Origin: a virus
Lineage: Duplodnaviria > Heunggongvirae > Uroviricota > Caudoviricetes
DNA length: 39,646 nt
IMG/VR virus record: IMGVR_UViG_3300011827_000030
Location: 1 to 39,646 of that record
Strand: one strand, 5' to 3'
Part shown: in pieces, positions 1 to 39,646 of the stretch
How positions within the stretch are numbered: position 1 is the first letter of the stretch
Layout of the letters: each line of letters starts with the position of its first letter
Notes under the pieces: model-generated
What the model was told of the DNA's origin: nothing
Seen by the model: only the letters and a program-made list of their open reading frames with translations
Database searches by the model: none
Program-made: the position numbers and the translations under genes

Positions 1-1053
1 TTACGGGGTAATGCCAACCGCTGCCGCCACTTTGTCGCCACTTGGCAGCGTTGCCAGAGGATTGAAACGGAGCGCCGTTTCCAGATGATCCGGTGCCAGA
101 TGTGCGTAACGCATAGTCATTTTTATATCGTGGTGTCCGAGAATTTTTTGTAAGGCCAGAATGTTTCCACCCGACATCATGAAGTGCGCCGCAAACGTAT
201 GGCGCAGAACGTGTGTGAGTTGACCGCGAGGGAGCACGATAGACGTTTTTTCCATCACTGATAAAAATTGAAAATAGCAGTCTGTGAAGAAATTGAACCC
301 ATCAAGCGCCATGATCTCTTCGTAAAGCTCTTTACTGATAGGGATGCTTCTGTTTTTCTTCCCCTTCGTTCTGACAAAGGTAATTCGGTATTTGGTCACC
401 TGTGAGCGAGTAAGATTTACGGCTTCACGCCAGCGTGCGCCTGTGCTTAAGCATATCTTAACTACCAGTGCCAGAATTGGGTCCTGACGTTTGCAATCAG
501 CCAGCAATTCAACAATCTGCTCATGGGTAAGCCATGCCATCTCTTTTTCTGCGATGGTGAATTTTCGCATGTTCTCCAGTGGGTTCGGATACGACCATTC
601 GCCCAGACGGGATAGTTCGCTAAAAACACTACTTAGATAGCTTTGCTCCAGGTTAATGGTGACCGGGCTTGCTCCTTTCTTCCATTTCTCGCTGAAGTAG
701 ATCTCGCCTGTCAGGCGTTTATCTCGATAGTGGGCAAACATTTTAGAGGTGAGATCGGTTGCAAGAGGATTGCCCAGAGCGTCAACCATCAACAGCAATT
801 TGTCATAGACATGCTGCCCAGCTGTCAGAGATTTACCATGTAGTTTGAACCATAGTTCAACCACGTCTTTCAGTGTTCGACGATCCACTGATTCACCCAG
901 CCAGGGCTTTGCTTCGGTTTCTTCCATCGTGTGACGCTCAAAAGCCAGAGCTTCGCCTTTGGTGGCGAATTGTTTACGCACACGACGTCCACTACGTCCG
1001 GCGGGGTAACATTCGCAAAGCCATTTTCCTGTGGTGAGTTTTCGTACTGCCAT
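1..1053 (-). CDS. int: Tyrosine-type site-specific integrase (P2/186 Int-like)
   Basis: 350-aa ORF; the C-terminal region (HVLRHTFAAHFMMSGGNILALQKILGHHDIKMTMRYAHL) shows the R..HxxR..Y catalytic signature of tyrosine recombinases; sits at the prophage end next to the att repeat. Confidence 0.9.
   Translation of the reverse strand: MAVRKLTTGKWLCECYPAGRSGRRVRKQFATKGEALAFERHTMEETEAKPWLGESVDRRTLKDVVELWFKLHGKSLTAGQHVYDKLLLMVDALGNPLATDLTSKMFAHYRDKRLTGEIYFSEKWKKGASPVTINLEQSYLSSVFSELSRLGEWSYPNPLENMRKFTIAEKEMAWLTHEQIVELLADCKRQDPILALVVKICLSTGARWREAVNLTRSQVTKYRITFVRTKGKKNRSIPISKELYEEIMALDGFNFFTDCYFQFLSVMEKTSIVLPRGQLTHVLRHTFAAHFMMSGGNILALQKILGHHDIKMTMRYAHLAPDHLETALRFNPLATLPSGDKVAAAVGITP
19..41. other. 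attL: Putative attL core (left copy of direct repeat CGCTGCCGCCA-Y-TTTGTCGCCA), lying inside the 3' end of int
   Basis: Sequence cgctgccgccactttgtcgccac at 19-41 recurs with one internal mismatch at 36821-36843, immediately after the ogr stop. Confidence 0.6.
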
Positions 1054-1078
1054 AAAAAAGCCCTCATATCAGAGGGCT
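1054..1078 (-). terminator. Hairpin GCCCTC-atatca-GAGGGC followed, on the minus strand, by a U6 tract; the 3' arm GAGGG also looks like the int ribosome-binding site
   Basis: Plus strand 1054-1078 aaaaaagccctcatatcagagggc; the minus-strand transcript reads GCCCUCUGAUAUGAGGGCUUUUUUAUG, ending at the int start codon (1053). Confidence 0.5.
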
Positions 1079-1136
1079 AAATTTAACTGTATATACAACC
1101 AGTAATCAATGTGTGATTACTATGAAACATACATTG

Positions 1137-2813
1137 CTAAGCAACATGCAGTTCATCGTTGGCGGAAGTTGCTGCTTTGCGCTCTTGCTCAATCGCCAGT
1201 GACTCTCTATATTCTTTCGCTTCCGCAAACATTGTCCATTGTGCGTTGATGTTCATATCTTCAATAACAGACTTAATTTCTTTAATATTTACGTTGAAAA
1301 ACTCTTTTCGTGAGTTAATTTTATTGACCTGTTTTTCGTTGAAGACTTTATGCAGATGATTTTCTAATGATGGTGCATCATCACTATAAATCATCGCATG
1401 AACATCGAACGAAAAAGGAACACTAGCATCACCGAGTTCACGAACACGATCAAGTGGTTCAAGGCGGCGTGTCATTCCAATTTTATATACATCTTCGCCA
1501 AATGAGCCAATATTACTAATTATATAAACGTGGCCTGATCTAGTTTGTTGAGCCATAGAAATAGCTCGTTGGTTTTTAGCTTCAGCTTCTTCATATTTTA
1601 ACTGTAGTTCAGCTATTTTTTGCTCTAAAGCTAAGCGTTGTTCTTCATTTGCAAGCATAAGCTCTTTTGTTGCTTTATTTATAGCTTGCTGAATAGCTTT
1701 CTCTTCTTTTTCAGCTTCTTTTATCGCTTTTTCATACTCCCTACGAGCTCTTTCCTCTTCACGAAGTTGTTCTTTAATCCTTCTTTGCTCTTCTTTTTCT
1801 TCGAGCATAATTTCATTAACTGCAACTCCCCATTTTAGCTCGTTGAGTCGAGCTTGAAGATAGATGTCACTTATTTTTGCGGACCTAAAGGCAGAACCAT
1901 TGTAATTTACAAGTTGAAACGCATCTTTTATCTCTTGGGAAAGTTTTCCAAAATTGTTGTGTTTGACTTTTGATAAAATACTGTCAACTCTTCCATTGAA
2001 GGCATCTAAAACAAAGTTGATAGCAGTATTACGCCTGTTTTGTTCAACATAATCACACGAAGCAGCTTTATTAGTTTTTATTAATAATTTTGTTAACTCC
2101 CTGGCTTTTTGTAATTCCTTACCTGCATCTGTAAACTCATAATTTTCTGCCAATTCATCGAGAACGCTACGGTTAGGGATGATCCATTCATCACCATAAC
2201 CTTCAATTTTATTTTTCATTGATTTGGCAACTGCTTCATATTTTTCTGCAAACTCTTTAGCTTCATATGCTGAACCAGCAATCTCTTTTGCTCTTTCTTC
2301 TGCATCGGAAATAATTTTCACTGCATTGTCATTAGCATTTGAGATCAGCTCATTTGCTTTACTATTGGCATTATCAAGACGTTCTTTAGCTTTCAGGCGT
2401 GCATCGCGAGCGTCTTTAGTAATTGCTATAGCTTCGCTATTAGCGTTGCTTATTTTTATCTGAGCTTGATAATTTGCTTCGTTTACTGTCTTAGCAGCCT
2501 TTATTTGGGCTTCTTCTATTTTTTGCCTGGCTATTGAGTCTGCATTTTTTATCTTATTCTCTGCTTCCATCACTGCGCTGTGCAATTCTACGTATTGCCA
2601 TAATGGCGCAGCTCGTCCTTCAAGCTCTGATAGATCTCGTACAGTCTGTGCTAATTCTTCTTGATTTTCTTTCAGTTGGTTGGAAAGGGCTATGTTGTTA
2701 GCTGTCAAGGTATTTATAGCCGCTTTATGTTTTTTGCTTTGCTTAAATAATATTACAGCTAGAATGGGGGCGAGAAATGCTAATAAGAATATAACGATGG
2801 AAAATGAATTCAT
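1137..2813 (-). CDS. Cargo protein: N-terminal transmembrane helix, long coiled coil, C-terminal T5orf172 (GIY-YIG-like) domain; candidate defence or lysogenic-conversion gene
   Basis: 558 aa; hydrophobic N-terminus SFSIVIFLLAFLAPILAVILF; K/E/A/Q-rich heptad-like stretches; C-terminal GHVYIISNIGSFGEDVYKIGMTRRLEPLDRVRELGDASVPFSFDVHAMIYSDDAPSLENHLHKVF...EFFNV matches the recalled T5orf172/DUF4041 pattern; gene is AT-rich relative to the phage backbone; RBS AAGGA precedes the ATG. Confidence 0.75.
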   Translation of the reverse strand: MNSFSIVIFLLAFLAPILAVILFKQSKKHKAAINTLTANNIALSNQLKENQEELAQTVRDLSELEGRAAPLWQYVELHSAVMEAENKIKNADSIARQKIEEAQIKAAKTVNEANYQAQIKISNANSEAIAITKDARDARLKAKERLDNANSKANELISNANDNAVKIISDAEERAKEIAGSAYEAKEFAEKYEAVAKSMKNKIEGYGDEWIIPNRSVLDELAENYEFTDAGKELQKARELTKLLIKTNKAASCDYVEQNRRNTAINFVLDAFNGRVDSILSKVKHNNFGKLSQEIKDAFQLVNYNGSAFRSAKISDIYLQARLNELKWGVAVNEIMLEEKEEQRRIKEQLREEERARREYEKAIKEAEKEEKAIQQAINKATKELMLANEEQRLALEQKIAELQLKYEEAEAKNQRAISMAQQTRSGHVYIISNIGSFGEDVYKIGMTRRLEPLDRVRELGDASVPFSFDVHAMIYSDDAPSLENHLHKVFNEKQVNKINSRKEFFNVNIKEIKSVIEDMNINAQWTMFAEAKEYRESLAIEQERKAATSANDELHVA

Positions 2814-2833
2814 TTTTAAATCCTTTTACTATA

Positions 2834-3430
2834 TTAATTTGAAACTATTGTACTTCTTATACAAGCAACTACTTCAATATCAGAAAATGCACATTCAAAG
2901 CTATTCTCTGTACTTGTAATTTTAATCATACCTTTTGGAAGCTTTGTGATTTTTCGAATGGAATAGGTTCCGTCGATGTTGATTAACCAGTGCCCATCAA
3001 GTACTTCAGAAAATTTTTGATCACAAATGTATGTGACGAGCCCATCCTGAATAACAATTGGTGATGAAAGATTTGCAGGAAGAAATGATGAATCGAAGAC
3101 ATATGAACCATCTTCAATCATTTTGCCTGCGGTAAGGCGAAACTTGGCAAGCTCTTCTGTAGCTGCTGTCAGCGAGCTTTGCTTAAGGCCTTGCCCGGTG
3201 GTTAACCATTTCAGTGAGGTTCCTGTTTCAAGAGCACATTGGATTATCCAGTCTGCAGGAAACGTATCCCGCAAATACCTGTTCGCCAGAGTGCTTTTTG
3301 ATACTTCCAAGTGATCAGCTAAAGCCTGTCGTGTCGTAAAGCCATAAGCTTCGACTAATCGCTCAATCGCAGCCTTACCACCTTTATTGGGATTTATTTT
3401 GATCTCATTTGGGTACTTTGATGTTGACAT
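2834..3430 (-). CDS. cI: 186-type CI immunity repressor (CI-like HTH N-terminal domain)
   Basis: 198 aa; N-terminal ...STLANRYLRDTFPADWIIQCALETGTSLKWLTTGQG resembles the phage CI repressor HTH family; divergent from apl/cII across a promoter region. Confidence 0.8.
   Translation of the reverse strand: MSTSKYPNEIKINPNKGGKAAIERLVEAYGFTTRQALADHLEVSKSTLANRYLRDTFPADWIIQCALETGTSLKWLTTGQGLKQSSLTAATEELAKFRLTAGKMIEDGSYVFDSSFLPANLSSPIVIQDGLVTYICDQKFSEVLDGHWLINIDGTYSIRKITKLPKGMIKITSTENSFECAFSDIEVVACIRSTIVSN
3406..3418. repeat. Direct repeat CATTTGGGTACTT, copy 1 (candidate operator / Apl or CI binding site)
   Basis: Exact 13-mer repeated at 3465-3477 in the cI/apl switch region. Confidence 0.5.
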
Positions 3431-3452
3431 ATCTCTTTTGCGATCCTAGTAT
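3424..3452 (+). promoter_or_regulatory. Candidate early rightward promoter (pR-like): -35 TTGACA, 17-nt spacer, -10 TAGTAT
   Basis: TTGACA at 3424-3429 and TAGTAT at 3447-3452 with a 17-nt spacer, about 75 nt upstream of apl; overlaps the cI start codon. Confidence 0.55.
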
Positions 3453-3464
3453 CAATTTTGTCCC

Positions 3465-3477
3465 CATTTGGGTACTT
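3465..3477. repeat. Direct repeat CATTTGGGTACTT, copy 2
   Basis: Identical to 3406-3418. Confidence 0.5.
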
Positions 3478-3525
3478 GTCACGATTACTACAGGCTCACC
3501 ACAAGCCAATAGGAGATGTTGCATC

Positions 3526-3747
3526 ATGACCCCTAACATTTCAATAACTCTGAATACGCCACATGTCACAATTGAGCGTTATAGCGAACTTACTGGTCTT
3601 TCTATCGACACCATCAACGATATGCTGGCTGATGGTCGCATCCCTCGCCATCGCCTTCGGAAAGACAAGAAAAGAGAAAAGGTAATGATCAACCTTGCTG
3701 CTCTTACCGTTGATGCACTTACTGATTGCAATGTTGTATTCAACTAG
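3526..3747 (+). CDS. apl: Apl/Cox-type excisionase and transcriptional regulator
   Basis: 73-aa product [10 protein letters not shown]...; RBS AGGAGA at 3511-3516; first gene of the rightward early operon, divergent from cI as in phage 186. Confidence 0.7.
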
Positions 3748-3779
3748 TTCCATTTTGGGATACATCAGGGGTGTCGACT

Positions 3780-4289
3780 ATGTTTGATTACCAAGTTTCC
3801 AAACATCCACATTTTGACGAAGCCTGTCGTGCATTCGCACTGCGCCACAACCTGGTGCAACTGGCAGAACGTGCAGGCATGAATGTACAGATTCTGCGGA
3901 ACAAGCTGAACCCAGCTCAACCTCATTTATTAACCGCACCAGAAATCTGGTTGCTTACCGATCTGACTGAAGATTCAACGCTGGTAGATGGCTTTCTGGC
4001 ACAGATTCACTGCCTGCCATGTGTACCGATTAATGAGGTGGCAAAAGAGAAACTGCCGCATTATGTCATGAGTGCAACCGCAGAGATCGGGCGTGTTGCT
4101 GCAGGTGCGGTATCCGGCGATGTAAAAACCAGTGCAGGTCGTCGTGATGCTATCAGCAGCATTAACTCTGTAACACGGCTGATGGCGCTGGCCGCTGTTT
4201 CATTGCAGGCCCGTTTACAGGCTAATCCTGCGATGGCGAGTGCAGTTGATACCGTTACTGGCCTCGGTGCTTCATTCGGTTTGCTGTGA
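3780..4289 (+). CDS. cII: CII-like lysogeny establishment regulator (186 CII-like)
   Basis: 169-aa product starting [24 protein letters not shown]..., close to my recollection of 186 CII (same length, similar N-terminus). Confidence 0.8.
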
Positions 4290-4296
4290 GGTGCTT

Positions 4297-4497
4297 ATGC
4301 TGACGAAAGAACCATCATTTGCATCGCTGCTGGTAAAACAAAGCCCGGCAATGCACTACGGTCACGGCTGGATCATGGGGGAGGATGGTAAACGCTGGCA
4401 TCCGTGCCGTTCACAGGATGAATTGCTGGCAGAACTATCTACGAAAAAACGGGGGAACAAATGGCTATTGAAGGCGCTGCGGCAACTGTTCCATTAA
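4297..4497 (+). CDS. Small early protein (position of 186 fil / P2 orf78); function unknown
   Basis: 66-aa ORF from ATG 4297 with RBS GAGGTG upstream; positional analogy only. Confidence 0.45.
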   Translation: MLTKEPSFASLLVKQSPAMHYGHGWIMGEDGKRWHPCRSQDELLAELSTKKRGNKWLLKALRQLFH

Positions 4498-4802
4498 GCC
4501 CCGGTGAACGCCTGAATGGACTTAATCACATTGCGGAGTTAAGGGCGAAAGTTTTTGGCCTGAATATTGAGTCAGAGCTTGAGCGGTTTATTAAAGATAT
4601 GCGTGATCCACGGGATATCAATAATGAACAAAATAAACGAGCACTGGCTGCCATATTCTTTATGGCAAAAATTCCAGCTGAACGTCATAGCATCAGCATT
4701 AATGAGCTGACCACTGACGAAAAGCGGGAGCTGATTAAAGCAATGAATCATTTTCGTGCAGTGGTGAGCTTATTTCCCAGACGGCTAACCATGCCGAATT
4801 AA
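4461..4802 (+). CDS. Hypothetical early-operon protein
   Basis: 113-aa ORF in the early operon; overlaps the previous ORF's stop; no recognised motif. Confidence 0.55.
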   Translation: MAIEGAAATVPLSPGERLNGLNHIAELRAKVFGLNIESELERFIKDMRDPRDINNEQNKRALAAIFFMAKIPAERHSISINELTTDEKRELIKAMNHFRAVVSLFPRRLTMPN

Positions 4803-4869
4803 CCAACTAATGAAATTAATGGCGTAAACCCGCCGGGCATCCCTTTATCTAAATTCAGGAGAATTGATT

Positions 4870-5103
4870 ATGCGTAATATTGAAACCCTCACGACTAAAA
4901 CCGGACCGGATGACGCAGGGCTTAATATTTTACTGACAGAGGCTCGTCTGGAAGAACGCCGGGCAAGGGCTGAAGCAATGGCAGCTCGCCTTGATAGCCT
5001 GGCGTGTCATATCTCATCCAGTCAACTAAACCACGTGGAAGCTGCAGAACTGCTGCGTGTGACTGCTGAAGCAATCCAGAACGAAGCGCAGGAGATCCAC
5101 TAA
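4870..5103 (+). CDS. Hypothetical early-operon protein
   Basis: 77-aa ORF; AGGAGA RBS 8 nt upstream of ATG 4870. Confidence 0.55.
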   Translation: MRNIETLTTKTGPDDAGLNILLTEARLEERRARAEAMAARLDSLACHISSSQLNHVEAAELLRVTAEAIQNEAQEIH

Positions 5104-5330
5104 TGGCTGATGCAATGGATCTCGTACAGCAGCGCGTTGAAGAAGAACGCCAGCGCCATATCCGTGCTGCCCGTGCCAAAACGCCGGGCGTGTCCCGCGT
5201 GCTTTGCGTTGAGTGTGAAGCGCCAATTCCGCCAGCACGCCGCCGTGCCATTCCGGGTGTGCAGCTTTGCATTACATGTCAGGAAATCGCAGAGCTGAAA
5301 GGCAAACATTACAACGGAGGTGCTGTATGA
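5103..5330 (+). CDS. TraR/DksA-family C4 zinc-finger protein
   Basis: 75 aa with CxxC...CxxC (CVECEAPIPPARRRAIPGVQLCITCQ); start overlaps the preceding stop (TAATG). Confidence 0.8.
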   Translation: MADAMDLVQQRVEEERQRHIRAARAKTPGVSRVLCVECEAPIPPARRRAIPGVQLCITCQEIAELKGKHYNGGAV

Positions 5331-6184
5331 GCACCATCTTGAAATGGGCGGGAAATAAAACCGCCGTAATGTCCGAACTGAAAAAACATCTTCCTGCTGG
5401 TCCGCGACTAGTTGAACCTTTCGCGGGTTCCTGTGCTGTGATGATGGAGACGGATTATCCCTGCTATCTGGTTGCGGATATTAATCCTGATTTAATCAAC
5501 CTCTATAAAAAGGTTGCCGCTGATTGTGAATCGTTTATATCTCGCGCCAAAGTTTTATTTGAGATCGCAAACAGGGAGGTGGCTTATTACAACATAAGGC
5601 AGGAGTTTAATTACTCAACTGAAATTACTGATTTCATGAAAGCGGTATATTTCCTGTATCTCAATCGTCACGGTTACCGTGGGTTATGTCGCTATAACAA
5701 GAGCGGGCATTTCAACATTCCCTACGGTAATTATAAAAATCCGTATTTCCCTGAAAAAGAAATTCGCGCTTTTGCAGAAAAAGCCCAGCGAGCAACGTTT
5801 ATCTGCGCCAGCTTTGATGAAACGCTGGCGATGTTGAAGGCGGGGGATGTGGTGTATTGCGATCCGCCTTATGACGGTACGTTTTCCGGCTATCACGCTG
5901 ACGGCTTTACTGAAGATGACCAGTATCACCTGGCATCCGTTCTTGAACATCGGTCATCAGAAGGACATCCGGTCATTGTTTCTAACAGTGACACATCCCT
6001 GATCCGTTCGCTGTATCGCAATTTTACTCACCACTATATCAAGGTAAAACGCAGCATCGGCGTAGCAGCTGGTGAGAGTAAATCAGCAACAGAAATCATT
6101 GCTGTTTCCGGGCCGCGCTGCTGGGTGGGATTTGATTATTCGCGTGGCGTGGATAGTTCTGCCGTGTACGGAGTACGTGCATGA
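5327..6184 (+). CDS. dam: DNA adenine methyltransferase (Dam-like, GATC-type N6-adenine methyltransferase)
   Basis: N-terminal LKWAGNK and PFAGS motifs plus DPPY catalytic motif ([14 protein letters not shown]); RBS GGAGG; ATGA overlap with the upstream gene. Confidence 0.85.
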
Positions 6185-8595
6185 GCCATGCCGATATGAG
6201 CAACTGCTGCGGCTTTAACGAGGCTGCCGCATCGTTCTCATGGAACAGCCCGAAAAAGGCCATTAACCCTTATCTGGACCCGGCGGAAGTTGCGCCGGTT
6301 TCTGCGCTTTCAAACCTGATCACTCTGTACGCTGCCGATAACGAGCAGGAACAACTGCGCCGCGAGGCACTGAGTGATCAGGTCTGGGAGCGTTATTTCT
6401 TTAATGAATCCCGTGATCCTGTCCAACGCGAAATAGAGCAGGATAAGCTCATTAGCCGGGCAAAGTTGGCGCATGAGCAGCAGCGTTTTAACCCGGACAT
6501 GGTCATTCTGGCAGACGTCAGCGCCCAGCCCTCCCATATCAGCAAGCCGCTGATGCAACGTATTGAATACTTCAGCAGCCTGGGCAGGCCAAAGGCTTAT
6601 TCCCGCTATTTACGTGAGACGATTAAGCCATGTCTGGAACGACTGGAGCATGTACGCGACAGCCAGCTATCTGCATCTTTTCGTTTTATGGCAAGCCATG
6701 TAGGGCTGGACGGCCTGCTGATTCTGCCTGAAATGAGTCAGGATCAGGTGAAACGCCTGTCTACCCTTGTCGCTGCGCATATGAGCATGTGCCTTGATGC
6801 AGCTTGTGGTGATTTGTATGCCACCGATGACGTTAAGCCAGAAGAAATCCGCAAGACATGGGAAAAGGTGGCAGCGGAAACCCTGCGTCTGGATGTCATC
6901 CCGCCTGCGTTTGAGCAACTCCGTCGGAAAAGAAACCGCCGTAAACCCGTGCCCTATGAACTCATTCCGGGTTCGCTGGCGCGTATGTTGTGCGCCGACT
7001 GGTGGTACCGGAAATTATGGAAAATGCGTTGCGAATGGCGGGAAGAGCAGTTGCGTGCTGTCTGCCTGGTCAGCAAAAAAGCATCTCCCTATGTCAGCTA
7101 TGAAGCCGTGATGCATAAACGTGAGCAGCGCCGCAAGTCACTGGAGTTTTTCCGTTCTCATGAACTGGTGAACGAAGAGGGCGACACGCTGGATATGGAA
7201 GACGTGGTAAACGCCAGCAGCAGCAACCCGGCGCACCGCCGCAATGAGATGATGGCCTGTGTTAAAGGTCTGGAGCTTATCGCGGAAATGCGCGGTGACT
7301 GCGCCGTTTTCTACACCATTACCTGTCCGTCACGTTTCCATTCCACGCTCAATAACGGCAGACCAAACCCAACCTGGACAAATGCGACGGTAAGACAAAG
7401 CAGCGATTATCTGGTCGGCATGTTTGCTGCATTTCGTAAGGCGATGCACAAAGCCGGGTTGCGCTGGTATGGCGTGCGGGTGGCTGAGCCGCATCATGAC
7501 GGTACAGTTCACTGGCACCTGTTGTGTTTCATGCGCAAAAAAGACCGCCGCGCCATTACTGCATTGTTGCGTAAGTTTGCCATCCGTGAAGACCGCGAGG
7601 AACTGGGTAATAACACTGGTCCACGCTTTAAATCTGAGCTGATAAACCCGCGCAAAGGAACGCCGACAAGCTACATCGCGAAATACATCAGTAAGAACAT
7701 TGACGGGCGTGGTCTGGCTGGCGAGATCAGCAAGGAAACGGGTAAATCCCTGCGTGATAACGCTGAATACGTTAATGCCTGGGCGTCTCTGCATCGTGTT
7801 CAGCAATTCCGCTTCTTTGGTATTCCGGGACGTCAGGCTTACCGTGAACTTCGCTTGCTGGCTGGTCAGGCGGCAAGGCAACAGAGTGACAAAAAAGCAG
7901 GTGCGCCGGTACTGGATAACCCGCGTCTTGATGCCATTCTGGCTGCTGCTGATGCTGGTTGTTTTGCCACCTACATCATGAAGCAGGGCGGCGTACTGGT
8001 TCCCCGCAAATATCACCTCATCAGAACCGCTTATGAAATCAACGAAGAGCCAACCGCCTATGGCGATCACGGTATTCGTATTTATGGCATCTGGTCACCC
8101 ATTGCAGAGGGCAAGATCTGCACTCATGCAGTGAAGTGGAAAATGGTTCGTAAGGCCGTTGACGTTCAGGAGGCGGCAGCCGACCAGGGCGCTTGCGCCC
8201 CTTGGACTCGTGGCAATAACTATCCCCTTGCTGAAAATTTGAACCAACAGGAGAAAGATAAATCAGCTGATGGGGACACCAGAACGGACATTACCCGCAT
8301 GGATGACAAGGAGTTGCACGATTACTTGCACAGTATGAGCAAAAAAGAGCGCCGGGAACTGGCTGCAAGGTTACGCCTGGTTAAACCGAAACGGCGTAAA
8401 GACTACAAACAGCGAATTACAGACCATCAGCGACTGCAGCTCGTCTATGAGCTGAAGTCCAGAGGATTTGATGGTAGCGAGAAAGAGGTCGATTTACTCC
8501 TTCGCGGCGGCAGTATTCCGTCAGGAGCAGGCCTGCGTATCTTCTATCGGAACCAGCGTTTGCAGGAAGATGATAAGTGGCGGAACCTGTATTAA
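6181..8595 (+). CDS. A: Replication initiation protein A (rolling-circle nicking endonuclease, P2 gpA-like)
   Basis: 804 aa; HUH-type motif (GTVHWHLL) and active-site tyrosine motif ([14 protein letters not shown]) typical of P2 A; conserved position after the early genes. Confidence 0.9.
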
Positions 8596-8664
8596 TTACG
8601 CGGGTTAACAATTCGTGCTCTTAATAATACCAGGCATATCAGGCTGATGAACGTAAAAAAACGT

Positions 8665-8693
8665 TTTACATCAGTAATATTATTATATACTGT
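8665..8693 (+). promoter_or_regulatory. Candidate sigma70 promoter whose -10 overlaps the LexA box
   Basis: TTTACA at 8665-8670 with TATACT/TACTGT about 15-17 nt downstream. Confidence 0.4.
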
Positions 8694-8707
8694 AAATATA
8701 AACAGTG
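8688..8707. promoter_or_regulatory. LexA (SOS) box taCTGTaaatataaACAGtg
   Basis: Perfect CTGT-N8-ACAG with an AT-rich centre, about 40 nt upstream of the small ORF and dinI-like gene. Confidence 0.7.
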
Positions 8708-8747
8708 GTTGTCTATACAGTATTGATTTGGTGTCATAGGAGGAAAG

Positions 8748-8936
8748 ATGCAGGACTATTTTTTGGAGTCTTTGAAGCTCCAGCGCATTGATTTTTTTCT
8801 TAAGCTTGTAGCGGCTAGTGAGTGTAGTGATGAAGAGAAGGGGCTGGCTCTGCAGTGGGTTTCTGAACTGACAGATGAACTCATGGCAAAAATCAGAACC
8901 CACGAATACAACCGCTCAATGGATGTCATCAGCTGA
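8748..8936 (+). CDS. Small SOS-box-associated protein (possibly Tum-like antirepressor; unverified)
   Basis: 62-aa ORF with RBS AGGAGG immediately upstream, directly downstream of the LexA box; functional call is by analogy to the 186 SOS-controlled antirepressor, not by recognised sequence. Confidence 0.45.
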   Translation: MQDYFLESLKLQRIDFFLKLVAASECSDEEKGLALQWVSELTDELMAKIRTHEYNRSMDVIS

Positions 8937-8946
8937 GGTGACTTTT

Positions 8947-9180
8947 ATGCGCATTGAAATAATGATCGATAAAGAGCAGAAGATTAGCCAGTCTACACTG
9001 GACGCCCTTGAATCCGAGCTTTACCGCAATCTGCGCCCCCTGTATCCCAAAACGGTAATCCGTATCCGTAAAGGTAGCTCTAACGGTGTGGAACTGACCG
9101 GACTGCAACCGGACGAAGAAAGAAAACAAGTGATGAAAATTATGCAGAAGGTGTGGGAAGACGACAGCTGGCTGCATTAA
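8947..9180 (+). CDS. dinI: DinI-family protein
   Basis: 77 aa, MRIEIMIDKEQKISQSTLDALESELYRNLRPLYPKTVIRIRKGSSNGVELTGL...VWEDDSWL aligns by eye with E. coli DinI. Confidence 0.85.
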   Translation: MRIEIMIDKEQKISQSTLDALESELYRNLRPLYPKTVIRIRKGSSNGVELTGLQPDEERKQVMKIMQKVWEDDSWLH

Positions 9181-9624
9181 GAAATGTTGCCCCCAGGAGG
9201 ATTCATTCTAATGGGGGCTAGTTTGGGCAACGAGTGAAACGAGGCGTAAGGTGGGTAATCATTTTGATAAGTGATCGCCCACTTTGTGCCAAAAGCGGAC
9301 ATCGCAGATATGACAATATGTTAGTCAACCGCGATTAGATCAGTCAGTTGGAGATGGGGGGAAGTTACAAAAACTTGTCGTCCGCCATCTCCGACTACGG
9401 GTATTCTTAACTGTACATGCTCTTTCAATCGATGATTTTTGAGTAAGTGACTAACCTATTGTTTTGATAGTAATTAAACGTATAAACGTGCGGAGTTAAT
9501 TTGAAAGTTATGTGTCTATGTTTGACAAGCAAAATTTTAAAGATTGGTTTTATCCACAGGTAATTTATGCTATTAATAGCCTCAAGCCCTGTAATTATTT
9601 TTATTTAAATGGATAAATTTGAAA

Positions 9625-11745
9625 ATGAGTACATATCATAATGATCAGCCAATACTAGGTGGTCAAAATGACCCCGATTTATTAAACAGGCTCGATTTTG
9701 CAAATCACTTGGCAAATATTCTACTATTAAATCACAATGATGATTGCCTTACTGTATCTATAGAGGCAGAGTGGGGATATGGTAAAACGTCAGTGATAAA
9801 TCTTATAAAAGGTGCTTTGAATGAAAAGGAGTTCTTACCAATAATAATAGAATATAATCCATGGCTGGCCGGTCAACCTGAATCCTTGATTCAGGATTTT
9901 TTATTACAGTTCTCTTCACAACTAAATATTAAAGACAATTCAAAAGCTGCTTTGGAAGCTTCAAAAGAATTAATTGCATACTCCAATCTCTTCAGTGTAG
10001 CAAAACTTATTCCAGGGACAGAACCTTGGGCATCTATCATAGAAAAAGTCCTCTCTAATTTTGGGAGTGCTACTAAAAAGATTGCTGAATTAAAAAAACT
10101 GGATCTTTTAGGTAGAAAAAAACAAGTAGAGAAGGCAATAAAAAAAATAAAAAATCCTATTGTGGTAATAATTGATGATTTTGATCGATTGACTCCTACA
10201 GAAACTTTTCAAGTTTTACGATTGGTTAAAGCAGTTGCAGATTTCTCAGGAACTTCTTTTTTACTTGCATTTGATCCTAATTATTTGATTTCTGTGCTTG
10301 ATAAAAATAATATCGTCAATTCTTCGGAGTATCTTAATAAAATTGTTCAACTTCGAGTCCCACTTCCTGTAATCTCAGAAAGGGGTATGAATGAACTTGC
10401 AAATGCAGAACTGGAAAAGATAGCTAATAAATCTTTAACTGACAGATTCGAAAGTGATCAAGAAAGACTAAGCTGGATTTATCATAATTATTTTAAAAAA
10501 CTAATTAAGAATCCGAGAGAGTTAAAAAGATTTTTTAACCATTTGAGATTCGTTTTAGAGCAAATTGAAGGGCAGGTATGTTTTTCTGATCTCTTTGCTT
10601 TATCTCTGGTTGCCACTAAATCGAGTTTGGTATACGAGCATATTAAAAGCACACCAGAGGCATATATAGGGAAGAGATTCACTAATGATGGCCTTTTGAT
10701 GGATAAACCTCAAGATATTGTGGATAGATTTAGTGATGAGCGAAATAAGAAACTGAGTAATTTTTCTGATCAAGAGCGTTCAGTGATGCAGGAACTCTTA
10801 GGAGATATTTTCCCACTTCTACAGTCAAGCGGGTATTCTCATTATGGGGTTTCTGATCCCGATACAGCAGGAAGGGTTTCTGCACCACAAAGGCTTCATA
10901 TTGCGTTTCATTATAAAACTCCAGCAGGGTATATTTCTGATCATGATATTATCAGTTTCATTAATGGAGATGTTAAAAGAAACGAATTTCTAAGAGATGT
11001 GCTCTCGCAAAATGCAGAAGAAAGATTTTTTGAAATGATGAATAATTATTCGAGTTATTGTAAGGATAATAGTTTTGAAATATTAACGTGTATTTATGAT
11101 ACTTTTCTGTTTTCTCAAGAATTGAAATCCTCATTGGAAAGAAACTATGGTTTTTTGACAAAAGATCTTTATAGAAGGATGAATTGGCTCACTAATAAGG
11201 TAATATCTGAAAGTGATGATAAATATGGGTTAATAAAGGGGGTTGTAGGTAGGCATGAGAATGCGCCACTTGGTGCAGACGTATTATGCCAAGCTCGTAA
11301 ACAGATTCAAAATGGATGGAATGACAAAATATGGGTTAGTATTGAAGAATTGGCTGAACTTGAAGGTATCTTTCAACAGGTGGCTATTAAAGTTTTAAGT
11401 GATAAAATATATTTTGATTATCATCTTGAATCTCATATATTTTTCGAATTAAAGAGAGTTTCATCTCAATTTACATCAGAGTTTATTGCTTCTGTATTAT
11501 CAAGTGATGGCCTGATTAGGATGTGTGAGATTATTGGTGAAACAGGTAGTGATTCAACAAATGGCCCTTTTTTTAAGTTTGATGAAATTTACTTCGGGGA
11601 AATACTTGATGTGAATGAACTTCGAAATAAAGCGAAAAATTTAGATTTTTCAATTTATCCCACACGCATTCAAGCTGTACTTAAGAGTATTCTGGATGGA
11701 CAAAAATATTATTTGAGAGATGCAACTGTTGGTGAAGATTGGTAA
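9625..11745 (+). CDS. KAP-family P-loop NTPase (cargo, candidate defence gene)
   Basis: 706 aa from ATG 9625; Walker A EAEWGYGKTS (9766-9792) and Walker B hhhhDDFDR (IVVIIDDFDRLTPTE) with a long helical C-terminal region, the KAP NTPase signature; gene is AT-rich; no obvious TM helices. Confidence 0.8.
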   Translation: MSTYHNDQPILGGQNDPDLLNRLDFANHLANILLLNHNDDCLTVSIEAEWGYGKTSVINLIKGALNEKEFLPIIIEYNPWLAGQPESLIQDFLLQFSSQLNIKDNSKAALEASKELIAYSNLFSVAKLIPGTEPWASIIEKVLSNFGSATKKIAELKKLDLLGRKKQVEKAIKKIKNPIVVIIDDFDRLTPTETFQVLRLVKAVADFSGTSFLLAFDPNYLISVLDKNNIVNSSEYLNKIVQLRVPLPVISERGMNELANAELEKIANKSLTDRFESDQERLSWIYHNYFKKLIKNPRELKRFFNHLRFVLEQIEGQVCFSDLFALSLVATKSSLVYEHIKSTPEAYIGKRFTNDGLLMDKPQDIVDRFSDERNKKLSNFSDQERSVMQELLGDIFPLLQSSGYSHYGVSDPDTAGRVSAPQRLHIAFHYKTPAGYISDHDIISFINGDVKRNEFLRDVLSQNAEERFFEMMNNYSSYCKDNSFEILTCIYDTFLFSQELKSSLERNYGFLTKDLYRRMNWLTNKVISESDDKYGLIKGVVGRHENAPLGADVLCQARKQIQNGWNDKIWVSIEELAELEGIFQQVAIKVLSDKIYFDYHLESHIFFELKRVSSQFTSEFIASVLSSDGLIRMCEIIGETGSDSTNGPFFKFDEIYFGEILDVNELRNKAKNLDFSIYPTRIQAVLKSILDGQKYYLRDATVGEDW

Positions 11746-12189
11746 TACTTTTATAGGCATGCTTAGAGATGATGGAGTATCTTTTTCTCCCTTTTGAGGA
11801 AGTGATTTCCAACTGGGCATGGATGCCACATCAAATGGACAGTTGTTGTCACCTGTCAGTTAGCTGCTATTTGTTTATAGCAGCTGAAAGCCCACTACAT
11901 AGTTACACCAGAAGGACTAACAATGTAGTGGATAGCTAAATTTGACCACCTTAACAGATATGTTAATTTCCCCCCCCTCGCTCACAGCGGACTTTCATCT
12001 TTGTAAACCCTTATAATTCGCTTTTCAGCGGTCATTCAGATACGGATTTACGCTTTCCTTGGCAGTGCATGACTATGACGCATGAGATCGCATGATAGTT
12101 TGAGGATCGTTTTTGCTGAGGCCAGCCAGAACTGGCGTGCTTTTGCTTATGTCATGCAGGTGCATGAAAACCACTACATAAAGTGGGCA

Positions 12190-12208
12190 GGCGTGGCGGG
12201 GATACGAG
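12190..12208. other. cos: Candidate cos site (cohesive-end region) GGCGTGGCGGGGATACGAG
   Basis: First 13 nt match the 186/P2 cohesive-end sequences as I recall them (GGCGTGGCGGGGA...), followed by a GCGCGC element; sits in a 600-bp non-coding, higher-GC stretch at the A-side/Q-side junction where cos lies in P2. Confidence 0.5.
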
Positions 12209-12341
12209 CGCGCGTTATGACAAATAGATGATTAGCCTGATTTATTTACAGCTGTATAAATGATCACCTTGTAATTAGGTAAGTAATGTCTTCTATTATC
12301 ATTGATTTGATAGGATTAATCTGTTTTTTGAGGATTAGAGG

Positions 12342-14678
12342 ATGATTGAAGAGGTAGTTATTGACAAGGTAGGCTCATATAATGGCCCTACGCAGCTTTT
12401 ACATGGACTTTCTAAATTTAACTATTTATATGGAGCTAATGGTGCAGGTAAAACAACTATAAGTAAAATTATTAATGACCCTGAACAATATCCAACATGT
12501 CCGATTAAATGGAAAAATAATATATCTTTAATAAGCTACGTATATAATAAAGATTTTGTTGAAAGAAATTTTAGTCAAGATAAAATTAAAGGTGTATTTA
12601 CCCTTGGTAGCGATCTTAAGGAGGATGAAGAGAAACTAATATCTCTTAAAGAAGAAAAAAATAAGCTAATGGAATCTATTATAGCAAAGGAAAAGTTAAT
12701 AGATGGTGGTGATAATGAATTAGGCGTTATTAAAAAAATCGAAGACCATGAAAAATCTTTTAAAGATTCATGTTGGAAGCAAAAAGTAAAACATGACAAT
12801 GTGTTCTCAAAGGCTTTTGAGGGATTAAGGAATAGTAGTGAAAAATTTAAAGCCAGAGTGTTGGCTGAGTATGAAAATAATACATCAGAAGTTTGCTCAA
12901 TAGCAGAGTTAATTGAGAAAGCAAAAATTGTTTTTTCTACTGAATTGACATCACATGTATCAATTACAATTCCATCCTTCAATGGGATAGATGATATTTT
13001 GAGTAGGGAAGTTTGGAGTGAGCGCATCCTAGGGAAAAAAGACGTTAGTGTTTCAGACTTAATTACAATGCTCAATAACAGTGATTGGGTTAAGGAGGGT
13101 TTAACATATTTCAGTAAATCTAATCCCAAGTGCCCATTCTGCCAGCAGGATGTAAATGATAATATATTTGATAATCTTTCATCATATTTTGATAAAACAT
13201 ATGAGTTAAAAAAAAGAGAAATCGATGCATTGGTTTTACAATATGAATATCAACTTAATAATATCTTGAAGGCGATAGATGATATAAGGGCGATTAAATC
13301 TCCATTCATAAATTATGAAGTGTTTGAGGATAAGGCTAAGATAGTATTATCTGAATTAAACAAGAATTTTGAATTGGCAAAAAATAAACGCAATTTTTTA
13401 AGTGAATCAGTTCATTTTAGTGACTTAAGTGAAGTTGTTGATGATTTTATTTCTTTTTTGAATGATTCAAATCTATTGATAGATAATAATAACAAAATAC
13501 ATAGTAATAGAAAGGTAGAGGCTAGTAATCTTTCTAAGCAGATATGGGCATATATCGTAAAGGTGGAGTTAAAGTCTGAAATAACTTCTTACCGTAGCAA
13601 ATCTGATAAATTTAATAGGACGTTACAAGGACTTAAATCTGGGATAGAAGAAGACAAAAAGAAGTTAATGTTAAATACTTCGGCTATTGAGGCAATTGAG
13701 TCTAATAAAACCAGTACTCTTCCAACTATTACAAAAATTAACAAGATTCTGGACTCTTATGGCTTCAAAAATTTTTACTTAAAACCCTCCGAAGATAAAA
13801 AGCATTATATGATAGTGAGAGATAGTGGAGATAATGCTCGTACAACCCTTAGTGAGGGAGAAAAGACATTTATCACTTTTTTGTACTTTTATAGCCTTGT
13901 TAGAGGGAGTGATAATGCATCAGGTGTTTTAGATGATCGTGTTGTAGTATTTGATGATCCAATTTCAAGTTTAGATAGTGATATTCTGTTTATTGTAAGT
14001 TCGTTGATTAAAGATTTAATGGAGGATGTTCGTAAGGATGAAGGAAATATTAAGCAAATTATATTCCTTACTCATAATATTTATTTTCATAAAGAGTTGA
14101 CTTTTAATACCAAAAGATCCGGTAATCAAGCAATGAAAGAGGAGACTTTTTGGATTGTAAGGAAAAAAGGGAAGGTTTCATATCTTGAAAAGTGCGAATC
14201 AAACCCAATAAAAACGTCTTATGATTTGCTCTGGTGCGAATTGAGAAGAACAGACATTAATAATAATACTATACAAAATACAATGCGAAGGATTTTGGAG
14301 AATTACTTTAAGATATTAGGTGGGATGGATATTAGGAAGCTTGAGTGTCATTTTTATGGTGATGAAAAAATCATATTTAAATCTTTAGTGTCATGGATTA
14401 ATGATGGTTCCCATTTTGCAGGTGATGATCTTTATATGAATTTAGATACGGAGTCTGTGCAAAAATATTTAATTGTTTTTCAGAAGATATTTGAATGTAG
14501 TGAGCATACTGCCCATTACAAAATGATGATGGGTGAGTTTTATAAACCGTTAAATGAGTCACTTCATCTACAAGATGAGTTTGATATAGATGATAGTGCG
14601 AATGATGAGTATGCTTCGTCAAAAATTGAGATAAAAGATGGAATAAACACATCTCTACATAGCAACACATATTTGTAA
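12342..14678 (+). CDS. RloC-like ABC/SMC-type ATPase with coiled-coil insert, CxxC zinc hook and PrrC-like C-terminal putative nuclease (cargo, candidate defence gene)
   Basis: 778 aa; Walker A GANGAGKTT (12432-12458); CPFC at 13131-13142 near the middle of the predicted coiled coil; signature-like LSEGEKT, Walker B VVVFDDP, H-loop FLTHN; C-terminal region contains RRILE and IRKLECH (14334-14351); RBS AGAGG; AT-rich. Confidence 0.75.
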   Translation: MIEEVVIDKVGSYNGPTQLLHGLSKFNYLYGANGAGKTTISKIINDPEQYPTCPIKWKNNISLISYVYNKDFVERNFSQDKIKGVFTLGSDLKEDEEKLISLKEEKNKLMESIIAKEKLIDGGDNELGVIKKIEDHEKSFKDSCWKQKVKHDNVFSKAFEGLRNSSEKFKARVLAEYENNTSEVCSIAELIEKAKIVFSTELTSHVSITIPSFNGIDDILSREVWSERILGKKDVSVSDLITMLNNSDWVKEGLTYFSKSNPKCPFCQQDVNDNIFDNLSSYFDKTYELKKREIDALVLQYEYQLNNILKAIDDIRAIKSPFINYEVFEDKAKIVLSELNKNFELAKNKRNFLSESVHFSDLSEVVDDFISFLNDSNLLIDNNNKIHSNRKVEASNLSKQIWAYIVKVELKSEITSYRSKSDKFNRTLQGLKSGIEEDKKKLMLNTSAIEAIESNKTSTLPTITKINKILDSYGFKNFYLKPSEDKKHYMIVRDSGDNARTTLSEGEKTFITFLYFYSLVRGSDNASGVLDDRVVVFDDPISSLDSDILFIVSSLIKDLMEDVRKDEGNIKQIIFLTHNIYFHKELTFNTKRSGNQAMKEETFWIVRKKGKVSYLEKCESNPIKTSYDLLWCELRRTDINNNTIQNTMRRILENYFKILGGMDIRKLECHFYGDEKIIFKSLVSWINDGSHFAGDDLYMNLDTESVQKYLIVFQKIFECSEHTAHYKMMMGEFYKPLNESLHLQDEFDIDDSANDEYASSKIEIKDGINTSLHSNTYL

Positions 14679-14691
14679 TTTTATTACAATT

Positions 14692-14717
14692 GCCAGTAGC
14701 AACAATACGGTACTGGC
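14692..14717. terminator. Hairpin GCCAGTA-N12-TACTGGC between the convergent RloC-like gene and Q (weak terminator candidate)
   Basis: 7-bp inverted repeat with an adjacent AT-rich palindrome TTGTAATTTTATTACAA; no clean U-tract. Confidence 0.3.
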
Positions 14718-14727
14718 AACTAATATT

Positions 14728-15759
14728 TTAGTTAAGCTCATATGGAGAAAATTCTATAAGTTTTTCCCCGAGCCATGCATTAATTTCTCTAAATCGTTTT
14801 TGCAAAGGAATTAATTCATTTATCACAAAAACCTTACTAGCCTTCTCCACATCCCCAAACCCCCCGACATTATTAGGCATAATCCCCATCATTTGCGGTG
14901 GAACGCGGTGTGCCGCCATCATGTCATCGCGACTAACATTTTTGATATTCAGAAACTCATCCTTCGCTGCGACTTCTGATAACGGGATAATCTGAAGCCC
15001 GTCCTTTTTGCCGTTAGGTGAGTACATAAACAGGTTGCGGAAGTTGCCCGGCCCTTTGGCGCTTTTCATCGCATTGCGGAGGTTGTTCACATCCTCCTGG
15101 TTTTGCGCGGCATCGGTCATATACATGATGAAGCCTGCATGGCTGCCGTTGATGTAATACTTGCGGCGGAACAGCGTGGCGGACTCGTTGAGCAAAGCGG
15201 ATGGGATGGCAGAAAGATAACCGGGCAGGCCGTAGATCTCCTGGTTGATGTCCGGTTCCATCAGATGAAAGATGCTGCCTTTCGTGAACTGATACGGCTG
15301 TGTTGTCATACCGTATTGCACAAACCAGTAGGTTTCCAGGTCTAACCCGCGTCGGGTGTATTTTGCCAGGGCCGGTTCAAGGGCGATAACTTCACCGAAG
15401 CGGTTCGTGCGTTTCTCCAGGTAGGCGTTACCAAATACCAGATAGTCCTGCACAAAACGTGAAAAAGCCTGCTGGCTGAGCAGCGGGTGAGGGATGTAGG
15501 TACTGGTCAGAATGTTGCATTTTACTGCAATCGGGGAGCTGTGATGCACGGCAGCGCGGAAGGTGCGTGCCAGTCCGTCAAAACTTACGGGTGGCTCATA
15601 CCAGCGATCCGTCTGTACGCATTCCACATAGTCCAGCAGTTCGCGGCGGTCCAGTACAGGAATGGGATCACCAAAGCTGAAAGCTTCGGCTGAAGTTTGA
15701 TTTTTATGCTGGCTCTGTTTCGTCGCCGCAGCGCGGTTTTTCTTACTCTTTCCCATCAA
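14728..15759 (-). CDS. Q: Portal protein (P2 gpQ-like)
   Basis: 343 aa, length and position as P2 Q; leftward, overlapping the terminase gene by 4 nt. Confidence 0.85.
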   Translation of the reverse strand: MMGKSKKNRAAATKQSQHKNQTSAEAFSFGDPIPVLDRRELLDYVECVQTDRWYEPPVSFDGLARTFRAAVHHSSPIAVKCNILTSTYIPHPLLSQQAFSRFVQDYLVFGNAYLEKRTNRFGEVIALEPALAKYTRRGLDLETYWFVQYGMTTQPYQFTKGSIFHLMEPDINQEIYGLPGYLSAIPSALLNESATLFRRKYYINGSHAGFIMYMTDAAQNQEDVNNLRNAMKSAKGPGNFRNLFMYSPNGKKDGLQIIPLSEVAAKDEFLNIKNVSRDDMMAAHRVPPQMMGIMPNNVGGFGDVEKASKVFVINELIPLQKRFREINAWLGEKLIEFSPYELN

Positions 15760-17522
15760 AAAATCTCCACAATATTGCTGGTATTGGCGGACTCGCCCTG
15801 CAGCGGTTCGTTAAACAGTGCGTGCATTGTTGCCCAGGCCAGATCGGCGTGGCTGGCTTCTTCGCTGCGGTTGGCTTCATAGGTCGGGCGGTTGCCGCTG
15901 GCGGTGGTGGCGCGACGGATAGCCATGAATGACTGCGCAATGTCGGTGTGCCCGGCGTCAAACTCCAGACGGCGGTGGCTGATAATGTCGTAGGCCTTGA
16001 GTACCAGGGCGTTTTTAACGTTGGAGTTGTAGACAAACTCCCGGACGGCAGGAAAGAACGCTTTCACGTTCTCATAAACCCCGTGACCAACGCCGGTCGA
16101 GTCGATACCGATATAGGTCACGTTGTACTGTTCGGTCAGTTTTTTGATGGCGTCAGCCTGGGCGCGGAAGTCCATCCCGCGCCACTGGTGACGCTCAAGA
16201 ATGCGGAACTTACCGCCCGGCACGGCTGGCGGTGCCACCACCACGCATCCGGCGCTGTCGCCGTTTTGCGTACCTTTTGCCGGGTCATAACCGATCCACA
16301 CTTCGCGCCAGCCAAACGGGCGCAGAGCCAGTGCATGAAAGTCGGTCCAGACTTCCCAGCTGTCCACCATGCACGCCTGCAGCTCGCTGAGCGGAAACAC
16401 GGACGCGAGATCGTCCACAAACTCGCACATCAGCAGGTTCTGGTATTCGTCCGGGCTGTACTCCATGCGCAACTGGTCAAGGTCGAAAAGGTTACATCCG
16501 CCGCGCACTGCATCTTCCACGGTGACTATCTGGCGGTATTGCCCGTCTGCGCACAGCAGGCCGGGGGCCAGATTGCTGTGGGACAGGTCGATGTCCACCT
16601 TGTCAGCTTTGTTGCGTCCACGGTTGAACAGCGCACCGGACCAGAACGGATAAGCACTGTGGGTCAGGCTGGATGGCGTGGAAAAATAGGTTTGTCGCCA
16701 TTTCTTGTGAATAGCCATCCCGGAAGCCACTTTGCGCAGCTCCTGGAATTTCGGTATCCAGAAATATTCATCCAGATACAGGTTGCCGTGATAACTCTGG
16801 GCCGTGCGGGCATTGGTGCCGAGGAAGTAAAGCGTGGCTCCGTTAGGAAGCACCATCGGATCGCCTTTTAGCTCCACCTCGACTTCTTTGGCGAAGTCGA
16901 TGATGTATTGTTTAAAGACGTGGGCCTGAGCTTTACTGGCAGAAAGGAAAATCTGGTTACGTCCGGTAAGCAGGGCGTCAATCAGGGCTTCACGGGCAAA
17001 ATAGAAGGTCGCGCCGATCTGGCGAGACTTCAGCAGGTTGCGGATGCGGTTGGTTTTTCCGGCTTCCCACCAGTGGCGCTGGTAGTTGAACATGGAGGAA
17101 TGGAAGATTTCTTCCAGCTTCTCAATCTGTTCATCGGTGAAGACATTCTTTTCCGGCTGACGGCGTGGGCCTTTGTTGCGGTTGGCGACGTTAGGGTTTA
17201 AGTCGGCTTCGTTGCCGCCATTGTTAAACTTGCCGATCCGCGCGTGGCGCTCTGACTGGCGCGCCAGCAGGTCAATCTCTTTGAAATCTTTCCCTTCTTT
17301 GTGCTCCTTCATAATGAGCTGGCAGTAGCGGGCGGCGGTGGTGAGCTGCATCTGATCCAGTGGCCCATAGTCACCCCACTTGTCGCGTTTCTTCCAGCTG
17401 TGAACGGTTGCAACTTTCTCGCCCAGCATTTCAGCAATGCGGGCTACGCGGTATCCCTGAAAGTACAGCAGCATGGCCTGCCGACGGGGATCGAGATCTG
17501 CGGGTGTCAGTGTGGTGTTCAT
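15756..17522 (-). CDS. P: Terminase large (ATPase) subunit (P2 gpP-like)
   Basis: 588 aa, length and position as P2 P; divergent from O across a late promoter region. Confidence 0.85.
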   Translation of the reverse strand: MNTTLTPADLDPRRQAMLLYFQGYRVARIAEMLGEKVATVHSWKKRDKWGDYGPLDQMQLTTAARYCQLIMKEHKEGKDFKEIDLLARQSERHARIGKFNNGGNEADLNPNVANRNKGPRRQPEKNVFTDEQIEKLEEIFHSSMFNYQRHWWEAGKTNRIRNLLKSRQIGATFYFAREALIDALLTGRNQIFLSASKAQAHVFKQYIIDFAKEVEVELKGDPMVLPNGATLYFLGTNARTAQSYHGNLYLDEYFWIPKFQELRKVASGMAIHKKWRQTYFSTPSSLTHSAYPFWSGALFNRGRNKADKVDIDLSHSNLAPGLLCADGQYRQIVTVEDAVRGGCNLFDLDQLRMEYSPDEYQNLLMCEFVDDLASVFPLSELQACMVDSWEVWTDFHALALRPFGWREVWIGYDPAKGTQNGDSAGCVVVAPPAVPGGKFRILERHQWRGMDFRAQADAIKKLTEQYNVTYIGIDSTGVGHGVYENVKAFFPAVREFVYNSNVKNALVLKAYDIISHRRLEFDAGHTDIAQSFMAIRRATTASGNRPTYEANRSEEASHADLAWATMHALFNEPLQGESANTSNIVEIF

Positions 17523-17568
17523 GGCACAAACCTACAGCCTTGAATGAAGGCTTTCCCCGCCTGCGGTT

Positions 17569-17586
17569 TGTGTGGTTGTCGGTACA
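17569..17586. promoter_or_regulatory. Late-activator (Ogr) site TGT-N12-ACA upstream of O
   Basis: TGTgtggttgtcggtACA centred about 88 nt upstream of the O start, in the P/O divergent region. Confidence 0.5.
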
Positions 17587-17664
17587 AATACCGCGCATTG
17601 TTTCACTGCCCCCATCACCGCAACCATAAGGCTCCAGTAAGTTTTTTCTAACGGAGCACGGCTC

Positions 17665-18498
17665 ATGACAGTGAAAGCAAAGCGTTTTCGCATCGGGGTG
17701 GAAGGTGCCACCACCGACGGACGCGAAATCCAGCGTGAATGGCTGGAACAGATGGCAGCCAGCTACAACCCGGCGGTGTACACCGCGCTGATTAACCTTG
17801 AGCACATCAAGTCTTATCTGCCGGACAGCACCTTTAACCGCTACGGCAAGGTGACGGCGCTGTTTGCTGAAGAAATCACGGAAGGTCCGCTGGCAGGCAA
17901 GATGGCGCTGTATGCCGATGTTGAGCCAACGGAGTCCCTGGTGGAGCTGGTGAAAAAAGGCCAGAAATTATTCACCTCTATGGAAGTCAGCCCGAAGTTC
18001 GCTGATACGGGCAAAGCCTACCTGGTTGGCCTGGCCGCCACTGATGATCCAGCCAGTCTGGGTACGGAAATGCTGACATTCAGCGCCAGCGCAGCCCATA
18101 ACCCGCTGGCAAACCGCAAGCAGAATCCCGCCAATCTTTTTACCGCTGCAGAGGAAACGGTGATCGAACTGGAAGAAGTCCAGGACGAAAAACCATCCCT
18201 GTTTGCCCGTGTCACGGCGCTGTTCACCAAAAAAGAGCAGTCCGATGATGCCCGGTTCTCTGATGTGCATAAGGCCGTGGAGCTGGTTGCCACTGAGCAG
18301 CAAAACCTGAGTGCGCGCACCGAAAAATCCCTGTCTGAACAGGAAGAACGCCTGTCTGAGCTGGAGACAGCCCTGCAGGCACAGCTGACAGCTTTTAACG
18401 AACTGGTGGACAAGCTGAGCCATGAAGACAGCCGCCAGGACTACCGCCAGCGTGCAACAGGCGGTAACGCCCCCGCTGACACTCTGACCAATTGCTGA
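17665..18498 (+). CDS. O: Capsid scaffolding protein (P2 gpO-like)
   Basis: 277 aa; RBS ACGGAG; conserved position before the major capsid gene. Confidence 0.85.
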   Translation: MTVKAKRFRIGVEGATTDGREIQREWLEQMAASYNPAVYTALINLEHIKSYLPDSTFNRYGKVTALFAEEITEGPLAGKMALYADVEPTESLVELVKKGQKLFTSMEVSPKFADTGKAYLVGLAATDDPASLGTEMLTFSASAAHNPLANRKQNPANLFTAAEETVIELEEVQDEKPSLFARVTALFTKKEQSDDARFSDVHKAVELVATEQQNLSARTEKSLSEQEERLSELETALQAQLTAFNELVDKLSHEDSRQDYRQRATGGNAPADTLTNC

Positions 18499-18514
18499 TG
18501 GAGCACAAAACCTG

Positions 18515-19573
18515 ATGAAGAAGAATACCCGCTTTGCTTTTAACGCTTACCTGCAGCAGCTGGCGCGTCTGAACGGTGTGGCAGTTGAAGAACTGTCCAG
18601 CAAGTTCACCGTGGAGCCGTCTGTACAGCAGACGCTGGAAGACCAGATCCAGCAGTCCGCCGCTTTCCTGACGCTGATTAACGTCACGCCAGTGACTGAG
18701 CAGTCCGGTCAGCTGCTGGGGCTGGGTGTTGGCAGCACCATTGCCGGAACCACTGACACCACCGCGAAAGAGCGTGAACCTGTCGATCCGACGCTGATGG
18801 TCGATGTGGAATACAAATGCGAGCAGACCAACTTTGACACGGTGCTGACCTACGCGAAGCTGGACCTGTGGGCGAAGTTTCAGGATTTCCAGGTGCGTAT
18901 TCGTGACGCCATCGTGAAACGTCAGGCACTGGACCGCATCATGATCGGCTTTAACGGCGTGAAGCGTGCGAAAACCTCCAACCGTAGCGAAAACCCGCTA
19001 CTGCAGGATGTGAATAAAGGCTGGCTGCAGAAAATCCGTGAGGATGCACCGGATCACGTCATGGGCAGCACCACCACGGGCGGTGAAACCACACCGGGTG
19101 CAGTGAAAGTCGGGAAAGGTGGCGAATATGCCAACCTGGACGCCGTGGTGATGGATGCCGTTAACGAGCTTATCGACGTGGTCTATCAGGACGATGACGA
19201 TCTGGTGGTGATTTGCGGTCGTGAACTGCTATCTGACAAGTATTTCCCGCTGGTCAACAAAGAGCAGGAAAACAGTGAAAAACTGGCTGCCGATATGATC
19301 ATCAGTCAGAAACGCATGGGTGGCCTGCAGGCCGTGCGTGCGCCGTTCTTCCCGCCGAATGCGCTGCTGATCACCCGTCTGGATAACCTGTCCATCTACT
19401 GGCAGGAAGACACCCGCCGCCGTTCAGTTATCGACAACCCGAAACGTGACCGGATTGAAAACTTTGAATCCGTTAACGAAGCCTATGTGGTTGAGGACTA
19501 CCGCTGCGCCGCACTGGTGGAAAACATCCAGATTGGTGATTTCAGCGCCGCCGCAGCCGAAACAGGAGCGTAA
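18515..19573 (+). CDS. N: Major capsid protein (P2 gpN-like)
   Basis: 352 aa; N-terminus ...TRFAFNAYLQQLARLNGV...KFTVEPSVQQTL resembles P2 N as recalled. Confidence 0.9.
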   Translation: MKKNTRFAFNAYLQQLARLNGVAVEELSSKFTVEPSVQQTLEDQIQQSAAFLTLINVTPVTEQSGQLLGLGVGSTIAGTTDTTAKEREPVDPTLMVDVEYKCEQTNFDTVLTYAKLDLWAKFQDFQVRIRDAIVKRQALDRIMIGFNGVKRAKTSNRSENPLLQDVNKGWLQKIREDAPDHVMGSTTTGGETTPGAVKVGKGGEYANLDAVVMDAVNELIDVVYQDDDDLVVICGRELLSDKYFPLVNKEQENSEKLAADMIISQKRMGGLQAVRAPFFPPNALLITRLDNLSIYWQEDTRRRSVIDNPKRDRIENFESVNEAYVVEDYRCAALVENIQIGDFSAAAAETGA

Positions 19574-19576
19574 TCC

Positions 19577-20227
19577 ATGAGCCTGAGTCCCGCACGGCAG
19601 CATCGCCTGCGCGTTCAGGCTGAACAGGCCGCCCGCGAGGGCGGCAGTGTTCGCCACGCATCGGGCTATGACCTGATGCTGCTGCAACTGGCGGAAGACC
19701 GCCGCCGTCTCAAGGGCGTTCAGTCCACGGTCAAAAAAGCGGAAATCAAGGTGGAGCTGCTGCCGAAGTACGCCGCCTGGGCAGAGGGTGTCCTGGCTGC
19801 CGGAGGCGCTCAACAGGATGACGTGCTGATGTACGTGATGCTGTGGCGCATTGATGCCGGAGATTATGCCGGAGCGCTGGAGATCGGGCGTCATGCCCTG
19901 CGTCATGGCTGGGTGATGCCGCTGGGTAACCGCAACGTGCAGACCGTGCTGGCAGAGGAAATGGCAGACGCCGCGCAGAGCGCAATGCTTGCCGCCACCG
20001 GCTTTGATGCTGATCTGTTGCTGCAGACGCTGGAGCTGACAGACGGTCTGGATATGCCGGACCAGTCACGGGCGCGTCTGCATAAAGCGATTGGCGCTGT
20101 CCTGAGTGAAAGCAATCCGGCGTCCGCCCTTAATCATCTCAACCATGCGTTACAGCTCGATCCCCGCTGTGGCGTGAAAAAAGACAAACAGCAGCTGGAG
20201 CGCAGACTGCGCAATGACAGCCGCTGA
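19577..20227 (+). CDS. M: Terminase small (endonuclease) subunit (P2 gpM-like)
   Basis: 216 aa; RBS AGGAGCG; position after N. Confidence 0.8.
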   Translation: MSLSPARQHRLRVQAEQAAREGGSVRHASGYDLMLLQLAEDRRRLKGVQSTVKKAEIKVELLPKYAAWAEGVLAAGGAQQDDVLMYVMLWRIDAGDYAGALEIGRHALRHGWVMPLGNRNVQTVLAEEMADAAQSAMLAATGFDADLLLQTLELTDGLDMPDQSRARLHKAIGAVLSESNPASALNHLNHALQLDPRCGVKKDKQQLERRLRNDSR

Positions 20228-20322
20228 CAGAACGTGCCCCCGCGCACGGGCGGCACGGGGTGGCGAAAGGCACAGCCTCATCAAAACCCCGTCCACCGCC
20301 CTCTATTTCAGGAGAAAGCAGC

Positions 20323-20787
20323 ATGAAGTTTGTTGCGCCAGAACAGGCACCGGAACAGGCGGAAATCATCAGAAATACGCCGTTCTGGCCTGATGTGGAC
20401 CTGTCGGAGTTTCGCAGTGTCATGCGCACTGACGGCACGGTGACGCAGCCGCGTTTAAAGCAGGTTGCCCTGTCGGCAATTTCGGAGGTCAACGCAGAGC
20501 TGTATGAGTTTCGCAGACGCCAGCAGATGCTGGGGTATGCCTCGCTGGCAGAGGTTCCGGCGGAACAGCTGGACGGGAAAAGTGAGCGCATTCAGCACTA
20601 TTTCAACGCGGTTTACTGCTGGGCACGCGCCATGCTCAACGAACGATACCAGGACTATGACGCCACGGCATCCGGTGTGAAGCGAGGCGAAGAACTGGCG
20701 GAAGCCAGCGGTGATTTGTGGCGTGACGCCCGCTGGGCCATCAGCCGGGTGCAGGATGCGCCGCACTGCACAGTGGAGCTTATCTGA
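20323..20787 (+). CDS. L: Head completion/stabilisation protein (P2 gpL-like)
   Basis: 154 aa from ATG 20323 with RBS AGGAGAAAG; position after M. Confidence 0.8.
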   Translation: MKFVAPEQAPEQAEIIRNTPFWPDVDLSEFRSVMRTDGTVTQPRLKQVALSAISEVNAELYEFRRRQQMLGYASLAEVPAEQLDGKSERIQHYFNAVYCWARAMLNERYQDYDATASGVKRGEELAEASGDLWRDARWAISRVQDAPHCTVELI

Positions 20788-20990
20788 TGAAAGTGCGTGC
20801 GTATCAGTATGACACGGTGGACGCGCTTTGCTGGCGTCATTACGGGCGCACGCAGGGTGTCACGGAGCAGGTACTGAAGGCAAATCCGGGGCTTGCCGAA
20901 TACGGCCCCTTTTTACCTCACGGGCTGCAGGTGGAGCTGCCGGACATACCGACCACCACCACCGTGCAGACCGTCCAGCTATGGGACTGA
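20787..20990 (+). CDS. X: Tail protein X (P2 gpX-like)
   Basis: 67 aa, same length as P2 X; start overlaps the L stop. Confidence 0.75.
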   Translation: MKVRAYQYDTVDALCWRHYGRTQGVTEQVLKANPGLAEYGPFLPHGLQVELPDIPTTTTVQTVQLWD

Positions 20991-20993
20991 ATT

Positions 20994-21209
20994 ATGACGC
21001 TTGAGCGAATCAGCGCCTTTATCACGTATTGCATCGCCGTCGTGCTGGCCTGGCTGGGCGATTTGTCCATCAAGGATGCCTCAACGCTGGGCGGCCTGAT
21101 GATTGGTGTGCTGATGCTGGCTATCAACTGGTACTACAAACACAAAGCCTACCAGCTTCTGCGCGACGGGCAGATCTCGCGGGAGGACTATGAATCCATC
21201 AATCGTTAA
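20994..21209 (+). CDS. Holin (two predicted TM segments)
   Basis: 71 aa with hydrophobic segments ISAFITYCIAVVLAWLG and LGGLMIGVLMLAINWYY and a charged C-terminus; directly precedes the endolysin. Confidence 0.7.
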   Translation: MTLERISAFITYCIAVVLAWLGDLSIKDASTLGGLMIGVLMLAINWYYKHKAYQLLRDGQISREDYESINR

Positions 21210-21705
21210 ACGCTGCCTTGTCGGGGCCGTGCTGGCTATTGCTGCCACGCTGCCGGGTTTTCAGCAGCTTCACACCTCCGTGGAGGGGCTGAAACTGATT
21301 GCCGATTACGAAGGCTGTCGTCTGCAGCCGTATCAGTGCAGCGCGGGTGTCTGGACCGACGGCATTGGTAATACATCGGGCGTCATTCCCGGCAAAACAA
21401 TCACGGAACGACAGGCAGCAGAAGGGCTGATCTCCAACGTGCTGCGTGTGGAGCGGGCACTGGAAAGGTGTGTGAAGCAACAGCCACCACAGAAGGTGTA
21501 TGACGCTACGGTGTCGTTTGCCTTCAACGTGGGGACGGGCAATGCCTGCAGCTCCACGCTGGTGAAATTGCTCAATCAGCGGCTCTGGGCGGATGCGTGC
21601 CGACAGTTGCCGCGCTGGGTTTATGTAAAAGGTGTGTTTAATCAGGGGCTGGATAACCGCCGTGCGCGGGAGATGGCCTGGTGCCTTAAAGGAGCTGGAC
21701 TATGA
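21190..21705 (+). CDS. K: Endolysin, lysozyme family, with hydrophobic N-terminal signal/SAR-like segment
   Basis: 171 aa; E-x8-C-x5-T arrangement (YEGCRLQPYQCSAGVWT) resembling the lysozyme catalytic triad; N-terminal CLVGAVLAIAATLPG; RBS GGGAGG. Confidence 0.85.
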   Translation: MNPSIVKRCLVGAVLAIAATLPGFQQLHTSVEGLKLIADYEGCRLQPYQCSAGVWTDGIGNTSGVIPGKTITERQAAEGLISNVLRVERALERCVKQQPPQKVYDATVSFAFNVGTGNACSSTLVKLLNQRLWADACRQLPRWVYVKGVFNQGLDNRRAREMAWCLKGAGL

Positions 21706-22130
21706 CGCGTGCGCTGGCAGTAGTGGTGGCGCTGATACTCGTTGCGCTGGGCTGGCAGTCGTGGCGGCTTAACAGCGCCAGCCACACCATCGAAACGCAG
21801 CGCGCGGCGCTAGAAAGTAAAGCGCAGGAACTAACGAAGAAAAATAGCCAGTTGATCAGTCTGTCCATTCTGGCTGAAACCAACAACCGGGAGCAGGCGC
21901 GGCTCTATGCCGAATCAGAACAGACCAGCGCGCTGCTGAGACAACGACAACACCGGATCGAGGAACTGAAACGTGAGAACGAGGATTTACGCCGCTGGGC
22001 TGATATTCCTTTGCCTGCTGACATTATCCGGCTGCGGGAACGTCCGACACTCACCGGAGGTGCAGCTTACCGTCAGTGGTTGTCCGCGAGTGACGCCGTG
22101 TCGGCTGGATCAGGCAACGCCGCGCACTAA
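21702..22130 (+). CDS. lysB: i-spanin (Rz-like, P2 LysB-like)
   Basis: 142 aa; N-terminal TM (LAVVVALILVALGW) then coiled-coil periplasmic domain; follows the endolysin. Confidence 0.8.
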   Translation: MTRALAVVVALILVALGWQSWRLNSASHTIETQRAALESKAQELTKKNSQLISLSILAETNNREQARLYAESEQTSALLRQRQHRIEELKRENEDLRRWADIPLPADIIRLRERPTLTGGAAYRQWLSASDAVSAGSGNAAH

Positions 22131-22263
22131 CGGTGATCTGAACGCGTTGCTGGATGAAACGGAGGCCGCCTGGGCGGTCTGTGCAGACAAAGTGGATATG
22201 ATTATTGCTTGTCAGGAGCGAAACAGTGAACAAACCACAATCCCTGCGCCACGCCCTCAATAA
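21973..22263 (+). CDS. lysC: o-spanin lipoprotein (Rz1-like, P2 LysC-like), in an alternate frame overlapping lysB
   Basis: 96 aa from GTG; lipobox LTLSGC after a hydrophobic signal; proline-rich mature part; begins inside lysB in another frame. Confidence 0.7.
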   Translation: MRTRIYAAGLIFLCLLTLSGCGNVRHSPEVQLTVSGCPRVTPCRLDQATPRTNGDLNALLDETEAAWAVCADKVDMIIACQERNSEQTTIPAPRPQ

Positions 22264-22657
22264 AGCGGTGCCTTATGTCCGCAATAACCCGGACAAACTG
22301 CATCTGTTTGTGGATAACGGTTCGCTGGTTGCCACGGGGGCCAGCTCCATGTCATGGGAGTACCGCTACACCCTGAACGTGGTGATTGAGGATTTCAGCG
22401 GCGACCAGAATCTGCTGATGGCCCCGGTTTTGCTGTGGTTGCGGGATAACCAGCCCGATGCCATCAATAACCCGGCGTTACGGGAAAAGCTATTCACCTT
22501 TGAGGTGGATATTCTGCGCAACGATGTCTGTGATATCAGCCTTAACCTGCAACTGACGGAGCGTGTGCTGGTCAGCACTGACGGCAGTGTGTCGAACGTT
22601 GAAGCGGTAGCGGAACCTGATGAACCTGAAGAAATGTGGACGGTGAAACGTGGCTGA
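22226..22657 (+). CDS. R: Tail completion protein (P2 gpR-like)
   Basis: GTG start with AGGAG RBS 7 nt upstream; about 143 aa; position before S. Confidence 0.75.
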   Translation: MNKPQSLRHALNKAVPYVRNNPDKLHLFVDNGSLVATGASSMSWEYRYTLNVVIEDFSGDQNLLMAPVLLWLRDNQPDAINNPALREKLFTFEVDILRNDVCDISLNLQLTERVLVSTDGSVSNVEAVAEPDEPEEMWTVKRG

Positions 22658-23093
22658 ACTGCAGAAGGTGGACGACTGGCTGAGTGCATTATTGGCGAAT
22701 CTGGAGCCAGCCGCAAGAAGCCGCATGATGCGCCAGCTGGCGCAGGAACTGCGCCGGACACAGCAGCAGAACATCAGGATGCAGCGCAATCCAGATGGCA
22801 GCAGTTATGAGCCGCGCAGGGCAACAGCACGCAGCAAAAAGGGGCGCATCAAACGTCAGATGTTTACAAAGCTGCGCACCTCTAAATACCTTCAAACTAC
22901 CGCCAGCGCCGATTCTGCCAGCGTGCAGTTTGAAGGTAAGGTGCAGCGCATTGCACGCGTTCACCATTACGGCCTGCGTGATCGCGTCAGTCGTCATAGT
23001 TTTAAAGTGAAATATGCGCAACGGCGTCTTCTAGGCGTTAATAAAGACATAGAAATTTGGGTTCGAAACACACTGATGCACTGGCTTGTTTAG
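22650..23093 (+). CDS. S: Tail completion / virion morphogenesis protein (P2 gpS-like)
   Basis: 147 aa from a GTG overlapping the R stop; position as in P2. Confidence 0.75.
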   Translation: MAELQKVDDWLSALLANLEPAARSRMMRQLAQELRRTQQQNIRMQRNPDGSSYEPRRATARSKKGRIKRQMFTKLRTSKYLQTTASADSASVQFEGKVQRIARVHHYGLRDRVSRHSFKVKYAQRRLLGVNKDIEIWVRNTLMHWLV

Positions 23094-23118
23094 TGCTTCA
23101 GTGTGTTAAAACAGAAGA

Positions 23119-24870
23119 CTATTGGTTGAATATAAAGCTGATAATATTTTCAGGAGTGAGCTCTATGTTTTTTTTATTAAGTTTTTGAATGTACATTTTA
23201 TATTTCATTTCAACGTTTCGGAAGCCTTGCGCAACAGAAAGTATTTCTACAGGATGAGATGAAAGCTTTATTAAGGAGTTAATGACTGCATCTAGGTAGA
23301 TGTGAGCATGTTCAACTAAAACATTTGTTTTTGATGGGGTTTTTCCAGTGTGAACTATCAAGTTTCTAGTTCTATATATTCTCCTAATTTGCCAGTTGAT
23401 TCTTTCTGCATGATTTTTAAGTGCCTGATACATAGTATCAGTTGAGGAAATTAAATTGCTAATATATTCAAATCTCTCTTTCAATAACGGAAATTGTGAG
23501 AGTTCTATCTTAAACTGATTGATGCTAGGGGCATGTTCTTGCGAAGCAACAAGAATTACAAATGATTTGGCTGCATCGCTATCTCCAATTAGTCTTAGAA
23601 GTGACATGGTTCGAGGATGATTCCATCGTTGTAAGTCTTTTATAAGATTCCTTACTAGGTCTTCAATATAATTCAGGTTTAAAAATGGTGTTAATGAATT
23701 AACGATATGTTCTATCGTGGATTGTTCTTCTTTTTTTGATTCGTCGGGGATGAGTGATTCAATAGCAATCCATAAATTTAAAAGCTGATTTTCTACAGCA
23801 TTTGTCTGTAGTGCCATTGAATGTAATTGTACACTTCTTATGAATTTATTGAAAGAATCCTTGCGCATTCTGAAATTATTCATGAATTGTTCGAGTCTTC
23901 TGCTTGCGTGTTCCTGAACCAGATCCTTGCAGCGGTGCATTGGGTTTATGCTGCTTCTTATATTGATTTTTTCACCATTTTCACTAACTACAATGTTCTC
24001 TGCAGACCATGATGCTTCTTGCTTATGATGATAGAGAGAAAGCAAAGTTGATGCGAGCTTTAAGTTTCTTTCAGCTACCCTTCTAGCCGTGAATGGATCA
24101 AGTGCTTTAACATGCTTAACTAAAATAGTTCGTTGTTCATGATTATCGAAGAAATCTGTTTCATTAATATTTTCGGGGGTTTCAAGAACAACCTCAATTT
24201 CTAATTGTGATAAGCATGGAGTAATATAACTAAAAGATTTGTCAGCATTGAAATAAACTGAATATTCTTGTGTCTCTGAGGGGATGTTCTCTAGGAATGT
24301 AATAATCTCTTCATTTGAACTGATCTCTCGTTCTCTTTGGAAGAAATGTTTTTTTAGACTTTCCATCAAATATTCTTGACTTAATCCTTTTGATATTAGG
24401 TGGGTAATCAACAGTCTTGTAAACTTTCGAATTTTATTTGGGTTGTATTCTGAAGTTATTGTAGAGCAAAGTTCACTGATGAGTTTGCTTTCATAATTAT
24501 CAACATTAAGTTGAACTCTCAGTAATTCAAGAGTTATTTTTAGATTTTTATTTCCTAACTGATTGTTTTGGAGTTGATCTAAAAATGAACCTAAAGGGTT
24601 TTTTAGAAGACTGATTGCGATGTCATCATTCTTAATATTTTTAGTTAATTCGTCAATGACGTGGGATATATGTGCGGGGCTTATGTTGCCTTTTTCTATA
24701 TCATCGATTGTTGATATTGCTTCTATACATAAACTTGGAGTGTTCATTATAGAAGGTTTATATGTACTATGGGTGTAATCAAAGAGAAGTTCCTCCATTA
24801 ACTCGGTGAAATAAATAAGCGCAGTGCATTGTTCAATATGATTCCAGTTGTGTAGTCTTCTAAATTTCAT
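23119..24870 (-). CDS. Cargo protein with C-terminal HEPN-like RNxxxH motif (candidate abortive-infection RNase), inserted between S and V
   Basis: 583 aa from ATG 24870 (RBS AAGG upstream; the listed ORF extends to a TTG at 24990); motif IRRIYRTRNLIVHTG encoded at 23350-23373; opposite strand to flanking tail genes; AT-rich. Confidence 0.7.
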   Translation of the reverse strand: MKFRRLHNWNHIEQCTALIYFTELMEELLFDYTHSTYKPSIMNTPSLCIEAISTIDDIEKGNISPAHISHVIDELTKNIKNDDIAISLLKNPLGSFLDQLQNNQLGNKNLKITLELLRVQLNVDNYESKLISELCSTITSEYNPNKIRKFTRLLITHLISKGLSQEYLMESLKKHFFQREREISSNEEIITFLENIPSETQEYSVYFNADKSFSYITPCLSQLEIEVVLETPENINETDFFDNHEQRTILVKHVKALDPFTARRVAERNLKLASTLLSLYHHKQEASWSAENIVVSENGEKINIRSSINPMHRCKDLVQEHASRRLEQFMNNFRMRKDSFNKFIRSVQLHSMALQTNAVENQLLNLWIAIESLIPDESKKEEQSTIEHIVNSLTPFLNLNYIEDLVRNLIKDLQRWNHPRTMSLLRLIGDSDAAKSFVILVASQEHAPSINQFKIELSQFPLLKERFEYISNLISSTDTMYQALKNHAERINWQIRRIYRTRNLIVHTGKTPSKTNVLVEHAHIYLDAVINSLIKLSSHPVEILSVAQGFRNVEMKYKMYIQKLNKKNIELTPENIISFIFNQ

Positions 24871-24914
24871 ATTAATACCTTGTTTTGTGAAGCTTGAATT
24901 TACCTTTAGCGCAT

Positions 24915-24932
24915 TGTTTGTTGCTTCATACA
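24915..24932. promoter_or_regulatory. Late-activator (Ogr) site TGT-N12-ACA upstream of V
   Basis: TGTttgttgcttcatACA, part of the longer palindrome tgtttgttgcttcatacaaaca, in the 108-bp gap between the cargo gene start and V. Confidence 0.5.
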
Positions 24933-24978
24933 AACATGGTTTGTTTGTGATCTCAAGTGTTTGATTAAGAATTTGAGA

Positions 24979-25557
24979 ATGAACGTACAACTCACGGAAA
25001 TCATGCGCCTTATCACCAATCTGATCCGCACAGGGGTAGTCACCGAAGTGGACCGGGAAAACTGGCTTTGCAGGGTGAAAACGGGCGAGCTTGAAACCAA
25101 CTGGATCAGCTGGCTGACGCTACGTGCCGGAAATGCCCGGACATGGTGGCGACCATCGGAAGGTGAGCAGGTGGTGCTGCTGAGTCTGGGCGGCAATCTG
25201 GAAACAGCCTTTGCGCTGCCCGCCATCTATTCGAATCAGTTTGCACCGCCGTCGACGTCGGCGGACGCCTGCGTGACAGAACATCCTGACGGTGGCTGGT
25301 TTGAATATGAACCCGCCACCGGGCGCTGGTATGTCAGGGGCATCAAATCAATGGTCATTGAGGCCGCTGATAACATCACCATGAAAACCAGTGAGTTTGT
25401 ACTGGAGGCTGACCGCACGCGCATTAACAGCGAAGTGGTGATCAATGGTGGCGTTACCCAGGGCGGCGGAGCGATGAGTTCTAACGGGATTGTGGTTGAT
25501 GCACATCAGCATACTGGCGTCCTGAAAGGCGGCGACACAACCGGAGGCCCGGTATGA
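24979..25557 (+). CDS. V: Baseplate spike / assembly protein (P2 gpV-like)
   Basis: Contains IRTGVVTEVD...WWRPSEGEQVVLLSLGGNLETAFALPAIYS, resembling P2 V as recalled; start ambiguous between ATG 24979 and ATG 25003. Confidence 0.8.
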   Translation: MNVQLTEIMRLITNLIRTGVVTEVDRENWLCRVKTGELETNWISWLTLRAGNARTWWRPSEGEQVVLLSLGGNLETAFALPAIYSNQFAPPSTSADACVTEHPDGGWFEYEPATGRWYVRGIKSMVIEAADNITMKTSEFVLEADRTRINSEVVINGGVTQGGGAMSSNGIVVDAHQHTGVLKGGDTTGGPV

Positions 25558-25913
25558 CGCTTTATAGCGGGATGAACAATACCAGCGGTAAAGCCATTAC
25601 TGATATTGACCATCTGCGCCAGTCGGTGCGGGACATTTTGCTGACGCCGCAGGGTAGCCGCATTGCCCGTCGGGAATATGGTTCCCTGCTGTCGGCACTG
25701 ATAGACCAGCCACAAAATCCGGCATTACGCCTGCAGGTCATGTCGGCAGTGTATGTGGCGCTGAGTCGCTGGGAGCCACGGCTGACGCTGGATTCCATCA
25801 CCATTAACAGCAATTTTGACGGTTCAATGGTGGTGGAGCTGACCGGGCGGCGTAATAACGGTGTGCCTGTTTCCCTTTCCGTATCAACAGGAGCAGAGAA
25901 TGGCAGTGATTGA
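25554..25913 (+). CDS. W: Baseplate wedge protein (P2 gpW-like, GPW/gp25 family)
   Basis: 119 aa; start overlaps the V stop; position and size as P2 W. Confidence 0.8.
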   Translation: MTLYSGMNNTSGKAITDIDHLRQSVRDILLTPQGSRIARREYGSLLSALIDQPQNPALRLQVMSAVYVALSRWEPRLTLDSITINSNFDGSMVVELTGRRNNGVPVSLSVSTGAENGSD

Positions 25914-26808
25914 CCTTTCGCAGTTGCCTGCGCCGCAGATTGTCGATGTGCCGGACTTTGAGACGCTGCTTGCCGAACGCAAGGCCGAATTTGTTGCGCT
26001 TCATCCGAAAGATGAGCAGGAAGCAGTGATCCGCACGCTGGAACTGGAATCTGAACCCGTCACCAAATTGCTTCAGGAGAACGCTTACCGTGAGTTGCTT
26101 CTGCGCCAGCGCATTAACGAAGCCGCGCATGCTGTGATGGTGGCTTACGCGATGGGCGGCGATCTTGACCAGCTCGCTGCCAACTACAACGTGAAACGCC
26201 TGACTGTGACGCCTGCTGATAATGACGCTGTGCCACCCGTTGCGGCTATGATGGAAAGCGATGAAGCGTTACGCCTGCGTGTGCCTGCAGCCTTTGAGGG
26301 GCTTTCAGTTGCGGGGCCAACTGCAGCTTATGAATTTCATGCCCGAAGCGCCGACGGTCGGGTGGCGGATGCCAGTGCAACCAGTCCGGCGCCTGCAGAG
26401 GTAGTGCTGACGGTCCTGAGTCGTGAAGGCGACGGAACAGCAGAAAAAGACTTGCTGGATGTGGTGGAGAAAGCCCTGAACAGTGAGAACGTCCGCCCGG
26501 TGGCTGACCGTCTGACGGTTCGCAGCGCAGAAATCATTCCGTATCGCGTGGAAGCCACCATTTTTCTCTATCCGGGACCGGAAGCAGAGCCGGTAATGGC
26601 AGCGGCAAAAGCCAGTCTGCAGAAGTACATTGCCAGCCAGACGAGGCTTGGTCGGGATATTCGCCGTAGCGCCATCTTTGCTGCTCTGCATGTTGAGGGT
26701 GTTCAACGTGTGGAACTGGCTTCTCCGCTGGCGGATGTGGTCCTGAACAAAACACAGGCGGCATCATGTACGCAGTGGAGCGTAACCAACGGAGGAACGG
26801 ATGAATAG
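25900..26808 (+). CDS. J: Baseplate protein (P2 gpJ-like)
   Basis: 302 aa from ATG 25900 (RBS GGAGCAGAG); position after W. Confidence 0.85.
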   Translation: MAVIDLSQLPAPQIVDVPDFETLLAERKAEFVALHPKDEQEAVIRTLELESEPVTKLLQENAYRELLLRQRINEAAHAVMVAYAMGGDLDQLAANYNVKRLTVTPADNDAVPPVAAMMESDEALRLRVPAAFEGLSVAGPTAAYEFHARSADGRVADASATSPAPAEVVLTVLSREGDGTAEKDLLDVVEKALNSENVRPVADRLTVRSAEIIPYRVEATIFLYPGPEAEPVMAAAKASLQKYIASQTRLGRDIRRSAIFAALHVEGVQRVELASPLADVVLNKTQAASCTQWSVTNGGTDE

Positions 26809-27406
26809 TCTGCTGCCACCGGGTTCAACTTCACTGGAGCGCCGACTGGCGCAAACCTGTAGCGGGATTTCTGATTTGCAGGTGCCGCTGCGTGACTTGT
26901 GGAATCCGGCTACCTGTCCGGTCAGTTTCCTGCCTTATCTCGCCTGGGCGTTCTCTGTGGATCGCTGGGACGAGGGCTGGACAGAAAGCGTCAAGCGCCA
27001 GGTGGTGAAGGATGCTTTTTATATTCATCAGCATAAAGGGACCACCAGTGCCGTGCGGCGGGTGGTGGAGCCGTTCGGCTTTCTGATCCGCATTATTGAG
27101 TGGTGGCAGACCGGAGAAACACCCGGCACGTTTCGCCTGGATATCGGCGTGCAGGACCAGGGCATCACTGAAGATACCTATCAGGAACTTGAGAGGCTGA
27201 TAAGCGATGCCAAACCATGTAGCCGTCACATGATCGGCATGTCCATCAATCTACAGACCAGCGGCCCGTATTGGTTGGGGGCAGCCAGCTATCTTGGTGA
27301 AGAAATCACGATCTTTCCGTATATCAACGAAACAATTATTTCCGGCGGCACCGCGCATGAAGGCGGGGCGGTCCATGTTATTGACACAATGAGAGTGAAT
27401 CCATGA
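26801..27406 (+). CDS. I: Baseplate/tail protein (P2 gpI-like)
   Basis: 201 aa; RBS GGAGGAACGG; start overlaps the J stop. Confidence 0.8.
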   Translation: MNSLLPPGSTSLERRLAQTCSGISDLQVPLRDLWNPATCPVSFLPYLAWAFSVDRWDEGWTESVKRQVVKDAFYIHQHKGTTSAVRRVVEPFGFLIRIIEWWQTGETPGTFRLDIGVQDQGITEDTYQELERLISDAKPCSRHMIGMSINLQTSGPYWLGAASYLGEEITIFPYINETIISGGTAHEGGAVHVIDTMRVNP

Positions 27407-29154
27407 GCACAAAATTTTATACCCTGCTGACGGATATTGGCGCGGCGAAACTTGCCAGCGCCGCCGCGCTCGGTGTGCCTTTAAAAATTACCCATATGGC
27501 GGTCGGCGATGGCGGCGGAACATTACCAACGCCGGACGCAAAGCAGACAGCACTGGTAAATGAGAAACGCCGGGCTGCGCTGAATATGCTCTATATCGAC
27601 CCGCAGAACAGCAGCCAGATTATTGCTGAACAGGTGATCCCTGAAAACGAGGGCGGTTGGTGGATACGTGAAGTGGGCCTGTTTGATGAGTCCGGAGCAT
27701 TGATTGCCGTGGGCAACTGCCCGGAAAGCTATAAGCCGCAACTGGCTGAAGGCAGCGGGCGTACCCAGACCGTGCGTATGGTGTTGATTACCAGCAGCAC
27801 GGACAATATCACCCTGAAAATCGACCCTGCCGTAGTGCTGGCAACCCGCAAGTATGTGGATGACAAAATATCAGAGCACGAACAGTCACGACGTCACCCG
27901 GACGCCTCGCTGACCGCAAAAGGTTTTACTCAGTTAAGCAGTGCGACCAACAGTGAATCCGAAATACTGGCCGCAACACCGAAGGCTGTGAAGGCTGCAT
28001 ATGATCTTGCAGCAGGTAAAGCATCCGCCAGTCACACACACCCGTGGAATCAGATAACGGATGTGCCTGCAGCTTCACTGACGGTAAAAGGCACCGTGCA
28101 ACTCAGCAGCGCCACTAACAGCACGTCAGAAACGCAGGCTGCCACACCAAAGGCAGTGAAGGCGGCATATGACCTTGCAGCAGGTAAGGCACCTGTCAGT
28201 CACACGCACCCGTGGAGCCAGATAACGGATGTGCCTGCAGCTTCACTGACGGTAAAAGGTACCGTGCAACTCAGCAGCGCCACTAACAGCACGTCAGAAA
28301 CGCAGGCTGCCACACCAAAAGCCGTGAAGGCTGTATATGACCTTGCCAATGGAAAACAACCTGCCGACGCCACACTGACCGCACTGGCAGGCCTTGCCAC
28401 TGCGGCAGACAAACTACCGTATTTTACGGGGAATGATACAGCCAGCCTGACAACCCTGACTAATGTTGGACGGGATATTCTGGCTAAAACAAGCAAACAG
28501 GAGGTTATTCATTATCTTGGTTTGGGAGCTACAAACGGATACGTGGGACGCTTGGTGAATACCCGGGTTTTCACGTCATCAGGTACGTACACCCCGACGC
28601 CAGGAACAAAACGGATCAGGGTCACAATAACGGGCGGCGGTGGCGGAGGGGGCGGCTGCAAGGCTATATCCAATAATGAAACGTTTTTCGGTGCTGGCGG
28701 TGGGGCCGGTGGAACAATAATTTCAATAATGACCCCGACACAGAATAGTTATCCAGTCACTATCGGCGCAGGTGGGGCCGGTGGTGTTAGTGCAACGTAC
28801 GGCATCAATGGCGGTAATAGCTTATTCGCATCGTTAATTGCTCCTGGTGGCGCAGGCGGCGGAAAGTCAGGAGTCACAAACACAAACGGTGGTAACGGAG
28901 GTGTGCCGAGTACTGGCGATATAAACATCATTGGTGGATGTGGAGGCGACGGTCAGTCCGGAAATATCGGCGTCAGCGGTGAAGGCGGAACATCGTACTG
29001 GGGTGGCGGTGGACGCGCAGGCGCTGGCGGTGGTGTTAGCGGCAAGGCATATGGTTCAGGTGGCGGTGGTGCATACGATGCCGGTTATAGCGGAACCAGT
29101 ATGACGGGCGGGAAAGGCGCTGCAGGGATTTGTATTATCGAGGAGTTTGCATAA
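27403..29154 (+). CDS. H: Tail fibre protein (P2 gpH-like) with tandem fibre repeats and a glycine-rich C-terminal domain
   Basis: 583 aa; N-terminus MSTKFYTLLTDIGAAKLASAAALGVPLKITHMAVGDGGG typical of P2-type fibre attachment domains; internal 56-aa tandem repeats; C-terminal about 180 aa dominated by GGxGG runs. Confidence 0.9.
   Translation: MSTKFYTLLTDIGAAKLASAAALGVPLKITHMAVGDGGGTLPTPDAKQTALVNEKRRAALNMLYIDPQNSSQIIAEQVIPENEGGWWIREVGLFDESGALIAVGNCPESYKPQLAEGSGRTQTVRMVLITSSTDNITLKIDPAVVLATRKYVDDKISEHEQSRRHPDASLTAKGFTQLSSATNSESEILAATPKAVKAAYDLAAGKASASHTHPWNQITDVPAASLTVKGTVQLSSATNSTSETQAATPKAVKAAYDLAAGKAPVSHTHPWSQITDVPAASLTVKGTVQLSSATNSTSETQAATPKAVKAVYDLANGKQPADATLTALAGLATAADKLPYFTGNDTASLTTLTNVGRDILAKTSKQEVIHYLGLGATNGYVGRLVNTRVFTSSGTYTPTPGTKRIRVTITGGGGGGGGCKAISNNETFFGAGGGAGGTIISIMTPTQNSYPVTIGAGGAGGVSATYGINGGNSLFASLIAPGGAGGGKSGVTNTNGGNGGVPSTGDINIIGGCGGDGQSGNIGVSGEGGTSYWGGGGRAGAGGGVSGKAYGSGGGGAYDAGYSGTSMTGGKGAAGICIIEEFA
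27898..28368 (+). repeat. Tandem in-frame repeat of 168 bp, about 2.7 copies, inside tail fibre gene H
   Basis: Units starting at 28033 and 28201 are nearly identical at the DNA level (HTHPW[NS]QITDVPAASLTVKGTVQLSSATNSTSETQAATPKAVKA[AV]YDLA...); a diverged partial copy precedes them. Confidence 0.75.
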
Positions 29155-29567
29155 TGAATGCGTCATATGCAGTTATTGAAAATGGGATGGTTGTGAATGT
29201 CATTGTCTGGGATGGCGAGGCTGAATTCACAGTGCCGGATGTTCAGCAGCTCATTGATATTTCTGATATCAGTGAGCAGCCCGGAATCGGCTGGGTTTAT
29301 TCAGACGGGGGATTTACTGCACCACCCACTCAGGAACGTTCTCATGATGAACTGGTAGTTGACGCTGAACAGAAAAAACAGTCGCTGTTAGACGCAGCAA
29401 TGGCCAATATCAGCGTGATTCAGTTAAAGCTGCAGGCCGGGCGCAAACTGACGCAAGAGGAAACTACCCGACTTAACGTTGTGCTGGATTATATCGAGGC
29501 TGTGACGGCAACAGATACCAGCACCGCACCTGATATTATTTGGCCTGTTTTCCCTGCAAGCAGATAA
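29154..29567 (+). CDS. G: Tail fibre assembly chaperone (P2 gpG-like)
   Basis: 137 aa from the ATG overlapping the H stop (TAATG); position directly after the fibre gene. Confidence 0.75.
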   Translation: MNASYAVIENGMVVNVIVWDGEAEFTVPDVQQLIDISDISEQPGIGWVYSDGGFTAPPTQERSHDELVVDAEQKKQSLLDAAMANISVIQLKLQAGRKLTQEETTRLNVVLDYIEAVTATDTSTAPDIIWPVFPASR

Positions 29568-29580
29568 ATACCGTCATTTT

Positions 29581-29598
29581 GTGTGAATAACGGTACAA
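29581..29598. promoter_or_regulatory. Late-activator (Ogr) site TGT-N12-ACA upstream of FI
   Basis: TGTgtgaataacggtACA inside the palindrome accgtcattttgtgtgaataacggt, centred about 85 nt upstream of the FI ATG. Confidence 0.5.
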
Positions 29599-29673
29599 CT
29601 GCGCTTAGCTGCTTGTCAGACACAATCACTTCAACATAGGGCGAAGCCTAATCCAATCAGGAGGTTCGCCACT

Positions 29674-30846
29674 ATGGCTCAGGATTACCACCACGGAGTG
29701 CGCGTTGTTGAAGTCAACGAAGGCACTCGATCCATTACTACGGTGAGCACCGCCATCGTGGGCATGGTCTGCACGGGCGATGATGCCGATGCAAAAATGT
29801 TCCCTCTTAATAAACCCGTGCTGATCACTGATGTGCTTACTGCCAGCGGTAAAGCGGGTGAGTCAGGTACGCTGGCCCGTTCGCTGGATGCCATCGCTGA
29901 CCAGGCAAAACCCGTGACCGTTGTTGTGCGTGTGCCGCAGGGTGAAACGGAAGAAGAAACCACGACCAATATCATCGGCGCAGTGACTGCTGAAGGTAAA
30001 AAAACTGGTATGAAAGCCCTGTTATCTGCCCAGTCACAGCTCGGTGTTAAACCGCGCATTCTCGGCGTGCCGGGGCACGATAACAAAGCCGTTGCTACTG
30101 AGTTGCTGGGCGTGGCGGAAAGCCTGCGTGGGTTTGCTTACCTGTCAGCGTATGGCTGCAAGACGGTGCAGGAAGCAATCACTTACCGTAAAAACTTCAG
30201 CCAGCGTGAAGGGATGCTGATCTGGCCCGACTTTACTGGCTGGGACACGGTGCTGAATGCCGAAGCAACGGCATATGCCACCGCCCGTGCGCTTGGTCTG
30301 CGCGCCAAAATTGATGAGCAGACCGGATGGCACAAAAGCCTGTCCAACGTGGGCGTGAACGGTGTCACCGGAATTTCTGCTGATGTATTCTGGGATCTGC
30401 AGGACCCGGCAACTGATGCGGGACTGCTTAACCAGAACGATGTTACCACACTTATCCGCAAAGACGGCTTTCGCTTCTGGGGTTCCCGCTGTCTGAGTGA
30501 TGACCCACTCTTTGCCTTTGAAAACTACACCCGCACGGCGCAGGTGCTGATGGACACGATGGCAGAAGCGCCAATGTGGGCGGTCGACAAACCGCTGAAT
30601 CCGTCGCTGGCCCGCGACATTATCGAAGGTATCCGCGCCAAAATGCGCAGCCTGATCAGTCAGGGCTATCTCATTGGTGGCGATTGCTGGCTGGATGAGT
30701 CGGTGAACGACAAAGACACTCTGAAAGCTGGAAAACTCACCATCGACTACGACTACACACCAGTGCCGCCACTTGAAAACCTGATGCTGCGTCAGCGCAT
30801 CACCGATCAGTACCTGGTGAATTTCTCCAGCCAGGTCAGCGCGTAA
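29674..30846 (+). CDS. FI: Contractile tail sheath protein (P2 gpFI-like)
   Basis: 390 aa; RBS CAGGAGG; size and position as P2 FI. Confidence 0.9.
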
Positions 30847-30855
30847 GGGGACAAC

Positions 30856-31371
30856 ATGGCTTTACCACGCAAATTAAAACACCTGAACCTGTTTAACGAC
30901 GGGAACAACTGGCAGGGGATCGTTGAGTCGCTGACGCTGCCGAAATTCACCCGCAAATATGAGAAGTATCGCGGTGGCGGAATGCCGGGTGCAGTGGATG
31001 TGGATCTGGGGCTGGATGATAGTGCGCTGGACACAGAATTTTCCATTGGTGGTACTGAACTGCTGCTGTTTAAGCAGATGGGCAAAGCCACGGTGGATGG
31101 TATCCAGTTGCGCTTTACCGGCTCTATTCAGCGTGACGATACCGGGGAAGTGCAGGCCGTGGAGCTTGTGGTGCGTGGACGTCACAAAGAAGTGGATTCC
31201 GGCGAGTGGAAGACGGGCGAAAGCAACACCACCAAAGTGACCAGTACCAACAGCTACGCGAAGCTGACTATCAATGGTGAGGTGCTCTATGAAGTGGACC
31301 TTATCAACATGGTGGAAATTGTGGACGGCGTGGACCTGATGGAAGCGCACCGCAACGCCCTCGGCCTCTGA
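30856..31371 (+). CDS. FII: Tail tube protein (P2 gpFII-like)
   Basis: 171 aa; RBS AAGGGGA; size and position as P2 FII. Confidence 0.9.
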   Translation: MALPRKLKHLNLFNDGNNWQGIVESLTLPKFTRKYEKYRGGGMPGAVDVDLGLDDSALDTEFSIGGTELLLFKQMGKATVDGIQLRFTGSIQRDDTGEVQAVELVVRGRHKEVDSGEWKTGESNTTKVTSTNSYAKLTINGEVLYEVDLINMVEIVDGVDLMEAHRNALGL

Positions 31372-31382
31372 TGTATCTGAAC

Positions 31383-31400
31383 GGCGCGGGATTCCGCGCC
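31383..31400 (+). other. GC-rich hairpin GGCGCGG-gatt-CCGCGCC between FII and E (possible partial terminator / RNA stability element)
   Basis: Perfect 7-bp GC stem with a 4-nt loop; no U-tract follows. Confidence 0.3.
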
Positions 31401-31425
31401 AGAACCCAATTTACAGGACAGAAAA

Positions 31426-31728
31426 ATGAGCGATAAGCAGACTGAAAAGACTATTCAACTGGATACCCCTATCAAGCGCGGTAAAACGGAAATCACCGAA
31501 ATTGTGCTGCGTAAACCGCAGTCCGGTGCACTGCGCGGTACACGCCTGCAGGCTATTATGGATATGGATGTGAACGCGATGATGACCGTGATCCCCCGCA
31601 TCTCCAGCCCGGCACTGACTGCACAGGAAATTGCAGAGATGGACCCGGCAGATCTCACCGCTATGTCGGTTGAGGTTGTCACTTTTTTGTTGAAGAAGTC
31701 GGTACTTGCCGGTTTACCGACAGCCTGA
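31426..31728 (+). CDS. E: Tail assembly chaperone (P2 gpE-like)
   Basis: 100 aa; lies immediately upstream of the tape measure gene; contains a slippery heptamer near its 3' end. Confidence 0.8.
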   Translation: MSDKQTEKTIQLDTPIKRGKTEITEIVLRKPQSGALRGTRLQAIMDMDVNAMMTVIPRISSPALTAQEIAEMDPADLTAMSVEVVTFLLKKSVLAGLPTA

Positions 31729-31862
31729 CGGTTGACGATCTGGTGGCTGATATCGCCACCATCTTTCACTGGCCGCCATCCGTTACTGACGTTATGCCGC
31801 TGACCGAAGTGCTGGAATGGCGGTATAAAGCGATTCAGAGAAGCGGGGCCAACGATGAGTGA
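31426..31862 (+). CDS. E': E+E' fusion produced by a programmed -1 frameshift at T-TTT-TTG (31683-31689)
   Basis: Manual translation in the -1 frame after the heptamer gives an open frame of 57 codons (...VEEVGTCRFTDSLTVDDLVADIATIFHWPPSVTDVMPLTEVLEWRYKAIQRSGANDE) ending at TGA 31860-31862, just inside the T start; matches the P2 E/E' arrangement. Confidence 0.6.
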
Positions 31863-34800
31863 TAATAACCTGCGCCTGCAGGTCATTCTTAATGCGGTTG
31901 ACAAACTCACCCGCCCATTCCGTGCTGCACAGGCCAGTTCGAAAGAGCTGGCTGGCGCAATTCAGAATACCCGAAACAGCCTCAAAGAACTGAATAAGCA
32001 GGCTGGCAGAATTGATGAATTTCGCAAGACGCGCTCGCAACTAGCCATAACAGCCAACAACCTGAACGCAGCCCGCGAAGAGGCGGCAAAACTCGCCACA
32101 CAATTTGCTGCCACTAACAGGCCAACCGCCGCGCAGGCAAAGTTATTCAGTCAGGCCAAAACACGAGTACAGGAACTTCAGCAGACCTATAACGGCTTGT
32201 TGGGGGCGGTCCAGAGACAACGTCAGGCACTTAAAGAATCAGGGATTGATACCAGACAACTCAGTAGTGCCCAGCGAGAACTTAAGAAAAATGCTGAAGA
32301 AACAAGGCAGGCACTGGAGGGCCAGCAAAAAGCACTTAAACGTCTGGGTGAACAACAGGCACGGATGAACGCTGCCAGAGAACAATACTCAAGACGGCTT
32401 GAAGTGCGCGATCGCATCGCAGGAGCCGGAGCCACTACCACGGCTGCAGGGCTGGCAATGGGTGCGCCAGTGATGGCGGCAGTAAAAAGCTATACCAGCA
32501 TGGAAGATGCCATGAAAGGTGTGGCAAAGCAGGTCAATGGTCTGCGTGACGATAATGGCAACCGCACTGCACGTTTTTATGAAATGCAGGATGCCATCAA
32601 GGCTGCCAGCGAACAGTTGCCGATGGAAAACGGTGCGGTGGACTTCGCTGCACTGGTTGAAGGTGGTGCGCGCATGAACGTCGCAAACCCTGACGACAGC
32701 TGGGAAGACCAGAAACGTGACCTGCTGGCCTTCGCCAGTACGGCAGCAAAGGCGGCAACAGCCTTTGAGCTGCCAGCGGATGAACTGTCAGAAAGTCTGG
32801 GGAAAATCGCCCAGCTCTACAAAATACCAACCCGCAATATTGAACAGCTCGGCGATGCGCTGAACTATCTGGATGATAACGCCATGTCGAAAGGGGCGGA
32901 CATCATTGATGTGATGCAACGTCTGGGCGGTGTGGCTGACCGTCTGGATTATCGTAAAGCGGCGGCGCTGGGTTCCACCTTCCTGACACTGGGCGCTGCG
33001 CCGGAGGTTGCAGCCAGTGCAGCAAACGCGATGGTGCGTGAATTGTCCATTGCCACCATGCAGAGCAAGAGTTTCTTTGAAGGGATGAATCTGCTGAAAC
33101 TCAATCCTGAAGTGATTGAAAAGCAGATGACGAAGGATGCGATGGGAACTATCCAGCGTGTGCTGGAGAAGGTGAACGCACTGCCGCAGGACAAGCGTCT
33201 GTCTGCCATGACCATGTTGTTTGGTAAAGAGTTTGGCGATGACGCGGCGAAACTGGCAAACAACCTGCCGGAACTGCAGCGTCAGTTAAAACTGACAGCG
33301 GGCAATGATGCGCTCGGCTCCATGCAGAAAGAATCCGACATCAATAAGGACTCACTTTCTGCTCAGTGGTTACTGGTCAAAACCGGAGCGCAGAACACCT
33401 TCAGCAGCCTGGGCGAAACGCTGCGCCAGCCGCTGATGGATATTCTGTACACGGTGAAAAGCATCACGGGGGCGTTGCGCCGCTGGGTGGAAGCTAACCC
33501 GGAACTGACAGGCACACTGATGAAAGTAGCGGCTGTTGTGGCTGCGGTTACCGTAGGCCTCGGCACCTTAGCGGTGGCGCTGGCTGCAGTGCTGGGGCCG
33601 CTGGCAGTCATCCGTCTGGGATTCTCTGTGCTGGGTATCAAAACGTTACCTTCCGTTACGGCAGCAGTAACACGAACCAGCAGCGCGTTGTCCTGGTTAG
33701 CTGGCGCTCCACTGGCACTGCTGCGACGCGGGCTTGCTTCATCGGGCAACGCAGCGGGTTTACTTACTGCGCCGTTGTCGTCTTTGCGCCGCACGGCATC
33801 ACTGACGGGGAATGTCCTGAAAACTGTAGTAGGTGTGCCGGTTGCACTGTTGCGGTCTGGATTATCCGGTTTACGTGCTGTTGCTGTGATGTTTATGAAT
33901 CCACTGGCAGCACTACGCGGTGGACTGGCTGCCGCAGGCGCGGTGCTGCGAGTACTGGCATCCGGTCCGCTGGCGATGCTGCGCGTTGCCCTGTATGCCA
34001 TATCGGGTCTGTTAGGTGCTCTGCTCAGTCCGATAGGTCTTGTGGTTACTGCACTGGCGGGCGTGGCGCTGGTTGTCTGGAAATACTGGCAACCCATCAC
34101 CGCATTTCTCGCTGGTGTGGTGGAAGGATTCAAAGCGGCGGCAGGTCCCATCAGTGCAGCATTCGAACCACTTAAGCCTGTGTTTCAGTGGATTGGCGAC
34201 AAAGTGCAGGCGTTGTGGGGCTGGTTTACTGATCTGCTGACGCCCGTTAAGTCGACCTCTGCCGAACTGCAGAGCGCAGCGGCAATGGGGCGACGATTCG
34301 GGGAGGCACTGGCGGAAGGGCTGAATATGGTCATGCATCCGCTGGACTCCCTGAAATCCGGCGTTTCCTGGTTGCTGGAGAAACTCGGCATTGTCAGTAA
34401 AGAGGCTGCAAAGGCGAAACTGCCGGAAAGAGTGACGCGTCAGCAACCTGCGACGGTGAATGCAGACGGTAAAGTGATGATGCCATCGGGTGGTTTTCCG
34501 TCATGGGGATATGGCTTTGCGGGGATGTATGACAGCGGCGGCTATATCCCGCGCGGGCAGTTTGGCATCGTCGGTGAAAACGGGCCGGAAATTGTTAACG
34601 GCCCGGCAAATGTGACCAGCCGGAGAAATACAGCTGCACTGGCTGCCGTTGTTACCGGAATGATGGGAGTTGCTGCCGCGCCAGCAGAGCTTCCACCGTT
34701 GCACCCTTTGGCACTTCCCGCGAAAGGTGGAGAAGCAATTGTGAGTCGCGCAGCCACTGTGCCGCCCGTTTACAGGATTGAGGCACCGACGCAGATCATC

Positions 34801-34932
34801 ATCCAGACGCAGCCAGGACAAAGTGCGCAGGATATTGCGCGGGAGGTGGCCCGCCAGCTTGATGAACGTGAACGCAGGCTGAAGGCAAAGGCCAGGAGTA
34901 ACTACAGCGATCAGGGGGGATACGACGCATGA
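31855..34932 (+). CDS. T: Tail tape measure protein (P2 gpT-like)
   Basis: 1025 aa, helical N-terminal half and hydrophobic central region; position after E/E'. Confidence 0.9.
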   Translation: MSDNNLRLQVILNAVDKLTRPFRAAQASSKELAGAIQNTRNSLKELNKQAGRIDEFRKTRSQLAITANNLNAAREEAAKLATQFAATNRPTAAQAKLFSQAKTRVQELQQTYNGLLGAVQRQRQALKESGIDTRQLSSAQRELKKNAEETRQALEGQQKALKRLGEQQARMNAAREQYSRRLEVRDRIAGAGATTTAAGLAMGAPVMAAVKSYTSMEDAMKGVAKQVNGLRDDNGNRTARFYEMQDAIKAASEQLPMENGAVDFAALVEGGARMNVANPDDSWEDQKRDLLAFASTAAKAATAFELPADELSESLGKIAQLYKIPTRNIEQLGDALNYLDDNAMSKGADIIDVMQRLGGVADRLDYRKAAALGSTFLTLGAAPEVAASAANAMVRELSIATMQSKSFFEGMNLLKLNPEVIEKQMTKDAMGTIQRVLEKVNALPQDKRLSAMTMLFGKEFGDDAAKLANNLPELQRQLKLTAGNDALGSMQKESDINKDSLSAQWLLVKTGAQNTFSSLGETLRQPLMDILYTVKSITGALRRWVEANPELTGTLMKVAAVVAAVTVGLGTLAVALAAVLGPLAVIRLGFSVLGIKTLPSVTAAVTRTSSALSWLAGAPLALLRRGLASSGNAAGLLTAPLSSLRRTASLTGNVLKTVVGVPVALLRSGLSGLRAVAVMFMNPLAALRGGLAAAGAVLRVLASGPLAMLRVALYAISGLLGALLSPIGLVVTALAGVALVVWKYWQPITAFLAGVVEGFKAAAGPISAAFEPLKPVFQWIGDKVQALWGWFTDLLTPVKSTSAELQSAAAMGRRFGEALAEGLNMVMHPLDSLKSGVSWLLEKLGIVSKEAAKAKLPERVTRQQPATVNADGKVMMPSGGFPSWGYGFAGMYDSGGYIPRGQFGIVGENGPEIVNGPANVTSRRNTAALAAVVTGMMGVAAAPAELPPLHPLALPAKGGEAIVSRAATVPPVYRIEAPTQIIIQTQPGQSAQDIAREVARQLDERERRLKAKARSNYSDQGGYDA

Positions 34933-35414
34933 TGATGGTGCTGGGATTGTACGTGTTTATGCTGCGCACCGTGCCGTATCAGGAACTGCAGTATCAGCGC
35001 AGCTGGCGACATGTGGCTAACAGCCGGGTAAATCGTCGTCCGTCCACGCAGTTTCTGGGACCGGACAACGACATGCTGACGCTTTCCGGTGTTCTTATGC
35101 CGGAGATAACAGGCGGCAGGCTGTCGTTGCTGGCACTGGAGCAGATGGCAGAACAGGGGAAAGCATGGCCTCTGATTGAAGGCAGCGGCACGATTTACGG
35201 CATGTATGTGATTGAGGGACTGAATCAGACTAAAACGGAGTTTTTCCGCGACGGTATGCCGCGCCGGATTGAGTTCACCCTGTCGCTCAAACGGGTGGAT
35301 GAATCCCTGTCCGATATGTTCGGTGATCTCAGTGCGCAGCTGAATAATCTGCAGGGAACGGCAACATCAGCCTTAAGCGATATCAGTAAAACGGTGGGAG
35401 GGCTTCTGTCGTGA
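34929..35414 (+). CDS. U: Tail protein (P2 gpU-like)
   Basis: 161 aa; start overlaps the T stop; position as P2 U. Confidence 0.8.
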   Translation: MMMVLGLYVFMLRTVPYQELQYQRSWRHVANSRVNRRPSTQFLGPDNDMLTLSGVLMPEITGGRLSLLALEQMAEQGKAWPLIEGSGTIYGMYVIEGLNQTKTEFFRDGMPRRIEFTLSLKRVDESLSDMFGDLSAQLNNLQGTATSALSDISKTVGGLLS

Positions 35415-36511
35415 ATTTCAGCTCTGAACTGCTTAACAAAGGCAACAAAACTCCGGCATTCAGCATCAGTATTGAAGGCAGGGATATCACCACTGTGCTG
35501 GACAACCGCCTGATGGGGCTGACGCTGACGGATAACCGGGGATTTGAAGCGGACCAGCTTGATCTGGAGCTGGACGACGCCGATGGAAAAATCGTGCTGC
35601 CGCGCCGTGGTGCGGTCATTACGCTGGCGCTGGGCTGGAAGGGGCAGCCGCTTTTCCCGAAAGGGGCATTCACGGTGGACGAGATTGAACACACTGGCGC
35701 ACCGGACCGCCTGACTATCCGGGCGCGAAGTGCTGATTTTCGGGAAACCCTGAATACCCGCCGTGAAAAATCTTGGCACAAGACCACCGTCGGGGAAGTG
35801 GTAAAGGAAATAGCCGCGCGTCACAAGCTGAAGATGGCGCTGGGTAAAGACCTGTCGGATAAGCCCGTGGAACATATAGACCAGACTAATGAGAGTGACG
35901 GCAGTTTTCTGATGCGGCTGGCGCGACAGTACGGTGCCATCGCGTCGGTGAAAAATGGCAATCTGCTATTCATCCGGCAGGGGCAGGGCAAAAGCGCCAC
36001 TGGTAAACCACTGCCAGTGATCACTATCACACGCAAGGACGGCGACAGTCACCGCTTTACCCTGGCAGATCGCGGAGCCTACACGGGCGTAATTGCCAGC
36101 TGGTTGCATACCCGCGAACCTGCGAAGAAAGAAAGCACCACGGTGAAGCGTAAGCGCAGAACTAAGAAGCAGAAGAAAGAGCCAGAAGCGAAGCAGGGCG
36201 ATTACCTGGTGGGTACGGATGAAAACGTGCTGGTACTTAATCGCACTTATGCCAACCGGAGCAACGCCGAACGAGCGGCGAAAATGCAGTGGGAACGCCT
36301 GCAACGCGGCGTTGCGTCATTCTCGCTACAACTGGCAGAAGGGCGGGCAGATCTCTACACGGAAATGCCAGTGAAAGTCAGTGGCTTTAAACAGCCGATA
36401 GATGATGCGGAATGGACCATTACGACTCTGACGCATACCGTCAGCCCGGATAACGGTTTTACGACCAGTCTGGAGCTTGAAGTGAGGATTGATGATTTCG
36501 AAATGGAATGA
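35411..36511 (+). CDS. D: Tail protein D (P2 gpD-like, late control gene D)
   Basis: 366 aa from a GTG overlapping the U stop; position as P2 D. Confidence 0.8.
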   Translation: MNFSSELLNKGNKTPAFSISIEGRDITTVLDNRLMGLTLTDNRGFEADQLDLELDDADGKIVLPRRGAVITLALGWKGQPLFPKGAFTVDEIEHTGAPDRLTIRARSADFRETLNTRREKSWHKTTVGEVVKEIAARHKLKMALGKDLSDKPVEHIDQTNESDGSFLMRLARQYGAIASVKNGNLLFIRQGQGKSATGKPLPVITITRKDGDSHRFTLADRGAYTGVIASWLHTREPAKKESTTVKRKRRTKKQKKEPEAKQGDYLVGTDENVLVLNRTYANRSNAERAAKMQWERLQRGVASFSLQLAEGRADLYTEMPVKVSGFKQPIDDAEWTITTLTHTVSPDNGFTTSLELEVRIDDFEME

Positions 36512-36601
36512 TTCTTCGCAATGGAGAACTTTTAAGTTTGCAAAATGGAATAATGCGGTATCATTATTGTGAATTTAGCAAAAATGGGGAGAACTCGAAA
36601 A

Positions 36602-36820
36602 ATGATGATTTGCCCACTGTGTGGAAGTGCCGCCCATACTCGCAGCAGTTTTCAGGTATCTTCATTGACCAAAGAGCGTTACAACCAGTGCCAGAACATT
36701 AACTGCAGCCATACTTTTGTTACCCATGAAACTTTTGTTCGTTCGATTGCAACGCCAAAAGAGTCAAATCCGGTTCAGCCGCATCCAATGAAATCAGGAC
36801 AGGTGGCGCTCTCTCTTTGA
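36602..36820 (+). CDS. ogr: Ogr/Delta-family zinc-finger late transcription activator
   Basis: CPLCGSAAH...ERYNQCQNINCSHTF...PHPMKSGQ aligns by eye with P2 Ogr (four-Cys zinc finger); last phage gene before the att repeat; start could be 36602 or 36605. Confidence 0.85.
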   Translation: MMICPLCGSAAHTRSSFQVSSLTKERYNQCQNINCSHTFVTHETFVRSIATPKESNPVQPHPMKSGQVALSL

Positions 36821-36843
36821 CGCTGCCGCCATTTTGTCGCCAT
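36821..36843. other. attR: Putative attR core (right copy of the direct repeat)
   Basis: cgctgccgccattttgtcgccat, 22/23 identical to 19-41; begins at the first base after the ogr stop codon. Confidence 0.6.
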
Positions 36844-37040
36844 CGTTAAAAAACAGTGCTTCTAACATCATGATTTTAAACAGCTTAAATTTCAGGCAAC
36901 AAAAAACCCATCAACCTTGAACCGAAGTGGCGGGGGTGGTGGGCTCCCCAAAAAGGGGACATCAAAGAAAAGCAGTGGCATTACTTATGACTGATGCCCT
37001 GAGAAAAAGTTCTGCCTGTGACGGCTTTTTTCTCAAAAAA

Positions 37041-38726
37041 TTATTGTAGCCCTGGCCAGATGATCACGATGAGCGTCCCGGCAAGGGTAAGCAGCACGTT
37101 GGCGATGGCGTAGGTCCCTGCGTAGCCGAGCGCTGGAATATTGCTGCGCGCGGTATCGCTGATGATCTCCATCGCCGGGGCGCAGGTGCGGGCTCCCATC
37201 ATGGCGCCGAACAGCATCGCCCGGTTCATGCGCAGCACGTAGGCGCCGAACAGGAAGCAGATCACCACCGGCACCAGGCTGACGATAAGCCCTGCCGCCA
37301 GCATCTGGCCGCCGACGGCGCCCAGCCCGTTATTGATCCCGGCCCCGGCGCTGAGACCGACCCCGGCCATAAACACCATCAGACCAAACTCTTTCACCAT
37401 GTTCAGCGCCCCCTGCGGGATATAGCCGAAGGTTGGGTGGTTGGCGCGCAGGAAGCCAAGCATGATGCCGGCGAACAGCAGGCCGGCGGCGTTGCCGATG
37501 CCGAAGCTGAAGGAGCTGAACTGGAAGGTGATCATGCCGATCATCAGGCCAACGATAAAGAAGGCGCAGAAGGCCAGCAGATCGGTCACCTGGCTGTGAA
37601 TGGAGATAAAGCCGATGCGGTCGGCCACGGTTTTTACGCGGCGGGCGTCGCCGCTGACCTGCAGCACGTCGCCTTTGTTCAGTACGACGTTATCGTCGAT
37701 AGGCATCTCGATCTGGCTGCGAATAACCCGGTTTAAGAAGCAGCCGTGGTCGGTAAGCTTGAGCTGCGCCAGGCGGCGGCCGACGGCGTTGTGGTTTTTG
37801 ACCACAATCTCTTCAGTGACGATGCGCATGTCGAGCAGATCGCGGTCGAACACCTCTTTACCGTTGCGGAAGCTCGGGTCGAGGCGGGCGTGGGCGTCCG
37901 GGTAGCCCACCAGCGCAATATCGTCACCCATCTGCAGCACCGCGTCGCCGTCCGGGTTGGCCAGAATACCGTTGCGACGAATGCGTTCAATATAGCAGCC
38001 GGTCTGGCGGTAAATACCCAGTTCGCGCAGATTTTTGCCATCCGCCCAGGCCACCAGCTCCGGGCCGACGCGGTAGGCGCGGATCACCGGCAGGTAGACT
38101 TTACGTTTGGAATCGGTATCGAGGCCGCGCTCGCGGGCGATTTGCTGGGCGCTGGTCTGCAGATCCTGATGCTGCAGCTTGGGCATATAGCGGGCGCCGA
38201 CGATCAGGCTCACCAGACCAACCAGATAGGTCAGGGCATAGCCGAGGCTCAGATGGTCAAGCGACTGCGCCAGCTGATCGCTGGGCAGGCCGAAATGGCG
38301 CAGGGTGTCGCCCGCGCCCACCAGCACCGGGGTGGAGGTCATGGCGCCTGCCAGCATACCGGCGGTGAGCCCGATATCCCAGCCGAACACTTTACCCAGC
38401 ATCATGGCGATCAGCATCGCGCTGCCGACCATCACCAGCGCCAGCATCAGGTAGTTTTTCCCGTCGCGGAAAAAAATAGAAAAAAAGTTGGGCCCGGCTT
38501 CTACGCCAACGCAAAAAATAAACAGCATAAAGCCGAGATTAAGGGCATCGGTGTTAATCGCGAAATGCTGCTGGCCTAATAATAGAGAAACGACTAAAAC
38601 GCCAATGGAATTACCAAGTTGTACTGAGCCGAGACGCAGTTTTCCCAGGCATAGTCCTAATGCAAGTACAACGAATAATAACAGGATGTAATTCCCGTTT
38701 AACAAATCTGCGACGTTTATATTCAC
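37041..38726 (-). CDS. ybjL: Putative transport protein YbjL (AAE-family transporter with TrkA-C domains); host gene
   Basis: Translation is near-identical over its length to E. coli YbjL as I recall it (…[33 protein letters not shown]…); start taken as the GTG giving MNINVA. Confidence 0.85.
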
Positions 38727-38992
38727 GAAAGCCAACTTCTCATTTACTAGTAAGTTGTTGAAGGAAATGGTTATTTGGTCTAAGGTTGCTCAGGCGTTCG
38801 CGTTGTCGCGAACCTATTCTGGCACCCTGTTATAACCAGCAAAAATATACCGCTAGTTTAATCCTTCCTGGATGCGGCGGCTAGTGACAATCGTTTTTAG
38901 GCTGGTAGGGGAGTTATTGGCATGGATTGCCGAAATGCTTTATCTGACTGGGCGACGTGGACGTGAGTTAGAGGCAACATCAGGAGGATACG

Positions 38993-39376
38993 GTGAAATC
39001 TGAGCGTAGTTGGGCCGGCATTATCTGTGGCTTCGTTCTGTTCATTGTGGTGTGCTTATCGTTGTTGTTACATATGAAAGGGGCATTTCGCGCCAGCGGC
39101 AACCCGGAGCTGGGCCTGCTCTTCTTTTTGCTGCCAGGGGCGGCGGCGAGCTGTCTCTCTCCCGGACGGCGGGTGCTGCGTCCTTTGCTCGGCGCGATAC
39201 TGGCGGCGCCGGTCTGCATGGTGACGATGCGGCTGTTCTTCGTGACCCACCGGACGTTCTGGCAGGAGATGGCGTGGGTGTTGAGCGCCGTGTTCTGGTG
39301 CGCGCTTGGGGCATTGTGCTTTTTGTTTATCTGCGCCTGGCTTGATACCTGGCGCAGTCATTCATCGAGCAAATAA
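38993..39376 (+). CDS. ybjM: Inner membrane protein YbjM; host gene
   Basis: 127-aa hydrophobic protein resembling E. coli YbjM; GTG start with RBS CAGGAGGA; conserved synteny ybjL-ybjM-grxA. Confidence 0.75.
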   Translation: MKSERSWAGIICGFVLFIVVCLSLLLHMKGAFRASGNPELGLLFFLLPGAAASCLSPGRRVLRPLLGAILAAPVCMVTMRLFFVTHRTFWQEMAWVLSAVFWCALGALCFLFICAWLDTWRSHSSSK

Positions 39377-39382
39377 ATTGAC

Positions 39383-39646
39383 TCAGGCAAACAGGCCGAG
39401 ATTCTCTTTTGCCCAGGCTTCAAAATCGGTGCAGCCGCCGATGTGTTTCTGGTCGACGAAAATCTGCGGCACGGTTTCAACCGGTTTGCCAACGGTTTTT
39501 TCCAGGTCAGCTTTGCTGATGCCTTCGGCATGAATATCCACGTAGCGGTAGTTGAAATCATCACGCTCGTTGGTCAGTTTTTCTGCCAGTTCTTTAGCGC
39601 GAACGCAGTAAGGGCAGCCTGGACGACCAAAAATAACGGTAAACAT
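39383..39646 (-). CDS. grxA: Glutaredoxin 1; host gene
   Basis: 87 aa with CPYC active site (VIFGRPGCPYCVRAKELAEKL...), resembling E. coli GrxA; start codon is the last three bases of the window. Confidence 0.9.
   Translation of the reverse strand: MFTVIFGRPGCPYCVRAKELAEKLTNERDDFNYRYVDIHAEGISKADLEKTVGKPVETVPQIFVDQKHIGGCTDFEAWAKENLGLFA

Follow-up and report, generated by a model that had tools for sequence, protein, structure and literature searches.

Can a repeated segment inside a phage tail-fibre gene change in copy number, and so alter the length of the fibre? The question is raised by a locus in a 39.6-kb stretch of phage DNA, analysed here over its full 39,646 nt and referred to as the window, in which the earlier note had placed an in-frame 168-bp (56-codon) tandem repeat, proposing that units could be gained or lost without breaking the frame. 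Our preferred reading, to which we assign a probability of about 85%, is that the array forms the shaft of a P2 gpH-type tail fibre in a P2-like Escherichia coli prophage and that this shaft varies in length by whole units. Both the repeat family and the exact 583-aa protein are already in databases, the latter at NCBI as 'MULTISPECIES: phage tail protein [Enterobacteriaceae]', and the array is an ordinary length-variable shaft; the copy number of three in the window may be understated by assembly.

The 168-bp array and its fibre gene

TRF applied to the window returned a single sizeable tandem array, with a period of 168, 2.2 copies, 91% matches and a score of 637 (27969–28346), and a repeat search of the gene found one 168-nt family with a spacing of 168, so that the periodicity claimed earlier was not a misread. 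The two full units (28033–28200 and 28201–28368) lie in frame with the fibre gene and are identical at 148 of 168 nucleotides (88%) and 50 of 56 amino acids (binomial P(≥148/168) ~4e-65), while the top-scoring pair of 168-nt segments in 20 genes with shuffled codons gave just 68–74/168. Their first 146 nt agree at 138 positions, leaving 8 differing sites, and divergence is otherwise confined to the last 22 nt. The register of highest identity pairs 27982–28149 with 28150–28317 (157/168), and 27969–28178 matches 28137–28346 at 192 of 210 positions. The tandem repeat thus stands where it was placed, although the description of its full units as near-identical was slightly generous at 148/168.

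A diverged partial copy had also been reported upstream, and 27865–28032 is indeed identical to the next unit at 107 of 168 positions overall and at 54 of 64 over its 3' part. The array does not, however, consist of two equivalent units and a relic: it runs from a boundary unit (u0) through one internal unit (u1) to a terminal unit (u2), the three lying 12–36% apart at the DNA level. The internal unit is a mosaic, its 5' 104 nt matching u2 (100/104) and its 3' 64 nt matching u0. The unit core is of the PF03406 type (..KGxVQLSSATNSTSExxAATPKAVKAAYDLA..), and the SHTHPW linker opens the second and third units only, u0 having RxH at the position where the later units have HxH; the peptide quoted earlier for the repeated segment (HTHPW[NS]...) is correct.

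A Pfam search assigned a complete gpH-type N-terminal domain to the fibre protein (PF12571, aa 1–150, profile positions 1–150 of 150, 219 bits, E 3e-65), followed by three PF03406 repeats, one per unit (183.2 bits against a cut-off of 22, E 5e-55; best stretch aa 281–320, profile 1–40 of 42), and a glycine-rich domain. PF03406 (Phage_fiber_2) is the Pf2 repeat of lambda Stf, StfR and prophage collagen-like fibres and is documented in side and tail fibres alike (PMC3368898); all three stretches in the window match positions 1–40 of its 42, and the homologues are annotated as tail fibres. Whereas the PF03406 model covers ~42 residues, the unit in the window has 56, the surplus being an SHTHPWxQITxVPxA linker that PF12789 (PTR) barely reaches, at an E-value of 0.006 that falls below the cut-off. 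For the glycine-rich tip, the Pam3 fibre (7yfw/7ypx) matches weakly over the full length (E 0.27).

The gene order J, I, fibre, Tfa, sheath (PF04865 Baseplate_J, PF09684 Tail_P2_I and PF02413 Caudo_TAP) is likewise that of P2-type phages (Peduoviridae). The ATG of the chaperone gene overlaps the fibre stop codon, and this 137-aa gene is also called in the identical DNA of relatives. Most of the window can be aligned, at 96–99% identity, with the prophage of E. coli W21, whose PGAP annotation gives the same gene context. Domains and neighbours together bear out the earlier assignment of the repeated segment to a tail-fibre gene. An antisense ORF within the gene (28200–28496) was set aside as a by-product of conserved repeat DNA, having weak PHROGs matches of unknown function and no convincing promoter, and Rfam gave no match in or near the fibre gene.

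Table 1. Features of the tail-fibre locus (positions in the window)
Feature	Position	Strand	Basis or remarks
Tail-fibre gene, P2 gpH type, 583 aa	27403..29154	+	ORF; Pfam; PHROGs tail-fibre families
N-terminal baseplate-attachment module, ending at the mosaic joint, codon 154/155 (...RKYVDDK)	27403..27864	+	PF12571
u0, boundary unit	27865..28032	+	Unique head KISEHEQSRRHPDASLTAKGFTQLSSATNSESEIL and shared tail AATPKAVKAAYDLAAGKASAS; first PF03406 stretch
High-identity tandem tract, 2.25 x 168 nt	27969..28346	+	TRF
u1, sole true internal unit	28033..28200	+	HTHPWN linker, Pf2 core, internal-type tail (..AAGKAPVS)
First HxH, His211-Thr-His213, putative metal-binding site	28033..28041	+	Sequence; conservation; analogy
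Interval for placing the 336-nt difference from the 5-unit allele	28093..28259	+	168 equivalent positions, no other mismatch
u2, terminal unit	28201..28368	+	HTHPWS linker, Pf2 core, unique tail (..KAVYDLANGKQPAD)
Second HxH, His267-Thr-His269, putative metal-binding site	28201..28209	+	Sequence; conservation; analogy
Conserved post-array segment (ADATLTALAGLATAADKLPYFTG...) joining array to tip	28369..28575	+	Common to all alleles and other fibre classes
Glycine-rich C-terminal domain, presumed receptor-binding tip	28576..29142	+	PF21722 Gly_rich_2, aa 392-580, E 4e-13
Tail-fibre assembly chaperone gene, 137 aa	29154..29567	+	PF02413 Caudo_TAP; phrog_188

Copy number among related prophages

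Fibres of the same architecture occur at 527, 583, 639, 695 and 751 aa, corresponding to 2–6 units of exactly 56 aa; in the protein database, the 639-, 695- and 751-aa forms show periods of exactly 56. At the same locus, complete E. coli genomes carry the gene at 1584 nt (D3 and D5), 1752 nt (HS in several assemblies, 127, FREC5 and C51), 1920 nt (PS3Tanimalfeces2, ES2 and OY754398) and 2088 nt (JNQH497, JNQH498, W21, Ec1115, MS 85-1 and others), and the 6-unit forms come from draft assemblies only. In each of eight sets of fibres whose flanking protein sequences are identical, at least two copy numbers occur. Other fibre classes have these same units in 3 to 12 copies. The 2-unit gene of the complete genome D3 equals a 5-unit allele (L093) minus exactly 504 nt, with 0 mismatches elsewhere, and a second exact in-register difference, of 336 nt, separates the window from its closest 5-unit relatives. 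Alleles at one locus thus differ by whole units and are otherwise identical, and the comparison with H genes of related prophages that the earlier note had called for upholds its proposal of gain and loss without a frame break. Part of this ladder is drawn from draft assemblies, in which repeats can collapse, and the indels are differences between alleles. The census was made by separate searches with the two gene flanks, because a full-gene megablast hid the closest alleles, their query-overlapping pieces staying unjoined. A scan of one genome per species retrieved mostly fibres of other genera and served as an outgroup, though it yielded nothing on copy number: in those genera, and unlike the glycine-rich-tipped fibre of the window, a P2-type fibre commonly has one Pf2 unit and lacks the HxH linker. 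We found no direct description of copy-number variation in P2-type fibres in the literature; the published tailocin 'fibre length haplotype' is another kind of variation.

The units could alternatively represent a fixed ancient structural duplication of static number, in keeping with the 12–36% DNA divergence among the three units in the window and with the 3 units held by E. coli HS across several assemblies of the strain. The ladder of 2–6 units on identical flanks argues against this, as do the exact in-register indels with zero flanking substitutions, found also between finished genomes. The internal units of 4–6-unit alleles are moreover 159–168/168 identical, and 165–168/168 identical in alleles whose flank sequence equals that of the window. 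We regard a static duplication as refuted, with the very slim reservation that all of those assemblies would have to be wrong.

Programmed variation, by a diversity-generating retroelement, an invertase switch or phase variation at a slippery tract, appears more remote still. Some relatives, Cartapus among them, do carry a Gin-type invertase beside the fibre genes. In the window, however, the tail-sheath gene directly follows the fibre and assembly genes and no invertase intervenes, and the annotation of the aligned W21 prophage contains neither invertase nor reverse transcriptase. There are no inverted repeats within the fibre gene, TRF found no array with a unit below 9 nt in the window and one weak 9-nt array in the gene (28632–28655), and the changes seen are whole 168-nt steps instead of targeted point changes. 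On the lack of an adjoining invertase gene, of inverted repeats in the gene and of a short-unit array, programmed variation was rejected.

The array sits exactly at the joint where N- and C-terminal fibre modules swap between phages. The H genes of the sequenced P2-like phages KP12, 4LV2017 and Cartapus match nt 1–461/464 of the window gene only, at 98–99.6% identity, and continue after codon 155 into an unrelated shaft. The repeat DNA might therefore serve mainly as a shared homology patch for swapping tips or anchors, with copy-number change as a by-product, and the start of the array precisely where H-gene homology to those three phages ends fits this view. The same array also precedes differing distal parts, AH04 and L3452210II having one additional domain there and D7 a further one, and near-identical units follow unrelated N-termini (MGNLNETEKWEEN..., MTVKYYAILTNQG..., MNDVTVVTSV...). 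Unit DNA occurs in P2-like, lambdoid and large (~95–100 kb) Escherichia phages, and the gene has matches in 2218 of 5426 E. coli genomes, a single genome having as many as 7 such sites. Fibre classes are, however, often no more than 70–85% identical to one another at the DNA level, which is poor for RecA-type exchange, and a role in module exchange is compatible with whole-unit variation yet leaves the tandem addition of units and the conservation of HxH unexplained. We consider it an unlikely main function, albeit one deserving some weight.

The three-unit allele of the window

The gene in the window equals the 5-unit gene of alleles L074 and L075 minus exactly 336 nt, or two units. Relative to L075 there are 0 mismatches in 1500 nt upstream, the 1248 nt compared in the gene and 1400 nt downstream (~4.1 kb); u1 is identical to U1 of both alleles and u2 to U4, their last unit. 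The array of the window thus reads U0-U1-U4 of U0-U1-U2-U3-U4, with every base identical, and the 3-unit allele with the exact sequence of the window was found in draft assemblies only. Collapse during assembly is therefore possible: for a prophage that in fact has five (or four) units, a short-read assembler could have threaded the repeat graph, with its two nested loops, by the shortest route. Within each of the pairs U1/U2 and U3/U4, every differing site is separated from the next informative one by more than 200 nt, so that all k-mers of the 3-unit path would also be present in the 5-unit allele, as reasoned from the sequences.

Several distributions point the same way. The exact 583-aa protein is found in at least 25 contigs, and all seven records among the matches listed are draft WGS, with a longest contig of 1.02 Mb, whereas 5 units are present in the three complete E. 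coli genomes whose gene flanks are 100% identical on both the N- and the C-terminal side (JNQH497, JNQH498 and W21), and likewise in CP034321.1. Of the blocks with the 3-unit allele, 4 of 27 lie on contigs longer than 1 Mb, and of those with the 5-unit allele, 9 of 13 (Fisher p = 0.0011), although this association with contiguity could mirror which clones received long reads. The arrays U0-U1-U3-U4 and U0-U1-U2-U4 are likewise present in draft assemblies that share this flank haplotype. A genuine in-register deletion would, on the other hand, yield exactly the same sequence, the identical 3-unit form recurs in seven independent draft assemblies, and other haplotypes do have real short alleles in finished genomes, with 2 units in D3 and D5 and 3 in HS, the last across several independent assemblies. 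We give an assembly artefact slightly less than an even chance.

The earlier expectation that such arrays are assembly hot spots is borne out by 18 protein-cluster representatives that end, and 14 that start, inside them; several ~1-kb contigs consist of units and nothing else, and one contig that we checked terminates within the array. Fibre genes of this type are accordingly frequent contig breakpoints, copy numbers read from them in short-read assemblies are untrustworthy, and 168-bp length differences between 'identical' prophages are no sign of distinct phages.

HxH linkers and a model of the shaft

HTHPW is present in 714 of 718 long units. Among diverse representatives at 50% identity, HxH occurs in all 53 units of 56-aa period, in 8 of 10 of 53-aa period and in none of 91 of 44–45-aa period, and it persists while the surrounding linker drifts (HTHPW, HTHAW, HSHGE, HSHSA). 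In u0, and in the units that occur singly in other genera, only RxH is present, indicating that the full HxH is unnecessary for folding of the Pf2 unit. HxH iron sites are known in trimeric fibres, among them those of pyocins and T4 (PMC6116203), and the published sites hold octahedral iron through six histidines from three chains (PMC6116203, PMC8174754). By analogy, the HxH trios of the fibre are predicted to form a six-histidine metal site, probably for iron, in a fibre trimer. An AlphaFold2 monomer model of the array, built from a 20-sequence alignment, was unusable (mean pLDDT 32, pTM 0.21), as expected if the fibre is an intertwined trimer. The earlier note had mentioned neither the curated repeat family nor the conserved HxH linker motif, nor the possibility that the count in the window is an assembly artefact.

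For the length-variable shaft that we favour, we propose that the in-frame, head-to-tail 168-bp units build the shaft, each encoding one PF03406 core and, from the second unit on, also a linker 12 residues longer with the invariant HxH (SHTHPW). Because the units are 94–100% identical over stretches of DNA exceeding 100 nt, whole units can be added or removed when adjacent copies recombine unequally by homology or when replication slips from one to the next. Such a change would preserve the frame, spare both the N-terminus that binds the baseplate and the glycine-rich tip that binds the receptor, and produce the ladder of 2, 3, 4, 5 and 6 units in relatives, with 3 in the window. The HxH metal sites would register and stiffen the three chains, every unit may add several nanometres of shaft, and the unit count would then set the reach of the tip.

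The ladder on identical flanks suggests that shaft length is the fastest-changing feature of the fibre. Whether the array amounts to a fast, reversible length switch, a contingency locus for reach instead of receptor specificity, is a further step, which we rate as quite improbable. Under that proposal, HxH-clamped units would come and go more rapidly than point mutations build up, the prophage lineage would keep making virions with 2–6-unit fibres, and selection would favour the length that reaches the receptor through O-antigen or capsule of varying thickness. If length affects adsorption, it could offer temperate phages a cheap route of adaptation and a simple handle for engineering reach.

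The only solved protein matched by sequence in a PDB search with the whole fibre was the tail fibre of phage Mu (S/gp49; 5yvq, 8ju3, 9ki1), residues ~104–150 of which align with one Pf2 unit (E 5e-6). The Mu fibre differs in having a single unit, the aligned part of which lacks the HxH linker, and since the Mu cryo-EM model covers the N-terminus only and the crystal structure the C-terminal part, the Pf2 fold may be unresolved there. The same search gave no sequence similarity to the proteins with HxH sites (T4 gp37, pyocins, gpV). With the iron sites of T4 gp37, the R1/R2 pyocin fibres and P2 gpV, the fibre of the window shares a recurring HxH and a presumed trimer; it differs from them in that HxH lies within a duplicating 56-aa unit, so that every extra unit would bring another HxH and the putative sites would scale with copy number.

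Unit anatomy and setting of the repeat

Tandem Repeats Finder placed just one large array in the window (27969-28346, period 168, 2.2 copies, 91% matches), and a second repeat search of the sequence agreed with it, confirming the tandem periodicity and the in-frame 168-bp (56-codon) units that an earlier note had read by eye at 28033-28200 and 28201-28368. These two units are identical at 148/168 nt and 50/56 aa (binomial probability of 148/168, ~4e-65), and in the best register (27982-28149 versus 28150-28317) 157/168 positions are identical, against at most 74/168 in codon-shuffled genes. Their description as near-identical holds for most of the unit, with 8 differing sites in the first 146 nt, but not for the unit as a whole. 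The diverged upstream copy was likewise recovered, being 107/168 identical to the next unit. Comparison with longer alleles, that is, versions of the fibre gene with more 56-aa units, distinguished three kinds of unit. Only one unit of the window array is internal; its head agrees with that of the terminal unit at 100/104 nt and its tail with that of the boundary unit at 54/64 nt. Among themselves, internal units are 159-168/168 identical in alleles of 4-6 units and 165-168/168 identical in alleles with the flank sequence of the window.

Features of the window discussed in the text
Feature	Position	Strand	Description or evidence
Tail-fibre ORF, 583 aa	27403-29154	+	ORF call
P2-type fibre N-terminal domain, PF12571	aa 1-150 of fibre		Pfam, E 3e-65
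PF03406, Phage_fiber_2, "phage tail fibre repeat"	three copies in fibre		Pfam, E 5e-55
Boundary unit	27865-28032		unique head ..SRRHPDASLTAKGF..; tail like internal units
Internal unit	28033-28200		head HTHPW[NS]QITDVPAASLTVKGTVQLSSATNSTSETQ; tail AATPKAVKAAYDLAAGKAPVS
Terminal unit	28201-28368		internal-type head; unique tail ..KAVYDLANGKQPAD
Glycine-rich domain PF21722, fibre C-terminus	aa 392-580 of fibre		Pfam
Glycine-rich tip	28576-29142	+	runs such as GGGGGGGGC
Antisense ORF, 98 aa	28200-28496	-	spans repeat; weak matches to two PHROG families of unknown function
sRNA RybB	36898-36976	-	Rfam, 91 bits
AT-rich gene, 558 aa	1140-2813	-	PADLOC PD-Lambda-1, E 1e-119; T5orf172/MUG113 and DUF4041 domains
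Island genes	9619-11742; 12342-14675	+	two large genes, low GC
ORF, 623 aa	23122-24990	-	33% GC

The fibre gene is of the P2 gpH type, preceded by Baseplate_J and Tail_P2_I genes and followed by a Caudo_TAP fibre-assembly gene and a tail sheath gene (ORF calls, Pfam); PF12789 gave no more than a sub-threshold match in the 583-aa fibre. Accounts of motif sharing among P2, Mu, P1 and lambda fibres date from the early 1990s, and the tail-fibre repeat feature is already known in kind. The window repeat belongs to a curated family, PF03406, which has been reported from lambda Stf and from fibres of prophages (PMC3368898). The PHROG matches of the antisense ORF probably mean that some phage annotations wrongly call a gene on the antisense strand of the conserved repeat DNA. 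E. coli W21 has a homologous prophage, annotated as 186/P2-like and integrated beside ybjL, that aligns with most of the window at 96-99% identity. RybB, the only Rfam match in the window, is positioned just beyond the ogr end of the prophage, adjoining ybjL, which places the prophage beside or in the rybB region.

Copy number among relatives and in the window

Complete E. coli genomes carry fibre genes of four sizes at the same locus: 1584 nt with two units (D3, D5), 1752 nt with three (HS in several assemblies, C51, 127, FREC5), 1920 nt with four (PS3Tanimalfeces2, ES2, OY754398) and 2088 nt with five (JNQH497, JNQH498, W21, Ec1115, MS 85-1 and others). The best 120 proteins of the same architecture, a list ordered by score and so biased to long arrays, are nearly all 639, 695 or 751 aa, with periods of exactly 56 aa and two exceptions (626 and 694 aa), and each of eight protein groups identical on both sides of the array contains at least two copy numbers. 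The window gene differs from the five-unit gene of CP034321.1 by a single exact in-register 336-nt difference, placeable anywhere in 28093-28259, while 1500 nt upstream, the other 1248 nt of the gene and 1400 nt downstream are free of mismatches; in the W21 copy the gene difference is exactly the same, and the 1500-nt and 1400-nt flanks contain only 3 mismatches. The two-unit gene of D3, a finished genome, equals a five-unit allele minus exactly 504 nt and is otherwise the same over ~4.4 kb, while the two-unit allele of AH04 keeps an internal-type tail and the first-internal head and so arose from a different breakpoint. The ladder, the identical-flank groups and the exact 336-nt and 504-nt differences together indicate that copy number changes recurrently and, as the earlier note had proposed, without breaking the frame; judged from these sequences, the changes always come in whole units and outpace the accumulation of point substitutions. 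The RefSeq record of D3 flags the fibre-assembly gene (L001 3144-3485) as an incomplete pseudogene; past the fibre gene, D3 has the same DNA as a relative (L093 3588-4001) in which a full 137-aa gene is called, and the flag is an annotation inconsistency with no real defect.

Among cluster representatives matching the array, 18 end inside an array and 14 start inside one, and several ~1-kb contigs consist of units alone. Three N-terminal fragments of the window's fibre type, representing 66, 143 and 68 sequences, end at the HTHPW linker, and in the one fragment checked the contig itself ends there. The array is thus the assembly hot spot that had been anticipated, and the overall reading of a repeated fibre segment that gains and loses units is supported. 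The three-unit count in the window may itself be an assembly collapse of a longer array, to which we give slightly less than an even chance. The window array corresponds to U0-U1-U4 of the five-unit allele U0-U1-U2-U3-U4, in which informative inter-unit differences appear more than 200 nt apart, so that the three-unit path would be the shortest walk through the five-unit repeat graph. The exact 583-aa protein, already present in NCBI, occurs on at least 25 contigs, the seven records shown all being draft WGS (longest contig 1.02 Mb), and complete genomes with flanks identical to the window have five units. A longest contig above 1 Mb is found in 4/27 blocks for the three-unit versus 9/13 for the five-unit allele (p = 0.0011), and drafts of the same haplotype also show U0-U1-U3-U4 and U0-U1-U2-U4. 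A true deletion would, however, give the same sequence as a collapse, and finished genomes hold real two- and three-unit alleles; read-level confirmation of the window copy number is needed. Another class of fibre protein, with the N-terminus MGNLNETEKWEEN..., is represented by hundreds of 'partial' sequences (P0038-P0120 of the array-match list) that are cut slightly downstream of the array, around ..YLGLGEGSALPVGVPVPWP.., and not within it. This cut is a second frequent contig-break point, and the YLGLGEGSALPVGVPVPWP segment may be shared or inverted between prophages.

Linker histidines and the module joint

Units with the PF03406 core recur, up to 12 or more to an array, in fibres whose N-termini and tips are unrelated. 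Among 50%-identity representatives, core-to-core spacing falls into discrete classes, with histidines in 0/91 at 44-45 aa and a His-x-His linker motif (HxH) in 53/53 at 56 aa and 8/10 at 53 aa; HxH is constant while the neighbouring residues drift (HTHPW, HTHAW, HSHGE, HSHSA). Of the 718 long units in the E. coli set, 714 have HTHPW. A buried six-histidine iron site is built from the HxH motifs of three chains in T4 gp37 and in the R1/R2 pyocin fibres (PMC6116203; PMC8174754). Buth et al. proposed that such sites serve as folding reference points and tune stiffness, and remarked that fibres made of repeats permit length adjustment (PMC6116203). Each long unit would, by analogy, bring one further metal clamp, and it would lengthen the shaft by roughly 7 nm, provided that the pyocin shaft, which rises about 93 Å over 70 residues (PMC6116203), is a fair guide. 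A predicted monomer model of the array was unusable. A literature search found no paper on the 168-bp ladder or the HxH-linker class, both modest extensions of known principles.

The H genes of KP12, 4LV2017 and Cartapus match the window at 98-99.6% identity no further than gene nt 461-464, the codon before the array, beyond which they encode an unrelated shaft, and other E. coli alleles keep the array with extra or different distal domains. This stop in homology and the variable distal domains place the array at a joint where anchor and tip modules are recombined, and serving as such a joint may be a further role of the conserved repeat DNA. Alleles from AH04 (L002), L3452210II (L003) and D7 (L004), each taken from position 1501 to the gene end, have the same N-terminus, array and glycine-rich tip as the window allele and an extra ~130-170-aa domain between array and tip, with 44-aa units without HxH in place of the 56-aa units in L003. 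Fibres sharing window gene nt 207-1752 have spans of 1341, 1473, 1605 and 1869 nt, apart by multiples of 132 nt, and these steps may represent candidate 44-aa units. The glycine-rich tip is without a confident solved relative, its best match, the Pam3 myocyanophage tail fibre (7yfw/7ypx), being end-to-end but weak (E 0.27); the Serratia fibres L025 and L040 carry the same tip behind a single Pf2 unit.

Other genes in the prophage

The 558-aa gene between the integrase and the CI repressor is probably a prophage-borne anti-phage gene, and its segment is missing from the otherwise similar W21 prophage. The 623-aa ORF is inserted on the opposite strand, with the tail-completion genes on one side and baseplate gene V on the other; Pfam gave no match for it, PADLOC only a weak one, to ApeA (E 2e-12), and the W21 annotation calls it hypothetical. 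An island of ~31-39% GC, compared with ~55% for the body of the phage, separates the replication genes from the portal genes and contains the two large genes at 9619-11742 and 12342-14675. One encodes a KAP-family P-loop NTPase, PifA-like (E 6e-64), and the other an AAA_13 ATPase matching the candidate defence family PDC-S06 (E 2e-266); the island looks like P2 'hotspot' defence cargo.
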